Positions 1 to 64,000 of a DNA stretch of 64,000 bases are shown piece by piece; position 1 is the first letter of the stretch; each line of letters starts with the position of its first letter. The notes under the pieces are model-generated. The model made no database searches. It saw nothing but the letters and a program-made list of their open reading frames with translations, and had not been told where the DNA came from. Source of the stretch: Candidatus Multivorans sp. (GTDB taxonomy: Bacteria > Acidobacteriota > Thermoanaerobaculia > Multivoradales > Multivoraceae); the NCBI GenBank assembly GCA_965224025.1, contig OZ245033.1, forward strand, positions 736,001 through 800,000. The letters run 5' to 3'. The translations under genes and the position numbers were made by a program.

Positions 1-1
1 C

Positions 2-814
2 TTCGACTGGTTGGAGAAGCTCGATACCAATAACGCCCAGGGCGAGTTCTACCTGACCGACGCCGTCTCCGCGGCCGCGCGCGAGAGTCCGGTTGCCTGC
101 GTCAGGGTGGAGGACGCCTCGGAAGTGCTCGGCGTCAACTCGCGGGCCGAACTCGCCGCCGTCCAGCGCGTCCTCTACCGTCGCAGCGTCGATTTGCTTC
201 TTGAAGCCGGGGTCACGATTCTCGATCCGGAGAGCGTGTGGGTGGACGCGGGCGTGACCGTCGGTCCGGACTCGGTGCTGCACCCCGGCGTCACCCTGCT
301 GGGCGCCAGCCATGTGGGGCGCGGCTGTGCCGTTCACACGGGCGCCTGGCTGCGCGACAGCGTCCTCGCCGACGAAGTCGATGTACTGCCCTACTCGGTT
401 CTCGACGGCGCCCGCGTCGCCTCGGGCTGCAGCGTCGGCCCCTTCGCCCGCTTGCGGCCGGAGGCGGTCCTGGACGAGGGCGCCCGGGTCGGCAACTTCG
501 TCGAAGTGAAGAAGTCGATCCTTGGGCCGGGCGTCAAGGCTTCCCACCTCGCCTACCTGGGCGATACGTCGGTCGGCGCGGGCGCCAACATCGGCGCCGG
601 AGTCATCACCTGCAACTACGACGGCAAGACGAAGAACCGCACGGTGATCGGCGAGGGAGCGTTCGTCGGCAGCGACACGATCCTGATCGCGCCGGTCGAG
701 GTCGGCGCCGGGGGTTACACGGGCGCCGGTTCGGTGATCACCCGGGATGTGCCGGAGGAGACCCTTGCCGTCGGCCGCGCGCGCCAGAAGAACATCAAGC
801 GCCGGCCGCGGTGA
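2..814 (+). CDS. glmU: Bifunctional UDP-GlcNAc pyrophosphorylase/glucosamine-1-P acetyltransferase, C-terminal part (5' end outside the window)
   Basis: NNAQGEFYLTD, GVNSRAEL, VGPFARLRP, GNFVEVKKS, HLAYLGD and NIGAGVITCNYDG motifs plus hexapeptide repeats. Confidence 0.97.
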   Translation, partial: FDWLEKLDTNNAQGEFYLTDAVSAAARESPVACVRVEDASEVLGVNSRAELAAVQRVLYRRSVDLLLEAGVTILDPESVWVDAGVTVGPDSVLHPGVTLLGASHVGRGCAVHTGAWLRDSVLADEVDVLPYSVLDGARVASGCSVGPFARLRPEAVLDEGARVGNFVEVKKSILGPGVKASHLAYLGDTSVGAGANIGAGVITCNYDGKTKNRTVIGEGAFVGSDTILIAPVEVGAGGYTGAGSVITRDVPEETLAVGRARQKNIKRRPR

Positions 815-843
815 CCCACCGCGGCGGCAAGGGCTGAACCGGC

Positions 844-3267
844 ATGGCGACCCGTGAGGGTGACTGCGCCCCGCATGTGGACTTCCGTTCCCGTCTGAAC
901 CAGGAACAGTTGGCGGCGGTCACCCACGACGGCGGGCCGCAGCTCGTGATCGCCGGCGCCGGGTCGGGCAAGACACGGGTCATCACCTACCGGATCGCGT
1001 GGCTGATCGCCGAGCGAGAGGTCGAGCCGTGGCGGATCGCGGCGGTGACCTTCACGAACAAGGCGGCGGACGAGATGCGCGAACGCGTCCTCGACCTGGT
1101 CGGCGCCAACGCGAACCCGGTTGGCGCGCCCCCGCGCCAACCGCGAACCGGTCCCCGCGCTCGTCAGCGGGCGCGGGGACGGAACGTTTTCGTCGGCACC
1201 TTCCACCGGTTCTGCGTGCGCCTGCTGCGCCGCTACGGCGACCGCGTCGGGCTCCAGTCCGGCTTCGCGATCGTGGACGCGCCGGACCAGTTGCGGTTGA
1301 TCAAGGCGGCTCTCTTGGCGGAGGACCTCGACGAGCGGACGTTTCAGCCCCGCGCGGTCCAGGGCCGGATCAGCGCCGCCAAGAACCGTCTGCTGACGCC
1401 CGCCGCGTTCGAGCGCGGGGCCGAGGACTTCTTCGACCGTCATGTCGCCGTCGTCTACCGCCGCTACCAGGCTGAACTGCGCCGGGCCGGCGGCGTCGAC
1501 TTCGACGATCTGATCGCGCTCGCGGTGCGGCTGCTGCGCGATGAAGCGGAGATCGGCGCGCGCGTCCGTGGACGCTTCCGTCACCTGCTCGTCGACGAGT
1601 TCCAGGACACGAATACGGCCCAGCTCGAACTGATCAAGAACCTCGTTCTCGACCCCGACGGCTCAGTCTCCGGGTTGACCGCGGTCGGCGACGAGGACCA
1701 GAGCATCTACGGCTGGCGGGGGGCCGAGATCGACAACCTGCTGCGCTTCGAGCGCCACTTCCCGGGTTCTCACGTCCGCAAGCTGGAGCGCAACTACCGC
1801 TCGACCCAGAACATCCTCGACGCCTCGGGGGCCGTGATCGCGCGCAACGAGGAGCGGCGCGGCAAGACGCTGTGGACGGATACGGGCGCGGGCGATCCCC
1901 TGCGGCTCTTCTTTGCCGCCGATCACGAGGACGAGGCGCGTTGGGTGGTGAGGCAGATCGCGGCGCTTCGCAACGACGGCTTCGAATTCGGCGACATGGC
2001 GGTACTCGTGCGCACCAACGCCCAGACGCGGGCGATCGAAGACCAGATGCTGCGGAGCGACGTCCCGTACTGCCTTGTCGCCGGCGTCCGGTTCTACGAG
2101 CGTGCCGAGGTCAAGGATATGGCCGCGTACCTTCGGGTGGTCAACAACCCGCGGGACAACCTGTCTCTGCGGCGGATCCTGAACCAGCCGCGGCGGGGCA
2201 TCGGCCGCAAGACCGAGGCGTTCCTGCTGGTCCGGGCGGCGAAGATGGGCCATTCCCTGTGGGACGCGATCCGACTCGACCCGCTGCAGGAGCTGCCGGC
2301 GCGGCGCCGGCGTGCGGTCAATGGCTTTCGGGGCCTGATCGAGGCGCTCCGGAAGGAAGCCGAGCGCCAGCCGCTGGCCGAACTCGTGCGGGGGACGATC
2401 GTCGCAGCCGGGTTCGAGTCCCTGTACGGCAAGGGCGACGAGGAGGGACGGGAGCGGCTCGACAACCTCGGGGAACTGGTCTCCTCGGCGCGGGACTTCC
2501 AGACCCGCTACGGCCGTGAGGACCTGCCCGCCCGGATCCCGGCCGCCGCGGTCCTTACGCCCGGCGATCCCCTGGGCCCGGCTGCCGAGGAACCGGAGGC
2601 GGATCCGCCGACGAGTCCGCTGACGAACTTCCTGGACTACGTTTCGCTCGTCAGCGACACGGACGGCCTGAACGCCGAACTCGGCGTCGCGGTCATGACC
2701 CTGCACAGCGCCAAGGGTCTCGAGTACCCGGCCGTTTGGGTCACCGGCCTCGAGGACGGTCTGCTGCCCCACTTCCACGCCGGGGGCGGCGCGCGGGACA
2801 TCGAGGAGGAGAGAAGGCTGTTCTACGTCGGCATGACCCGCGCCGAGCGGCGGCTGTTCCTGAGCGGCTGCCGCCGCCGGATGGTCGCGGGGGTGTTCAA
2901 GGATCGGCAGCCGTCGCCCTTCCTCATCGACGTGCCGGAGGAACTTGTGGAGACCGCCCAGAGCCCGGGTATCTACGCCGGGCCCCGCACCGCGGGTGTT
3001 CGCAGCTTCTTCAGCGCCGATCGGTCGGTTGGGGTCTCGTACCGGCCGGCGCCGCCCTCGGGCGCCAAGCGTCGACCGCCGGGCGGGCCGTTCAAGCAGG
3101 CGGCCGGCGGCTTGCGGCCGGGTGCGCACGTCCGCCACGCCACCCTGGGCAAGGGCGTGGTCCTGCACCTGGACGGCCAGGGCGAGAACGCCAAGCTGAC
3201 GGTCTTCTTCGACAAGGCCGGCAAACGGAAGCTGGTCCGCCGCTACGCGCCGCTGGAGGTTCTCTGA
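844..3267 (+). CDS. UvrD/PcrA superfamily 1 ATP-dependent DNA helicase
   Basis: AGAGSGKT Walker A, TFTNKAA, VDEFQDTN, VGDEDQSIYGWRGA, NYRST, TLHSAKGLE, EEERRLFYVGMTRA; C-terminal Tudor-like domain (HATLGKG). Confidence 0.96.
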   Translation: MATREGDCAPHVDFRSRLNQEQLAAVTHDGGPQLVIAGAGSGKTRVITYRIAWLIAEREVEPWRIAAVTFTNKAADEMRERVLDLVGANANPVGAPPRQPRTGPRARQRARGRNVFVGTFHRFCVRLLRRYGDRVGLQSGFAIVDAPDQLRLIKAALLAEDLDERTFQPRAVQGRISAAKNRLLTPAAFERGAEDFFDRHVAVVYRRYQAELRRAGGVDFDDLIALAVRLLRDEAEIGARVRGRFRHLLVDEFQDTNTAQLELIKNLVLDPDGSVSGLTAVGDEDQSIYGWRGAEIDNLLRFERHFPGSHVRKLERNYRSTQNILDASGAVIARNEERRGKTLWTDTGAGDPLRLFFAADHEDEARWVVRQIAALRNDGFEFGDMAVLVRTNAQTRAIEDQMLRSDVPYCLVAGVRFYERAEVKDMAAYLRVVNNPRDNLSLRRILNQPRRGIGRKTEAFLLVRAAKMGHSLWDAIRLDPLQELPARRRRAVNGFRGLIEALRKEAERQPLAELVRGTIVAAGFESLYGKGDEEGRERLDNLGELVSSARDFQTRYGREDLPARIPAAAVLTPGDPLGPAAEEPEADPPTSPLTNFLDYVSLVSDTDGLNAELGVAVMTLHSAKGLEYPAVWVTGLEDGLLPHFHAGGGARDIEEERRLFYVGMTRAERRLFLSGCRRRMVAGVFKDRQPSPFLIDVPEELVETAQSPGIYAGPRTAGVRSFFSADRSVGVSYRPAPPSGAKRRPPGGPFKQAAGGLRPGAHVRHATLGKGVVLHLDGQGENAKLTVFFDKAGKRKLVRRYAPLEVL

Positions 3268-3468
3268 GCATCGGGGAATACAGACTTGGGTAGACGGCCG
3301 GTGGATGAGAGCCGTCGCTCTCCTGGTGGTTGTAGTGGCTTGTCCGATGCTGAGTCCCTCTCTGCCAACGTACGTGACACAGTCGTCGGAAGCTCACCTC
3401 CATCTGGAGCGTTCTCCACACCAGCCGCCCCATCACTGGGACAGCCAACGACACCCAACGGAGCAAGC

Positions 3469-4389
3469 GTGCGAAACCTCCTGCTGGCAATCGCCATGGC
3501 AGTCACATTCGGATCGGCCGGAATGGGCCAAGAGATGCCACCACTTCCAGAGACATGGGGGCGCTACTGGCCGGATTGGGGGCACGAATGGATGTCTGTG
3601 TCGGTGGCGCTGAATCCTGACGGCAGCGTGTCGTCAAAGCTGCCCGACAAGTCCCGCGAGAAGTTCGAGGAACAGATAGCGAAATTCGAGCGGCTGTTCG
3701 GCTCCGCTTCCGAGCATGGACTCGAGGAGGGCGTCGTAGCGCCCAAGAAGTTCTGTCCGCCCGAAGGCACCATCGCCTGGGGCAACAAGATTGCGGAGAA
3801 TCTGGGATCCATCCTGCTTCTGTCCGAAGTAGCGGTGAAGGCGACGATCGACTCGGTGTCGCTCGGATTCGGCACGGGCGGTTATCCAAAGGCCCTCATA
3901 GGCCTCACGGACGTGGAGCCTCTGAGGAGCCGTTCTCCAGTGCCCGAGTACGCGGTGTTCCCGATTGGGCAACTGGTAGCCCACGGCCATGTGTTCTGTG
4001 GACATCGGGGACAGATCGGGACAGGAGAGTACCGAGGTCCGTATCAGCCGCGAGTTGGTTCGCAGATCGTCCTGATCGGAGGCTGGCGAGACGGCACGGT
4101 GTTCCTGGGTTCATCGGACGCCTGGTATGCGGAGTTGAACGACGGCGCTCTCGAATGGAGGTTCGGAGGGTACGAGGGAAGGACACTCGAAGACGTGACG
4201 AACCTCATCTCGAGGCTCGAGACGAGGGGTTTGTTTGAGCAAACGGACCACTTGGCCAGGGCCGAACAGCACTCAAAGGAGCGGGTGCGGTTCGGGCAGG
4301 CGTGGGGAAGGGCAGTTCGACGTGGCTGCGAGCCGGCCGTCATCAATCGTGAAGGCGGCGAAATCGTTGACTGCGAGATCGAGCAGTGA
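3469..4389 (+). CDS. Hypothetical secreted protein
   Basis: GTG after GGAG gives a signal-peptide-like N-terminus (RNLLLAIAMAVTFGSAGMG); lower GC than the flanks; no recognisable family. Confidence 0.6.
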   Translation: MRNLLLAIAMAVTFGSAGMGQEMPPLPETWGRYWPDWGHEWMSVSVALNPDGSVSSKLPDKSREKFEEQIAKFERLFGSASEHGLEEGVVAPKKFCPPEGTIAWGNKIAENLGSILLLSEVAVKATIDSVSLGFGTGGYPKALIGLTDVEPLRSRSPVPEYAVFPIGQLVAHGHVFCGHRGQIGTGEYRGPYQPRVGSQIVLIGGWRDGTVFLGSSDAWYAELNDGALEWRFGGYEGRTLEDVTNLISRLETRGLFEQTDHLARAEQHSKERVRFGQAWGRAVRRGCEPAVINREGGEIVDCEIEQ

Positions 4390-5560
4390 TCGTTCGGGCG
4401 GTTCTCCTGGCCCTCATCACATCCAGTCTCTCGACGACAACCGAAGCCCACGCCCAACAGACGACGCAGTGCACCCTCAAGAGGGACCAGAATCGAGCGA
4501 CCTGAACCCGTTCCACGGAGACTGCCCGCCGGACTGCAAGCTGTTTCCGTCTGACCCGCGATGCGGGGACGTCACGTACGAAGTCTGCTGGGGCCGATAC
4601 GTGGATACGGATGGCGACGGAGAGCTCGAATGCGTACCGGCGGAGTTGAGTGGCATGAGCCGGGACTTCAACTGCAAGGTCTACGAATCAGGCGATCCCC
4701 CGAACAACGATGGGCCACGGGGCGCTTCCGATTCCACGCCCACCTGGGGCTGCACGAATCTGAGCGGCACCCTTGACGACTCGTTGGAGAAGTCTTCCGG
4801 CGGGAACCCACACGCTCCCGGTGTACCCGTTCGCCGACGGAACAGGCGACTACACGCTGGCCGTGACGTATGTCGCCGACCCTCTTCCGTCGCCGATCGC
4901 GAAGATCCTGCCGTTCACCAGTGAAGTCACGACCCATTCGTCGAGCACGTTCAGGTTCTCGCTGACCGAGAGCACCGACATCACGGTGCTGATCTCGGAA
5001 CTGACCGCGGACTTCGACTGCCGCGTTGAGCCCGAGACGGAGTGCTCCAACAACCGCGGAACTCTCGACGACTCGTGGTCTGGAACGCTCGAGTCCGCGA
5101 CTCACTCGTTGACCGTGTACCGCACGACCGTGCCAGCGGCTTCTTCAAGCTCGCCGTCTACAGAACCGGTGAGCCGCCGCCAGCGGAGGACTCCGACGAG
5201 GACGACGATTCGGACGACGACGAGGATGGCGATGACGACCCGGACCCGCCCGGCGCCCCGACGCTTTCGGGCAGCGTCACCGTCACGAGCACATCCTGAC
5301 CTGGACCGCGCCGACGAGAAGCAGCGACATCACGGGCTACCGGTTGGAGTCCCGAGCCTCCGCAACCACGAACTGGAGTTCCCCGACGGGTGGTTCCGCG
5401 ACCGCATCAAGCCTGAGTGCCACCACACTGACGTGGAACATCGTCACTTCGGCCTCGGCGGTTCGGTTCTACCGGGTTGTAGCGTCCAACGAGGACGGAG
5501 AAGGCCCGTGGTCCAACGAGATCAAGCTGGAGTCCGACGGCCCGCATGACCCGGCACTAT
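4390..5560 (+). pseudogene. Fragmented extracellular protein (repeated Cys-containing PPC-like modules plus a fibronectin type III remnant)
   Basis: Two related modules (ELSGMSRDFNCKV..GCTNLSGTLDDS and ISELTADFDCRV..ECSNNRGTLDDSW) and FN3-like pieces (PGAPTL, LTWTAP..ITGYRLE, YRVVASNEDGEGPWS) spread over different frames. Confidence 0.5.
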
Positions 5561-5732
5561 CGGGTCAGAGCCTCCAACGCCGGCGGCAGCGGGGCCTGGT
5601 CGAACGAAGTGGTCCTGACTTCGGGCGGGTGAACCGTACCGAGTGGTCGGGGAACTACGGTAGTCAGTACACCCGTCACCCCACGACCGCCGCTTGGCAA
5701 CCACCCCTATAGGCCCCTGAGCAGCGGCCTGC

Positions 5733-5741
5733 TGCTACACT
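5733..5741 (+). promoter_or_regulatory. Putative extended -10 promoter of the tRNA cluster
   Basis: TG-C-TACACT followed by a GC-rich discriminator 15 bp before tRNA-Pro; the same 9-mer lies upstream of the Rrf2 gene. Confidence 0.5.
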
Positions 5742-5756
5742 CCGGCGCCTGCCTGT

Positions 5757-5830
5757 CGGGGCGTGGCGCAGTCTGGTAGCGCACCTGCCTTGGGCGCAGG
5801 GGGTCCTCAGTTCAAATCTGGGCGCCCCGA
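5757..5830 (+). tRNA. tRNA-Pro(TGG)
   Basis: Acceptor CGGGGCG/CGCCCCG, anticodon arm CCTGC-CTTGGGC-GCAGG, T loop TTCAAAT; CCA not encoded. Confidence 0.95.
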
Positions 5831-5873
5831 TATCGCTCGCATGCCCGGGCCTCGGCTACCCTGTCGCTTTCAC

Positions 5874-5950
5874 CTGCCTGTAGCTCAGATGGATAGAGCG
5901 GCGGCCTTCTAAGCCGCGGGTCGGGGGTTCGAGTCCCTCCAGGCAGGCCA
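5874..5950 (+). tRNA. tRNA-Arg(TCT)
   Basis: Acceptor CTGCCTG/CAGGCAG, anticodon arm GCGGC-CTTCTAA-GCCGC, TTCGAG, 3' CCA. Confidence 0.96.
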
Positions 5951-5979
5951 GTCGCCTTGGAGTTCAGTCGGATAAGTCT

Positions 5980-6056
5980 GGTGGGTGTAGCTCAACCGGT
6001 AGAGCACTTGATTGTGGTTCAAGTGGTTGGGGGTTCAAGTCCCCTCACCCACCCCA
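5980..6056 (+). tRNA. tRNA-His(GTG)
   Basis: G-1 plus GTGGGTG/CACCCAC acceptor, anticodon arm CTTGA-TTGTGGT-TCAAG, 3' CCA. Confidence 0.96.
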
Positions 6057-6083
6057 TGTCCGTTTTCGTTTCCTCCCATTCAC

Positions 6084-6160
6084 GCGCCCGTAGCTCAGCT
6101 GGATAGAGCGACGGCCTCCGGAGCCGTAGGTCAGGGGTTCGAATCCCTTCGGGCGCGCCA
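6084..6160 (+). tRNA. tRNA-Arg(CCG)
   Basis: Acceptor GCGCCCG/CGGGCGC, anticodon arm ACGGC-CTCCGGA-GCCGT, TTCGAAT, 3' CCA. Confidence 0.96.
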
Positions 6161-6217
6161 CATTCCTGCAGACCTCCTTAGGGGAAGTTGCAGGCGCGCA
6201 GCAGAAGAAGGAGGAGG

Positions 6218-6305
6218 AGCGAGGCTTGCGCCTCGCGCTGTGCTTCTCGGAAAGCCGGTCTCCGGCCGGCGTCAGGCGCGCCGCCGCGAAGCGGCGCGCG
6301 CGAGC
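6218..6305. repeat. REP-like palindromic repeat cluster (family A)
   Basis: GCGAGGC-TTGC-GCCTCGC hairpin, then a 52-nt unit (6254-6305) that is the inverted copy (48/52) of 7424-7475. Confidence 0.8.
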
Positions 6306-6338
6306 CGTATGCTCTGACGAGATATCGACCCGGCACCG

Positions 6339-7424
6339 ATGACGACCACCGAAACGACACCGTCCAGACCCCTCCGAATCCTCCTGGTTCGCCTTTCGGC
6401 AATCGGCGACTGCCTGCACGCGGCGCCGGTGGCGGCGGCGCTTCGCCGCGCGCATCCGGGGGCGTTCATCGGCTGGGCGATCCAGGAGCCTGCCGCGACC
6501 CTCTTGCGGGGCTGCCCCGGCGTCGACTGCTTTCATGTCTACCCTCGCCGGGGCCGCGGCATTGCGGCGCGGCTTGAGGCGTTCCGCCGCTTTCGCCGCG
6601 AACTCAGAAGCTGCCGCTACGACGCTGCAATCGATGTCCAGGGTCTCACGAAGAGTGGGCTGGTGGCTTGGTGGAGCGGCGCCCGGCAGCGAGTGGGCTT
6701 TCGCGGTGGACCGGCGATGGGCAGCCGGGAGCTGAATGCCCTGTTTCTGAACCGACGCTTCGCCGTTGACCCTGCCGTGACCCACGTCGTCGACCGCAAC
6801 CTGGCGCTGGTCCGCGCCTCGGGATTGGCCGGCAAGAAAGCCCCGATCGCGGAGTGGCGGCTGCCCGACTACGCAAAGCCCGAGGCCCTCGTCTTTCTCG
6901 AGCGCCACGGCCTGGGCGCCGGTGGCTATGCGGTGGTATCGCCCGGGACGATCTGGCGCACGAAGCACTGGCCGCCGGGCCATTTTGCGGCCGCGGTGCG
7001 GCGCTTGGCGCGGGAGCGCGGCTTGCCGGTGGTCGTCGTCTGGGCGGGCGAGGAGGAACGTCGGGTGGCGGAGCAGATCGTGGCCGGCGCCGGGGATGGC
7101 TGGCCGATCCTGCTCGCACGGCCGACCGATCTGCGCGAGCTGGCGACCCTGTTGCGGCACGCGGCCCTGTTCCTGGGTTGCGATTCCGGCCCAGCCCATC
7201 TGGCCGCTGCACTCGACGTGCCGTGCGTATCCGTGTTCGGGCCGACGGATCCTGCCCGCAACGGCCCCTACGGGCCGCGGTCCATCGCCGTGCAGATCGA
7301 CCAGCGGCTGGAATGCCAACCATGCTGGCGGCGCACCTGCAGCCGCGGCGACTTCGCGTGTATGGAGCGGTTGGATGCCGACCAGGTCGTGGAGGCTTGC
7401 CTGAGAAAGCTCGACACGGCCTAG
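6339..7424 (+). CDS. Glycosyltransferase family 9 (LPS heptosyltransferase, WaaC/WaaF-like)
   Basis: ILLVRLSAIGD, YDAAIDVQGLTKS, KHWP and GCDSGPAHLAAALDVP..FGPT motifs. Confidence 0.92.
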   Translation: MTTTETTPSRPLRILLVRLSAIGDCLHAAPVAAALRRAHPGAFIGWAIQEPAATLLRGCPGVDCFHVYPRRGRGIAARLEAFRRFRRELRSCRYDAAIDVQGLTKSGLVAWWSGARQRVGFRGGPAMGSRELNALFLNRRFAVDPAVTHVVDRNLALVRASGLAGKKAPIAEWRLPDYAKPEALVFLERHGLGAGGYAVVSPGTIWRTKHWPPGHFAAAVRRLARERGLPVVVVWAGEEERRVAEQIVAGAGDGWPILLARPTDLRELATLLRHAALFLGCDSGPAHLAAALDVPCVSVFGPTDPARNGPYGPRSIAVQIDQRLECQPCWRRTCSRGDFACMERLDADQVVEACLRKLDTA

Positions 7425-7480
7425 CTCGCGCGCGCCGCTTCGCGGCCGCGCGTCTGATGCCGGCCGGAGGCCGGCGTACC
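7424..7480. repeat. REP-like repeat (family A), target of the IS110 insertion
   Basis: GCCGGCC-GGA-GGCCGGC hairpin followed by GTACC; its tail (CAGC) resumes at 9191 after the IS; an uninterrupted relative is at 31991-32016. Confidence 0.8.
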
Positions 7481-7689
7481 TGTACCTTTCTCGGGTGGAT
7501 TCTGGTGGGTCGTTGAGAGAGGTGGAATCGACCAGTAGCCGTCGCGGCTGCGGTAGCTGTGGGAAACCGGCTTGCCGGTTTTCCAAGGTCCGGCGGGAAA
7601 CGGTCTGCCGTTTTCCGCGGGACCGGCAGCTTCCGCAGCCGAGACCGCCGGTCGGTTGCGTCTCCGGCCTGCCGGAGTCACTGAAGGAA

Positions 7690-7846
7690 AGTCGGCAAGC
7701 AGCCAGGAGCGACCACCGGCGTACTGTGCTTCGAGCACCTGGCTGGGACCCGTGCCCTGGCTGCTTCGCCGCGTTGGACGCCCAGTGGAGAGTCAGTGCC
7801 TTAGAGCACCAGTACAGGTACGGGCAGGCAACGCGGCATGCCGACC
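7690..7846 (+). ncRNA. IS110 bridge RNA (target-binding and donor-binding loops); 5' boundary uncertain
   Basis: Closing stem GTCGGCA/TGCCGAC. Loop 1 carries CCGGCGTAC and GCTGGG, matching the target flanks. Loop 2 carries GTGGAGAGTC and GTACAGG, matching the donor junction. Confidence 0.88.
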
Positions 7847-7880
7847 AGGCAACACTACCGCAAGGGAGAAGGAGGACGAG

Positions 7881-9134
7881 ATGACCAGGACGTGGTTCGT
7901 CGGCGTGGACTGGGGGTCCGAGACCCACCACGTGTGTGTGCTGGATCGGGACGGCAAGGTGAGGGGGGAGCGGGCGTTCGACCACAGCGGCAAGGGACTT
8001 GCCGCCATGGCCGACTGGCTCCTTGGACATACCCGACCGACGTCTCCGGACGAGATCGGCGTCGCCATCGAGGTGCCGCACGGACCGGTGGTCGAGACTC
8101 TCCTGGAGCGGGGCTTCGCCGTGCATTCGATCAACCCCAAGCAGCTCGACCGCTTCAGGGACCGCTTCTCCGTCGCCGGCGCCAAGGATGACCGCCGCGA
8201 TGCACGGGCGCTCGCCGCCGCGCTTCGCACCGACCCCGAGTGCCTGAACCGCGTGCAACCATCCGATGCAGCCATCGTGATGCTGCGCGAGGTGTCCCGC
8301 GGCCGCAAGCAGTTGGTCGGCCAGAAGAACCGCCTGGAGAACCAAGTCCGCGACCAGATCTGGCGCTACTACCCGCAGTTTCTCGCCGTGGTCAAGAACG
8401 AGGTGTCGGCGCCCTTCGCGCTGGCCTTGTGGCGACTGGCGCCGACCCCCGGCAAGGCTCGACGGCTGCGCGAAGCCACGCTCGCCAAACTGCTCAAGGA
8501 ACACCGCATCCGGCGCCTGACCTCCGCCCAACTGCGCGATCAACTGCGGGCCGAGCCGATCGCCGTTTCCCCGGACACCGTTAAGGCCGCCGTCGAACAC
8601 ATAGGACTCCTCCGGCCGGTGCTCGACACCGTCTGCCGCCAACTCGCCGACGCCGACAAGCGGCTGGAGCGGATGACCCGCGCACTCGAGGCCCCGGCCC
8701 AACGGGAAAACGACGACGACTCCCCTAAGCCGAGCGACGCCGCCATCCTCAGGTCGCTGCCCGGACTCGGCAAGGTCGGCCTCGCCACCCTGCTCTCCGA
8801 GGCCGATCAAAGCCTGGGCCGCAGAGACCACGAGGCACTGCGTTGCCTCTGCGGAGTGGCGCCGGTGACCGTCAAGTCCGGCAAGAAGCTCATCGTCATG
8901 CGACGACTCGCCGCCAACGAACACCTCAGCGACGCCGTCTATCACTGGGGACGAGTCGCCATCCAGCACGACCCGATCAGCCGCGCCAAGTACGACGCCA
9001 TGAAAGCCCAGGGAAAGACGCACGGACGCGCCATCAGACAACTCGTCGACCGACTCCTCGGCGTCGCCTGCGCCATGCTCCGAGACCGAACTCTCTTCGA
9101 CCCCAACAAGCGATGCCATGCCCAGGTCGCATGA
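7881..9134 (+). CDS. IS110 family transposase/recombinase
   Basis: RuvC-like DEDD (VGVDWG, IEVP, KDDRRDA) and Tnp20 domain (LRSLPGLG, GVAPVTVKSGK with the catalytic Ser); strong GGAGGA RBS before ATG 7881. Confidence 0.96.
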   Translation: MTRTWFVGVDWGSETHHVCVLDRDGKVRGERAFDHSGKGLAAMADWLLGHTRPTSPDEIGVAIEVPHGPVVETLLERGFAVHSINPKQLDRFRDRFSVAGAKDDRRDARALAAALRTDPECLNRVQPSDAAIVMLREVSRGRKQLVGQKNRLENQVRDQIWRYYPQFLAVVKNEVSAPFALALWRLAPTPGKARRLREATLAKLLKEHRIRRLTSAQLRDQLRAEPIAVSPDTVKAAVEHIGLLRPVLDTVCRQLADADKRLERMTRALEAPAQRENDDDSPKPSDAAILRSLPGLGKVGLATLLSEADQSLGRRDHEALRCLCGVAPVTVKSGKKLIVMRRLAANEHLSDAVYHWGRVAIQHDPISRAKYDAMKAQGKTHGRAIRQLVDRLLGVACAMLRDRTLFDPNKRCHAQVA

Positions 9135-9292
9135 CCTCCCTGACCCGCAGCAGCCTCCCCAAAACACACTTGCTAAAGGGTGGAGAGTCCCAGCGGTAGG
9201 GCGTCGGCGTGGCGGGAACCTCTACTACAGACATCATGGCTCGCTGCGGTGGATACGGCTCGGGCGGGCCACTGCTTGGCATACTTCGATCG

Positions 9293-9547
9293 ATGCACGA
9301 CGAACCCGCCGCCGATCCGCCGCTAATCCGCCCGCCGGCGTTCGACCGGATCACTCTCCGGCTGCTTGTGGCGGCGCTGGTCGCCGGTGCGCTGACGGTG
9401 CCGATCGTCATGTCTTGGCGTGACTTCAGTTGGCTCATGGCGCTCTCCAGTGCCGCCGGTATCGCTCTCCTGATCTTCTTCAGCGGCCGTGCCGCGCGGG
9501 TCCTGAACTTCGAGTGGCGCCGGCCGCCCTTCGAGCGGGAGGACTAG
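9293..9547 (+). CDS. Small hypothetical membrane protein (2 TM)
   Basis: Two hydrophobic segments; stop 3 bp before the NUDIX start; start uncertain. Confidence 0.55.
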   Translation: MHDEPAADPPLIRPPAFDRITLRLLVAALVAGALTVPIVMSWRDFSWLMALSSAAGIALLIFFSGRAARVLNFEWRRPPFERED

Positions 9548-9550
9548 GAG

Positions 9551-10114
9551 TTGAAGAAGGTCCGTCCCTGGCGCGTCGAGGCCAAGCGTTCGGCCTTCGA
9601 CCACCCGCTGCTCAGGGTCGAGACCCAGGAACTCCGGGCCGGCGCCGACCGCCGAGAAGCGCTGGTTCTGCGGTCGGCCGACTGGGTCAACGTGATCCCC
9701 CTGATCGAACCCGGATCGACGGCCGACGGACCGACCGTCGTGTTCATCCGTCAGTGGCGGTTCGGGCGCGCCGCGGAGTCGCTGGAGATTCCGGGCGGCA
9801 TCGTCGAAGCGGGTGAGGACGCGGAGGTTGCCGCGGGACGGGAACTGCACGAAGAGACCGGCTACCGGGCCGGCAGGATCGAGCGCCTCGGCGTGGTCGA
9901 GCCCAACCCCGCCATCCTCGACAACGTGTGTTCGCTGTGGCTGGCTCGCGACCTGACCCTTACCGGCGATCCGATCGGCGACGGCAGCGAGGAGCTCGAG
10001 GTCGTCCACGTGCCCTTGCGCGAGGTTACCGAGCGGATCGCGAGCGGTGAGATCCGCCACTCGCTCGTCGTCACCGCCTTCTACTTCTTCGCCCGGCGCT
10101 ACGGTTTCTCTTGA
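9551..10114 (+). CDS. NUDIX hydrolase (ADP-ribose pyrophosphatase-like)
   Basis: Nudix box EIPGGIVEAGEDAEVAAGRELHEETGY. Confidence 0.92.
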   Translation: MKKVRPWRVEAKRSAFDHPLLRVETQELRAGADRREALVLRSADWVNVIPLIEPGSTADGPTVVFIRQWRFGRAAESLEIPGGIVEAGEDAEVAAGRELHEETGYRAGRIERLGVVEPNPAILDNVCSLWLARDLTLTGDPIGDGSEELEVVHVPLREVTERIASGEIRHSLVVTAFYFFARRYGFS

Positions 10115-10842
10115 GCGAACGTCGGCAACGGCCCGTCCGGGCCGCGGCGCGCCGCGGCGCCGCGCCGCTTCGGGGCGTCTCCTTCGACGCCACGGGCACG
10201 CTCTTCGTCTGCCCGCGCCGCGGTGAGATCTACGCCGAAGTCCTTGCCCGGCACGGTCTGCGCCTTGGCCCGGACGAGATCGAGACCGGCTTTCGGACCG
10301 CCTGGAGCGAACTCGACTGCCGACTCGGACGCGGCGAGGACCGCTACGGCAGCCATCCGGACGGCGCCCGCGGCTTCTGGCGCGAGCTGCTGGAGCGATC
10401 GTGCGCGCTGCTCGGGAAAGAAGCCCCCGGGCCCTTTGCGGCCGCCGAGTTGTTTGCCCGCTTCGAACGCGCGGACGCCTGGGAGCTTGGCCCCGGCGCC
10501 CGCGAGGTGCTGGCCGAACTGCGGCGCCGGGGTCTGCGGGTCGCGGTGACGAGCAACTGGGACCGCCGGTTGCCCCGTGTGCTGGCCAACCTCGGCCTGG
10601 GCGCCGACATCGATGCCGTCATCTGCTCCGAGGACGTGGGATCGGCGAAGCCGGCCGAGACGATCTTCCTTGCCGCCTGCCGGGAACTCGATCTGGAACC
10701 GGCGTCGGTCCTCCACGTCGGCGACGCCAAGATCGAGGATCGGGAGGGGGCCGAGGCGGCAGGCCTGCGGGCGCTGTGGCTGAATGCCGCGGAAGGAGAC
10801 ATCGGGGTGCTCGAAGAGGTGCTCGACTACGTCGGGGATTGA
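10111..10842 (+). CDS. HAD-superfamily hydrolase (HAD-IA, REG-2-like)
   Basis: FDATGTL, TSNWD, KP..IF and HVGD..ED..GA motifs. Confidence 0.9.
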   Translation: MSERRQRPVRAAARRGAAPLRGVSFDATGTLFVCPRRGEIYAEVLARHGLRLGPDEIETGFRTAWSELDCRLGRGEDRYGSHPDGARGFWRELLERSCALLGKEAPGPFAAAELFARFERADAWELGPGAREVLAELRRRGLRVAVTSNWDRRLPRVLANLGLGADIDAVICSEDVGSAKPAETIFLAACRELDLEPASVLHVGDAKIEDREGAEAAGLRALWLNAAEGDIGVLEEVLDYVGD

Positions 10843-10849
10843 CGCCGAC

Positions 10850-10858
10850 TGCTACACT
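10850..10858 (+). promoter_or_regulatory. Putative extended -10 element
   Basis: TGCTACACT, identical to the element before the tRNA cluster, 22 bp upstream of the Rrf2 ATG. Confidence 0.4.
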
Positions 10859-10880
10859 GCCCCATGGCGGGGAGGGCGCA

Positions 10881-11387
10881 ATGAAGATATCGACCAAGGG
10901 CGAGTACGGTATCCGCGCCATGCTGTACGTGGCGATGCACTCGGACGCCGGTCCGGTGCCGAGCCACGAGATCGCGATCAACCAGGGCGTCCCGGAGCCG
11001 TACCTGCGCCAGATCCTGGCGGCCCTTGCCCGCTTCCACTTGATCCGCTCGAATCGGGGCCCCCAGGGCGGCCACCTGTTGGGACGGCCGGCCGAGCAAA
11101 TCTCCATGCACGACATCCTGGTCGCGCTGGAGGGGCACACGACGTCGATCGACCACATCCTGGCTCAGCCCTGCACGATCGGTGTGGGGCCCAAGCACTG
11201 CGCGATCCGCGAGGTCTTCTTGAGCGTGAAGGAGGCGGTCGAGAACATCCTCTGCAACTTGAGCCTCGCCGATCTAGCCGAACGCCAGCAGGAAGTCTGC
11301 GAGTGCAAGATCGAGATCCCGCACGACCTGCCGCCGGAGCGCCTCCACGGTCTGCCGGGGCGGCCGCTGCACGTGCTGGGCGACTGA
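10881..11387 (+). CDS. Rrf2 family transcriptional regulator (IscR/CymR-like)
   Basis: MKISTKGEYGIRAM, YLRQIL..L, IRSNRGPQGG, ISMHDILVALEG; GGAGG RBS. Confidence 0.93.
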   Translation: MKISTKGEYGIRAMLYVAMHSDAGPVPSHEIAINQGVPEPYLRQILAALARFHLIRSNRGPQGGHLLGRPAEQISMHDILVALEGHTTSIDHILAQPCTIGVGPKHCAIREVFLSVKEAVENILCNLSLADLAERQQEVCECKIEIPHDLPPERLHGLPGRPLHVLGD

Positions 11388-11959
11388 CGGTCGGGGCCGG
11401 GACACGCCGGCGGTTCATCCGTCGCCGCGGCGGGCGTGCTCTCGCGTTGTTCCTGTTGCCGGCGGTGGCGCTCGCCTGGTCGTGCATCGTCCCCGCGGAT
11501 CCGGCGCCGCTGGACGACGGCGAACTGGAGAGCCTGACGGTGGCGCCGCCGCGAGACTCCGTGTTCCGGCCGGACGAGGATCAGCAGGAGCGCCGGGCGC
11601 CGGCTGCTGCCCTCGGCGGTCGGCTTCCGGGCGCCTTCCCGGAGGGCTTCCCGCTCCCGGACGGGTCCACGGTGTTCGACTTTGGCGCCGCCCCGCAGGA
11701 AGACGAAGGCGAAGAACCTGTTGCGGTGGAGTTCGTGAGCCTGCGGCTGCCCCTGGGCGCTCCGGCGGCCCGGGAATGGCTGCTGCGCGAGGCGCAGGCC
11801 GCGGGTTGGCGTGCGGCGTTGGGAGGCACCATGACCTTCCGGCGAGGTGACGAGTGGGTCCGGGTTGCGATCGAACCGGGCAGGACCGCCGGCAACTCGG
11901 GCGCCCGCTTCGAGTACCCGAAACTCCAGGAGGCCTCGCCACAGAACGCAACTGAGTAA
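11384..11959 (+). CDS. Hypothetical lipoprotein-like protein
   Basis: Basic N-terminus plus hydrophobic LALFLLPAVALAWSC; start codon unclear (possible CTG overlapping the Rrf2 stop). Confidence 0.5.
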   Translation: MTVGAGTRRRFIRRRGGRALALFLLPAVALAWSCIVPADPAPLDDGELESLTVAPPRDSVFRPDEDQQERRAPAAALGGRLPGAFPEGFPLPDGSTVFDFGAAPQEDEGEEPVAVEFVSLRLPLGAPAAREWLLREAQAAGWRAALGGTMTFRRGDEWVRVAIEPGRTAGNSGARFEYPKLQEASPQNATE

Positions 11960-12165
11960 GTTCCATCCAAGCGCCCGCTGGGCGCTCGGACTGGTTCGCG
12001 GGTGGCGCGAGTCACGCCGCCTGGGTTCTGGGCCGCGGCCTCCTGGTGAGGTGGGGGCTGGGGCCAAACACGGAGCCTGCGACGGTTTGGCGGCGCTGAG
12101 CGCGGACCGCTGTTAGCATCGGGTGCCGCCGCTCAGGCGGTCGGAATCGTGAAAGACATAGGTTT

Positions 12166-13083
12166 GTGATCGGAACAGCGGGTCCCTTGACCCTCAAGCG
12201 CGCGGAGAAGTACGGCTTCTGCGCCGGCGTGCGCATCGCCGACAGGACCGTGCGAAAACTGGCCGCGGAAGGCCGGAGCGGGAAGATCCTGGGCCAGTTG
12301 GTGCACAACGAGCACGTCGTCTCGGATCTGGTGCAACTGGGCTTCGCCACCGCCTCGTCGCTCGACGAAGTTCGGGCCGGCACGATCGTGTTTTCGGCGC
12401 ATGGCGTGCCGCCGTCCTTTCATCGCCGGGCGCTGGAGCGCGGCCTGCTGGTGGTCGACACGACCTGTCCGTTCGTCTACGACGTGCACGAGGAGGCCCG
12501 GCAGGCGCTCAAGGCTGGCTTGCACGCAGTGTTCATCGGCGATTCCGCCCACCGCGAGGTGATTGGCTACACGCGGGATCTCGACCCCGGCGACTACGAC
12601 GTCGTGCTCACGACCGGGGATGTCGAGCGAATCGACTTCGACCGCGACCCCAGGGTGAAGATCTTCTACCAGACCACTCTGAACAGCGAGGAGTACGAGG
12701 ACGTGGCGCGGGCGATCGAGCGCGCGGCCGGCCACGCCGAGCGGGCGGACACGATCTGCTACGCGACCAAGGAGAACCAGGACGCGGCGCGCGCCCTCGC
12801 GGCCGATCCCGAGATCGACTGCATCGTGGTGGTCGGCGGGCGGCACAGCGCGAACACCAGGCATCTGTGGGAGACCTGCCGGGCCACCCAGCCGCGCAGC
12901 TATCTCGTTCACGGTTCGGACGATCTGCGGCCAGGCTGGTTCGCGGAGTGTCGGGCGGTGGGAGTCACCGCGGGCGCCTCGACGCCGGACACGATGATCG
13001 AGGAAGTCGAGGGCGCGATCCAGTTGCTGGCCACGTCTCCGGGCCCGACCGGGCCGATCCCCGCCGCTGAGGCCCCGCTTTGA
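12166..13083 (+). CDS. ispH: 4-hydroxy-3-methylbut-2-enyl diphosphate reductase
   Basis: GFCAGV, LVHN, SAHGV, DTTCPFV..VH, QTT, DTICYAT..Q, SANT and VGVTAGASTP motifs. Confidence 0.96.
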   Translation: MIGTAGPLTLKRAEKYGFCAGVRIADRTVRKLAAEGRSGKILGQLVHNEHVVSDLVQLGFATASSLDEVRAGTIVFSAHGVPPSFHRRALERGLLVVDTTCPFVYDVHEEARQALKAGLHAVFIGDSAHREVIGYTRDLDPGDYDVVLTTGDVERIDFDRDPRVKIFYQTTLNSEEYEDVARAIERAAGHAERADTICYATKENQDAARALAADPEIDCIVVVGGRHSANTRHLWETCRATQPRSYLVHGSDDLRPGWFAECRAVGVTAGASTPDTMIEEVEGAIQLLATSPGPTGPIPAAEAPL

Positions 13084-14375
13084 GGGTTCTGGTCATCGGC
13101 AACGGTGGCCGGGAGCACGCGCTCTGCTGGCTCATCCGGGAGCGGGCGCCTGCGACGGAGCTCTACTGCGCGCCGGGCAGTCCGGGTACCGGGGAGTGCG
13201 GCGAGAGCGTGGCGATCGATGTTTCGGACATCGAGGGGCTGTGCCGGTTCGCGGCTGAGCGGGCGATCGACCTCACCGTGGTCGGCCCCGAGCTGCCGCT
13301 GTCTCTGGGCATCGTGGACGCGTTTCGCGAGCGCGGTCTGCGCATCTTCGGACCCTCCCGCGCCGCCGCGCGCCTGGAGAGTTCCAAGGTCTTCGCCAAG
13401 GAGTTCATGCACCGGCACGGCGTGCCGACCTCCGACTTCGTGGTCACCGGCGACCGGGACACCGCGCGCTGGGCCGCGGAGCGCTTCGGATTGCCGGCGG
13501 TGCTCAAGGCAGACGGGCTCGCCGCCGGAAAGGGCGTACTGATCGTGTCCTCGCCGGCGGAGCTTGAGGCCGCCCTGGACGTGTTCTTCGTTGCCCGCCG
13601 CTTCGGTTCGGCCGGCGCCCGCGTTCTGATCGAGCCCTTCGTGCTTGGCGAGGAGGTTTCCTTCATCGCGTTCTGCGACGGCCGGCGGGTGCTGCCGCTC
13701 GCGACCTCCAAGGACTACAAGCGGATCGGCGACGACGACGCGGGCCCGAACACCGGCGGCATGGGCGCCCACAGTCCGGCGGGAATCGTCTCCAGGGAGC
13801 AGGTCTCCGAGATCATGAGCGAGGTCATGGAGCGGACGGTGGCCGGCATGGCCGCCGACGGCACGCCCTTCTCCGGCGTGCTCTACGCGGGTCTGATGAT
13901 GAGCCCGGACGGTCCCCAGGTACTCGAGTTCAACGTCCGGCTGGGCGACCCGGAGGCGCAGGCGCTGCTGTTGCGGCTGGAGGAGGACCCGGTCGACCTG
14001 TTCGCCGCCGGCGCCGACGGCGACTTCGGACGCTCCGAGCTCGCCTTCGACTCGGGCGCTTCGGCCTGCCTGGTGCTGGCCAACGAGGGCTACCCGGGGA
14101 ACGCGGCGTCGGGAGACGCGATCGAAGGGATCGAAGCCGCGCGAGCGCGCGAGGGCGTGGTCGTGTTCCACGCCGGCACCGGCCGCCGGAACGGCCGGGT
14201 CATCGCCACCGGCGGACGAGTGCTGAACGTCTGCGCGGTGGGCGACGACCTGGATCGGGCCCTCGCGCGGGCCTACGAGGGGGCGGCCCGGATCGACTGG
14301 CCGGCCAAGGCGATGCGCTCGGACATCGGCCGGCGGGTGCTCGCTGGCACTGCTATGGGAGCGGGCCTGTCGTGA
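13080..14375 (+). CDS. purD: Phosphoribosylamine--glycine ligase
   Basis: GNGGREHAL, VVGPE, LESSKVFAK, KADGLAAGKGV, GPNTGGMGA, EFNVRLGDPE and FHAGT motifs. Confidence 0.97.
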   Translation: MRVLVIGNGGREHALCWLIRERAPATELYCAPGSPGTGECGESVAIDVSDIEGLCRFAAERAIDLTVVGPELPLSLGIVDAFRERGLRIFGPSRAAARLESSKVFAKEFMHRHGVPTSDFVVTGDRDTARWAAERFGLPAVLKADGLAAGKGVLIVSSPAELEAALDVFFVARRFGSAGARVLIEPFVLGEEVSFIAFCDGRRVLPLATSKDYKRIGDDDAGPNTGGMGAHSPAGIVSREQVSEIMSEVMERTVAGMAADGTPFSGVLYAGLMMSPDGPQVLEFNVRLGDPEAQALLLRLEEDPVDLFAAGADGDFGRSELAFDSGASACLVLANEGYPGNAASGDAIEGIEAARAREGVVVFHAGTGRRNGRVIATGGRVLNVCAVGDDLDRALARAYEGAARIDWPAKAMRSDIGRRVLAGTAMGAGLS

Positions 14376-15124
14376 GTTGCGGCGGCTGCAGCTTTGCGGG
14401 TCAATCGACCGCCGTTGAGGACACGTTCGTCGGCGTGCGCTTCGGCGAGGAGACGAACCTGACCCTCTGCCGCACGGGTGGCGAGCTGCTGGCCCGCGGC
14501 GACGAGGTGGTCGTGTCGATGAAGCCGGGTCCGGCCTACGCTCGGGTGGAGAAGTCGCCCATGCCGGTGTTCAAGCCGTGCCAGAAGTCGAGCGCCCGGA
14601 CGTTGATTCGGCGGGCGGACGACGCCGACCGTGCTGCGAGAGAACGGCAACTGACGAACCAGGTGCGCGGCAGGACGTTCTGCCGTGAGCGGGCGCGGGC
14701 GCTCGGCCTGGAGATGAAGGTGTCGCGGGTGGACTTCAGCCTGGATGGGCGCAACGCGACGTTCTACTTCACTGCCGAGCGGCGGGTCGACTTCCGGCAG
14801 TTGCTGCGCGACTTGAGGGGCCGCTTCAAGTCCCGGGTGCGACTGGTTCATGTCGGGCCGCGGGACGAGGCGCGGCTGCTCGGCGGCGTCGGCATCTGCG
14901 GTCGGACGCTGTGCTGTTCGACCTGGATCGACGACTTCCGGCCCATCTCGATCCAGATGGCCAAACGCCAGGGTGTGAGTCTCAACCCGTCCAGGATCTC
15001 CGGCCAGTGCGGCAGGCTCCTGTGCTGCCTCGCGTACGAGGATGACGACTATCGTCGCCGTCGTCCGAGCGACAGGCCCTGGTCGGGCGCTCGCGACGGT
15101 GGTGCGTTGCCGGTCCTGAGCTGA
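14372..15124 (+). CDS. ricT: PSP1/RicT (YaaT-like) Fe-S regulatory protein
   Basis: FYFTAERRVDFRQL, GPRDEA..GG.GICGR.LCC and SIQMAK.Q..SLNP..ISGQCGRLLCCL.YE motifs. Confidence 0.9.
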   Translation: MSCGGCSFAGQSTAVEDTFVGVRFGEETNLTLCRTGGELLARGDEVVVSMKPGPAYARVEKSPMPVFKPCQKSSARTLIRRADDADRAARERQLTNQVRGRTFCRERARALGLEMKVSRVDFSLDGRNATFYFTAERRVDFRQLLRDLRGRFKSRVRLVHVGPRDEARLLGGVGICGRTLCCSTWIDDFRPISIQMAKRQGVSLNPSRISGQCGRLLCCLAYEDDDYRRRRPSDRPWSGARDGGALPVLS

Positions 15125-15126
15125 CG

Positions 15127-15158
15127 CGGATGCGGGCGAGACGCCCGCGTTCCCAGGG
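15127..15158. repeat. REP-like repeat (family B), copy 1
   Basis: Reverse complement of CCCTGGGAACGCGGGCGTCTCGCCCGCATCCG, identical to 27154-27185 and 28780-28811; lies between convergent genes. Confidence 0.85.
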
Positions 15159-15202
15159 CGGATGCGGGAGCGGATCGCGCCACCCGGGTTCCCAGGGGGC
15201 GG

Positions 15203-16642
15203 CTACGAGGCGCCGCGGCGGGTGAGCACCGCCGGGACCGTCTTGAGGAGGATCTTGAAGTCGAGCGTCGGCGACCAGGAGTCGATGTACTCCAGGTCGA
15301 GTTCCATCCAGCGGTCGAAGTCCAGATCGCTGCGGCCGCTGACCTGCCACAGACAGGTGATGCCCGGCTTCATCGACAGACGCCGCCGCTGCCGCCTGGT
15401 GTACGGCTCCTTCTCCTCGAGAGGCCTTGGGCCGACCAGACTCATGTCGCCGCGCACGACGTTCCAGAATTGCGGGAGTTCGTCGAGGCTGAACTTTCGC
15501 AGGTAGTGCCCGAGAGGAGTGATCCGCGGATCGCGGTGCATCTTGAAGGCGGGACCGTCCATCGTGTTCAGGTGCTTGAACTCGCCCCGCTTCGCGTCGG
15601 CGTCCGCGACCATGGTGCGGAGCTTGTACATGGTGAAGCGGCGACCGTTCAGACCGCAGCGAGTCTGCCGGTAGAGCACGGAGCCGGACGAAGTCATCTT
15701 GATCAGGAGCGCCAGCAGCAGCATCACGGGCAGGCTGATCGCCAGCAGGACGACGCCGATGCAGATGTCGTAGAAGCGCTTGAACAGCATCAGGGGAACA
15801 CCGGACGGCGCCGGCGACAGGGTGACAACGGGCCGGCCGGCCAGGGAATCGAGTTGGACCTGGCTGTGGGCCGGCGGCAGCAGGTCGAGCGCGATGCGGG
15901 TCTGGATGCCCAGTTCCTGCAGCGCCTCGAAGATCTTCTGCAGAGCGGGCAACTCATTGGGAGTGATGGCAAAGAACACGTCGTCGACCACGTGCTCGGA
16001 GACGATGCGCAGGATGTCGTCGACGCCGCCCCAGACCGGTTGCGCAGTCTCGGCGGGCCTGCTCCCGTCCGTGTGGATCAGGCCGACGATCCTGAGGCCC
16101 CAGTAGGAGTGGTCCTCGATCGACTCGGCGAGTTGCCGAGCCGCTTCCGGGGTGCCGGCGATGAGCACGGCTCGCTGGTTGAAACCGTGTTGCCGCAGGT
16201 CGCGCGAGAGGATGCGCAACGCGATCTTCTCGGCCAGCAGCAGCAGGCCGGAAAGGCCTGAGAAGAGAAGCAGCCAGGTTCGGCTGAGGCGGTCCTGGAG
16301 CAGGATCTGGTCCAGTTGGAGGACGAAGACGGCGAACAGGATCAGGAATGTGGCAACTGCCGACACCTTGAGGATCGCGGCTGCCTCGGTCCTCAGGTCG
16401 GCGGTGCGGTGCGAGCGGTAGCGCCGAGTGGCGATGAGCGGCGCCATCCAGGTCAGGAGCGCCAGCGGCAGCAGTGGCAGATGGTCGCTCAGTGGATAGA
16501 GGGGACGGGGGAAGAGGCCCGGCAACACCTGGGGGAACAGTCCGCTGCGGATCGCGTAGGCGAGAAAGAACGCTGCCGCGACCAGCGACAGGTCGAGGGC
16601 GAAGACCAGGGCGGCTTGCAGTCGAATGCTTTGTTTCAACAT
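15203..16642 (-). CDS. Polyprenyl glycosylphosphotransferase (priming sugar transferase, WcaJ/EpsE-like)
   Basis: N-terminal TMs; KR.YD, F.MYKLRTM, DPRIT..G..LRKFSLDELPQFWNV..GDMSLVGPRP and KPGITCLWQVSGRS motifs. Confidence 0.95.
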   Translation of the reverse strand: MLKQSIRLQAALVFALDLSLVAAAFFLAYAIRSGLFPQVLPGLFPRPLYPLSDHLPLLPLALLTWMAPLIATRRYRSHRTADLRTEAAAILKVSAVATFLILFAVFVLQLDQILLQDRLSRTWLLLFSGLSGLLLLAEKIALRILSRDLRQHGFNQRAVLIAGTPEAARQLAESIEDHSYWGLRIVGLIHTDGSRPAETAQPVWGGVDDILRIVSEHVVDDVFFAITPNELPALQKIFEALQELGIQTRIALDLLPPAHSQVQLDSLAGRPVVTLSPAPSGVPLMLFKRFYDICIGVVLLAISLPVMLLLALLIKMTSSGSVLYRQTRCGLNGRRFTMYKLRTMVADADAKRGEFKHLNTMDGPAFKMHRDPRITPLGHYLRKFSLDELPQFWNVVRGDMSLVGPRPLEEKEPYTRRQRRRLSMKPGITCLWQVSGRSDLDFDRWMELDLEYIDSWSPTLDFKILLKTVPAVLTRRGAS

Positions 16643-16703
16643 GGCTTGCGCCGCTTCAATGCGGCCTGCGCTGTTTCAACGTGGCTTGCGTGTCTCAACG
16701 TGG
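16631..16703. repeat. 20-bp-period degenerate tandem repeat over the sugar transferase start
   Basis: TTGTTTCAACATGGCTTGCG / CCGCTTCAATGCGGCCTGCG / CTGTTTCAACGTGGCTTGCG / TGTCTCAACGTGG. Confidence 0.75.
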
Positions 16704-16806
16704 GTTGTGGCGCGGAGCACTCCCGGCCGGGAGTCTATCCGCCCCCCGCCCGCTGGCGGGAGCGCGGGTACTGTGTCCGCATCTGGCCCGCGAGTTCCGG
16801 CCGCCC

Positions 16807-19047
16807 TCAGCGCCGTTCACAGAGCCGCCTGAACAGCTCCTCGTACTGGTCCGTGACCCGGTCCCAGTTGAACTCGGACGACGCCCGGCGAGCCGCTTGT
16901 TCGCCCAGGAGACGCGCCCGCACCGGATTGCCGGTGGCCTGCTCGAAGGCCGCGGTGAGTGAGGCCGGATCCTGAACGTCGAAGTAAATGGCGGCCTCGG
17001 CGGCCGTTTCGCGGTTGGCCGGTTCGTCGTTGACCAGCACGCAGTTGCCGTAGCCCATCGCCTCGACCAGGGCCGGATGGGTGCCGCCGACCTCGGTGGC
17101 GTGCACGGTCGCGAGCGCGGACGAGAGCAGGCCCCGGTAGCGGTCGCCGTACACGGCGCCCGGGAAGCGCACCCGCGGATCTGCGGTCCTCTTCATCTCG
17201 GCGATGAAGTCCGAGGCGTAGGGCGCGTCGCCGACCATGACCAGTTGCAGGTTTCCGCCTGCCCGGGCGTAGGCGGCGACCACGCGGTGCGGGTTGTTCT
17301 CCGGTTCGAAGCGGCTGACGTAGAGAAAGTAGCGCCGGGGCTCGAGTCCCAGCTCGTCCAGGACGGGGTGAGAGACGATGGGTCGGGGCTCGACGCCGTA
17401 GCGGATCATCGTCGTGTCGCGGCCGTACCGGTCGCGGTAGTGGTCGGCGATGACTTCGGCGTCGCTGACTGTTGTGCCAGGCAGCAGACAGGCCAGCCGT
17501 TCGGAGACCGAATACACGAGGCGGCCGGGCCAGCCCCACTTTGCTCTTCGCTTCTCGATCCCGTCCACGTGCAGGGCGGTACCGAGACGCCGCAGCCAGA
17601 GCAGGGGCAGGAAGACCGCATTCGCGCCGTTGACGACCAGTGCGGCGCGGGCGCCGCGGGCGCGGAAGACCGCGTGGAGGCAGGAGAGCAGGGTGTGAAC
17701 GGGAGTGTCTCCGTACTTCGTTCGCAGCGTCGGCAGGACGACCAGGTCGACCCCGCGGTGGGAGCGAAGCCGCCGGTCGACGTAGTGGGACCGGCAGTAG
17801 ACGGTGACCGGCCAACCGCGCGCCGCCAGACGGGGCGCCAACGCCTCGATCATCGTCTCGTAGCCGCTGTAGGCCGCGGGTATGCCGCGGCTGCCGAGGA
17901 TCAGAATTCTCGGCCGATCAGCGTAGAGCGGCAGGGAGGCCCGCCCGAACCACCGTGCCGTCGCGCGCGGCGGCACGCGGCGGCGGCTGCGGACGAGGCG
18001 GCGCCGCTTGAGGATGCGACGGCGGTTGCGCCACAGCCAGGCGTAGGCGGCCAGCGACGAGGGCTCGCGCAGCAGCACGTAAGCGAGGATGCCGAGTTCC
18101 CGGATCGAGGTCGCGGGCAGGGTGCGCGGGGCGTCGGCCAGACTGCGATGGTAGATCTGCAGCAGGTAGCGGTTCTTGAGCGAATGGAAGTTGATCTCCC
18201 TCGACATTTGGCGCCGCCGCCGGGGCAGGTTGACGCGGCCGTGCAGCGCGCGGGCCCGGGGTTCATAGAGCACCTCCCAGCCCCGTTCTCGCAGCCGGAA
18301 GCAGAGTTCCGCGTCCTCGCGGTAGGAGTGGAAGTCGCCGTCGAGGACCTGGCCCGCGACCGCCGCGTCGCGCAGCGCGGCGCTCAGGAACAGGGTCGCG
18401 GCGCCGCTGCCCCCGAACACCCGCTCCGCTACAGGATACTGGCCGCGGTCGACCTGGTCGGCGCCGCGATCGATATGGCGCCAGCTTCGGGTGAGCGCCA
18501 TGCCGCAAGCGTCGATTCGCCGGCTGTCGGTGCGCCGGCCGTGGCGCGGGCCTTCTGGCCCGCGTTTACGGCATCCAGCCGCAGGCGGGTCCTCGTCGGC
18601 GTCAGTCCTCAGCAGGCGACCGGTGACCGCGCCCACAGGTCGTTCGCTGCTCGTGAACCGTTCGAGGCACGCGATCAGGCGGACCGCGTAGTCCGGCGAG
18701 ACCCAGGCATCGGCGTTCAGGCTCAGCACGTAGGTCGGTGGCCCGACCGTCTCCGCGCCGCTGCCGAAGGCGGTCTCAAGCGCCCGGTTCAGGCCGCCTG
18801 CGAAGCCGGTGTTCTCGTCCAGCGCGATCAGCTCGACCGGGAAGGGCGCCGAATCCGCGCCCTCTCGAAGGCGTTCGAGGGTGGCGTCCGTACTGGCGTT
18901 GTCGACCACGATGAGGCGGAATGGCGGGCATTCGAGCGACGCCAGCGCTGCGAAGAAGCGGGGCAGGTTGGCGGCGTCGTTCCAGGTGACGGTGCAGATC
19001 GCGAGGTCGGCGTGGGAATCACCCTTGGGTCCGCTTCCGGCGTTCAC
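16807..19047 (-). CDS. Fused GT2 + GT4 (DUF1972-type) glycosyltransferase
   Basis: GT2 half (VVDNASTD, NTGFAGG.N, YREDAEL..R) in frame with GT4 half (ILGSRGIPAAYSGYET, YVSRFEPENN, GGTHPALVEAM); GTG overlaps the upstream stop. Confidence 0.88.
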   Translation of the reverse strand: MNAGSGPKGDSHADLAICTVTWNDAANLPRFFAALASLECPPFRLIVVDNASTDATLERLREGADSAPFPVELIALDENTGFAGGLNRALETAFGSGAETVGPPTYVLSLNADAWVSPDYAVRLIACLERFTSSERPVGAVTGRLLRTDADEDPPAAGCRKRGPEGPRHGRRTDSRRIDACGMALTRSWRHIDRGADQVDRGQYPVAERVFGGSGAATLFLSAALRDAAVAGQVLDGDFHSYREDAELCFRLRERGWEVLYEPRARALHGRVNLPRRRRQMSREINFHSLKNRYLLQIYHRSLADAPRTLPATSIRELGILAYVLLREPSSLAAYAWLWRNRRRILKRRRLVRSRRRVPPRATARWFGRASLPLYADRPRILILGSRGIPAAYSGYETMIEALAPRLAARGWPVTVYCRSHYVDRRLRSHRGVDLVVLPTLRTKYGDTPVHTLLSCLHAVFRARGARAALVVNGANAVFLPLLWLRRLGTALHVDGIEKRRAKWGWPGRLVYSVSERLACLLPGTTVSDAEVIADHYRDRYGRDTTMIRYGVEPRPIVSHPVLDELGLEPRRYFLYVSRFEPENNPHRVVAAYARAGGNLQLVMVGDAPYASDFIAEMKRTADPRVRFPGAVYGDRYRGLLSSALATVHATEVGGTHPALVEAMGYGNCVLVNDEPANRETAAEAAIYFDVQDPASLTAAFEQATGNPVRARLLGEQAARRASSEFNWDRVTDQYEELFRRLCERR

Positions 19048-19949
19048 CGACCGCTCCAGGCCATCGAGGCCGCCGCGGCCAGGCGACTCAGACCGACCAG
19101 CGCCTCGCGGCGGTTCCGCGCGCGGCGGGGCCGGCGAAGCGGCAGCAGAGCGATGCGGAGCAGAGCGGCGACGACCAGCATGAGATTCAGCACGAGAGCG
19201 GTGCCGCGGCTGTGGTGCTTGCGAGCGTATCGGTCCAGGTTGCGGTAGTAGGCGAGCAGGAAGGGGCCGTACCCGAGGCGCGGTACGGAGGCGCCGAGGC
19301 CATGCCGGAAGGTGGCGTTCGGCCAGTAGCGGATCGTCTCGCCCAGGTCGCGGAGCCGGCGGGCGAGGTCGACGTCCTCGAACCAGGCGGGCCAGAACTC
19401 TTCGTCCATGCCCCCGGCGGCATCGAAGGCGTCGCGTCGGAGCAGAAGGGCGCAGGCCGCCGGCTGCTCGAGGGGCGATCCGGCCGGCGGCTCGGGCATC
19501 GCTCTGGGCTCCGCGAAGCAGCAGTAGCCGAGCAGCGTTCGCAGGTCGGGCAGCCTGCGCAATTGCCAACCGGCCTGGGAAGCGCCGCTCCGGTCCACCA
19601 GCCGGGGCGCCAGGCCGACTGCTTCCGGGTGCCGTTCCATGCCCCGAACCAGGGATTCGAGCGCTCCGGATTCGGGCCTGGCGTCGGTGTTCAGGATCAG
19701 CAGCAGGGATCCCCCAGCATCCGCCGCGCCGCGGTTGATCGCCGCTGCAAAGCCGAGATTGCGGCCCGGTTCGAGGACGTGGACGTTCGGCCGGCCGGCC
19801 CCCAGTTCGCTCAGGTTTCCGCCCGAGCCGTTGTCGACCACGATCAGTTCGAACCGTCCTTCGCGGGGCCAGCTCTCGACAAGGAGCGCGAAGTTGTCCT
19901 CGTCGTGCCAGTGCGGCGCCACCGCGGTCAGAATCGGAGTGTCGATCAT
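19044..19949 (-). CDS. Glycosyltransferase family 2
   Basis: IVVDNGS, NLGFAAAINRG, LILNTD and WFEDVDLARR motifs; ATGA overlap. Confidence 0.9.
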   Translation of the reverse strand: MIDTPILTAVAPHWHDEDNFALLVESWPREGRFELIVVDNGSGGNLSELGAGRPNVHVLEPGRNLGFAAAINRGAADAGGSLLLILNTDARPESGALESLVRGMERHPEAVGLAPRLVDRSGASQAGWQLRRLPDLRTLLGYCCFAEPRAMPEPPAGSPLEQPAACALLLRRDAFDAAGGMDEEFWPAWFEDVDLARRLRDLGETIRYWPNATFRHGLGASVPRLGYGPFLLAYYRNLDRYARKHHSRGTALVLNLMLVVAALLRIALLPLRRPRRARNRREALVGLSRLAAAASMAWSGR

Positions 19950-21079
19950 CGCCCGATTCCGTCGTCGTCCTGAGGGCTCCAGGTCGACTGCCCGCGGCCG
20001 AAACCGGCGAAGCGCGGAAGGAGCCGGAACGCCCGGCACCAGGCGAACAGGAGATCCACGGGTCCCGGGCGTCGTGGATCGCCCGGCAGCGTTTCGCCCT
20101 TCCGGCCCCGGAGCATGTCGACCGCATCCTGAAACAGGAGTCCGGGCAGCCGGCGCCAGAAGGTCCGGCCGAGCCGCGTCGCCAGAACCAGCAGACGATT
20201 GCAGTAGATCCGGCGGACGCGCCGCCGGGCGGCGCGGGGGCCCCGGCTCGACAACGCGCCGGCATGTTCGATGCGCGCCGCCGGCGCCAGCGCCGCCTCG
20301 TACGATGCCCGGCGCAGCCGGTCGGCAAGTTCGACATCCTCGTAGTAGTTGTCGAGCCGCTCGTTGAAGGGTCGGAGCGGTTGACCCGCCGGGCTCACCG
20401 CGACAAGCGCGTCGCGCCGGTAGATGGCGGCGGTCGCGGAGACGCCGTACACGGGTCGCGGCGCACCAGCGGGCGGCGGCGCGAATTCGCCGCGGTCGAC
20501 CTGAACCGCCTGCCACCGGTGGTTCCAGGCCAGGCCGGCGCCGTCGATCCGTACGTCGCTGCCGTCGCCGGCTGGAAGCAGGTTGATCCCCTGCGCCGCC
20601 GCGACCTGGGAGTCGGGGGAGGGCGTCGGGCCGGCCGCGGCGCATGCGCCGAGCGCCTCCAGCAACGCCCGGGTCCAGCCGGTCGCAAGCACGGCGTCGT
20701 CGTTCACCAGGGCGATCCACCCCCCAACGCTGGCGGCGATGCCGCCGTTGGCGGCGCGGGCGAATCCCGCCGGCCGGGGCAGTTGCACGATCCGCGGCGC
20801 TTCCTGGAACGCGGCGGGATGATCCGACGCGAGTTGCCGCGCGAGCGCTCTGAGGGCTGCCGGCCCGCCGGCCAGCGTCTCGGTACCCGGCGCCACGTCG
20901 CGGCCGGTCGCTGCCGGGTGCTGCCAGACGACGATCAGTTCGGCCGCCGCGGCGGTCTCTGACGCGTCCCTGTAGATGGACTCAAGGCATTCTGCGACGT
21001 GTTCGGGCACACCGACCGTTGGAACCACGTAGGAGAGTGCCGGCGCCTGTGCCGACCCGGCGTCGCAGCAGGCGATCAA
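19946..21079 (-). CDS. Glycosyltransferase family 2
   Basis: GFARAANGG, ALVNDDA, SATAAIYRR and YYEDVELA.RL motifs. Confidence 0.87.
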   Translation of the reverse strand: MIACCDAGSAQAPALSYVVPTVGVPEHVAECLESIYRDASETAAAAELIVVWQHPAATGRDVAPGTETLAGGPAALRALARQLASDHPAAFQEAPRIVQLPRPAGFARAANGGIAASVGGWIALVNDDAVLATGWTRALLEALGACAAAGPTPSPDSQVAAAQGINLLPAGDGSDVRIDGAGLAWNHRWQAVQVDRGEFAPPPAGAPRPVYGVSATAAIYRRDALVAVSPAGQPLRPFNERLDNYYEDVELADRLRRASYEAALAPAARIEHAGALSSRGPRAARRRVRRIYCNRLLVLATRLGRTFWRRLPGLLFQDAVDMLRGRKGETLPGDPRRPGPVDLLFAWCRAFRLLPRFAGFGRGQSTWSPQDDDGIGR

Positions 21080-22938
21080 GGTGAGGCAGTCCGGCCGACG
21101 TGGAGAGCGTGGAAGAGGATCACCTCGACCTCCGCGGGGAGCTCCGGATCGCGGACGATCACCAGGTCACCGCGTCTACAGAGCGGAGCGAGATCGAACT
21201 CGGCACGGTAGCGGGTGCCGAAGAAGGGACCGTCGGCGCCGGTCGCGACCCAGTGGAGCCAGGGTGCGCGGCCCGCGGCGGCGCCGCTTTCACGGGCGGA
21301 CCACTCGCCGGTGTGATCGCCGTGTTGTAGTTCCAAGGAGTCCTCCGTCAGTTCGGCGCCGATCCGGGCCACCGTTTGACCCGCGGCAACGCCGCCGCCG
21401 TGGGCAACCGCCGTATCGAGCACCAGGGTTCCGCAGCCGGCCGCTTCGGCTGCCCATCGCGGCTGGTCCGGGGTCAGCACCTGCCTTGGCGAGCTGAGCA
21501 GCGTCTGCCGGGGTAGGAACGCTCCCCAGGAGCCGAGTGCCGCCGCCGTCAGCACCACGGCGCCGACCGCCAGCACGATGGCACGGGGCGCGGGCGCCCT
21601 CCGCACGAGCGTGCCGACGCCGCGCCCGATCAGGATCAGGACGATCAGTCCGAGCCAGCGATCGAATGCGGTATCGAGTCCGAGCGCGCTCAGTCGATCG
21701 TCTAGATGCGCGGCGCGGAGCCACGGATAGGTGGCTGAGAGAGTGGCGAACACGAGCAGACTGCCCTGCCAGCAGAACCCGAACACGGCCGCATCGCCAC
21801 GCAGGCCGATACCCTGCCAGGGCCCGGCCGGAGGCGGATCGTCGGCGGATACGGCGCTCGGCCGCTGCGCGCTCAGCACGGTCCACAGCGCGATACCCGC
21901 CAGCAGGGCCTGCGGAGGCGGCAGGAAGCGCAGGCCGGCGAGCGAAAGCAGAACGGCCGCCGCCACCGTGTGCAGGTTGCCCCGACCGGCCAGGTTGGGC
22001 GCGGCAAGGAGGACCAGGGGCAATCCGGCAAGCGCCAGGGGCCAGGGCGCCGCCGCCGCGGGCGGCAGCCCGAGGGCCAGGGCGCCGGCCAGAACGAGGA
22101 CGATGGCGAAGGCGAATCGGCGCCAGACGACGGCGGCCGCCATTGCTGCGAGCAGAACCCCGAACGCGGGCTCGCGGACGAAGACGAGCCCCAGGACCAG
22201 CGTCAAGGCGAGCCCCAGCACTGCCGCCGCCACCGACCAACGCTCCTCGAGGGCCCGAGCGGCCGCGTCGGCGAGCGCCGCTGCGGCGAGCACCAGGACG
22301 ACGTTCGAGCGGACGCCGCCCGCGGCAAGGATCACGGCGGCTGTTCCCGCCAGGGCCGGAGCGCCCATGCGGGCGAACAGGGCGGTCAGAAGGACCGCTG
22401 CCGCGGCGGGAATGGCGACGAGTACGACCAGCAGCCGGAGCGTTGGACCGTCGAGCAGCTCCCCCTGCCGCAGGAGCAGGTTGAATCCGATCAGCGCCGA
22501 CATCAGGGTGCCGCCGAGGCGTATCAGGCGTGCCGGCGCCAGGGCGCCGGGCGGCGCCAGCAGATCGGCCCGGCGGGCGAGCAGAGTGTCCACGAGAAGC
22601 GCCGCGGGACCCAGACAGAGCAGGGCGCCCACCGCGGTCGCGCGGCCCGGACCGTCCGGGGGTACGGCCGCGAACGCAACCACGGTCAGGACCGGCAGCG
22701 CCAGCGCGGCCGGGCTGAATGGGCGCCGGGCGGCGCCCGCGGCGGCGATCAGGACGGCCGTTGCGGCGAACGCGAGGTAGCGTCCTTCAGCCGCCGCCTC
22801 CGCATCGCGCTCGACCGCCGCCAGGGAGGCCATCGCCAGCCCTGCCAGCAGGGGCGGCAGGGCGGCGGTCCACGGGGGTGACGGGGCCGACCCGGGACGG
22901 GCCGGCGCGGAAGCGGATTCAGTCGTCAATTGAGCCAT
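21076..22938 (-). CDS. Polytopic membrane protein (first gene of the polysaccharide operon)
   Basis: Many hydrophobic segments; stop overlaps the GT2 start; ATG at 22938 preceded by AAGG. Confidence 0.7.
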
Positions 22939-23052
22939 CCTTGCGGTGCCGGCGAACCGTTGGAAGACTGCCGCCGCCACTCCGCCGCGTTCATCGTTGG
23001 CAGCGCGCCATCCTTGCCGTGGCGGGCAAACGTTGGAAGACTGCCACCGCCA
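22934..23052. repeat. 46-bp direct duplication of the divergent intergenic region
   Basis: 22934-22979 vs 23007-23052, 40/46 identical. Confidence 0.8.
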
Positions 23053-24344
23053 TGTTGCCCCGAGAACTGCTCAGAAGCGAACCGCAACGGGTTGCGGACG
23101 CCCTCGAGGCGCGCGGCGTCGATGCCGTGCTGGTCGACCAATGGGCGACCTGCGACCTGCGCCGCCGTGAAGCGCTGACCGAACTCGAGGAACTCCGTCA
23201 CCGTCGTCGGTTGGCTGGTCGCGAGATTGGCAAGCTCAAGGCTCAGGGCGAGGCAAAGGAAGAAGACGCCTCCAGACGCATTCTAGAGATGACGGAGCTC
23301 AAGGCCCGCATCGAGGGCCTTGAAGACATCGTGGCGCAGGCCGAAGAGGAGCTCGTCGAAACGGAGCTCAAGGTCCCGAACATCGCTGACGAGACGGTCC
23401 CGGTCGGCAGCGACGAGTCGGCGAACCGCGTCGAGCGGGTCGTCGGCGAGCTGCCCGAGTTCGACTTCGAGCCGAAGGCGCACTGGGACATCGGCCCGGA
23501 GTTGGGGATCCTCGACTTCGAGCGCGGCGCCAAGCTGGCTGGGGCCCGGTTCACCATCTACTTCGGCTGGGGGGCACGCCTGGAGCGGGCCCTCGGCGCC
23601 TTCATGCTCGACCTGCACACCGAGGAGCATGGCTACACCGAGGTCCTGCCTCCCTACCTGGTCAAGCGCGAGTGCCTGTTCGGCAGCGGCCAACTGCCGA
23701 AGTTCGGGGAGGAAGTGTTCCACGTCCAGCCCAATTCGCGCTACCTGATCCCGACCGGCGAAGTGCCCCTGGTCAACCTGCACGCCGGCGAAGTGCTCGA
23801 CGAGGATCAGTTGCCCTTGTGCTACGCCGCGCTCACGCCCTGCTTCCGCGCCGAGGCCGGGTCGTACGGTCGCGACGTGCGCGGACTCATCCGCCAGCAC
23901 CAGTTCCACAAGGTCGAGTTGGTGCAACTGACGACGCCCGAGACCAGCCACGACACGTTGGAGCAACTGACGGCCCACGCCGAACGCGTGCTGCAGCGAC
24001 TGGAACTGCCTTACCGGGTCGTGTCTCTCTGCACCGGCGACATCGGATTCGCCATGGTCAAGACCTACGACCTGGAGGTGTGGCTTCCCGGCCAGCAGGC
24101 GTACCGGGAGATCTCCTCTTGCAGCAACGCCGAGGCGTTCCAGGCGCGGCGCGTGCGTACCCGCTTCCGGCCGCGGGAGGGCGGCTCGCTACGCTATGTC
24201 CACACCTTGAACGGTTCGGGCCTGGCGGTTGGGCGGACCCTGATTGCGGTGCTGGAGAACTGCCAGACAGCGTCAGGTTCGATACGCATTCCGGCTGCCC
24301 TCCAGCCGTACGTCGGCGGGGTCGAGGAGATCCCGGCAGCCTAG
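23052..24344 (+). CDS. serS: Serine--tRNA ligase
   Basis: Coiled-coil N-terminus; [45 protein letters not shown] and [12 protein letters not shown] motifs. Confidence 0.97.
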
Positions 24345-24422
24345 GCTGCGTGCGCCACGGAACATGGCGTACGTCGATCTTCCTGCCGCGCACGCTGCTA
24401 GTTTGGAGAATTCTGCCGCCTC

Positions 24423-24513
24423 GGAGGGGTGGCTGAGTGGTCGAAAGCACCGGTCTTGAAAACCGGCGTGGGTTGATAGCCCACCGTGGGTTCGAATCCC
24501 ACCCCCTCCGCCA
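24423..24513 (+). tRNA. tRNA-Ser(TGA)
   Basis: Acceptor GGAGGGG/CCCCTCC, anticodon arm CCGGT-CTTGAAA-ACCGG, long variable arm, 3' CCA. Confidence 0.96.
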
Positions 24514-24537
24514 CACCTTGGCCCGGTGACCGGTGGT

Positions 24538-24611
24538 CACCGGTCTTGGCGTGTTCCAGAATCGGCGTGGAAATAACCGACCGCTGGTTCGAATCCCACC
24601 CCCTCCGCCAC
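24538..24611 (+). repeat. Degenerate duplicate of the tRNA-Ser 3' portion (pseudo-tRNA or att-like scar)
   Basis: CACCGGTCTTG and AATCGGCGTGG echo the anticodon and variable region; 24586-24611 is identical to 24489-24514 (26 nt). Confidence 0.8.
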
Positions 24612-24653
24612 TCCGGGCTTGAGGAGCGCTACGCTTGGGTTGAAGAGGTAGTC

Positions 24654-25565
24654 GTGAACAGAAGACCGTCCGATGCATGGCAGGCCGAGATCCGGGCGGA
24701 GCTGGCCAACCTTGAGGAGATCGCGCTGGCGACCAAGCCGTCGTCCGGCGATCTTCCAAGTCTGCACGGGGTGGACATCAACGGCGCCTCCATGCCGCTG
24801 CGCCAGGCGATAGGCGGCGACCACCTGATCTACCTCGATTTCAAGCAGCGGTACGACCTGGACCGCCGCATCCGCGAGGCGGAGGCGGCCGGCAACGCGC
24901 GGGTCGTGGCGGGCCTGCGTCAGTCGCAGCAGCGCGCCGGCGTGCTGGTGGCCGATGTGTCGGGCCACAAGGCGACGGACGCCCTGGTGGCGGCGATGCT
25001 GCACCAGGCGTTCCTGCTCGGGGCGTACTACGAACTCGACCTGTTCGGCGAGATCACGACCCGGCTGTTCGAGCACATCAACCAGCGCTTCTACAAGTCG
25101 ACCACTCTGAACAAGTACCTGACCATGCTCTACGGCGAAGTCTCGGAGCACGGGAAGTTCCGTTTCTTCTCGGCCGGCCACCCCGCGCCTCTTCTCTTCG
25201 CCGGCCGCCCCGGCCGCATCGAGCACCTCCGCGAGGACCAACTGGTCCGCTTCCCGCCGGTCGGCATGTTCGCCTCGAACGCCTACATGGACGAGTTGGT
25301 CGACCCGGGTCCCCTTGGCTACAAGCGCCCCTATGAAGTCAGCGAACTCGACCTGCTCGAGGCCGGCGATCTCCTCCTGCTCTACACGGACGGCTTCGCC
25401 GAACACGGCGGCGATCGCTACCTGGCGGAACGAGCCGAGGGGCTTCTCGAGGCCGTCCGGGGCCGGAGCGCGAGCGAGATCTGCGAGCGCCTCAAGGAGG
25501 ACCTGCTCGCCTTCGCGCCGCCCGAGGACGACATCAGCTTCGTGGTGATCAAGAAGACCGAGTAG
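24654..25565 (+). CDS. SpoIIE/RsbU-type PP2C phosphatase, without an obvious sensor domain
   Basis: IGGDH, VADVSGH, SAGHP, LLLYTDG and DDISFVVIK motifs. Confidence 0.88.
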   Translation: MNRRPSDAWQAEIRAELANLEEIALATKPSSGDLPSLHGVDINGASMPLRQAIGGDHLIYLDFKQRYDLDRRIREAEAAGNARVVAGLRQSQQRAGVLVADVSGHKATDALVAAMLHQAFLLGAYYELDLFGEITTRLFEHINQRFYKSTTLNKYLTMLYGEVSEHGKFRFFSAGHPAPLLFAGRPGRIEHLREDQLVRFPPVGMFASNAYMDELVDPGPLGYKRPYEVSELDLLEAGDLLLLYTDGFAEHGGDRYLAERAEGLLEAVRGRSASEICERLKEDLLAFAPPEDDISFVVIKKTE

Positions 25566-25693
25566 CGAGCCGAGCGACCAGACCGGGAGCGGCGGCGTCG
25601 CCGCCGCTGCGTGCCAAATCCCGAAGGGGCAGAGGGCGGAACCCTCATCCTGTATCGTTGAAAGTCCCCACTCAGAAACTTGGAGAGTTCACG

Positions 25694-27613
25694 ATGCCCG
25701 TGACGATGCTCCCACGGTCCGCTCTGCTGGCCTTCGCCGTCGCCGCTCTAGCCTGCGCCGGGCCGCCGGCCGACGACGCGCCCGGCCCCTCGCGCTCCGG
25801 CAGCGCTGGCGCCACGCCCGGAGACGCCGCCGACCGGGTCGCCCTGTTCGGGGACATGCACATCCACACGATGTACTCGCACGACGCCTTCATGGGCACC
25901 GTGCGCACCACGCCGGATGACGCCTACCGGTACGCCAGGGGGGAGGCGATCCCACACCCCTCAGGCGAACAGATCCGGCTCTCCGGCGCGCCGCTCGACT
26001 TCCTCGCGGTGACCGACCATGCGGAGTATCTGGGTGCCCTGGCGGCGCTGATCGATCCCTCGAGCCCGACCTATGGGCATGCGTTGACCGACGATCTGAT
26101 CACTGGCCAGAGCGGCGGGAACCGGGCGCGGCTGGGTGCGCTGAGCCGGGTGCGGGAACTGGCCCGCGCGGGCGATCCGATCAACGGCCCGGATGTGCGC
26201 GGAAGCGCCTGGCAGCGGATCATCGAGGCGGCCGAGCGCCACAACGATCCCGGGCGGTTCACCGCCCTGATCGGCTACGAGTACACGATGGGGGTAAGCA
26301 GCCGTCACCTGCACCGGAACGTCATCTTCCGCGGCAGCGAGGCGCCGGACCTGCCCTTCAGTTCCCTCGACGGCGACCCCGAGGACCTCTGGACCTGGCT
26401 CGACGGTCTGCGCGAGGAGGGGATCGAGGCGCTCGCGATGCCGCACAACATGAACCAGAGCGACGGCCTGGCCTTTCCCGACCGGGAGACGTGGAAGGGC
26501 GCGGAGATCGACGCCGCCTTCGCTGCCAAGCGGATACGGAACGAACCGGTAGCCGAGATCAGCCAGCAGAAGGGCACGTCGGAGGTCCATCCGTCGCTGT
26601 CGCCGAACGACGAGTGGGCCGACTTCCAGATCGTCCAGTACTACCTGGATCGGGTCAACAACACCGACCCGATCTCGGTCTTCAAGGGCGGCTACTGGCG
26701 GGACGCCCTCTTGACCGGGCTCGAGATGGAGGCGCGCCTGGGCGTGAACCCCTACGCTCTCGGTGCGATCGGATCGAGCGACAGCCACGTCAGCGCCGGC
26801 TCCTTCGAGGAGGACAATCGCTTCACGTCGAGGGTGAACACGCCCCAGGCGCGCGGTTCCGCCTACAGCGAAGAGGATGGCGGCTGGGAGAGCTTCTGGA
26901 CGCCGCGCCAGGCCACGCACGGCACCGGCGGCCTGGCCGCGGTATGGGCCGGCGAGAACACCCGCGCCGCGATCTTCGACGCGCTGAAGCGCCGGGAGTC
27001 GTTCGCCACCTCGGGCACCCGCATCCGGGTGCGCTTCTTCGGCGGCTTCGGGCTCGATGAGGCCCTGGCACGGACTGCGGACCCGGTCGCCGCGGCCTAC
27101 GAGCACGGCGTGCCGATGGGCGGCGACCTCGAAGGCGGCAGCGCCGACGAGTCCCCTGGGAACGCGGGCGTCTCGCCCGCATCCGGCGACGGCGCACCGA
27201 GCTTCCTGGTCTGGGCGCTGCGCGACCCGGAGAACGCCTGGCTGCAGCGGGCCCAGGTCATCAAGGGCTGGCAGGAAGACGGCGAAGCGATGGAGCAGGT
27301 CTACGACGTCGTCTGCTCTGACGGTCTCGAGCCGGACCCCGAAACCCACCGCTGTGATGACAACGGCGCCCAGGTCAACCTGGACGACTGCTCGATCAGC
27401 CGCGACAAGGGCGCCGTCGAACTCCGGACCACCTGGACCGACCCGGACTTCGACCCCGGCGCTCGCTCCTTCTACTACGTCCGCGTGCTCGAGAACCCGA
27501 CCTGCCGCTGGTCGACCTGGGACGCGCTCAGCCTCGGCATCGAGCCGAACCCCGACCTCCACGCGACCCACCAGGAACGGGCCTGGAGCTCGCCGATCTG
27601 GTACACACCATGA
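25694..27613 (+). CDS. DUF3604 family lipoprotein (PHP-like metallohydrolase)
   Basis: Lipobox ALAC; FGDMHIHT..S.DA, DFLAVTDH, LHRNVIFR, PHN.N.S, SDSH, YYVRVLENPTCRWS and ERAWSSPIWY motifs. Confidence 0.9.
   Translation: MPVTMLPRSALLAFAVAALACAGPPADDAPGPSRSGSAGATPGDAADRVALFGDMHIHTMYSHDAFMGTVRTTPDDAYRYARGEAIPHPSGEQIRLSGAPLDFLAVTDHAEYLGALAALIDPSSPTYGHALTDDLITGQSGGNRARLGALSRVRELARAGDPINGPDVRGSAWQRIIEAAERHNDPGRFTALIGYEYTMGVSSRHLHRNVIFRGSEAPDLPFSSLDGDPEDLWTWLDGLREEGIEALAMPHNMNQSDGLAFPDRETWKGAEIDAAFAAKRIRNEPVAEISQQKGTSEVHPSLSPNDEWADFQIVQYYLDRVNNTDPISVFKGGYWRDALLTGLEMEARLGVNPYALGAIGSSDSHVSAGSFEEDNRFTSRVNTPQARGSAYSEEDGGWESFWTPRQATHGTGGLAAVWAGENTRAAIFDALKRRESFATSGTRIRVRFFGGFGLDEALARTADPVAAAYEHGVPMGGDLEGGSADESPGNAGVSPASGDGAPSFLVWALRDPENAWLQRAQVIKGWQEDGEAMEQVYDVVCSDGLEPDPETHRCDDNGAQVNLDDCSISRDKGAVELRTTWTDPDFDPGARSFYYVRVLENPTCRWSTWDALSLGIEPNPDLHATHQERAWSSPIWYTP
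27154..27185. repeat. REP-like repeat (family B), copy 2, inside a CDS
   Basis: Exact 32-nt match to the intergenic copies; read in frame as PGNAGVSPAS. Confidence 0.85.
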
Positions 27614-27721
27614 CCTCGTCTCCCTCGTGGGTACGAACGGAGCCCTGCTGGAGCGGTATCGGTAGGGCCGGCGTTGCGGAGTAAAGGAGCTCGGCCTCCG
27701 GCCGGCTCTGTGGAAGACACG

Positions 27722-28752
27722 CGCGAGGCGTCGCCGGTGTAGAAGGCGAGGCCGGAGGGGGCGATGGACGGCAGCCAGAAGATGGCCGGCTCCTCCATGC
27801 CTTCGCTCCAGAAGCGCTCGGAGATGCGGACCCCGTTGTAGTGACGGCCGTAGGAGACCACCGGCCAGCCGTAGTTCTTGCCGGGTTCGATGGTGTTCAG
27901 CTCGTCGCCGCCCTGCGGGGCGTGCTCGGTGGTCCAGGGCTGGCCGGTCTCGGGGTGCAGCGCCAGTCCCATCTGGTTGCGGTGACCCATCGAGTAGATC
28001 TCGGGCTTGTGCCCTTCCTTGCCGACGAAGGGGTTGTCGTCCGGGACGCTGCCGTCGAGGCGCAGGCGGAGCAGCTTGCCGGCGTGGCTGTTCGGGTCCT
28101 GGGCCAGCTTGGCGTGGCAGAAGAAGCTCTGCGTGCCGTCCACGAGGTCGGCGCCGAAGGCCCCGCCCATCGTCATGAACATGATGTCCTCGCCGGGCAC
28201 GAAGGCGAGCCGGGCAGCGGCGATCGATCCGCCCCAGGGCTCGGCCACGAAGACGTCCTCGACGTCGACGAGCGACATGCCGTTGAGCCGGCCGCGCACC
28301 AGGGCTACGGTGCCCTCGCGCCCGGAGATCTGCCTGGTGTAGGTGAGGTAAACGTATCCGCTGCCGGCGAAGTGCGGGTGAACCGCTACCTCCATCATCC
28401 CGGCGAGGCTGCGGGCCAGGACGTCGTCCGGCACGCCGGAGATCGGCTCGTCCACGAGCACGCCGTCGCGGACCAGGCGCAGCGCGCCGCCGCGCTCGGT
28501 CACCAGCATGTCGCCCTTGGGAAGGAAGGCGAGGGACCACGGGCGGTTGAGACCCCGGACGACGACCGAGACCTTCACTTCGGGGATCACGTGGGTGTTC
28601 ATGATCCACGGCTCGTCGGGCAACTCGACCCGCGGGATACCGCTCCCCCTGCCGCCATAGCCGGTCTGGGCCGCGGCCTGGCCGGCGATGCCGGCGGCGA
28701 CGAGCAGGAGCATGGCTATCGGGATCAGTCGCTTTTCGGTCGTTCGGTTCAT
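27722..28752 (-). pseudogene. PQQ-dependent sugar (glucose/sorbosone) dehydrogenase, 3'-truncated
   Basis: PWSLAFLP, GKLLRL..DG..P.DNPF, GHRNQMGL, EHAPQGGDELN and GKNYGWP motifs; similarity stops at APSGLAFYTGD and the ORF runs on into a REP-like sequence and antisense DUF3604. Confidence 0.75.
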
Positions 28753-28779
28753 CGTGTGTCTCCGTCTGGTTTCCGTCGG

Positions 28780-28811
28780 CCCTGGGAACGCGGGCGTCTC
28801 GCCCGCATCCG
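28780..28811. repeat. REP-like repeat (family B), copy 3
   Basis: Exact 32-nt match, immediately after a stop codon. Confidence 0.85.
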
Positions 28812-28812
28812 C

Positions 28813-29250
28813 CTAGCCATCCTCCTCATCCGACTCCGATTCCGGCTCCGAGTCGGATTTCGGCCACTCGGCGCCCTGTTCGATCCACCGACGGATTGTC
28901 TCGATCTGCTCCTCGGTCAACTGCGTGCCGGCCTCGTAGGGCGGCATCCGCATCTCCGCGAACTCGGAACTCACGCGGATGTAGAGCTCGCTGTCGTCCG
29001 GGTCGCCGGGCGCGATGTTCGGATAACCGCCGAGGTCGGCGAAAGCGCGCTCCTTGATGTCGAGCCTGAGATTCGCTTCCCGGCGCGCACGGTCCTCGCC
29101 GTGGCACTCGTAGCAGAAGCCCTCGAGGATCGGCTTCACCCGGGTGGCGTAGTCGACTTTGCCCTCCGTCTGGCCGTTTGCCCGTGGGGCCCCGATCCAG
29201 CCTGCGACCAGCAGGGCCAGCGGAACGGTGGTCAGACGGCGCGCTCTCAT
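28813..29250 (-). CDS. Stand-alone planctomycete-type cytochrome c domain protein
   Basis: Signal peptide; VKPIL..CYECHG, LRLD, PGDPDDSEL, RMPP and IRRWIEQGA motifs. Confidence 0.85.
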   Translation of the reverse strand: MRARRLTTVPLALLVAGWIGAPRANGQTEGKVDYATRVKPILEGFCYECHGEDRARREANLRLDIKERAFADLGGYPNIAPGDPDDSELYIRVSSEFAEMRMPPYEAGTQLTEEQIETIRRWIEQGAEWPKSDSEPESESDEEDG

Positions 29251-29431
29251 CCCTTTCTCTCCCCTACAAACGAAGAGACCCGCGGCGGCTCAGCGGTTCG
29301 AGCTGCTCGCAACGGGTCTCGGCTACAGTGTAGCCCCTTTCCCGACAGTGGACATGGCGACCTGGGGGTGGCAACCGGCGGCGGCTCTGCGGACGGTGGT
29401 CCGGGAAGGGTAGCCACGAGGAGAGGGACGG

Positions 29432-30661
29432 ATGCGAAGGCGTGAGACGAAGCGGGCGGGGAGGGGGAGCGGGCTGCTGACGGCTCTCGCGGCCCTGGTC
29501 ATCGGCTGCGGAGCGGCATCGGACGGCGAGGGCAGCCGGCGACTGGCCCTTCCACTTCACGGTCGACGACGAGCGGGAACTCGTGTTCCTGCCTCTCGCT
29601 TCGCCGATTCCGTTCGCCTACGGCGGCGACCGGCCGGGCGCCAACCTGTTCGCCAACGCGGTGGTCGCGGTCGACATCCGGACCGGTGAGTACCGCTGGC
29701 ACTTCCAGACCATCAACCACGACATCTGGGACCACGATCCGCCGGCGCCGCCGGTGCTCTTCGATGTCGAGCGCGGCGGGGAGACGATCGACGCGTTCGC
29801 CGTGACGACGAAGTCCGGCTATCTCTTCATCCTGAACCGGGAGACGGGCGAAGCGGTGTTCGGCGTCGAGGAGGGGCCGATGCCGGCGAGCGAGGTCCCG
29901 GGGAACAGACCCACCCGACGCAGCCAATTCCGTCGACGACGCCGGCGCTGGGGCGGGTCCGCTACGAGTCGGGCGACCTGGTGACGGCCGACGACACGAG
30001 CGCCGAGCACGCGGAAGCCTGCGCGGAGCTCGTGGAGAGCAACGGTCCGCTCCACAACGAGGGGCCCTACACGCCTTGGCTCCACAAGGACGCTGGCGAG
30101 AGCGGTGCGACCCTGCTGTTCCCGGGGCTGGCGGGCGGGCCGAACTGGGGCGGCGTCGCCTTCGACCCGGCCAACCGGCTTCTGCTCGCCTTCAGCCAGG
30201 ACGTCGGCACGATGGCCTGGGTCGAAGAGCATCCGGAGGCGGACCCAGCTACTTACGTTCTGCGAGTGGCCCGTCCGTTCTCCTTTGCGGTCCGCATCGG
30301 CGACCAGTCCTGGCCGTGCCAGAAGCCGCCGTGGGGTCAGGTGACCGCGGTGGATGCCGAGACCGGCGAGGTCGCTTGGCAGCGCCCGGTCGGCGTCACC
30401 GCGGGATTGCCGCCCGAGAAGCAGGAGACGGGCCGACCAGGGCGCGCCTCGGCGATCGTCACGGCGGGCGGGCTTGCCTTCATCGCGGCCACGGATGACC
30501 GCCGGTTCCGAGCTCTCGACGCCGCTACCGGCGAAGAGTTGTGGTCGACGGAGTTGCCGCGTCGGGAGAACGCGAATCCGCTGACCTATCTGGGCGCGGA
30601 CGGCCGCCAGTACGTGGCGGTCGCGGCGGCGGAAGAAGTCGTCGCGTTCCGGCTGCCGTAG
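29432..30661 (+). pseudogene. Quinoprotein (PQQ) glucose dehydrogenase-like relic with frameshifts and an internal deletion
   Basis: Lipoprotein leader, then AGDWPFH joined directly to FTVDDERELVFLP; WHFQT.NHD.WD.D, GG.NWGG, KPPWG and NPLTY..DGRQYV motifs lie in three frames. Confidence 0.8.
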
Positions 30662-30679
30662 GCCGCGGGGCACCCCCGA

Positions 30680-30790
30680 AGCAAGGTGAGAGGTTTCGCC
30701 TCGCGCGATACCCCCGCCTCCGGCCGGCTTCTGAGCAAGCCGCGCGAGGCGTAGCCTCGCACCTTCTCCTCCGCGGCGTTCTCCTCCCGT
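30680..30790. repeat. REP-like repeat cluster (family A)
   Basis: 30680-30717 is a direct repeat (34/38) of 31924-31961; also contains CCTCCGGCCGGC and GCGAGGC-GTA-GCCTCGC. Confidence 0.75.
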
Positions 30791-30857
30791 TGGGCGTCGC
30801 CCCGGACTGGTACAGTTGCCACCTTCGTTTCCCAGCGCCCGCGCGGCCGCGACAGCG

Positions 30858-31913
30858 ATGTCTTCACACGACGAGAGCATGGGCCCCGAGGGCTACGACC
30901 AACCCGCCATCGAGGCCTGGATCGCCGAACACGTCAACGCCCTGCGACCACCGCTCCGGTGGACGCGGCTCGAGGGCGGCCACTCGAACCTGACCTACCG
31001 GCTCGACGACACAGAAGGCCGCGCGGCCGTCATCCGGCGTCCGCCGCAGGGCGTGCTGCTACCCAAGGCACACGACATGAGCCGGGAGTGGTCGTTGATC
31101 TCGGCGCTCGGGCCCACGCCTGTGCCGGTGCCGCCGGCGCTCGCGTTCTGCGAGAGCCCCGACGTAACCGGCGCCTGGTTCTACGTCATGGGCCTGGTCG
31201 ACGGGCATCCGCTCTACAGTTCCGCTCACACGGAGGAGTGGGTGCCCGAGGAGCGGCGCGTGAAGCTCGCGCATTCCTTCATCGACGTGCTCGCCGAGCT
31301 CCACGCCGTCGATCCGGATGAGGTCGGGCTGGGTGAACTCGGCAAGCGGGACAGCTACGTCGGCCGGCAACTGCGGACCTGGTACCGGTCCTGGACCGCG
31401 TCCGTGGAACCGGCGAACCTCGACGACCCGCGCGCGCACGAGCTGCAACGGTACTTTCTGGACCATCTGCCGGAGCAGGGGCCGGCGCGCGTCGTCCACG
31501 GCGACTACGGGCTGCACAACTGTCTCGTGGGACCGGACTCGACGATCGCCGCCGTCGTCGACTGGGAGATCTCGACCCTCGGCGATCCGCTGGCCGACCT
31601 CGCCTACGCGATGAACCAGTGGACGCCGGCGGTGGACACCATGCCGAGCGGCCGGGGCGGCGCCACCGCGGCGCCCGGCTTCCCGGCGCGGGAGGAGTTG
31701 CTGGAGCGCTACGCCGAGCGCACCGGCAGGAATATCTCGCACCTGGACTACTACGTGGGCTTCAACCGCTGGAAGTCGGCGGCGATCGTCCACGGCGTCT
31801 ACGCGCGCTACATGGAAGGCAAGAAGAGCACCGAGGGCGTCGACATGGACGAGATGCGCGAGCGCATCGTGAGGACCCTGGACCTGGCCGAAGAGGCGGT
31901 GAGCAGGCTGTAG
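30858..31913 (+). CDS. Aminoglycoside phosphotransferase-like kinase (ACAD10/11 N-terminal type)
   Basis: GGHSNLTY, RRPP..LPKAHDM.RE, VHGDYGLHN and VVDWE.STLGDPLADL motifs. Confidence 0.9.
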   Translation: MSSHDESMGPEGYDQPAIEAWIAEHVNALRPPLRWTRLEGGHSNLTYRLDDTEGRAAVIRRPPQGVLLPKAHDMSREWSLISALGPTPVPVPPALAFCESPDVTGAWFYVMGLVDGHPLYSSAHTEEWVPEERRVKLAHSFIDVLAELHAVDPDEVGLGELGKRDSYVGRQLRTWYRSWTASVEPANLDDPRAHELQRYFLDHLPEQGPARVVHGDYGLHNCLVGPDSTIAAVVDWEISTLGDPLADLAYAMNQWTPAVDTMPSGRGGATAAPGFPAREELLERYAERTGRNISHLDYYVGFNRWKSAAIVHGVYARYMEGKKSTEGVDMDEMRERIVRTLDLAEEAVSRL

Positions 31914-31923
31914 GCCGGCCCTG

Positions 31924-32016
31924 AGCAAGGAGCGAGGCTTCGCCTCGCGCGGTACCCCCGCGTTCCGCCGCTCCGCGTCGTCGCGCGGAGGCCGGCCGGA
32001 GGCCGGCGTATCCAGC
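31924..32016. repeat. REP-like repeat cluster (family A), uninterrupted IS110 target-like site
   Basis: GCGAGGC-TTC-GCCTCGC and GCCGGCC-GGA-GGCCGGC-GTATCCAGC. Confidence 0.8.
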
Positions 32017-32059
32017 AGGTGGCCTCGGTTTCGGCACCAGCGTTGCGCTGCCGCACCCC

Positions 32060-32642
32060 GGACGCGACGGCGTCCTCCTCGAACACGCCGCTCGCGGACC
32101 TGGAGGGCATCGTCACGCCGTCCGGCCTCCACTTCGAGCGGCACCACACCGGCGTGCCGGGGATCGACCCGGACGCCCACCGACTGACCATCCACGGCCT
32201 GGTCGACCGGCCGCTGGTGTTCTCGATGGACGACCTGGTCCGCCTGCCCTCGGTGTCCCGCTTCCACTTCGTCGAGTGCTCCGGCAACAGCGGCCGCGAG
32301 TGGTCGCCGGCCGGCGCGTCGAACGTGCAACTCAGCCACGGTCTCGTAAGCTGCAGCGAGTGGACCGGTGTTTCTGCTCGCGGATCTGTTGGCCGAAGTC
32401 GGGGTCAAGCCCGAGGCGAGCTGGGTCGTCGCCGAAGGCGCCGACGCGGGTCTGATGAGCCGTAGCGTGCCGATCCGGGCTCACTCACGAATGATGAGAT
32501 CTACGCCGTTGTCGCCCATCTGCTCAACCTGATGGGACTCGTCGGTGAGGACGCGGCGCTCGACCAGGAGAGCCTGCCCAAGGTCGAGATGCCCAACCGG
32601 GACGGCTTCGTCCCGGACGACCGGCCGGATACGGGCGGGTAA
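32060..32642 (+). pseudogene. Collapsed soxC/soxD-type sulfite dehydrogenase relic
   Basis: SoxC-like TPL..L.G..TPSGLHFERHH.G.P.IDP..H.L..HGLV..PL.F..ECSGN..S..EWTGV, joined at ~32475 to a SoxD-like C-terminus SLTNDEIYAVVAHLL..LP.VEMPNRDGF..D (stop 32640-32642). Confidence 0.8.
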
Positions 32643-32653
32643 GGACGACGGCG

Positions 32654-33577
32654 CTACCGCAGTTGCAGCAAGTCCTGCGGCCGTACCGGCGAGGCCCCGA
32701 TGGCCACATAGTCCTCGCCGACCGGACACACGAGTTGGCAGCTCTGGCAGCCGGTGTAGGCGCCCTGCCGCTGGACGGTCAGGTTGTAGAAGATCTGCTG
32801 CGTCACGGGGCTCCGGGCGATCTCGACCGCTTCGGCGGCGGACCTCGATGCGAACAGGTCGGCCAGATGTTCGACCATGCGGTCGGGGCCGAAGGGCTGA
32901 CAGGCCCGGGCGCAGGCCTCGGTGTCGAGTCCGCGGATCTCGGCCAGCGGCGCTCCGGCACGCGCCGAACCCGGAATCGCCCCAACGGGGCAGACCTCGG
33001 CGCAGCGGCCGCATTCCTCGGGCCCGGGGCAGAGTTCCTCGGCCAGCGGCTGCCCGCAGTCGACGGCGGCATCGGTCAGCACACCGGCGAGGAACACACG
33101 CGGACCGTACTCCGGAGTCAGGATCATCTCGTTGAGGCCGAGGGTGCCCAGGCCGCTGGCGGCCGCCGCCTGCCTCAGGAGCAGGGAGCCCTGGCCGCCC
33201 GGACCGGCGTAGGCCATCGGCTGACGCCTGAGGTCCGGGATCGTCGCCGAGAGCACGCAGGCGATCGCGTCCCGCTGTTCCAGCCAGTAGGCGAGTTCGC
33301 CCGCGGCCTCCTCGAGATGGCGCGCCACGCGGCCGTTCGCGTACTGGCGGAACGCCTGGTCGGGCGAGCAGGCGACGCCGGTGGGGTAGCGCCTGGCGAC
33401 GACGATCAGACGCGAGAGGTAGGTCGAGAGCTGCGACGGCTTGTCGTAGTCCGGCGCTTGCCTTTCCAGTTCCCGCCACGAGCAGAAACCGACCAGGTCG
33501 ATGCCGAGCGCTTTCGCCTGCGCTGCGATCGCTTCGGCGTCGAGGCTCGGGCCGGCGCCGTTGCCGTTGCCGCTCAC
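32654..33577 (-). CDS. QueG/reductive dehalogenase-like cobalamin, 2x[4Fe-4S] protein (paralogue 3)
   Basis: G.DLVG, AAAASGLGTLGLNEMILTPEYGPRVFL..VLTD, CPGPEECGRCAEVCP...C...CQSCQLVCP. Confidence 0.82.
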   Translation of the reverse strand: MSGNGNGAGPSLDAEAIAAQAKALGIDLVGFCSWRELERQAPDYDKPSQLSTYLSRLIVVARRYPTGVACSPDQAFRQYANGRVARHLEEAAGELAYWLEQRDAIACVLSATIPDLRRQPMAYAGPGGQGSLLLRQAAAASGLGTLGLNEMILTPEYGPRVFLAGVLTDAAVDCGQPLAEELCPGPEECGRCAEVCPVGAIPGSARAGAPLAEIRGLDTEACARACQPFGPDRMVEHLADLFASRSAAEAVEIARSPVTQQIFYNLTVQRQGAYTGCQSCQLVCPVGEDYVAIGASPVRPQDLLQLR

Positions 33578-33588
33578 GGAACCGCTCG

Positions 33589-34584
33589 TCAGCCGCCGAT
33601 GTGCACGAGGTGGTCGAAGTCGCGGTCGCGAATGTACTCCGGGTCGCGCTCGCTCGGCGGTCCGCGAAAGACGAGTTCGTGCTCCTCCTCGCCGCGGATG
33701 TGCTGCACGCTCCCCGGCGGCAGGTCCTTCTGCCGGTAGGGGATGCGCATGATCTTGCGGATGTCCTTCGACCCCACCGGGCAGATGTACATGCACTCGA
33801 AGCAGGCGGCGAAGGCGCCGCGCTTGCTGTTCGTGGCGAGGAAGAAGTCCCGCCAGTAGCGGTTGTCGAGCACCTGGGAGACGTCGAGGTCGACCTGGGC
33901 GTTCAGCAGCTTGCGCAGCACGACGTAGAGCGAGCGGATGCTGATGCGCATCGCCGCCTGCGAGCAGCCGCGCTGATCGAGATCGCGGATGTCGTTGACG
34001 CCTTCTTCGTTCGACGCCTTGAGCGGAATCGCCTTCGGCGGGCAGATCACCGCGCAGCGGCCGCAGCGGAGCCCCGGGCAGAGGTCGCTGTCGAGCGGCT
34101 GGTCCGGCTCGAGTTCCGCGTCGGTGATGAGCGCTCCCAGGTAGACGCGGGAGCCGTACTCCGGCGTCAGGAAGTTCAGGTTGAGCCCGACGTGGCCGAG
34201 TCCGGCGAACTCGGCCGTCCACTTGAGATCGAGCAGGCCGGCGCCGGTCCACTTCAGGTCGAGGTCGGCGTACTCACCCGAGACCGGCAGGGCGCAGTGG
34301 CCGCGGTCCTCCAGCCACTCGGCGATCTCGTAAGCGGTCTCCTCGGCCGAGTCGAGCGCCAGGTGCGAGTTCGTCGACTGGGTGGCGACGTCCTGGAGCG
34401 CCATCGCGCCCGTGAACAGGTGCTTGGTGACCACGACGATGCTCTTCATCCCCTCGCACAGGTAGTCCGGCACCTGCCCGCTCTGGGTGACAGCGGTGTA
34501 GGCCGCGACATCGGCGACGCCGACGGAATCGGCGCCGCGTTCGAATGCGAAACGGGCGAGTTCCTGCTTCAGGCTCCGGGTCAT
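33589..34584 (-). CDS. QueG/reductive dehalogenase-like cobalamin, 2x[4Fe-4S] protein (paralogue 2)
   Basis: GADSVGVA, AEFAGLGHVGLNLNFLTPEYGSRVYLGALITD, CPGLRCGRCAVICP...CFECMYICP. Confidence 0.82.
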   Translation of the reverse strand: MTRSLKQELARFAFERGADSVGVADVAAYTAVTQSGQVPDYLCEGMKSIVVVTKHLFTGAMALQDVATQSTNSHLALDSAEETAYEIAEWLEDRGHCALPVSGEYADLDLKWTGAGLLDLKWTAEFAGLGHVGLNLNFLTPEYGSRVYLGALITDAELEPDQPLDSDLCPGLRCGRCAVICPPKAIPLKASNEEGVNDIRDLDQRGCSQAAMRISIRSLYVVLRKLLNAQVDLDVSQVLDNRYWRDFFLATNSKRGAFAACFECMYICPVGSKDIRKIMRIPYRQKDLPPGSVQHIRGEEEHELVFRGPPSERDPEYIRDRDFDHLVHIGG

Positions 34585-35648
34585 CGGCGCTCCTGGTCCC
34601 AGGTCGTCCGGCGGCGGCTCTGCGGCCCCAGGTTCTCGATCTCGACGAACCCGTCCGCATGGCGCCGGGGCACCCTGTCGGGCAGATCGTGCCGGCGGTG
34701 GATCGACGCGCTCAGGCGCTCGTAGTCGCGGCCGACCGGGCACACCTGGACGCATTCGCTGCAGCCGGTGAGAGCGGCCTCCTTCATCATCGCCATCTCG
34801 GACCAGATCTCGCCGGACTTGCGGCCCCGCATTCGCTGCCACATCTCGTCGCCGGTCCGCGCCTCGAAGATCGCCGCCAGATGGTCGCTGAAGGCCTCGA
34901 AGCCGAAGGGCTGGCAACTGCGGGCGCAGGCCCGTTCGTCGAGCCCGCGGATCGCCGCGAGGCCGGCGCCCTGGGGCGCTCGCCTGGGAATCGCGTCCGA
35001 CGGGCAGATCGCGGCGCAGCGGCCGCATTCCTCGAGCCCGAGGCAGAGGTCCTCCGGGAGTTCGTCGCCCGGCTCGATCTCGGCCGAGGTCAGGACACCG
35101 GCGAAGAAGACCCGCGGGCCGTACTCCGGCGTCAGCACCATGCGATTGAGGCCGAGCGTGCCGAGTCCGGCCAGCACGGCGCCCTGGCGCAAGAGGGGCC
35201 AACCCTGGCCGGCAGGAAGGAGATCGCCGGGCGTCCTCCTGTCGAAGTCGAGCGACGCCGGCGACACGGGCAGCGCGAGAGCGCCACGGCGTTCGAGGTC
35301 GAACGCGATCCGTTCGGCGGCGAACTCCAGCGCCCGGAGGGTGCGGCCGCCGGCAAGCTGCTTGCTCGGCAGGTGCTTCGCCCACAGCACGCCGCGCAGC
35401 GTGCGCTTTCCGAGCACGATGAGAGTGCGGGACTCCGCGCTCAGCGTGGAGGGCCGGTGCCGCTCGTCGAGCCGCTGTTCGAGATGGGCCGCCGACGCGA
35501 AACCGATCAGGTCGATCGCCAAGTCCGCGGCCATCGACCGGACGGTGCTCTCGACTCTGTGCCGTCGTCGGCTTTCCACGGCGTCCAGCGAACCCTCGAT
35601 GACAGTGGTTGTCCTCTCGTTCAAGCGGTGGTCCTCAGTGTAGATCAT
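34581..35648 (-). CDS. QueG/reductive dehalogenase-like cobalamin, 2x[4Fe-4S] protein (paralogue 1)
   Basis: IDLIGFA, AVLAGLGTLGLNRMVLTPEYGPRVFF..VLT, CLGLEECGRCAAICP...CSECVQVCP; start could instead be GTG 35579. Confidence 0.82.
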   Translation of the reverse strand: MIYTEDHRLNERTTTVIEGSLDAVESRRRHRVESTVRSMAADLAIDLIGFASAAHLEQRLDERHRPSTLSAESRTLIVLGKRTLRGVLWAKHLPSKQLAGGRTLRALEFAAERIAFDLERRGALALPVSPASLDFDRRTPGDLLPAGQGWPLLRQGAVLAGLGTLGLNRMVLTPEYGPRVFFAGVLTSAEIEPGDELPEDLCLGLEECGRCAAICPSDAIPRRAPQGAGLAAIRGLDERACARSCQPFGFEAFSDHLAAIFEARTGDEMWQRMRGRKSGEIWSEMAMMKEAALTGCSECVQVCPVGRDYERLSASIHRRHDLPDRVPRRHADGFVEIENLGPQSRRRTTWDQERR

Positions 35649-35909
35649 GTCCTTGCAAGCGGGATTCCTCGCTGTTTTGGGTGTACAGTCCGTGAGTTTG
35701 GCTCCGCGCATGGGTGCGGGGCGGCGGAGGCTGGCCGGGAATACCCTTCCCGACCGCTGCCGTTGCGGACCTTGAGACTGGGATGTAAGCTGATACACGC
35801 CCTTGGGCCACTCTACGAATCGGTGCAGTGCACGCCCCCCATGTTCAACGGGATCATGGTGGCTCATGGAGTCTTCTATTCCGCCCCGGGGGATCTGAGG
35901 AGACGACGA

Positions 35910-36248
35910 ATGGCAGTGACAGGACAGGGCCACTGGACCCTGACGGTCCACGTCGAGTCGCATCGCGAAGATTCGACATGGGTAGCGACATGTCCGGCGC
36001 TTGATGTGGCGAGTCACGGACGGACGAAGAAGGAGTCCTACAAGATGCTTCGGGAAGCACTCGAAGGGTTCTTCGAAGACTGCTTGGCCCATGACACTCT
36101 CTGGACGGTGTTGGAGGAACGCGGCTTAGTACCGTCGCGCACTTCGGCGGTAGTCATGGAGCGCCCAGTTGCCAGCAAAGCGGAGTGGCTGAACATTCCC
36201 GTGTGGGTACTGCCGGATGCCCCCGCGCCCCAAACTTCCATCGGTTAG
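35910..36248 (+). CDS. hicB: HicB family antitoxin
   Basis: WVATCPALDVASHGRT.KE....LREALE fold signature; GAGGAG RBS. Confidence 0.82.
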   Translation: MAVTGQGHWTLTVHVESHREDSTWVATCPALDVASHGRTKKESYKMLREALEGFFEDCLAHDTLWTVLEERGLVPSRTSAVVMERPVASKAEWLNIPVWVLPDAPAPQTSIG

Positions 36249-36448
36249 CCCCAAGAAGGCGCTCCGGGCCCTCAAGAAGGCGGGATGGAAGGAGTCTCAC
36301 AAGAAGGGCTCGCACCAATACCTGCGGAAGGCGGGGTTGCAGCGCCCGTCTGCATCCGGATGCACACGGGCGACCTGCCTAGGGGCACACTGCACTCCAT
36401 CCTGAAGGCAGCGAAGATGTCACGGCAGGAGTTTCTGGACCTGCTTAG
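36217..36448 (+). pseudogene. hicA: HicA family mRNA interferase toxin, frameshifted
   Basis: PKLP.VS..KA.RAL.KAGW....KGSH in one frame and V.I.MH.GDLP.GTLHSILKAA.MS..EF..LL in another. Confidence 0.75.
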
Positions 36449-36475
36449 ACATCGGCGGGGTCCCCGCAGCGGCCA

Positions 36476-37980
<1,505 letters not shown>

Positions 37981-37984
<4 letters not shown>

Positions 37985-39837
37985 GGCCGGTACCAGATCG
38001 GCGACGACCAGGCGCGTTCCTGGATCGTCGACGGCAGGTCGGGCCGCGGTTCGACGCCGGCCCGGATCGCGTCCCAGGTCGACCAGCGGCAGGTCGGGTT
38101 CTCGAGCACCCGCAGGTAGTAGATCGCCCTCTGGCCGGGGTCGAACCTCGGATCCTTGAACACGGCGCGGATCTCGGCGGCGCCCAGGTCCTGCGAGATG
38201 CTGCAGTCGGAGAGGTCGACGGTGGCGCCGTTGTCGGGGCAGCGCGGCGGGTCGCCCGTGGGCGTGCCGCCGTCGGAGCAGGCGACGTCGATAACGGTTT
38301 CGTGCGCCTCGCCGCCGTCGACCCAGCCCTTGACGACCTGGAGCCGCTGCAAACCCGCGCTCTCCGGATCGCCGGCCGCCCAGAGCAACAGCTTCGGCGC
38401 GCGCTCGCCATCAGCCAGCAGGTCGCCGCCCATCGCCACGCCTTGCTCGTAGGCCTTGGCGATCATCTCCGGATCGTCGGCCAGGTCCGCGTCGAAGTCG
38501 TAGCCGCCGAAGAAGCGCACCTGGATCCTCGGACCCGTGGTGGCGAAGGTCTCCTTGCGACGGAAGGCGTCGTAGATCGAGTCCCGCGTGTTCTCCTCGG
38601 CCCAGGCGCCGGTCAGGCCGGAGGCGCCCCAGTTGTGGAAGTAGGTCTGGGCGTAGGCGGGGGAGCCGTCCTCGTTGGACTCGTCCAGCGGCACCGAGCC
38701 CCGAAGTTGCGGCGTGCCGTCCCGGTTGCCGACCTTGCTGTGAAAGTCGTCCTCGTCCGGCGTGCCGCCGGCGTTGTGTGTGTCGGTGGCGCCGGCGAGG
38801 CCGAAACGGAAAGGATTGAATCCCCGGGTTTCCTCGAGCAGCAACCCGTCGAGGTAGGCGGTGCGCACGTAGCTCCCCTTGGGCTCGCTGTAGAGCGTGG
38901 TGGCGATGCGGTGGGGCATGATCTCGAAGTCGGCCCACTCGTCGTTCGGCGACAGCAGCGGATGGACCTCGGACGTGCCCTTGACCTGGGTCACCTCGAC
39001 CAGCGGCTCGTTGCGCATCCGGGTCTCGACGTACTCGGCGTCGAGCGGATCGCCGCCGAACGTCATGAGGCTGAACATGTTGCCGTTGCTGCCGTTCGAG
39101 TTGTGGGGGATGGCGAACGCTTCCGTGCCGCCGGCGCGGAGCGTGTCGAGCCAGGCCCACAGGTCCTCGGGATTGTCCGAGTCCATCGCGGTGAACGGGA
39201 CCTCCGGCGCCTCGCTGCCGCGGAAGATCACGTTGCGGTGGAGGTTGCCCTGGTCGGCCGCGACGGTGGTGTACTCGTAGCCGATGAAGGTTGTGAAGGC
39301 GCCGGGGTCGTTGTTCCGTTCCGCGGACTCGACGATGCGCTGCCAGGCGGAGCGGTTCGCCTCGCTGCCGTCGATCTCGAGGAACTCGCCGCCGCGGTAG
39401 GCCCGCAGCCCGCGCTGGAAGCCCTCGGCGGGCCCCAGTTCGCGCAGCTCCCTGGCGAGCGGCACGTCGTACAGCGGGTCCTCCGGGTCGTCCATTGCCG
39501 GCAGGACGCCGAGCAGGATGCCGTGGTCGGTGACCGCCTGGAAGTCGAGAGGCCGCCGGAGCTGCATCGTGTGGCCGGCGGGGTGAACGAGCGGCTCGCC
39601 GCGGGCGAAGCGGTAGGCGTCGTCCGGCGTGGCCCTCACGTCGAAGATGTACGCGTCCATCGAGAAGCGGGTGTGGACGTGCAGGTCGCCGAAGTAGGCG
39701 TTGCGCAGGGGATTCGGCTGCGGCGCGGTCGCCTGGTCCGGCGCGTCCGGGCCGGCGCCGGCGTCATCGGGGCCGCGGCAGCCGGCGAGCAGGGCCGGGA
39801 TGACAACGGCGAGGGCTGAAAGGCGTGTCCATCTCAT
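37981..39837 (-). CDS. DUF3604 family lipoprotein (second paralogue)
   Basis: LAGC lipobox; FGDLHVHT..S.DA, DFQAVTDH, NLHRNVIFR, TDTH and ERAWSSPIWY motifs. Confidence 0.9.
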
Positions 39838-40051
39838 GGAGCGATCTCTCGAACGTGGTTGGGAGTAGAATCCTCAGTGTACGCCAACCAAGCCGGCGCT
39901 TCACGCCGGGTGCGCGAAGGATGCCCGCGTTTCGTCCGTGCGCCCGATGACGGGTACACGGAGTGGTTCGCGGGTGGCGCGGATCGCGCCACCGCGGTTC
40001 CCAGGATCGGAGTACGCTGACGCGCTACGTAGTCGAGAGCCACGAACGGAA

Positions 40052-41038
40052 GTGAGCGAAAACCGAAACAACAAGGTGATCTGTCTCGTGCCGCCGGGTC
40101 CGCGTGATCAGATCGCCCGGTTTCCGGAGCACTGGGCGCCATGCTTCGTCCATCGCAACGCCGACCTGACCGACGAACTGACGGAAGGCGCCCGCGCTCT
40201 GCTGACCACCCACCCGTACCTGGTGGGGCGAACCGAGTTGGAGCTGTTGAACGGCGTGGAGCTGGTGCAGCAGGTCGGGGTCGGCGTCGACAACATCGAC
40301 GTGGAAGCGGCCCGCGAACTCGGGGTCCCGGTCTGCAACGTGCCCCAGGCCAACGCCGTGTCGGTGGCCGAATACGTGGTCATGGCGTGCATCTTCCTGC
40401 TGCGCCGGATGGAGGAGGCGACGGCGGCCCTGCGGCGGCTCGAAAACCCGTATCCAGCCCTGTTCGTCAAGGGGAGCCATGAGGTGCGCGGCAAGACACT
40501 GGGGCTCGTGGGCTACGGGGCGATCGCGTACGAAGTCGCGAAGCGGGCCCGGGCGCTGGGGATGGAGCTTCTTTCCGCCTCCACGCCGGAACGCCAGCGC
40601 GGGCGCGGGTTGGCGCCGAGCCCGGGCGAGCGGCAGCTCGGCGTCGAGCGGGTAGCCTTCGAGCGACTGCTGCGCGAGGCCGACGTGGTCAGCATCCACG
40701 TGCCGCTCAACGATTCGACGCGGGACCTGATCGGTGGCCGGGAACTCGGGCTGATGAAGGCGTCGGCGTTCCTCGTCAACACGTCGCGCGGCGGGATCGT
40801 CAGCGAGGAGGATCTCGCCGACGCGCTGGCCACGGGCCGGATCGCGGGCGCCGCCATCGACGTGTTCAGCGTCGAGCCGATTCGGGCCGACAACCCGCTG
40901 CTAGGCGCTCCCAACGCATTCCTGTCTCCCCACAGCGGAGGCAGCACGAACGAATGCGTGATAGACGCGATCCGGGAGAGCATCGCCAACGTCGACCGCG
41001 TACTGCGCGGAGAGGAGCCGCATCATCGTGTCTGCTGA
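40052..41038 (+). CDS. D-isomer-specific 2-hydroxyacid dehydrogenase
   Basis: GVGVDNID, GLVGYGAIA, ADVVSIHVPL, LVNTSRG, DVF..EP and SPHSGG motifs. Confidence 0.9.
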   Translation: MSENRNNKVICLVPPGPRDQIARFPEHWAPCFVHRNADLTDELTEGARALLTTHPYLVGRTELELLNGVELVQQVGVGVDNIDVEAARELGVPVCNVPQANAVSVAEYVVMACIFLLRRMEEATAALRRLENPYPALFVKGSHEVRGKTLGLVGYGAIAYEVAKRARALGMELLSASTPERQRGRGLAPSPGERQLGVERVAFERLLREADVVSIHVPLNDSTRDLIGGRELGLMKASAFLVNTSRGGIVSEEDLADALATGRIAGAAIDVFSVEPIRADNPLLGAPNAFLSPHSGGSTNECVIDAIRESIANVDRVLRGEEPHHRVC

Positions 41039-41369
41039 CGTCATCCCGGAGGAACGGGCCTTGAGCAACGACGGCGCCTCGGGCCACGTCATCGAGGCGA
41101 AGGAGGTGCCTCGCCCGGACGTCCAGCGCGGCTACATCGAGATCTTCGAGCAGCTCTGCAAGGGCTGCGACCTGTGCATACCGGCCTGCCCGGTGCGCAT
41201 CATCGAGCCGGGGCGGGGCGCCAACATGATGGGCTGGCGGCCGGTGGTCGTGGAGGCGGACGCGATGAAGTACTGCATCGGCTGCAATCTCTGCGCGATG
41301 GTCTGCCCCGACCAGGCGATCGAGGTCTACCGTTTCGAGCAGCCGGTTCCCCACGAGGAGACGCCATGA
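41028..41369 (+). CDS. 2-oxoacid:ferredoxin oxidoreductase delta subunit (2x[4Fe-4S] ferredoxin)
   Basis: CKGCDLCIPACP and CIGCNLCAMVCPD. Confidence 0.9.
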   Translation: MSADVIPEERALSNDGASGHVIEAKEVPRPDVQRGYIEIFEQLCKGCDLCIPACPVRIIEPGRGANMMGWRPVVVEADAMKYCIGCNLCAMVCPDQAIEVYRFEQPVPHEETP

Positions 41370-42628
41370 CCCACGAGCCCTTCGTGCCGCCGATCGGCAA
41401 GCCGACGATGGGCGCTCACGCGATGGGGATCGGCGCCATGGTCGCCGGCCTCGACTACTTCGCCGGCTATCCGATCACCCCGCAGACCGAACTGCTCGAG
41501 TACGTCGCGGAGGCCCTGCCCGAGCACGGCGGCGTGTTCCAGCAGCTCGGCGACGAGATCTCGAGCGTCATGGCGGTGTTTGGCGCCGCCGCCTGCGGCA
41601 AGCGGGCGATGACCGCCTCGGTCGGCCCCGGGCTGACGCTAATGATCGACGGCCTGACCAACGCCGCGGGCGCCGAGACGCCGATGGTGCTGGGGGCGCT
41701 CACCCGGGCCCACGTCGGTGTCTCGGGCGGTCTCTATCCGGCGCAGTCGGACATCCGCATGCTTCGGGGGCTCGGCAACGGCGACTACCAGTTGCCGCTC
41801 TACGCGCCGGCGACGATCACCGAGACGGTGCAACTCACCGCCGAGGCATTCGACGTGGCCGACCTCTACAGCATCCCCGCAGTGGTCTGCATCGACGGCA
41901 AGATGGCGAACATGATCGAGACGCTGCAGCCGTTCGAGGTGCCGGAGCGCGAGCTGCCGGACAAGACCTGGGCGCTCGACCGTTCTCTGCGCGAGAAGCG
42001 CCGGGTGGTCGGCGCGGCCCGTACGCCCGAGCTCGACACGATGGTCTGCTACGAGATCCAGAACAAGCTCGAGCGGATGCGTGTGGAGGAGACGCGCTGG
42101 GACACCTTCCAGTGCGACGACGCCGAGTTCGTCGTGGTCGCCTACGGCATCATGGCGCGGATCGCGAGAGAAGCCGTGCGGCGGGCGCGCGAGGAGGGGA
42201 TCAAGGTCGGCCTGTTCCGGCCGATCACCCTGTTCCCGTTCCCGGAGGAACCGCTCGGCGAACTCGCCTCCACCGCCCGCGAGATGCTGACGGTGGAGAT
42301 CAACTTCGGGCAGGTCCTGACCGATGTGCGTCTGGCGGTCGCCGGTCGATGCCCTGTCCAGTTCTTTGGACAGCCGGCGCTCGCGATCCCGGCCCGGGCG
42401 GTGCTCGAGGCGATCCGGCAGATGGCCGCTGGGCAGCCGGTCGAGCCGCGGAACTTCCACGACATCCATCCCACCGCCTTCCACCTCGCCGAGACCCATC
42501 CGCCGGCGAGAAGACAGATGCTCGACCAACTCGCCGCCAAACGCGGACAGGAGGGGGGCCAGGCCATGCTCGACAACCTGCTCGGCATCCGCAAGAACAC
42601 CGTAATCCCGGAGGTCGGACGTGACTGA
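41366..42628 (+). CDS. 2-oxoacid:ferredoxin oxidoreductase alpha subunit (Vor/Kor-like)
   Basis: FAGYPITPQTE, AMTASVGPG, PAQSD, VAYG..AR and KVGLFRPITLFPFP motifs. Confidence 0.9.
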   Translation: MTHEPFVPPIGKPTMGAHAMGIGAMVAGLDYFAGYPITPQTELLEYVAEALPEHGGVFQQLGDEISSVMAVFGAAACGKRAMTASVGPGLTLMIDGLTNAAGAETPMVLGALTRAHVGVSGGLYPAQSDIRMLRGLGNGDYQLPLYAPATITETVQLTAEAFDVADLYSIPAVVCIDGKMANMIETLQPFEVPERELPDKTWALDRSLREKRRVVGAARTPELDTMVCYEIQNKLERMRVEETRWDTFQCDDAEFVVVAYGIMARIAREAVRRAREEGIKVGLFRPITLFPFPEEPLGELASTAREMLTVEINFGQVLTDVRLAVAGRCPVQFFGQPALAIPARAVLEAIRQMAAGQPVEPRNFHDIHPTAFHLAETHPPARRQMLDQLAAKRGQEGGQAMLDNLLGIRKNTVIPEVGRD

Positions 42629-43457
42629 ACCAGCCGCCCGTACGCCCGCGCTCTACACGCCTCCCGAGGGCGTCGCCGCGCGCAAGATCTCACCTCAACT
42701 CGACGTCCACACCGGGCTGCCGTCATCCTGGTGTCCGGGCTGCGGGCACGGGTCGGTCAGCCAGATCCTGTGCGACCTGGTGACCGAACTCGATCTGGCC
42801 GAGAAGACCATTCTGGCGCTTGGCGTCGGCTGTGGTTCGACGATTGCCGCCCAGATGGAGGTGAACACGGTGCTGTCTCCGCATGGGCGCGCCAGCGACA
42901 CCGCCACCGGCGTCTCGCGCATGGCCCCCGACCGCGTCGTCGTCCAGTACTCGGGCGACGGCGACTCCTGCGGCATCGGGCTAGGGGGCCTGATGCACGC
43001 CTGCAACCGGCGCGAGAACTTCATCGTCGTGATCTACAACAACAACGCCTACGGCATGACCGGCGGCCAGATGGGTCCGACGACCACCAAGGAGGTGCCG
43101 ACGACCACCTTCCAGGGCGGCCGCGACGAGGAGGTCATGGGCTACCCCATGGACATCATCAAGACGCTGGCGCACTTCCCCGGCGTGGTCTATGCGGGGC
43201 GTTGCGCTCTGACCTCGGGTGTCCGCTACGGGGAGGCGAGCCGGATGATCCGGCGGGCCTTCGAAATTCACCTCGCCGGCATCAAGGGAATGAAGGTCAT
43301 CGACTGCCTCGGGAACTGCAACGTGAACTGGAAGGGCGGCGGCGTGACCTTCACGCCGGAGAGCTCGAACCAGTTCATCGAAGACAAGATCATGAAGTAC
43401 TTCGAGATGGGCGAGGCGACGGTGCCCGAGGGCTACCCGCCGATTCGCGTGCGATGA
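42621..43457 (+). CDS. 2-oxoacid:ferredoxin oxidoreductase beta subunit (TPP-binding)
   Basis: WCPGCGHG, GVGC, HGRA, GDGD..GIG and NNNAYGMTGGQ motifs. Confidence 0.92.
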   Translation: MTEPAARTPALYTPPEGVAARKISPQLDVHTGLPSSWCPGCGHGSVSQILCDLVTELDLAEKTILALGVGCGSTIAAQMEVNTVLSPHGRASDTATGVSRMAPDRVVVQYSGDGDSCGIGLGGLMHACNRRENFIVVIYNNNAYGMTGGQMGPTTTKEVPTTTFQGGRDEEVMGYPMDIIKTLAHFPGVVYAGRCALTSGVRYGEASRMIRRAFEIHLAGIKGMKVIDCLGNCNVNWKGGGVTFTPESSNQFIEDKIMKYFEMGEATVPEGYPPIRVR

Positions 43458-44041
43458 CGGGGGGCGGTCACTCGAACGGCGGCGTGGTCGAGCGCGTCGG
43501 CGGCGCCGGCACCGGCGGCGCGGGGCTGCTGACCTGCCTCAAGACGCTCGGCTACGCGGCGGCGGCCAAGGGCTGGCACATGGCCTACACGTCCGACTAC
43601 AACCCCGAGACCCGCGGCGGCCTGGTGGAGGGCACGGTCGTCGTGTCGAGTGACGAGCCGATCGACAACCCGGTGATCGAGTCCTACACCGTGGTGCTGG
43701 CGTTCGACCACGCGGGCTACCTGTCGTACGGCCCGGGCGTCGAGCCCGGCGGGATGATCCTGTGGGACAGCTCGCGGGTCAGAAACCCGCCAGCTCTCGA
43801 AGGCGTCCGCTCCTACGGCGTGCCCGTGTTCCAGTTGGCCCGCGACGGCGGGGCGCCGGGCCTCGCGAACATGGGCATGCTCGGGCTCTACAACCGGATC
43901 GCCGGACACTTCACGATCGACGAACTGCTCGCCGGCATGGAGGACTACCTGCCGGTGTGGCGTCACAAGCTGCTGCCGGGCAATAGAGCGGTGCTGGAGG
44001 CGGTGTCGCAGATCGATCCGGAGCAGTACCGGGTTGTGTGA
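43454..44041 (+). CDS. 2-oxoacid:ferredoxin oxidoreductase gamma subunit
   Basis: AGTGGAG, Y.PETRGG, S..PI.NP and ANMGMLG motifs; ATGA overlap. Confidence 0.87.
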   Translation: MTGGGHSNGGVVERVGGAGTGGAGLLTCLKTLGYAAAAKGWHMAYTSDYNPETRGGLVEGTVVVSSDEPIDNPVIESYTVVLAFDHAGYLSYGPGVEPGGMILWDSSRVRNPPALEGVRSYGVPVFQLARDGGAPGLANMGMLGLYNRIAGHFTIDELLAGMEDYLPVWRHKLLPGNRAVLEAVSQIDPEQYRVV

Positions 44042-44051
44042 GGAGGTTTCA

Positions 44052-45539
44052 GTGATCAGACGCGTTTTCTTCGTGGCGGCGGTGCTGGGCGCCGCGCTCG
44101 GCTGTACCGAGGACCCGGCCGGCGACACCGCTGGCGGCAACGAGCAGAGGCCGCCCAACGTCGTCTTCATCCTCGCCGACGATCTCGGCTACGGCGACCT
44201 CGGCCTCTACGGGAGCACGATCATCGAGACTCCCCACATCGACGCCCTCGGTGCCGCCGGCGTGCGCTTTGCGGCCGGCTACGTCGCCGCCGCGGTCTGC
44301 AGCCCGTCCCGGGCCGGCCTGATGACCGGTCGCTATCCGCAGCGCCACGGCTACGAGTTCAACGCTTCGGGCCAGGACTACGGCCTGAACCTGGACGAGA
44401 CGACCCTGGCCGAGGTCATGCGCTCCGCCGGTTATGCGACCGGCGCCGTCGGCAAGTGGCAGCTCGGCTGGGGCGACGGCAAGCACCCCCTCGACCGCGG
44501 CTTCGACGAGTTCTTCGGCATGCAGAGCGGCTCGATCTACATCGAACCGTCTACCGAAGGAGTCGAGAACTGGAGTCCGCTGCCGCTGCCCGAGGTGCGC
44601 GGTCGTCCGATCTTTCGCGGCCGGGAAGTCGTTGAAGAGACCGAGTATCTGACCGAGGTCTTGACCCGCGAGGCACTCGACTTCATCGACCGGCACCACG
44701 ACCGGCCCTTCTTCCTCTACCTCGCCCACTACGCACCGCATACCCCGCTGCAGGCGACCGCGAAGTACCTCGACCGCTACCGGCACATCGAGGATCCGAG
44801 GGTCCGCATCTTCGCCGCCATGGTCTCGGCGGTCGACGACAGCGTCGGCGAGGTCAGGGCCCGGCTGCGGGAGCACGGCGTCGAGGACGACACCCTGATC
44901 GTCTTCCTCTCCGACAACGGTTGCGCCTTCTACCTCCAGGGCGGATGCACCAACGGTCCGCTCAGCGGCGGCAAGCGCTGGTTCTTCGAAGGCGGCATCC
45001 GGGTGCCCTTCCTGCTGAACTGGCCGGGAAAGGTGGAACCGAGCCAAGTCTACCGGCCGGCGGTGTCGTCGCTCGATCTGCTGCCCACGCTGGCGGCGGC
45101 GGCCGGCGCTTCGCTGCCCGAGAAGCCGCTCGACGGCGTCGATCTCCTTCCTTACCTTCGCGGCGAGGTCGACGGCGTTCCCCACGAGTTCCTGTTCTGG
45201 CGGGCCGGTCCGAACCGCGCCGTCCGCCGCGGCGACTGGAAGCTCTGGCAGGTCAACCGCGCCTCGGAGGAACAGGTCGCTTCGCTCCCGCTGCTTGGCG
45301 CTCTGTTCCCGGACTGGGAAGCGCCCCACGGGTCGCCGCTCGGCCAGTTGAACCGGCTGCACGACCTGGAGAACGATCTCGGCGAGCGGATCCCCGTCGC
45401 CGACAATGAGCAGGCGGTGCTCGAAGAGCTCAGGCGCGCCCTCGATGCCTGGGAGAGCGAACTCGTCGAGCCGCGGTGGTGGAGCAACCGGGGCACCGCC
45501 GGCATGGTCGACGACGAAGCGATCGAACTCATCTTCTGA
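44052..45539 (+). CDS. Secreted formylglycine-dependent sulfatase (lipoprotein)
   Basis: ALGC lipobox; PNVVFILADDLGYGD, CSPSRAGLMTGRY, GKWQLG, SDNG and EGGIRVP motifs. Confidence 0.94.
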   Translation: MIRRVFFVAAVLGAALGCTEDPAGDTAGGNEQRPPNVVFILADDLGYGDLGLYGSTIIETPHIDALGAAGVRFAAGYVAAAVCSPSRAGLMTGRYPQRHGYEFNASGQDYGLNLDETTLAEVMRSAGYATGAVGKWQLGWGDGKHPLDRGFDEFFGMQSGSIYIEPSTEGVENWSPLPLPEVRGRPIFRGREVVEETEYLTEVLTREALDFIDRHHDRPFFLYLAHYAPHTPLQATAKYLDRYRHIEDPRVRIFAAMVSAVDDSVGEVRARLREHGVEDDTLIVFLSDNGCAFYLQGGCTNGPLSGGKRWFFEGGIRVPFLLNWPGKVEPSQVYRPAVSSLDLLPTLAAAAGASLPEKPLDGVDLLPYLRGEVDGVPHEFLFWRAGPNRAVRRGDWKLWQVNRASEEQVASLPLLGALFPDWEAPHGSPLGQLNRLHDLENDLGERIPVADNEQAVLEELRRALDAWESELVEPRWWSNRGTAGMVDDEAIELIF

Positions 45540-45766
45540 CTGGGTGCGCCGGCGTCCCCGCCGGCTGCCGCCGGAGGCGGCCAGGAAACGCGCGAGGCGT
45601 CAGCCTCGCTCCATGAGCCGCCGGAACATCAGTCGACCGGCGTTTGTTTACCTGCATGCGATCGCCGCCCCGCCGGCCCCTTGGCGTCGCCCCCGACCGG
45701 TTCTGAGGCTTGAGCCTCGCCCGATGTCCTTGCCGGGGCTCGCGGTGTTTCCTGCCCATGCCGACA

Positions 45767-45794
45767 GCACTCGGTAAGCCCTGTTGTCAAGCAT
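45767..45794. other. Candidate tyrosine-recombinase site A (11-6-11)
   Basis: GCACTCGGTAA-GCCCTG-TTGTCAAGCAT; spacer is the reverse complement of the site B spacer. Confidence 0.35.
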
Positions 45795-45848
45795 GGTCCG
45801 GCCTGGTTCGAGCCCGTCTTGAGGTAAACCGACCGACACCACGAGGTC

Positions 45849-46856
45849 TCACAGAAACGCCGCACCGGCGTGATCCCGGAACGCGTCCGCCTGCCGGATG
45901 TATCGGAGCACCATCTCCGCGTTCGTGTGCCTCGTGACCTCCATGATCTTGTCCAGCCGTGCCGAGTGGACGGCCGCGCTGGTCACGAAACCGGCTCGCA
46001 GGGAGTGGCCCGAGTAGTCGGCGGGATCCAGGCCGATTTCCCGCACGTAGCGCTTCACAAGTCGCGGGATGTCGGTCGGATGCAGGGCCCTGCCGCGCGG
46101 CCTTCCGCCGCGCCACATCGTCTGGAAAGCAGGTCCCTTGGTGATTCCGGACACGGCCAGCCAGCGCCGGAGCCGCTCGACCGGCCGGATGAACGCTCCC
46201 TCAGGGATCGCGACGCTCTGACCCTTTCCGAGCTGGTCCGTCTTCGAGCGACGGATGTGCAGGAGCATTCCCGCCGCTTCACCGGCGCCGTTCACGAACT
46301 CGACATCCTCCATCCGCAGTTGACAGATCTCCGATCGCCGTAGCGCTCCCGCGAAGCCCACCGCAATGATCGCCGCGTCACGTAAGGCGATCGTCCGGTT
46401 CTTTCTCTGAGCCGCCAGCTCGTCGCAGACCGAGAGGATCGCTGCGATCTCCTGCTCCCGGAGCGCCCTGACCTGCCTGGGCCGTGCATCCGTCAACCGC
46501 CCGAGCCCCCGCAGAACGCTCCTCACCGTCACGTTCCTCGCGGGCGATTCGAGGTTCCGGTCTCCGTAGTACCGATTGATCGCGGCCAGGCAGATCCTGA
46601 TCGTGCCCAACGCAAGCGGACGCTCGGCCCTTTTGCCGCCATTGGACGATCCCGGCGTCGCCGCCATCGCAACCAGGAACTCCGCAACGGTGGCAGGCGT
46701 CGCGCCCATCGGGTCGACTCGGCGCTGCTCGCAGAAAGCGGCAAACCGCCGCCAGCCGCTTCGATACGCCCTCCGTGTGTTCTCGGCGAGTGATGTCTCC
46801 AGAGCTTGCCCGACTGAGACTGCTGCAAGGGAATCGAGGTCCTTGTGAAGAGGCAT
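45849..46856 (-). CDS. Cre-like tyrosine recombinase
   Basis: NTRRAY...W..F, RDAAII.VGF.GALRRSE, IRRSKTDQ.G.G, YSGHSLRAGFVT and TRH......RY catalytic residues. Confidence 0.93.
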   Translation of the reverse strand: MPLHKDLDSLAAVSVGQALETSLAENTRRAYRSGWRRFAAFCEQRRVDPMGATPATVAEFLVAMAATPGSSNGGKRAERPLALGTIRICLAAINRYYGDRNLESPARNVTVRSVLRGLGRLTDARPRQVRALREQEIAAILSVCDELAAQRKNRTIALRDAAIIAVGFAGALRRSEICQLRMEDVEFVNGAGEAAGMLLHIRRSKTDQLGKGQSVAIPEGAFIRPVERLRRWLAVSGITKGPAFQTMWRGGRPRGRALHPTDIPRLVKRYVREIGLDPADYSGHSLRAGFVTSAAVHSARLDKIMEVTRHTNAEMVLRYIRQADAFRDHAGAAFL

Positions 46857-46948
46857 CAGCAGTCGTCGTCTCCTTCCAGGGGCATCGGTTGGGTGTGTGT
46901 CCCTCTGCTCTTGGGGACCAGAGGCCCCTCGATCCGAGGGCCCGGACG

Positions 46949-46976
46949 ATCCTCCGTAACAGGGCTAGGGGAGGAT
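46949..46976. other. Candidate tyrosine-recombinase site B (11-6-11)
   Basis: ATCCTCCGTAA-CAGGGC-TAGGGGAGGAT with 7-bp perfect outer arms, 92 bp upstream of the recombinase start. Confidence 0.45.
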
Positions 46977-47142
46977 TATGGTGGGTCCTATGCTCAACGA
47001 CACTGCGTCGTCGCTCTCGTACTGCGCTCTCGAACAACCGGTGCCGCTCATGCCCCGAGTCAGATTCACTTGACTGCATTGCGGCCCATCTCGGCGGTGC
47101 CGTGGACGCAGTCCGGCGCGAGGAGCACCGGCTTCTGCCACC

Positions 47143-47376
47143 ATGCCGAGCCTCGGCGTAGCGGCGAAGGGCTGGGAGAAGAGCAAGGAGATCTGCGTCC
47201 TTGGGCTGGCCGCGGACCTCAACCCTGAGGCGAGGAGCGGAGGGGACGAGTGCGTCGGGGCGCTGAACGAGATGCTGGCGGCGATCATGCCGGATCGCCC
47301 GGGTCTCGGCGCGTTGGAGTGGATCGTGGCGTCGGACTCAACCGACGCCAGAGACAGGGAGGACCGTTCAGAATGA
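47143..47376 (+). pseudogene. Short or truncated paralogue of the downstream hypothetical protein
   Basis: MPSLGVAAKGWEKSKEICVLGLAAD resembles LPRVAITHRGLETKKEIFVVGIAAD; ATGA overlap with the next gene. Confidence 0.45.
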
Positions 47377-47873
47377 CAAGAGTCAAAGTCTGTCTACCGC
47401 GGGTAGCCATCACACACCGGGGCCTAGAAACGAAGAAGGAGATCTTCGTCGTCGGAATCGCTGCGGATGGAAGACACACTGACGTGAAGACGGTGTCACA
47501 GACCTACAAGGGAATTAGGCGCCATGACTCCCTGCCGCTCCATGGCGACGGGATCGTTCTTTACCCGATGCGAGCTGCGAATGGCGACATCGCCCTATCC
47601 TTTAGTGTTGTCGAGTCCGATAAGAAGCAACGCGAAGTGCTGACCGGGTTGGCAGACGCCGTGGACTCGTTCGACCCGACTTCGGGAAAGGTCGCGAAGC
47701 TGTTGGCGAAGCTACTCGGGAATCTGGGGGTCTTCGACGACGATGAGCTGTATACGTGGGAAGAGACTCTCTCACAAGAAGACAATTACCAAGTCGGTCC
47801 GGATGACCGCCTTGACACCGAAGTCGGCAACAAGAAAGTGAACTGCACATTGAGGATCTACGTGGAGCCCTGA
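47373..47873 (+). CDS. Hypothetical protein
   Basis: GGAGG RBS; lower GC; coherent 166-aa ORF with no recognised family. Confidence 0.6.
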   Translation: MTRVKVCLPRVAITHRGLETKKEIFVVGIAADGRHTDVKTVSQTYKGIRRHDSLPLHGDGIVLYPMRAANGDIALSFSVVESDKKQREVLTGLADAVDSFDPTSGKVAKLLAKLLGNLGVFDDDELYTWEETLSQEDNYQVGPDDRLDTEVGNKKVNCTLRIYVEP

Positions 47874-48372
47874 TGTTCGTGTCGGAGTAGCCGTCGTCGA
47901 CCCCAGCGTCGCTGGGTGAGGCTCCGGCACGAGGCGTGACGGCTTGCCCGAGGCCGATCGAAGACTGTATTGGGGGAGGAGCACGGCCATGGCGAAGAGG
48001 ACTGAGCATGGATACTTGACGGACGATCAGGGTCATCCGTCGTCAATGCGGATGATGAGCATGCTCTCGCGACCGAGGAAGAAGGAACCAAGGCAAAGGC
48101 CAAAGGGCAAGCCACGAAAGAGACTGGCTAGCCCGGTCAGTGAGGAAAGAGGATTCTGGCAACGCTTGGCACGTGAGGGTCGAGTTGTCCGACCGGCAAG
48201 ACGACAAAGGAGCTCTTGGATGGCGACCACGGCGGCCGCAGTGCCGCGTCTTCGAGTGACGGAGAAGGGAGTTCAGGCGGCGACTCGAGTCTCGGAGTGC
48301 GGGGAATTCCCTGTTCGGAGCTGCGACGCACACTGGCCGTGCTCAGGCAGGCCGGCATCGCGGCGTCGGCTC

Positions 48373-51300
48373 GTGCTACGGCGGCAGCGGGGATGGACGA
48401 TCGTTGCTGTTGTAGCTGGTCTCTTCGTGTGGACCGGTCAGGCTGCGGCTCAGACCGCGCCGAAGGTGACGGGTGTTTCCTTCATGGGCAGTCCGGACAA
48501 CGACGATACTTATGGCCTGGGCGAGACGATTCAGGTGCTTGTCGAGTTTGACGAAGTGGTCACTCTGTCTTCCCTGCTGGTTCAGTTGGAATTGGTCATC
48601 GGCACGAGGACGAGGCAGGCCTCAGTCGCTTCTGGTACCGCCCGCTCTGGAGTAGCGTCCGTCCCATTTGAGTACTTGGTGCAGGCGGCGGATCTCGACG
48701 GCGACGGGATCAGCATTCCGGCCAACGCCCTTGACGGGACCATCACCGCGTCGACTCGCGAGGCCGCCGCCGCGGACCTGAGTCACGAGGCCGTCGCTCC
48801 AGACCCAAGCCGAAGGGTCGACGGGAGCATTGTCGTCACACCGAAGGTCACGAGCGTCACCATTGGCAGCAGGCCCCGGCGGGCCGGTCACGGCGGTGGT
48901 TTTCCGGTCTACGGCGATACTTACCAACTGGGCGAGGGGATCCAGGTGAACGTGGAGTTTGACAAACCCGTACGACTTACGGGCACACCTCAGGTGGCGC
49001 TTGTTATTGGTGGCCACACGAAGCGAACCTCCTACGCACGTAGCCTCAGCCGCGCTCCATCGACTGTTCTCTTCTACTACCTTGTGCAGCCTGGGGACCT
49101 GGACGCTAACGGGGTCGGGATTCCGGCGAACGCCCTGACCCTCAACGGGGGCACAATCACAATGGCAGGCCATGCGGCCACCGCCGCGGATCTGACCCAT
49201 GACGCGATCGCCAGCGAGCAAATGGTCGACGGAAGCGCGGCCGCCGCGCCACGAGTTCTCTATGGGCTGCAATATGGCTCTACGGGAAACCCGATCAATT
49301 TCGAGGCCTTCGGCCGCGGCGAGACGGTCCAAGTGTTGATTAACCTTGATCGTCGCGTAGAGGTCAGGGGCAATCCCCGAGTAGCACTTCAGATCGGTAC
49401 GAGGACGAGGCAGGCGAATTACCGCGAGACTTATGCTAGGTACGGCATCGTTATTCTCATCTTTGAGTACGTCGTGCAAGCGAAGGACATGGACAGCGAC
49501 GGGATCGGCTTTCCAGCGAACGCTGTGAGCGTCAACGGTGGAGCCATCACGCTTGAAGGCGATGCCACGGTTGCCGCCGATCTGACGCATGACGCTGTCG
49601 AGGTTCTCCTTGGTAACTCTTACAAGGTCGATGGAAGCACCGTTGGCACACCCAGAGTGGCCTGGGTTGCGCAAGACGGGTCGCCTAGTAGCGGTGGCTC
49701 CTACGGCCTCGGCGAGACGATCCATTCCCGAGCCTGTTTTCGTGGAGGAGTGCGGGTGTCGGGCAGGCCCCAACTGGCGCTTCAGGTCGGTGGGCGCACG
49801 AGGCAAGCCTCCTACGGAGGCTCCTCTTTCGACGCTTTAGACTGTGTCCACTACCAGTACCGGGTGCAGGCGGGGGATCTTGAAGAGGATAGCGTCAGAA
49901 TCCCAGCCAATGCCCTGACTCTCAACGGTGGTTCGATAGCCCTTACCGGTGACAGCTCAGTCGCCGCTGATCTGACTCATGACGCGGTCGTCCCCGGCGA
50001 TGGTCTCGACCGCAGGGTCGACGGACGTCATGTTGTCGCACCGAGGGTCACGAGTGTGTCGTTCACGGGCGATCCGGTTGGCGGCTACACGTATGGTGCA
50101 GGCGAGATGATTGGTGTGCGTGTCGCTCTTGACAAGGTCCTTGCGGTGAGCGGCGAGCCTCGACTCCAGATAACCGTAGGGGACCGGCTCAGGGAGGCCG
50201 CCTTCGCGAGGCAGGAACTCAGCGATTCGCTCCGTTACGATGACACCTTCCTTCTCCTCTTCGAGTACACGGTTCAGCCGGGCGACATGGACGCCGACGG
50301 GATCAGTATTGCGGCGAACAGTCTGAGCCTGAACGGCGGTTTGCTAACGCTCGAGGGTTCACCCGGCACCGCAGCCGACCTGTCCCACTCAGCCGTCAAC
50401 CCGGGCGAGACACGTCTGGTGGACGCCCCGGACACGGGGCCGGTCTTCAGCACGTCGATCGCCGGCCAGGTATGGGTGGTGAACGAGGCGGTGAGCCTGG
50501 AGCTGCCGGAGGCAGTGGGCGACGGGGATCTGACCTACAGCCTGTCTCCGGAGCTGCCGGCGGGGCTCTCGTTCGACGCGGAGACGCGGCTGCTCTCGGG
50601 GATGCCGATGGCGGTGGCGGACCTGATGGCGTTCGAGTACACGGTGACGGACGGCGACCCGGAAGACCCGGAGAGCGCGACGCTGAGGTTCTCGGTGAGC
50701 GTGATCCGGCAACCGCCGATGGAGGTGGGCGGCGAGTCCGCCGGCGACGACGCGGTCGAGGTGACGTGGCGTGGTCAATGGTCGGACGAGAGCCGCGGCC
50801 GTCTGGTGATCGAGGCTCGCAGTCCGACGACGGACTGGACGGTGGTGGGAACGGTGGACCCGTCGAGCGGCGAGTTCGTCGTGCGTGGTCTGGCGCCGGA
50901 AACGCCGTACACGTTCCGCCTGCGATTCGAGTCGACTGACGGTGTTGCGGCCAGGACCGCTTCGGCCCAGACGGCGCCTGAGTACTCGGAGGAGTTCAGT
51001 GTCACGACGGGGTCCTATACCGGTCCATGCCGGAGCGGCGGCAGGTACCTGTGCCTGCGGTCGGGCCGTTTCGAGTTGCGGGCGGACTGGACGAACCCGG
51101 ACCGGGCAGGCGACTTCGGCGTTGGCACGGCGGTGCCGGTGGACGTATCGGGCGAGTCGGGCCTGTTCTGGTTCTTCAGTCCGGCGAATGTCGAGCTGGT
51201 GACGAAGGTGCTGGACGGCAGCCGTTTGAACGGCCACTACTGGATGTTCTTCGGCGCGCTGTCGGACGTGGAGTACTGGCTGACGCTGCGTGACACGGCG

Positions 51301-51870
51301 GTAGGCGGCTCCCAGCGGACGTACCACAACCCGCCGAAGGAGATCTGCGGTCAGAGCGACACAAGGGCGTTCCCCGGGGATCTCGCCGCCATGTTGGGGT
51401 TGTCGTCGTCGACGGAGGAGCCCTCGGGTCTTGCGGGTCTTGAGCCGGTTCGCCTGTCGGCGGTGCCGCTCGATCTGAACACCGTGCCTCAGACGGATGA
51501 CGGCGCCGGTCAGTGCGAAGCGACGGCGAATCGGCTGTGCCTGCTGGGGAATCGGTTTGCGGTCGACGTGAGCTTCATCGATCCGAACATCAAGGATCCG
51601 GACGTGGACCCGGAGGGCGCCGCGACGGTGGCGTCGTCGTTGGGAACGCCGAACACGGGCTTCTTCTGGTTCTTCAACCAGGAGAACATCGAGCTCGCGG
51701 TGAAGGTGCTTGACGGTCGGGGGATCAACGGCAAGTTCTGGCTGCTTTACGGGGCGCTGTCGGACGTGGAGTACGAGATCACGGTGACGGACACGATGAC
51801 GAAGCAGTCGAAGATGTACCGCAAGGAAGCCGGGAGCATCTGCGGCGAGGTCGACACGGACGCCTTCTGA
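48373..51870 (+). CDS. Large secreted repeat protein/adhesin (four ~130-aa Ig-like repeats, He_PIG-like, FN3-like, two C-terminal 'FWFF/KVLDG' domains)
   Basis: Signal peptide ending QAAAQ; repeats P.VT.V....TY.LGE.I.V...FD...G.P.L.L..G...R.A.Y...F.Y.VQ..D.D.DG..I.ANAL; twin CL..RF..FWFF..N.EL..KVLDG..NG..W..GALSDVEY; start uncertain. Confidence 0.82.
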   Translation: MLRRQRGWTIVAVVAGLFVWTGQAAAQTAPKVTGVSFMGSPDNDDTYGLGETIQVLVEFDEVVTLSSLLVQLELVIGTRTRQASVASGTARSGVASVPFEYLVQAADLDGDGISIPANALDGTITASTREAAAADLSHEAVAPDPSRRVDGSIVVTPKVTSVTIGSRPRRAGHGGGFPVYGDTYQLGEGIQVNVEFDKPVRLTGTPQVALVIGGHTKRTSYARSLSRAPSTVLFYYLVQPGDLDANGVGIPANALTLNGGTITMAGHAATAADLTHDAIASEQMVDGSAAAAPRVLYGLQYGSTGNPINFEAFGRGETVQVLINLDRRVEVRGNPRVALQIGTRTRQANYRETYARYGIVILIFEYVVQAKDMDSDGIGFPANAVSVNGGAITLEGDATVAADLTHDAVEVLLGNSYKVDGSTVGTPRVAWVAQDGSPSSGGSYGLGETIHSRACFRGGVRVSGRPQLALQVGGRTRQASYGGSSFDALDCVHYQYRVQAGDLEEDSVRIPANALTLNGGSIALTGDSSVAADLTHDAVVPGDGLDRRVDGRHVVAPRVTSVSFTGDPVGGYTYGAGEMIGVRVALDKVLAVSGEPRLQITVGDRLREAAFARQELSDSLRYDDTFLLLFEYTVQPGDMDADGISIAANSLSLNGGLLTLEGSPGTAADLSHSAVNPGETRLVDAPDTGPVFSTSIAGQVWVVNEAVSLELPEAVGDGDLTYSLSPELPAGLSFDAETRLLSGMPMAVADLMAFEYTVTDGDPEDPESATLRFSVSVIRQPPMEVGGESAGDDAVEVTWRGQWSDESRGRLVIEARSPTTDWTVVGTVDPSSGEFVVRGLAPETPYTFRLRFESTDGVAARTASAQTAPEYSEEFSVTTGSYTGPCRSGGRYLCLRSGRFELRADWTNPDRAGDFGVGTAVPVDVSGESGLFWFFSPANVELVTKVLDGSRLNGHYWMFFGALSDVEYWLTLRDTAVGGSQRTYHNPPKEICGQSDTRAFPGDLAAMLGLSSSTEEPSGLAGLEPVRLSAVPLDLNTVPQTDDGAGQCEATANRLCLLGNRFAVDVSFIDPNIKDPDVDPEGAATVASSLGTPNTGFFWFFNQENIELAVKVLDGRGINGKFWLLYGALSDVEYEITVTDTMTKQSKMYRKEAGSICGEVDTDAF

Positions 51871-51899
51871 GGATCGCTCAAAGTGGTGGAGGGTGGCAG

Positions 51900-52907
51900 A
51901 TGCTTGACGGACCAATAGTCGATGTTGCGATCGGATTGATCTTCTTCTACGTGGTGCTGAGCCTGATCTGCAGCGCCGTTCAGGAACTCAGCGCCGTTCA
52001 GGAACTCGTCGCCAGCGTCTTCGGCCTTCGTTCCAGCAACCTCGGGAAGGGGATACACAATCTGCTGGGCGAGGAGTATGCGGACAAAGTCTACAAGCAC
52101 CCGCTGATCAGGCACCTCGCGAAGATCGGGAAGAAGCCTTCCTATGTGCGGCCTTCGATCTTCGCGGCGGCGTTGCTGGATGTGGTGGGCAGGCGCGAGG
52201 GGGAGAGTGGCGCGGCCGCGTTGAGCGCGGACGAGGTTCACGCGGCGCTCGACAAGATGGACGGTAAGGAGCCGGTCCGCGGCGTGCTGCTGGCCTTGTC
52301 GCGCGGAAGCGAGGAGTCCCTTGACGAGATGCGCGATGCCGTGGCCGATTGGTACGACGAGGCGATGGACCGCGTGGCGGGCTGGTACAAGCGGAGAGTG
52401 AAGTGGATTCTCCTGATCATCGCTGGCGTGGTTACCGTGGCGGTGAATGCGGACTCGCTTCGCATTGCGGAACAGCTGTGGTACGACGACGAACTCCGCG
52501 CGGCCGTTGTGGAGGCCGCCGAGCCGTACATCACGGAGTCCGTGAAGAAGGACCAAGCGTCCTCCGAAGGGGAGACCGCGAACGGCGGAGAGGACGGCAC
52601 CCCGCCGTTGAGCGAGACGCTGGAGACGCTCAGAGGCGACCTCGGGACCTTCCCCATCGGATATCCAGGGGGCTTCAATCTCTGTTGCATCACGCTGGAG
52701 ATGATCATCGGTTGGCTGCTGACGATCGGGGCGATCAGCCTCGGCGCGCCGTTCTGGTTCGACCTCCTCGGCAAGGTGTCGCATCTCCGGGGCTCCGGCA
52801 CCAGGGAGGCGGACCGAGCGAAGAAGCCCGGCCCGGCGCCTCCTGCCGTGCCCGCCGCTCCGAGAACGGAAGGGGGTGCCTCTAGGCCAGTCGGGGAAGG
52901 TGCCTGA
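51900..52907 (+). CDS. Conserved hypothetical membrane protein
   Basis: DVAIGL.F.Y..LSL.CS, WY...MDRV.GWYKR and GWLLT..AISLGAPFWFDLL.K motifs; GGAGGG RBS. Confidence 0.78.
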   Translation: MLDGPIVDVAIGLIFFYVVLSLICSAVQELSAVQELVASVFGLRSSNLGKGIHNLLGEEYADKVYKHPLIRHLAKIGKKPSYVRPSIFAAALLDVVGRREGESGAAALSADEVHAALDKMDGKEPVRGVLLALSRGSEESLDEMRDAVADWYDEAMDRVAGWYKRRVKWILLIIAGVVTVAVNADSLRIAEQLWYDDELRAAVVEAAEPYITESVKKDQASSEGETANGGEDGTPPLSETLETLRGDLGTFPIGYPGGFNLCCITLEMIIGWLLTIGAISLGAPFWFDLLGKVSHLRGSGTREADRAKKPGPAPPAVPAAPRTEGGASRPVGEGA

Positions 52908-55006
52908 TGAAGAAGATCATCCTCTTGTCCGACGGTACCGGACAAGGCGCCGCAAAGCAGCACAAGACGAACGTCTGGCGCCTCCACCGGGCCCTGGACC
53001 TGCACCAGGACCAAAGTAAAGATGACCAGAGCGCTTCCCGCGATGACGGCACCGGTGCCGACGCCGACCAGATCGCCTTCTACGACGACGGCGTTGGCTC
53101 GCAGGCGTTTCTTCCCCTCAAGATTCTCGGCGGCGCGTTCGGCTGGGGCATCAAGTACAACGTCATCGAGCTCTACAAGGCCCTTTGCCGGACGTACGAG
53201 AAGGGGGACAGGATCTACCTGTTCGGCTACAGCCGGGGCGCATTCACGGTCCGCATGCTGGCTGGGTTGATCGCCGACAGGGGCCTTTGCACGGCGGTCG
53301 CCGACGAGAAGGAGTTTCACAAGGCCGCCCGGAAGCAGTTCGAGGCCTACCGCTCCAAGCGCGGCAGGGGACTCCTGACGCGGCCGTTTCGGCGCGGTTT
53401 CGCCGCAAGCGCTCCCGAGTGTGCGACGCGGCCTGAGATCGAGTTCATCGGCGTCTGGGACACGGTCGAAGCGTACGGCTTTCCGATCGATGAGATGTCC
53501 TCGATCTGGGACTGGCTTGTCTACCCCCTCAAGTTCGTCGACAAGAAGTTGTCATGCAAGGTCGTGCGCGCCTGCCACGCCTTGGCGATAGACGAGGAGC
53601 GGCTGTCGTTTCATCCGGTGCTCTTCGAGGAGAAGAAGAAGAAGGAGAAGGAGGAGGAGGAAGAGGAGAAGACGCCGAGAATCGAGCAGGTGTGGTTTGC
53701 CGGCGTTCACAACGACGTTGGCGGTGGCTATCCGGAGGAGGATCTCTCGCTAGTGCCGCTCGACTGGATGATCTACAAGGTCGAAGACCGTGACGAAGGC
53801 TGCGATAAGAACCCGGGCGGCCTTCGCTTCCATGAGCACGTTCGCAGAGGCATTCGGAAGCGCAGCGACTGGCACGGCAAGCAGCACGACAATCGCTCCG
53901 GGCTGGGCGCCTTCTACCGGTACAAGCCGCGCGACATCGAGGACCTCAGCCTGAAGTGTGGAATCACCAGGCCCAAGGTTCACCACGGCGTCCGCGAGCG
54001 CATCAAGCGGAAAGTCACGCCCTATGCGCCGACCTCGCTGCCGCGCGGTTGCGAGGTGGTCTCGACCCGCTCCGAGTTGGACGAGGCTGAGGCGGTTCTC
54101 GAGTTTGGCGAGGGGGCGATGGTGGCGGCTCTGGACACGGTCTTCTGGCGCCGCTGGCTCTACTTCGCGATGCAGTGGGCGACGATTGTGGCCCCGTTCG
54201 TCTTCTACCTCACATCGTGGTGGCGACCCGAGGTCTTCTTGCGGGACGGGCAGGCATGGCTTGTGGCTGCCGCTCTCGGCGGGCTCGTCGTGCTCAAGAA
54301 GACCGCTCCACGGGCCACGTTGGCGCGGGCGGGGCTGGCCTGGGCCGAACTGAAGTACGGCGATGCACCGGACCTCCGGCCGCATCCGAGCCTGACCGGG
54401 CGCTTCAGGAAGTTCCTGAAGGATCGGCCCTGGGTGGAGAAGGTCAGGAGGGGCCTCGTCGTGGCGGTCCTGGTCGCGGGGGCTCTGGGAGTCGTCAGCG
54501 CCGGGCTGAGTCGCGCGTCGTTCTTCGTCCAGTCGTGTTGCGAGTCGTTGTGCCTGCCCACCCAAGAACCGGCGTTGCTGACCGGCGAGGAACCGTTCTC
54601 TTTCTCGATCGACAATCCGTGCCATGCCACCGGATTCAAGTTGGAGCGGGGAACGCACTATCGCTTCGAGGTGGCGCGAACGAAGTGGCATGACGGCAGG
54701 CATCCGGCGACCGCCGACGGCTTCTCTCGCCCGAGGTCTAGCTGGGCGCTCCTGCCGTGGGTCCCCTACCGCCGTCATGTCGCTGAACCGTGGTTGAAGC
54801 TGATGGGCCGGGTGGGCGCCGGAGGAGAAGCGTTCGCGATCGGCTCGGGACCCCTCAGGTACGAAGCGAAGTCGGACGGGGAACTCTTCCTCTATGTGAA
54901 CGACGCCGTTCTCGGCCTGTCGGGAGACGGCCGGACGTTGCCCTACCGCTGGTCAGGGGGCAGGAACGTGGGGACGGCGATCGTCAGGGTCAGGCCCGTG
55001 GAGTGA
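52907..55006 (+). CDS. DUF2235 (Tle1-like alpha/beta hydrolase) protein with C-terminal TMs and a beta-sandwich domain
   Basis: LSDGTG, TNV, FYDDGVG, IYLFGYSRGAFTVR, GVWDTV, HALAIDE.R and QVWFAGVH.DVGGGY motifs. Confidence 0.9.
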   Translation: MKKIILLSDGTGQGAAKQHKTNVWRLHRALDLHQDQSKDDQSASRDDGTGADADQIAFYDDGVGSQAFLPLKILGGAFGWGIKYNVIELYKALCRTYEKGDRIYLFGYSRGAFTVRMLAGLIADRGLCTAVADEKEFHKAARKQFEAYRSKRGRGLLTRPFRRGFAASAPECATRPEIEFIGVWDTVEAYGFPIDEMSSIWDWLVYPLKFVDKKLSCKVVRACHALAIDEERLSFHPVLFEEKKKKEKEEEEEEKTPRIEQVWFAGVHNDVGGGYPEEDLSLVPLDWMIYKVEDRDEGCDKNPGGLRFHEHVRRGIRKRSDWHGKQHDNRSGLGAFYRYKPRDIEDLSLKCGITRPKVHHGVRERIKRKVTPYAPTSLPRGCEVVSTRSELDEAEAVLEFGEGAMVAALDTVFWRRWLYFAMQWATIVAPFVFYLTSWWRPEVFLRDGQAWLVAAALGGLVVLKKTAPRATLARAGLAWAELKYGDAPDLRPHPSLTGRFRKFLKDRPWVEKVRRGLVVAVLVAGALGVVSAGLSRASFFVQSCCESLCLPTQEPALLTGEEPFSFSIDNPCHATGFKLERGTHYRFEVARTKWHDGRHPATADGFSRPRSSWALLPWVPYRRHVAEPWLKLMGRVGAGGEAFAIGSGPLRYEAKSDGELFLYVNDAVLGLSGDGRTLPYRWSGGRNVGTAIVRVRPVE

Positions 55007-55042
55007 ACGGGGCTGGGTGGATCAGCCGCGAGGTGCTTCCGT

Positions 55043-55369
55043 TCAACTCAGAGCAAGGGCGATGATGCCGCTTGTTGTCAGCGCCATGGCGGCGAGCGTT
55101 GTCGCCGCCATCCACCTGATCGTCCTGAACTCTCGGCGTAGCTTGCGCATCTCGTCGACAGTCTCCCGGTCGATGCCCTCGCGCTGGACCCGTACCTCCT
55201 GCCGTATGGCATGGGCCCGGAGTTCCGCGATGCTCTGGCAGAGGTCGTTGCGGAGGTTCGCCATCTCACGCGTGAGCGAACTCTCCACGAAAGCAAGATC
55301 CCGCTTGGTTGCGGGCACTCTCTGACCAGCGCCCATCATTTCGATCGCTCGCCTTCGCCTGACCTCCAT
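55043..55369 (-). CDS. DUF1640/CCDC90-like coiled-coil protein with C-terminal TM
   Basis: ATKRDL motif, coiled coil, ends RWM......GIIALALS. Confidence 0.6.
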   Translation of the reverse strand: MEVRRRRAIEMMGAGQRVPATKRDLAFVESSLTREMANLRNDLCQSIAELRAHAIRQEVRVQREGIDRETVDEMRKLRREFRTIRWMAATTLAAMALTTSGIIALALS

Positions 55370-55539
55370 CGGGCTGCTCCTTCAAGCCTTCGCTTTGCTC
55401 CACCGGGTCACGGTGCAGCGTCAACAGCCGTGTGGGTCGGGGCGGGCCGCACACGATACGGAGGAGGCTATCACCGGTGACCGCGCTTCCGGCTTCGGGT
55501 TCGGGGGAGTCCGTAGCGCCTCAAGTGCCGGGGTTAGGC

Positions 55540-56079
55540 TCAGCGCAGAGCAAGCGCGATAATGCTGCCGACCATCGGCACCATCATTGCGAGCACGGTG
55601 CCGAACATCCACTTGAGCGCCCTCAGCTCGCTCCTCATCTCGGCCCGCAGCCCGTTCATCTCGCCCCGCAGCTCCCCCGTCAGTCCGTCTATCTGCCCCG
55701 CGATCTCCTGACGGAAGCTCTCGAAGCGGTCTCGGACCTCCTGACGTAGGGCCTCCATCGCCTTCTCGAGGGCCTCGATTCGGGCTGTGTTCTTCGCTAC
55801 GGTCGTCGCGAGGTCGCTCAGTTCGGCGCGGACTTCGGCGATGTCCTGCTTGAGTTCGGTTCGCACATCGGCGATGTCCTGTTTCAGCGCGCCTTCGAAC
55901 GCGGCGATGTCCTGTTTCAGCGCGCCTTGGGCCGTAACGACATCCTGCTTCGTCGCCAGCGCTTCGTGACTGTCGCTGATCATGTGGAGAAGTGCCTCTG
56001 CCTGCGCCCGGTCGAAGCCGGCTTCTTCAAGCCGTCGTCTTGAACCTTCGGCTTGGGATTCTACCGCGTAGCGTTCCAT
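55540..56079 (-). CDS. DUF1640/CCDC90-like coiled-coil protein with 11-aa repeats and C-terminal TM
   Basis: LEEAGFDRAQAEAL, LATKQD, three LKQDIA repeats, LKWMFG....GSIIALALR; GGAG RBS. Confidence 0.8.
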   Translation of the reverse strand: MERYAVESQAEGSRRRLEEAGFDRAQAEALLHMISDSHEALATKQDVVTAQGALKQDIAAFEGALKQDIADVRTELKQDIAEVRAELSDLATTVAKNTARIEALEKAMEALRQEVRDRFESFRQEIAGQIDGLTGELRGEMNGLRAEMRSELRALKWMFGTVLAMMVPMVGSIIALALR

Positions 56080-56234
56080 TCCTGACTCTCCTTGACGATT
56101 GTGTCCCGTGAGCCGTGTGCGGCGAGCTCTCGGGACCGGTTCGGCGTCGGGCCTGCGCGCACTGGGGGCAGTGACAGGCCTGTCTGTGGACCAAGACGGA
56201 TTTCGCGCGCGCGAGCCGGGTAGCCGAAGGCCGC

Positions 56235-57248
56235 CTACTCGAATTCTCGATCCTCTTTGCGAACGCGCCGCCCCGCCGGGGTCAGGCGATAGCGCTGGTT
56301 CCTCGCGCTCGGAGCATCGGGCCGCGTCATCTCGATCAGGCCTGCCTGCAGTGCGGGCCTGAGGTATCCCTGGCGCAGCCACTTCCGGTCGCGCAGGCGC
56401 AAGGCAGCAAGCACTTCGCGCGTGGACATCTCTCCCGTCATTGCCTGCAGGAGCCGCTGGACCTGGGGGGTAACCTGGGGGGTTCGTTGGGGGGTGGCCT
56501 CCCGCGCGGCGCCAAGGATCGCTTCCAGCATGAAGCGTATGAACGGCGTGCTCTCGCCCGCCTCGGAACTTCGCTCGATCGCCTCGTAGTAATCGCTTTG
56601 GCGGGAGCGGACAACGCTCTCAACCGGAACATGGGCAAACAGCGGCTTCCAGCGCGTGAGGATCAGCGTCTGCCAGAGACGCCCAAGCCGGCCATTGCCG
56701 TCTTCGAACGGATGGATGAACTCGAACTCGTAGTGGAAGACCGAACTTGCGATCAGCGGATGCTCCCGCGTCCCACCCAACCAGGCGAGGAGCTCCGCCG
56801 TCAGGCGTGGCACTCGTTTGGCGGGTGGGCCGATGTGATGGACCTCGTTGGGGCCGAGCACGCCGACCTGGCCGGTGCGGTAGCGGCCCGGCGCATCCAG
56901 GAGGCCGGCCATCAACACCTGGTGGGCCGCCAGCAGATCGTCCTCGCTCGACGGTTCCCAGCCGTCGCTCAGGTCGTAGGCCGAGATCGCGTTGCGCACT
57001 TCCTGAACATCCCTGAGTGGTCCGACAACGCGCCTGCCCTCGAGGATTGCCGAGACCTGCTCCTCGGACAGGGCGTTGCCTTCGATGGCGACGGAACCGT
57101 GAACCGTACGAACGCGGGCCTCGCGCCGCAGTCTGAAGTCCATACCGGGACTGGCGGCTTCGGCCTGGCCGATCGCCTCGCCGATCCGTTCCACCAGAGA
57201 AAGGCTCTCGGGCGTGATCGAGTAGGGCGGCGTCGCGGCTGCGGTCAT
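56235..57248 (-). CDS. Fic family protein with C-terminal HTH
   Basis: S.AIEGN.L and canonical HPFEDGNGRLGR motifs; C-terminal YLRPAL..GLIE.T.PD.P.ARNQRY. Confidence 0.92.
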   Translation of the reverse strand: MTAAATPPYSITPESLSLVERIGEAIGQAEAASPGMDFRLRREARVRTVHGSVAIEGNALSEEQVSAILEGRRVVGPLRDVQEVRNAISAYDLSDGWEPSSEDDLLAAHQVLMAGLLDAPGRYRTGQVGVLGPNEVHHIGPPAKRVPRLTAELLAWLGGTREHPLIASSVFHYEFEFIHPFEDGNGRLGRLWQTLILTRWKPLFAHVPVESVVRSRQSDYYEAIERSSEAGESTPFIRFMLEAILGAAREATPQRTPQVTPQVQRLLQAMTGEMSTREVLAALRLRDRKWLRQGYLRPALQAGLIEMTRPDAPSARNQRYRLTPAGRRVRKEDREFE

Positions 57249-57273
57249 GTCCGGGACTCTTGCACAGGCCGGG

Positions 57274-58635
57274 CTAGCGCTCGCCGAGGGGCGGGAACAT
57301 GGACGGCGGCCGGTCGACGTCGATTCGCCCGATGTTCGCCCACGGCACGTACTCGGCGCTCTCACCGCCACCGGTGAAAACAAGCATGCCGGCGTTCGTC
57401 GCGCCGAGATCGCCGGTGCACTCGAGTTGCAGGATCTCGCCGTTGTGGAGCGTTACTCCGGCGCGTCGTCCGGCGGCGCACGCCTCACGGTCGAGAGGCG
57501 CAATCGAGGCGACCAGGCCGAAGGGGATCATGTAGTCCACGCCGCCGGATGGCGCGTCGAGCGTCTCGGTCGTTTCGCTCTCGTCGAGGTCGAAGGCCAG
57601 CCGGCCGGCAAGGCGGCGACCGTCGTGGGTGGTGACGGTGCCTGAGAGCGGCAGCCCGGGCGGGAAATCGTCGTAGCCGGGTCCGGTGCCGGCGGGGCTG
57701 AAGTCGAGGCGCTCGAAGGCCTCCCAGGAGACCAGCACCCGGCCGTAGCGCCGGTCGTCGACGTAGACGCCGCGATTGCCGCGCCCGACGGCGCGGGAGC
57801 CGGAGAGCACGAACTCGCGGCCGTCGTGCAGGGTCACCAGCGCGCTGTCGGCCGACCCCCGCGCAATGGTGCGAATTGCGTCGAACGGCAGACTGAGCTC
57901 GCCGCCGGCGGTCCGGCCCTGAAGCTCGTCGGCGCCGACGCTGGACTGCCGGTCCCACTGGATGAAGCCGGTGAAGCTCCCGTATGCGGTGCGTACCGTG
58001 CCGTGCAGCCGGTCCGGAACCGTCCCCAGGTCGGCGGTCGGGAGGAGCTCGATGACGCGGATCCGACGTTCGCCGAGGTCCACGACGCCGTGCTGGTCGT
58101 CCCACACGCGGACACCGTCGGCGAAGTCGTCGGCATCGAAGCGGTCGAGGACGAACTCGGTCCCGCTCTTGAGCGTCACCACGAGCTCGCGTCCGCTCGG
58201 CTCGATCCGTCTGATGTCGCCGAAGCGCGCCATGAACGGCCGGCCGAGGTTGAGCCGGCTCTTGCGCCGGGCGATCTCGACGCCGAGGACGGTGACCGGC
58301 CGGCTCTCAGTCAACCGCTCGGGCGGCACGTCCCCGGCCCAGGGGTTCTCCTCCTTGAAACCGTTGAAGTAGTCGCCCCAGAACGCCTCCTCGTCGCCGC
58401 CGAAGCGCAGTCTGCCTTCGCAGGCGGTGCCGCCGTGCGTCTTGACGCGTCCGTAGAGAAAGCCCTTGTCGGCGTCCGCGGCCGGCGGGTTCGGGCGGGG
58501 AATCGCGGGCGAGACGGTGACGTCAACGTTGACGTCCACGTCTCGCAGCAGACGGGCCGCGACGAGGCCGAGAGCCGCGAGAACGGCGAACAGCAAGAGC
58601 GCGGCGGTACCCCCTGCGATTCCGGCTCTCGTCAT
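57274..58635 (-). CDS. Hypothetical membrane-anchored protein with internal repeats
   Basis: N-terminal TM; three G.V.T..G....G...(F/W)..DE modules. Confidence 0.72.
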   Translation of the reverse strand: MTRAGIAGGTAALLLFAVLAALGLVAARLLRDVDVNVDVTVSPAIPRPNPPAADADKGFLYGRVKTHGGTACEGRLRFGGDEEAFWGDYFNGFKEENPWAGDVPPERLTESRPVTVLGVEIARRKSRLNLGRPFMARFGDIRRIEPSGRELVVTLKSGTEFVLDRFDADDFADGVRVWDDQHGVVDLGERRIRVIELLPTADLGTVPDRLHGTVRTAYGSFTGFIQWDRQSSVGADELQGRTAGGELSLPFDAIRTIARGSADSALVTLHDGREFVLSGSRAVGRGNRGVYVDDRRYGRVLVSWEAFERLDFSPAGTGPGYDDFPPGLPLSGTVTTHDGRRLAGRLAFDLDESETTETLDAPSGGVDYMIPFGLVASIAPLDREACAAGRRAGVTLHNGEILQLECTGDLGATNAGMLVFTGGGESAEYVPWANIGRIDVDRPPSMFPPLGER

Positions 58636-58700
58636 TGCCTGTACATTCTCTTCGAACTGACGGGAAGGCTGCTCCGGCCGCCTCGCCCTCCGAACCGCGC

Positions 58701-59769
58701 ATGAACCTCGATCAGGCCAACGCTCTCCGGTGGACTGCCGCCACCCGCGGCTACTACGAGGTCTACTACCTGACCCTCAACGACCTGGTGAGCGAGACGG
58801 GCTACTGGATTCGATACGTCGTCCAGGCGCCCGAGGTTACAGATCGCTGCGCCGATCTGGAACTCTGGTTCACCTTCTTCGATCGCGGGAATCCCGAGAG
58901 GAGTTTCGGCGTGTTCGAGCGCCGTCCCGTGACGACGCTCGAGTCTAAGGTTGCGCCCTTTCGTTTGGGCCTTCGATGGCGGCCTGGTTGAGGGGTGCCG
59001 CTTCGCGCCGGCGGAGTTGCGCAACGGGCTGGCCCGGGGCGGGATCGGTCAAGGTGGCCGGCGAGTTCGATGGCATCTCGAGTGGCCAGCGGATTCCGAA
59101 CTCATCCTGCCCTTTCCCGAAGCGCTCTACAGCTCGGGTGACGTGCCCGGAGCGATGCTCTACCCGTACCCGGCGGCGCATTTCACCGGGACGATCGAGA
59201 TCGGGGACCGCCGACTGGTGATCGCGGACGCGCCGGGTCAGCAGAGCCACATCTGGGGCCGGAAGCACCCGGCCCACTGGCTGTGGGCGCACTGCAACCG
59301 CTTCGACGACGATCCGGCGGGCTACCTGGAGGTTTCGTGTATCCCGGAGTCCTCCGACGGACCGCCTCCCGTCCACATGTTGATCGCCTGCCTCCATGGC
59401 CGCGAAGTCCGGCTGATCTCGCCGCTTGACGGTTCGGTGGCTCCGAGCGAATCGGCTCCGGGCCGGTGGCGCTTCTCAGCCCAATCGGAACGCGAACGGG
59501 TCGAACTCGAAGTGACCTGCCCGCCGGATCTGATCCTCGAAGCGCCGTACACAGACCCGGACGGGTCGAGTTGCTTCTGCCTGCACAGCGACCTGGCGAG
59601 TTGCCGGCTGCGGCTCTTCGAACGTGTTGCCGCGGAGGGAGACGACCGAGAGTCGGAGTGGGAGAATGTCGGAGAACTGAACAGCGACGGCTGTTGCCAC
59701 GTGGAGTGGGGAGACTGGCATGAGCATCCCGAGATCGAAGGGCGCATCGAGCGTGTCGGTCCGGTCTGA
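58701..59769 (+). pseudogene. Tocopherol cyclase-like beta-barrel protein split by one frameshift (~58965)
   Basis: YYEVYYL, YWIRY and LWF in one frame; G.Q.HIWG.KH...W.WAHC and Y.DPDG..C..S..A in the other. Confidence 0.6.
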
Positions 59770-60784
59770 GCGCGGGCGGGCTGCTCGGCTTGCTTCCGGC
59801 GCCTTGGCGCCGGTGCTGGCCGTCCTTCTCGCCTGCGCGCCTCTCGGCCCGGGCGCGGTCGATTCGGCGGCTTCCGGCGCGGCTCTGACCGTCGCCGAGA
59901 CGCCCTCTTCGGCACAGACCGCGGGCGGCGAGTTCATCTCCTGGCGGGAGCATCGCATCGACGACGAGGTGTCCCTGTTCAGGATCGACGGCGATCCCCT
60001 GGTCGATTCGAGCTGGACCGAGACGGTGCTGGCGACGGTCACCGTGCCGATGAACTCGCGGCCGGTCGACCTGGACGGCGACGGCGACCTGGACATCCTC
60101 GCGGGCAGCCGGTCGGAAGCGAGGATCTTCTGGCTGGAGAACCTGCTGGAGGAAGGTGAGCTCGCCTTCGAGGAGCACCCGATCGAGGTCACGGGTAGAA
60201 CCGAGCCCTGGCAGCGCGGTCCGCGGCGGCTCACCGGCATGAACGTCGAGTTCGCCGACCTGAACCACGACGGCCGGCTCGACATGGTCCTCCAGGAAAC
60301 GCCGGTGCTCAACGTCTGGCTCGAGCAGCCGGCCGACCCGGTGGCGGAACCGTGGACGATCCATCCGATCGGGGACACGGCGCCGGACAATCCCACCGGC
60401 CTCGCGCTCTTCGACATCGATGAAGACGGCGACCTCGACCTCTGGAGCGGCGCCTACAGCTCGAGGCCGCGCGACCGCGACGGCGAGGACAAGACCGCCG
60501 CCAGCGTCTCCGGCCGCCTGGGATGGTTCGCGAATCCCGGCGATCCGACGGGCGAGTGGATCCGGCACGACGTCTCCCGCCGCGTGCGCGGCATGTTCGA
60601 CGAGTTCATCGTCCTCGACATGGACCAGGACGGAGACAGCGACCTGGTGGCCACCCGCGGCAATAGCGGCCACTACGACGGCGTCTTCTGGCTCGAACAG
60701 GTCCGCACGGCAGAGCCCCAGCGGGCCTTTTCCCCGGCCCGCGAATCCGAGAGCCGACACCTGCCGCTGCCGCCGGGCGACTGA
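59720..60784 (+). CDS. FG-GAP/VCBS repeat protein, internally deleted paralogue of 36476-37984
   Basis: Shares ISWREH.IDD and the C-terminal RHD.SRR.RGMFD.F...DMD.DGD.D...TRGNS...DGVFWLEQVRTAEP, but lacks about 165 internal aa. Confidence 0.78.
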   Translation: MSIPRSKGASSVSVRSERGRAARLASGALAPVLAVLLACAPLGPGAVDSAASGAALTVAETPSSAQTAGGEFISWREHRIDDEVSLFRIDGDPLVDSSWTETVLATVTVPMNSRPVDLDGDGDLDILAGSRSEARIFWLENLLEEGELAFEEHPIEVTGRTEPWQRGPRRLTGMNVEFADLNHDGRLDMVLQETPVLNVWLEQPADPVAEPWTIHPIGDTAPDNPTGLALFDIDEDGDLDLWSGAYSSRPRDRDGEDKTAASVSGRLGWFANPGDPTGEWIRHDVSRRVRGMFDEFIVLDMDQDGDSDLVATRGNSGHYDGVFWLEQVRTAEPQRAFSPARESESRHLPLPPGD

Positions 60785-60821
60785 GGCTCGCGGCCGTCGC
60801 CGCTGGCGGTGCGGCTGGGCC

Positions 60822-63218
60822 TCAGGCCATGTGGTCCGTTGTTCCAGTCTTGACGGCCATCCAGGCAATAAGGTGGACCTCTTCCTCCTCGACGGCAGGT
60901 AAGAGTCGGACCGGCTCGGGCGGTTGGAGGCCCAGGTCTTTCGCGAGATCCCGGAGCCGCTCGACCTGTACCGTCCTGGGCTCGTCTGTGTTCAGAATCC
61001 CGCGCACGTCGCGTTGCACGCGGGCCGATGGCACGGTGTTGAAACAGGCGATCAACTTGGCCAGTTCGTTGACGCCAAGAACCTCGTCGCCATGGCGATG
61101 TAGTAGTTCCGAGGCATCGCGGAATGCCTTCGGAACGTCCGGTTGAAGGTTGGCCGGGTCCGTGAGTCGCATCCATTGGTTCCAGGCATGCCTGCGCGCG
61201 ATGTCCCAAGCGTCGAACGCGCCTTCGTACATCGCGCGACTCAGTTCGCGCTCAGTGTCCTCATGCACTGGGTCGGCCGCAATCAGCGCCTGCAGGGTGT
61301 CGGCCCCAATGACCGGTTCGCCGGCGGTGTTCCTAAGTGGTCGCCACTTTTCGTCGACGGGAACGTACCGGAAGTGTGGATCGCGCCGGCAGACTTCGCA
61401 ATCGGGTTCGAGGCAGGCCCGGCCACCTCGCGATTCCTCCGAACCGTTGGCGGCGCCGCGGAAGCAGTGGCCGACACGGATGCAGAAGACATAGCCCGAC
61501 TGGTTGCATGCCGAGTTGACGAATCCCGAGCCGGAAGCGAACGGCAACTGTAGAACCCCGGCGCGATCCGCGCCCGGTTGCATCGCCTGCCGGAGGCGGT
61601 GCCGGTACTCCTCGCCGGAGAGCGCCCTGTGCTGGCCTCCCCGCTCCAGGATCCCCGTGTCCTCGGCGTGCAGTTCCATGATCTGTCGACGCGTATCGGT
61701 GAACACCTGACCCTCGCCTGCATCGAAGCCGGGCAGCACCGGCCCCGTACCGACAGCGGCGTCGGCCATGGCGAGCTTACGGTGCAGGCGCTGCTCAAGG
61801 TCGAGGAGTTCCTCCAGTCTGCGGGCTGGGAAGAAGCAATCAAGGACGATTCGCCTGTGCGGCGATCCGATCCGGTCGATTCGGCCGTGACGCTGCACGA
61901 CTCGCATCGGATTCCATGGCAGGTCGTAGTTCACGACCCGTCCGGCCTGCTGGAGGTTGACGCCCTCGGAGAGGACATCGGTTGTGAAGAGCAGGTCGTA
62001 GAGGTTGTCGCTGTAGGGCGTGCCGGCCGTCTCTGGCGCGAAGCCGGCGAGGACGCGGGCGCGGTTCTTCTGATCGATCCCCGTCTTCGAACCGTGGATC
62101 GGGTGGGTGGGAAGGCGGTTCCTGTAGTCGGACAGAGGATCGTCGTCAGCAGCCGCGGCGATTGCCAGCCTCACCCTGCGTTGCAGGTCCTGAACCGTGG
62201 CGACGAAGCTCGAGAATACGATTGTCTTGCGGCGGTCGGAGTCGCTGAGACCGTGCGAACTGGTCGAGCGATCTCGCGGAGTCTGCCGATGAGCTGATCT
62301 GCCTTGGGATCCGTCTCCTTGTCTACTGCGGCCGTCGCAAGGGCCTGCAGGTGCCCAAGAAGGAGGAGGTCAGCCTCGACATCGGCGGTCAGATCCTCGA
62401 TCCCGTAGTCCGCCGCCGGCGCGGCCCCCGACTGCGACCGTTCGTTGAGCCGTTCGAGATGAGATTCCAGGTCCTCGGCATCCGAGGCGACCCATTCCTT
62501 GAGTGCATCGCCGACCAGGACCCAGCCGCTCTGAAGGGCCGAAAGAAAGGCCTCGTGCGACCGGACCAGCGTGTTCAGGGTTGACAGGAGCGCCGCTGGG
62601 GACGACTCCAGGCACTTCAGCAAGGCGGAACGGAGAAGTCCTGCATTCGCGAGCTGGTACTGGTGGTCTCGTGCTGGACCGAGACGATAGGCGTCTGGAG
62701 TGTAGCGGGCCAGGATGAGGCGCTCGGGATCGCTTGCGCGGAAGTCGCCCTCGTCCGGTTCCTCGAGCGCGTGGATCACTGCGGCCAGCAGCGCATCGCC
62801 GACGGGGTCCAGCTCGTAGCCGAGGCGTTGAAGCTTGGGCGTGGGGAAACGGATCGTCTGCTCGGTACCGTCCGGCCCGGGAATGCGGTCGTTCGTGTAG
62901 TACTCCCGCACGAAGCGACGTGTGCGGCGCACGGCGACGCGGTCGAGAAGGTCGAACAGGTGCTCGGGCGAGAGCGACTCGGGGTCCAGCCGCTCGGCGT
63001 CCGCAACGTACTTGCGGATCGACGGAATGCCCGCGTCGGCGAAGAACGCGTCGTTGCGTATGAAGAGCGAAACCAGCGCGTGTAAGTCGCCAAGGCTGTT
63101 GTTGACGGGAGTCGCGGTTAGCAGGATGACCTGCTTGGGATGAGCGCCACCTACCAGGGCGGCCACTGTTTCGGTGCGTTGCGCTTGGGGATTGCGGAGG
63201 TTGTGGGCTTCGTCAATC
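60822..63218 (-). pseudogene. SNF2/SF2-type helicase, interrupted by IS3 and frameshifted (~62250)
   Basis: IDEAHNLRN, LLTATPVNN, RRTR, KTIVFS, TDVLSEGVNLQ and NYDLPWNPMR..QR.GRIDRIG motifs; sequence upstream of motif II is replaced by the IS3 end. Confidence 0.85.
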
Positions 63219-63273
63219 TGAGGTTGCCCCGGTTTCGTGGACACTACATCCTTGGAGGAGGAGATATCCCACG

Positions 63274-63582
63274 ATGTCGAGAAAGAGGAGTCGGTACCCG
63301 GCAGAGTACCGGCAACAGATGGTGGATCTGGTCCGGTCCGGGCGCAGCCCGGACCAACTAGCCCGCGAGTTCGAGCCTTCAGCACAGTCGATCCGTAACT
63401 GGGTGGCCCAGGCGGACCGCGACGAAGGTCGCCGCCAGGACGGCACTACGACGGCGTAGCGCCAGGAGTTGCGCCGTCTGCGCCGAGAGGTACGCCGGTT
63501 GCGCGAGGAGCGGGAGATCCTGGCAAAAGCAACGGCCTGGTTCGCTCGGGAGACGGGCCCGAAGGGGTCTTCAAGTTCATGA
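63274..63582 (+). pseudogene. IS3 OrfA with a premature TAG at 63457-63459
   Basis: RYPAEYR..MV.LV.SG....LAREF......IRNWV HTH; the frame continues past TAG as ELRRLRRE..RLREEREILAKA.AWFARE. Confidence 0.85.
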
Positions 63583-64000
63583 GAGCGCACCAGGCCGAGT
63601 TCCGGATCACGACGATGGCCCGAGTGCTCGGTGTCTCCACGAGCGGGTACTACGCCTGGTTGAAGCGTGAGCGGTCGGCCAGGGAGAAGTCGGACAGCGC
63701 TCTGGCGGAGCGGGTGCGGGCGATCCACGAACGCAGCCGCGGGACCTACGGAGCGCCGAGGATTCAGGCTGAGTTGGCTGATGAGGGGTTCCCAGTGAGC
63801 CGCAAGCGGGTCGCCAGACTGATGCGAGAGTCCGGTTTGGCGGGCATCAGCCGCCGCAAGCGACCGAAGACGACGCGCCGCGCCCCGTCGGCTCGCCCGG
63901 CGCCTGACCTTGTCGAGCGGGAGTTCACAGCCGAAGGCCCCGACCGGTTGTGGCTCGCGGACATCACCTACGTGCCGACCCTTGCCGGCTTCCTGTACCT
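63579..64000 (+). CDS. IS3 OrfB transposase (partial)
   Basis: MARVLGVSTSGYYAW, YGAPRI.AEL, RKRVARLMR, DLVEREF.A..PDRLW.ADITY motifs. Confidence 0.9.
   Translation, partial: MRAHQAEFRITTMARVLGVSTSGYYAWLKRERSAREKSDSALAERVRAIHERSRGTYGAPRIQAELADEGFPVSRKRVARLMRESGLAGISRRKRPKTTRRAPSARPAPDLVEREFTAEGPDRLWLADITYVPTLAGFLY

Follow-up and report, generated by a model that had tools for sequence, protein, structure and literature searches.

The bridge-RNA mechanism was first described in 2024 for IS621 of Escherichia coli (Durrant et al. 2024, PMC11208160; Hiraizumi et al. 2024, PMC11208158), and bridge RNAs (bRNAs) have already been predicted for 85.7% of the elements of the IS110 group, in which short sub-terminal inverted repeats flank the donor (PMC11208160). 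The IS621 recombinase has the catalytic residues D11, E60, D102, D105 and S241, and its handshake guides pair with the non-cognate DNA after strand exchange (PMC11208158). In Pseudomonas putida, all insertions of ISPpu10 lie in one conserved intergenic repeat, the GC-rich 5′ extension of which forms a stem-loop beside the RNA-matched target (10.64898/2026.03.19.712850), and the IS110-family element ISPpu9 is inserted in REP sequences, with extra stand-alone copies of its small-RNA gene in the genome (PMC12288879). Elements of the IS1111 group carry their RNA (seekRNA) in a long right end, have sub-terminal inverted repeats of 7–17 bp and pass through a circular form that has a promoter at its junction (Siddiquee et al. 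2024, PMC11187229).

Here we describe a related element in a 64,000-nt stretch of DNA from Candidatus Multivorans sp. (the window). It is highly probable that positions 7481–9190 represent one copy, among about 14, of an IS110-group element that moves by bridge-RNA-guided serine/DEDD recombination. The first-pass annotation had recognized an IS621-type bridge-RNA architecture at this locus, and each part of that proposal that can be read in the letters (protein family, fold, guides, core and handshake) was upheld.

The element, its copies and its recombinase

The anatomy of the element and of its gene is as follows.

7481–9190 (+): IS110-group insertion sequence, 1710 bp; 12 full-length copies with 97–100% identity have exactly these ends
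7479–7480 (+): left-junction core dinucleotide CC, identical to 9189–9190
9180–9190 (+): left donor GTGGAGAGT plus core CC, the right end of the element
7481–7485 (+): right donor TGTAC, with the core complementary to bRNA positions 7812–7818; kept in all orthologs
7485–7489 (+): CCTTT, sub-terminal inverted repeat partner of AAAGG at 9175–9179, by reading of the sequence
7869–7875 (+): Shine–Dalgarno sequence AAGGAGG, likewise read by eye, 5 nt ahead of the ATG
7881–9134 (+): recombinase gene, 417 aa (open reading frame; Pfam, NCBIfam and phmmer)

Both ends had been placed at these positions at first pass, and every string and coordinate was borne out, from the TGTAC start through the GTGGAGAGT-CC end to the CAGC that follows at 9191–9194. 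The boundaries may be written 1 or 2 nt shifted equally well. CC is the sole identity between target and donor at the crossover and is kept in every ortholog junction listed; the prediction of a CC core next to one target motif held for all 12 full-length copies, which have CC at both junctions, the same motif and no target duplication. Site-specific insertion at a short shared core, without long terminal inverted repeats, is characteristic of the IS110 group. Membership of the IS1111 group was considered and ruled out, the right non-coding end being 56 nt long (9135–9190; the left one measures 400 nt), the RNA lying in the left end and the inverted repeat (AAAGG/CCTTT) spanning 5 bp.

The expected 417-aa reading frame was found, and its product has both an N-terminal RuvC-like DEDD domain and a C-terminal Tnp domain: Pfam assigned residues 7–165 to PF01548 (DEDD_Tnp_IS110; 1.5e-32) and residues 288–371 to PF02371 (Transposase_20; 1.1e-12), and the protein scored 174.3 bits against NCBIfam NF033542, 'IS110 family RNA-guided transposase', for which the cutoff is 140. 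With phmmer, the recombinase matched solved IS621 (E 2e-11, 46.9 bits) and solved ISCro4 (9t56; E 1.5e-9), and in the alignment to 8wt6_A its D10, E64, D104, D107 and S333 correspond to IS621 D11, E60, D102, D105 and S241, so the catalytic residues are conserved; the numbering of the IS621 PDB chain appears to be offset by 2 residues. By these matches, the 417-aa protein is best read as an IS110-family DEDD/Ser recombinase distantly related to IS621 and ISCro4. The relatives that we found were all from Acidobacteriota MAGs, two records excepted, in keeping with the distant lineage suggested earlier.

In the genome, 10 of 14 copies of the reading frame are intact at 417 aa, with 404–417 of 417 residues identical, and four are altered, three by a changed C-terminus running to 464–466 aa and one by a stop after 27 aa. 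The element had also been called intact, which stands for the sequence and is limited to it. Together with the high identity of the copies, the intact reading frames may be counted as a sign of recent activity. Dormancy or decay of a true bridge-RNA IS110 element in this genome today, its copies being the fossils of a past burst, would be consistent with the four altered frames, with the truncated copies and the 14-nt left-end remnant also present, with four public runs, all of them assembled contigs, that show no joint or circle (contigs cannot reveal rare forms), and with the 12 same-genus genomes, among which there is no before/after allele at the orthologous site and no filled/empty polymorphism. 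In those 12 genomes the flanking glycosyltransferase and downstream genes are adjacent, without the insertion sequence, and the intergenic REP is absent or, in G012, in the opposite orientation. Dormancy is nevertheless improbable in our judgement, given the 10 intact frames, the guide loops of the genome copies, which differ at a single polymorphic guide base, the 43 empty targets that are still present, and sister genomes with 4 to at least 18 copies at differing sites.

The predicted bridge RNA and its REP-associated target

The long left end contains the predicted RNA, and the target lies on either side of the element.

7690–7845 (+): bridge RNA, predicted, 156 nt, with an outer stem, a target-binding loop and a donor-binding loop (from the fold and an alignment of 22 orthologs)
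7697–7707 / 7756–7766 (+): stem of loop 1, with an inner hairpin at 7726–7738
7716–7724 (+): left target guide (LTG) CCGGCGTAC; the copies vary between T and C at position 7722
7742–7747 (+): right target guide (RTG) GCTGGG, reverse complement of core plus CAGC
7748–7749 (+): target-loop handshake guide AC, which would pair with donor positions 6–7 (GT, 9187–9188) after strand exchange
7769–7777 / 7829–7837 (+): stem of loop 2
7785–7794 (+): left donor guide (LDG) GTGGAGAGTC, identical to 9180–9189
7812–7818 (+): right donor guide (RDG) GTACAGG, reverse complement of CC+TGTAC
7819–7822 (+): donor-loop handshake guide TACG, which would pair with target CGTA (7475–7478) after exchange
7459–7475 (+): REP-like hairpin GCCGGCC-GGA-GGCCGGC, directly 5′ of the left target and overlapping it
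7471–7478 (+): left target (LT) CCGGCGTA, identical to bRNA positions 7716–7723; CCGGCG(C/T)A in 12 of 12 full-length copies
9191–9194 (+): right target (RT) CAGC; of the 12 full copies, 11 have CAG(C/T) and the other has CGGT

Folding with ViennaRNA reproduced the two stem-loops that had been drawn for the left end: 7690–7845 forms them with the guides in internal loops (MFE −79.4 kcal/mol; z = −3.85; 0 of 200 shuffles fold as well), and the whole left end, 7481–7880, gives the same fold (z = −7.06). Across the 22 orthologs the bRNA helices comprise 34 pairs with 98.4% of cells paired, and 11 of the 34 pairs show compensatory changes (both sides changed), a number that none of 500 shuffles reached and that compares with at most 2 pairs in slid controls. 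A search of Rfam with 7000–9700, on both strands, returned no match at E ≤ 1. Among sequencing runs recorded as RNA, none contains the stretch.

The four guide strings, as first described, are exact in the sequence. Their lengths (LTG 9 nt, RTG 6 nt, LDG 10 nt and RDG 7 nt) agree with the guide rule of the IS110 group (PMC11208160). When the 400-nt left end was shuffled 20,000 times, the left-target 9-mer and the right-target 6-mer arose within 40 nt of each other 4 times, and the donor 10-mer plus 7-mer never. As the LTG has the same sense as the LT, the bottom strand would be its pairing partner, like that of its IS621 counterpart (PMC11208160).

Around all 12 full-length copies the insertion site reads GCCGGCG(C/T)A-CC, element, CAG(C/T), with CGGT once. 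This motif forms the tail of a REP-like hairpin repeat, and hairpin and tail occur together at 43 empty and 17 occupied sites; the genome thus has the motif at 17 left junctions and 43 empty sites, against about 1.3 occurrences expected from base composition (GC content). Insertion of other copies at unrelated sites had been named in advance as an outcome that would count against RNA guidance, and the other copies share the same motif. Most targets read CAGT and the RTG is complementary to CAGC, so pairing at that position would involve a G-T wobble or a mismatch.

Covariation of guides, targets and handshake bases

In other Acidobacteriota genomes, 80 related loci keep the RNA scaffold and the donor and carry at least 8 different target guides; the shared donor, GTGGrrAGT-CC-TGTAC, goes together with at least 8 different target sites of 13–15 nt across the clade. 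Anchor-based extraction located the bRNA in 77 of the 80 (L075, L092 and L105, which have no anchor, were left out of all counts). With the window copy these make 78 loci and 22 distinct guide pairs, 20 of them with both flanks; L078 and L106, in which the right end was not located, were left out of the permutation test. For the 20 guide families, the summed match run between a guide and its own flank was 151 on the left, compared with 66.4 ± 10.9 after permutation, and 117 on the right, compared with 63.8 ± 7.2; on neither side did any of 10,000 permutations reach the observed value. Because the guide families have a common ancestry, the events that these permutations count are not independent. 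Where orthologs carry another RTG, the right flank matches it accordingly. Flanks that do not fit are the left one of L050, the right one of L104, one right flank of L088 and, at one base, two of the four left flanks of L030. Guides thus covary with their targets, and a lack of such covariation was the other result that the first-pass annotation had said would undo its reading.

These comparisons bear on whether the protein, or the REP hairpin alone, could choose the target, the left-end stem-loops being a 5′-UTR or other regulatory structure that contains REP-like sequence by chance. The LT does overlap a GC-rich palindromic repeat, a captured fragment of which could mimic a guide, and a stem-loop 5′ of the target is a specificity determinant in another IS110 element (10.64898/2026.03.19.712850). 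However, orthologs at unrelated, non-REP targets such as GGGGTC-CC-TTTTC, GCGATC-CC-ATTTG and GTGGACG-CC-TCCCC have guides that are changed correspondingly at the same loop positions, the match of guides to flanks exceeds every permutation, the right guides stand in the reverse-complement sense, which a captured repeat leaves unexplained, and the donor loop matches the ends of the element itself. As judged from these alignments, target choice by protein or hairpin only is largely refuted, and we assign it a very small probability; target choice by the guides of the bRNA is the reading retained below.

The bases that follow the right guides can be compared with both partners of the exchange. 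The reverse complement of GCTGGGAC is found at 9187–9194 and that of GTACAGGTACG at 7475–7485, over 11 nt, and the handshake matches of GCTGGG-AC and GTACAGG-TACG to these two stretches, proposed at first pass, are exact and IS621-like across guide families. For the target loop, all 21 guide families agree at handshake position 7, and 19 of the 21 at position 6. For the donor loop, agreement with the left target is seen at position 7 in 21 of 23 families, among which A, C and G all occur, but at position 6 in no more than 11 of the 23. Full pairing with the cognate DNA before exchange would be available in 0 of 21 and 1 of 21 families. In this pattern the handshake bases follow the rule reported for IS621 (PMC11208158).

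The T/C state of the LTG agrees with that of its own target in 10 of 15 copies within the genome (Fisher p = 0.56), which by itself does not support an association; one appears only when sister genomes are pooled (p = 0.018). T-type sites make up 5 of 17 occupied and 3 of 43 empty sites (p = 0.035, in one weak test). At G000:C1:4322373-4322573 there is an orphan bRNA copy with a changed right donor guide. We put forward tentatively, as a joint proposal that is rather less than an even bet, that the clade is a natural reprogramming series, that within this genome the T-to-C change at 7722 may track the two alleles of the host REP repeat and that the orphan bRNA could guide in trans.

Proposed cycle and comparison with known systems

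Three further features of the ends concern expression.

9170–9175 (+): putative −35-like hexamer TTGCTA of a split junction promoter; all 26 distinct ortholog junctions have TTG at this same distance
7483–7488 (+): putative −10-like hexamer TACCTT of the split junction promoter
7533–7668 (+): nested double-hairpin repeat between the putative junction promoter and the bRNA

When the ends are abutted they read TTGCTA-17-TACCTT, with a 17-nt spacer. The −10-like box is TACCTT in 19 of the 26 distinct ortholog junctions, TACCCT in 4, and TACCGT, TACATT and TACGGG in one each, and the right-end sequence 5′ of TTG is not conserved among them. At the TACGGG junction the boundary is doubtful. The TAC of the box lies inside the right donor and would be conserved anyway, and for that reason it cannot count as separate proof of a promoter. 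Of the junction promoter claimed at first pass, then, the strings, spacing and conservation stand, and the promoter itself is putative: TACCTT agrees with TATAAT at only 3 of 6 positions, and a sigma-70 scan of the linear sequence only (at least 4 of 6 per hexamer) gave 0 sites. TACCTT, at 3 of 6, would itself fail that scan. Between the putative promoter and the bRNA lies a structured leader of about 210 nt that includes the nested repeat; in Vicinamibacterales orthologs the left end is only 38–39 nt from the bRNA. Copies of the nested repeat with about 86% identity occur at four other loci (L018–L021), for three of which (L018, L019 and L021) Rfam returned no family, and most of the repeat is deleted in element copies L013 and L014.

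We propose the following cycle; its circle and its transcript, the activity of the promoter, catalysis and mobility today are inferred. By analogy with IS621, the element would be excised as a circle with its right and left ends abutting at the CC core. The circle junction would unite the −35 TTGCTA of the right end with the −10-like TACCTT of the left end at 17-nt spacing, and transcription across the left end would produce the 156-nt bridge RNA, followed by the mRNA for the recombinase. The donor loop would bind the circle junction GTGGAGAGT-CC-TGTAC, and the target loop CCGGCG(T/C)A-CC-CAG(C/T), the tail of the REP-like hairpin repeat. A recombinase tetramer would exchange strands at CC, whereupon AC and TACG, 3′ of the right guides, would pair with the exchanged partner strand, and the outcome would be precise insertion without target duplication.

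This is not a new kind of system, because most IS110 elements already have a predicted bridge RNA and the name of the protein family at NCBI includes 'RNA-guided transposase'; its value is confirmatory and practical rather than conceptual. The element appears to be a distant ortholog with a CC core, a GC-rich target and good natural evidence of guide reprogramming. In the full-text literature (supplements and subscription journals lay outside the search) we found no paper with 'bridge RNA' together with 'Acidobacteriota', nor one with 'IS110' together with 'CC core'. The natural data set is unusually complete, with about 14 copies, 43 empty sites, 80 related loci and many target specificities, and it reproduces from sequence alone the rules established by experiment for IS621: those on guides, core and handshake and, with a promoter that is putative here, that on the circle junction. 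The element, a distant ortholog whose core is CC and whose target is GC-rich, is a candidate for tool development: if the CC-core enzyme were active heterologously, it would add to the bridge-editing repertoire a GC-rich, non-CT-core specificity, perhaps with a longer handshake. It is also a test case for co-evolution of IS110 elements and host REP repeats.

With the IS1111 group the element shares a DEDD transposase and RNA-guided target choice, and some IS1111 members also have REP or attC targets (PMC11187229). Like ISPpu9, it has a stand-alone RNA copy elsewhere in its genome, though here with an altered right donor guide; the ISPpu9 RNA is described as lying downstream of the transposase gene (PMC12288879), whereas that of the element lies upstream. 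As in ISPpu10, a hairpin (7459–7475) precedes the left target, which it also overlaps, and does so likewise at the 43 empty sites; unlike in ISPpu10, the 3′ arm of the hairpin belongs to the left target itself. ISCro4 (IS622; Perry et al. 2025 preprint, 10.1101/2025.05.14.653916) is of the same family and has the same bRNA logic, but with a CT core and close to IS621 (10.1101/2025.05.14.653916).

The likeness to IS621 extends to the RuvC-like DEDD domain and the Tnp domain with its catalytic Ser, the bRNA with two internal loops in a long left end, the 2-nt core in target and donor, the handshake guides 3′ of the right guides and the short sub-terminal inverted repeat flanking the donor; the putative split promoter over the circle junction would be a further parallel. 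Unlike IS621, the element is known here by its sequence alone, and its protein has 417 aa compared with the 328 residues of the solved IS621 chain (E 2e-11). Its core is CC rather than CT, its GC-rich target belongs to a REP-like hairpin, a structured leader of about 210 nt stands ahead of its bRNA, and its donor-loop handshake may extend up to 4 nt (TACG) for a T-type target.

Element anatomy and recombinase

The evidence at the sequence level supports, with high confidence, the first-pass annotation's reading of the 1710-bp insertion sequence (IS) at 7481–9190 as an IS110-group bridge system, and re-reading of 7300–9400 reproduced every coordinate and string that it had given. The element is intergenic: a family-9 glycosyltransferase gene precedes it, and a small ORF and then a NUDIX gene follow. 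Farther upstream, on the other side of that glycosyltransferase gene, is at 5756–6160 a cluster of four tRNAs (Pro-TGG, Arg-TCT, His-GTG and Arg-CCG), which accounts for the cross-order conservation in the first 260 bases of the flank query.

Features of the element and its bridge RNA (bRNA), read from the sequence (window positions, forward strand)
7471–7478, left target half-site CCGGCGTA
7479–7480 and 9189–9190, core CC at both junctions
7481, element start, TGTAC
7716–7724, internal-loop string CCGGCGTAC, left target guide
7742–7749, internal-loop string GCTGGG-AC, right target guide and handshake
7785–7794, internal-loop string GTGGAGAGTC, left donor guide
7812–7822, internal-loop string GTACAGG-TACG, right donor guide and handshake
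7881–9134, ORF of 417 aa, preceded on its 5′ side by AAGGAGG
9190, element end, GTGGAGAGT-CC
9191–9194, right target half-site CAGC

The 417-aa protein contains the two IS110 domains, PF01548 (1.5e-32) and PF02371 (1.1e-12), and scored 174.3 bits on the NCBIfam equivalog 'IS110 family RNA-guided transposase', above the cutoff of 140. Among solved structures it is related only to the bridge recombinases IS621 (E 2e-11) and ISCro4 (E 1.5e-9), and residues D10, E64, D104, D107 and S333 align with the IS621 catalytic residues D11, E60, D102, D105 and S241 named in PMC11208158.

Bridge RNA and candidate junction promoter

As the first-pass annotation had described, the left end holds two stem-loops whose internal loops carry the guide strings. 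ViennaRNA folded 7690–7845 into the two-loop shape at −79.4 kcal/mol (z = −3.85), and the same fold was retained when all 400 nt of the left end were folded (z = −7.06). Shuffling the left end 20,000 times yielded the target-guide pair 4 times and the donor-guide pair 0 times; Rfam contained no matching family for the element. Scanning one genome per species, we found 178 relatives and kept 80 loci. Protein identity was 71–93% in Ca. Multivorans MAG records, 65% in Thermoanaerobaculia and 56–59% in Vicinamibacterales; the lineages that were checked are Acidobacteriota, and one Azospirillum and one gammaproteobacterial record were also present. In 77 of these 80 loci we located a homologous RNA upstream of the recombinase ORF. 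Alignment of 22 distinct RNA versions revealed an invariant scaffold and right donor guide, with most of the variation falling in the two stretches of target guide and at the base that follows the right donor guide. The consensus structure comprises 34 pairs (98.4% paired), 11 of them with double-sided changes, a result matched in 0 of 500 shuffles; slid controls gave 0–2 such pairs.

When abutted, the element ends would form a putative promoter, TTGCTA-17-TACCTT. The −10 is weak and its first bases are also right-donor bases. TTG stands at this 17-nt distance from a TACnnT box in 26/26 distinct ortholog junctions, and the sequence 5′ of TTG is unconserved. In the integrated left flank GC-rich REP sequence takes the place of the −35, and a scan of the linear sequence found no sigma-70 site, in agreement with the circle-reconstituted promoter described in PMC11208160 and PMC11187229.

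About 210 nt of structured leader precede the bRNA in this clade. Nested in the left end at 7533–7668, between the putative promoter and the bRNA, is a double-hairpin repeat of ~130 nt, for which Rfam gave no match. Copies ~86% identical to it occur at four more loci (L018, L019, L020 and L021), all sharing an additional conserved stretch upstream; the L020 copy adjoins ORFs that a Walker-type motif marks as putatively IS21-like, of istA/istB type. The repeat is mostly deleted in two copies of the element (L013 and L014).

Guide–target covariation and handshake bases

At each locus the right donor served to find the left junction, and the left donor guide to find the right one; the target-loop guides were then compared with the real flanks.

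Distinct target specificities (left-core-right)
CCGGCGYA-CC-CAGY
CCGCGCA-CC-CGGT
GGGGTC-CC-TTTTC
GCGATC-CC-ATTTG
GTGGACG-CC-TCCCC
GTGATAGC-CC-TTGTC
TTCGTC-CC-CTCCC

For two more, the left half alone was verified. In the 20 guide families for which both flanks were available, contiguous matches summed to 151 on the left (66.4 ± 10.9 permuted) and 117 on the right (63.8 ± 7.2 permuted). The first-pass annotation had named a lack of guide/target covariation among homologs as grounds for rejecting its reading; 0 of 10,000 permutations equalled the observed match on either side, a count that overstates independence because the guide families are related by descent; the signal is robust all the same because of the many different target sequences. 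Misfits to the guides were seen on the left in L050, where the boundary is probably misassigned, and on the right in L104 and at one L088 flank, and two of the four left flanks of the L030 family differ from the guide by one base.

The handshake guides of IS621 type that had been claimed were likewise recovered. In 21/23 families the right donor guide is followed by a base equal to left-target position 7, with A, C or G used, and in 21/21 the right target guide is followed by a base that matches position 7 of the donor. Full pre-exchange pairing with cognate DNA occurs in 0/21 and 1/21 families. Experiments on IS621 established the same rule (PMC11208158, 'Handshake base pairing'). The donor-loop handshake of the window copy is extendable to 4 nt (TACG with CGTA), and is shorter at CGCA targets, the commoner type.

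At five Vicinamibacterales loci (L062, L065, L068, L070 and L084) a matching right end and correct right target lie ~3.55 kb beyond the start of the ORF, so that the elements measure ~3.8 kb; the L082 element is ~2.5 kb. They may carry cargo or have expanded in tandem, as do the IS110 elements described in 10.64898/2026.08.14.744561.

Genomic copies, the REP-like target and known systems

The genome (G000; 5.14 Mb, 3 contigs, 67.6% GC) contains 12 full-length copies (97–100% identity), two further copies with a deletion of ~80 nt in the left end and several fragments, and no other IS110 paralog family. The 417-aa ORF is intact in 10/14 copies, broken early in 1/14 and altered at the C-terminus in 3/14. 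Those three (C1:535138, 599172 and 3854733) change from about residue 409 and read through the right end into the flank, giving 464–466 aa.

All 12 full copies are inserted between GCCGGCG(C/T)A-CC and CAG(C/T), with CGGT as the right side in one, and none has a target duplication. This motif forms the tail of a REP-like repeat in which GCACCCAGT follows a GCCGGC hairpin. The genome still has 43 unoccupied copies (e.g. C1:298626 and C1:298661), against about 1.3 expected from composition, and 38 of the 43 carry the C...T allele. Two REP-like copies stand in tandem immediately beyond the right end of L010.

The copies carry either T or C at guide position 7722, the same position at which the targets vary. 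T-type sites are over-represented among occupied ones (5/17 versus 3/43 empty, p = 0.035). A copy's guide allele equals its own target allele in 10/15 within this genome (p = 0.56), and the association reaches p = 0.018 when two sister genomes are pooled with it. That the guide tracks REP alleles is suggestive only; any bRNA action in trans would blur such a signal.

At C1:550050, a solo left junction, a T-type target and no more than the initial 14 nt of the left end run into unrelated coding-like sequence, pointing to a truncated copy. An orphan bRNA of about 200 nt (L017, C1:4322373–4322573, minus strand; element positions 158–358) lies between unrelated sequences, without a recombinase gene and with the outer stem short of its final bases; the left target guide is C-type, the right donor guide is changed to GTGCAGG, and the flanks of the orphan equal the loose ends at 7638 and 7835 in the run X1 contigs. 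Contigs of the sequencing runs break up across the multi-copy element and showed no joints, and no RNA run was found to contain the stretch.

In genomes of the same genus the orthologous intergenic region has no IS, and the REP there is absent or inverted. In three of them (G001, G008 and G010) the glycosyltransferase gene and the downstream genes are on opposite strands, an arrangement that suggests a local inversion relative to G000.

Full-text literature searches returned no paper for 'bridge RNA' with 'Acidobacteriota' and none for 'IS110' with 'CC core'; supplements, ISfinder or the IS110 database of Durrant et al. may already list this clade of elements. The element belongs to an already known kind of system, since 85.7% of the IS110-group elements listed in ISfinder have a predicted bRNA (PMC11208160). 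It shares the sequence-testable defining features of the IS621 bridge system, with the junction promoter as a candidate, and the differences are quantitative or taxonomic: its sequence is distant, its protein longer, its core CC and its target a GC-rich REP, and a nested repeat lies within its long structured leader. It also differs from IS621 in the hairpin 5′ of the target, a feature reported for ISPpu10 too.
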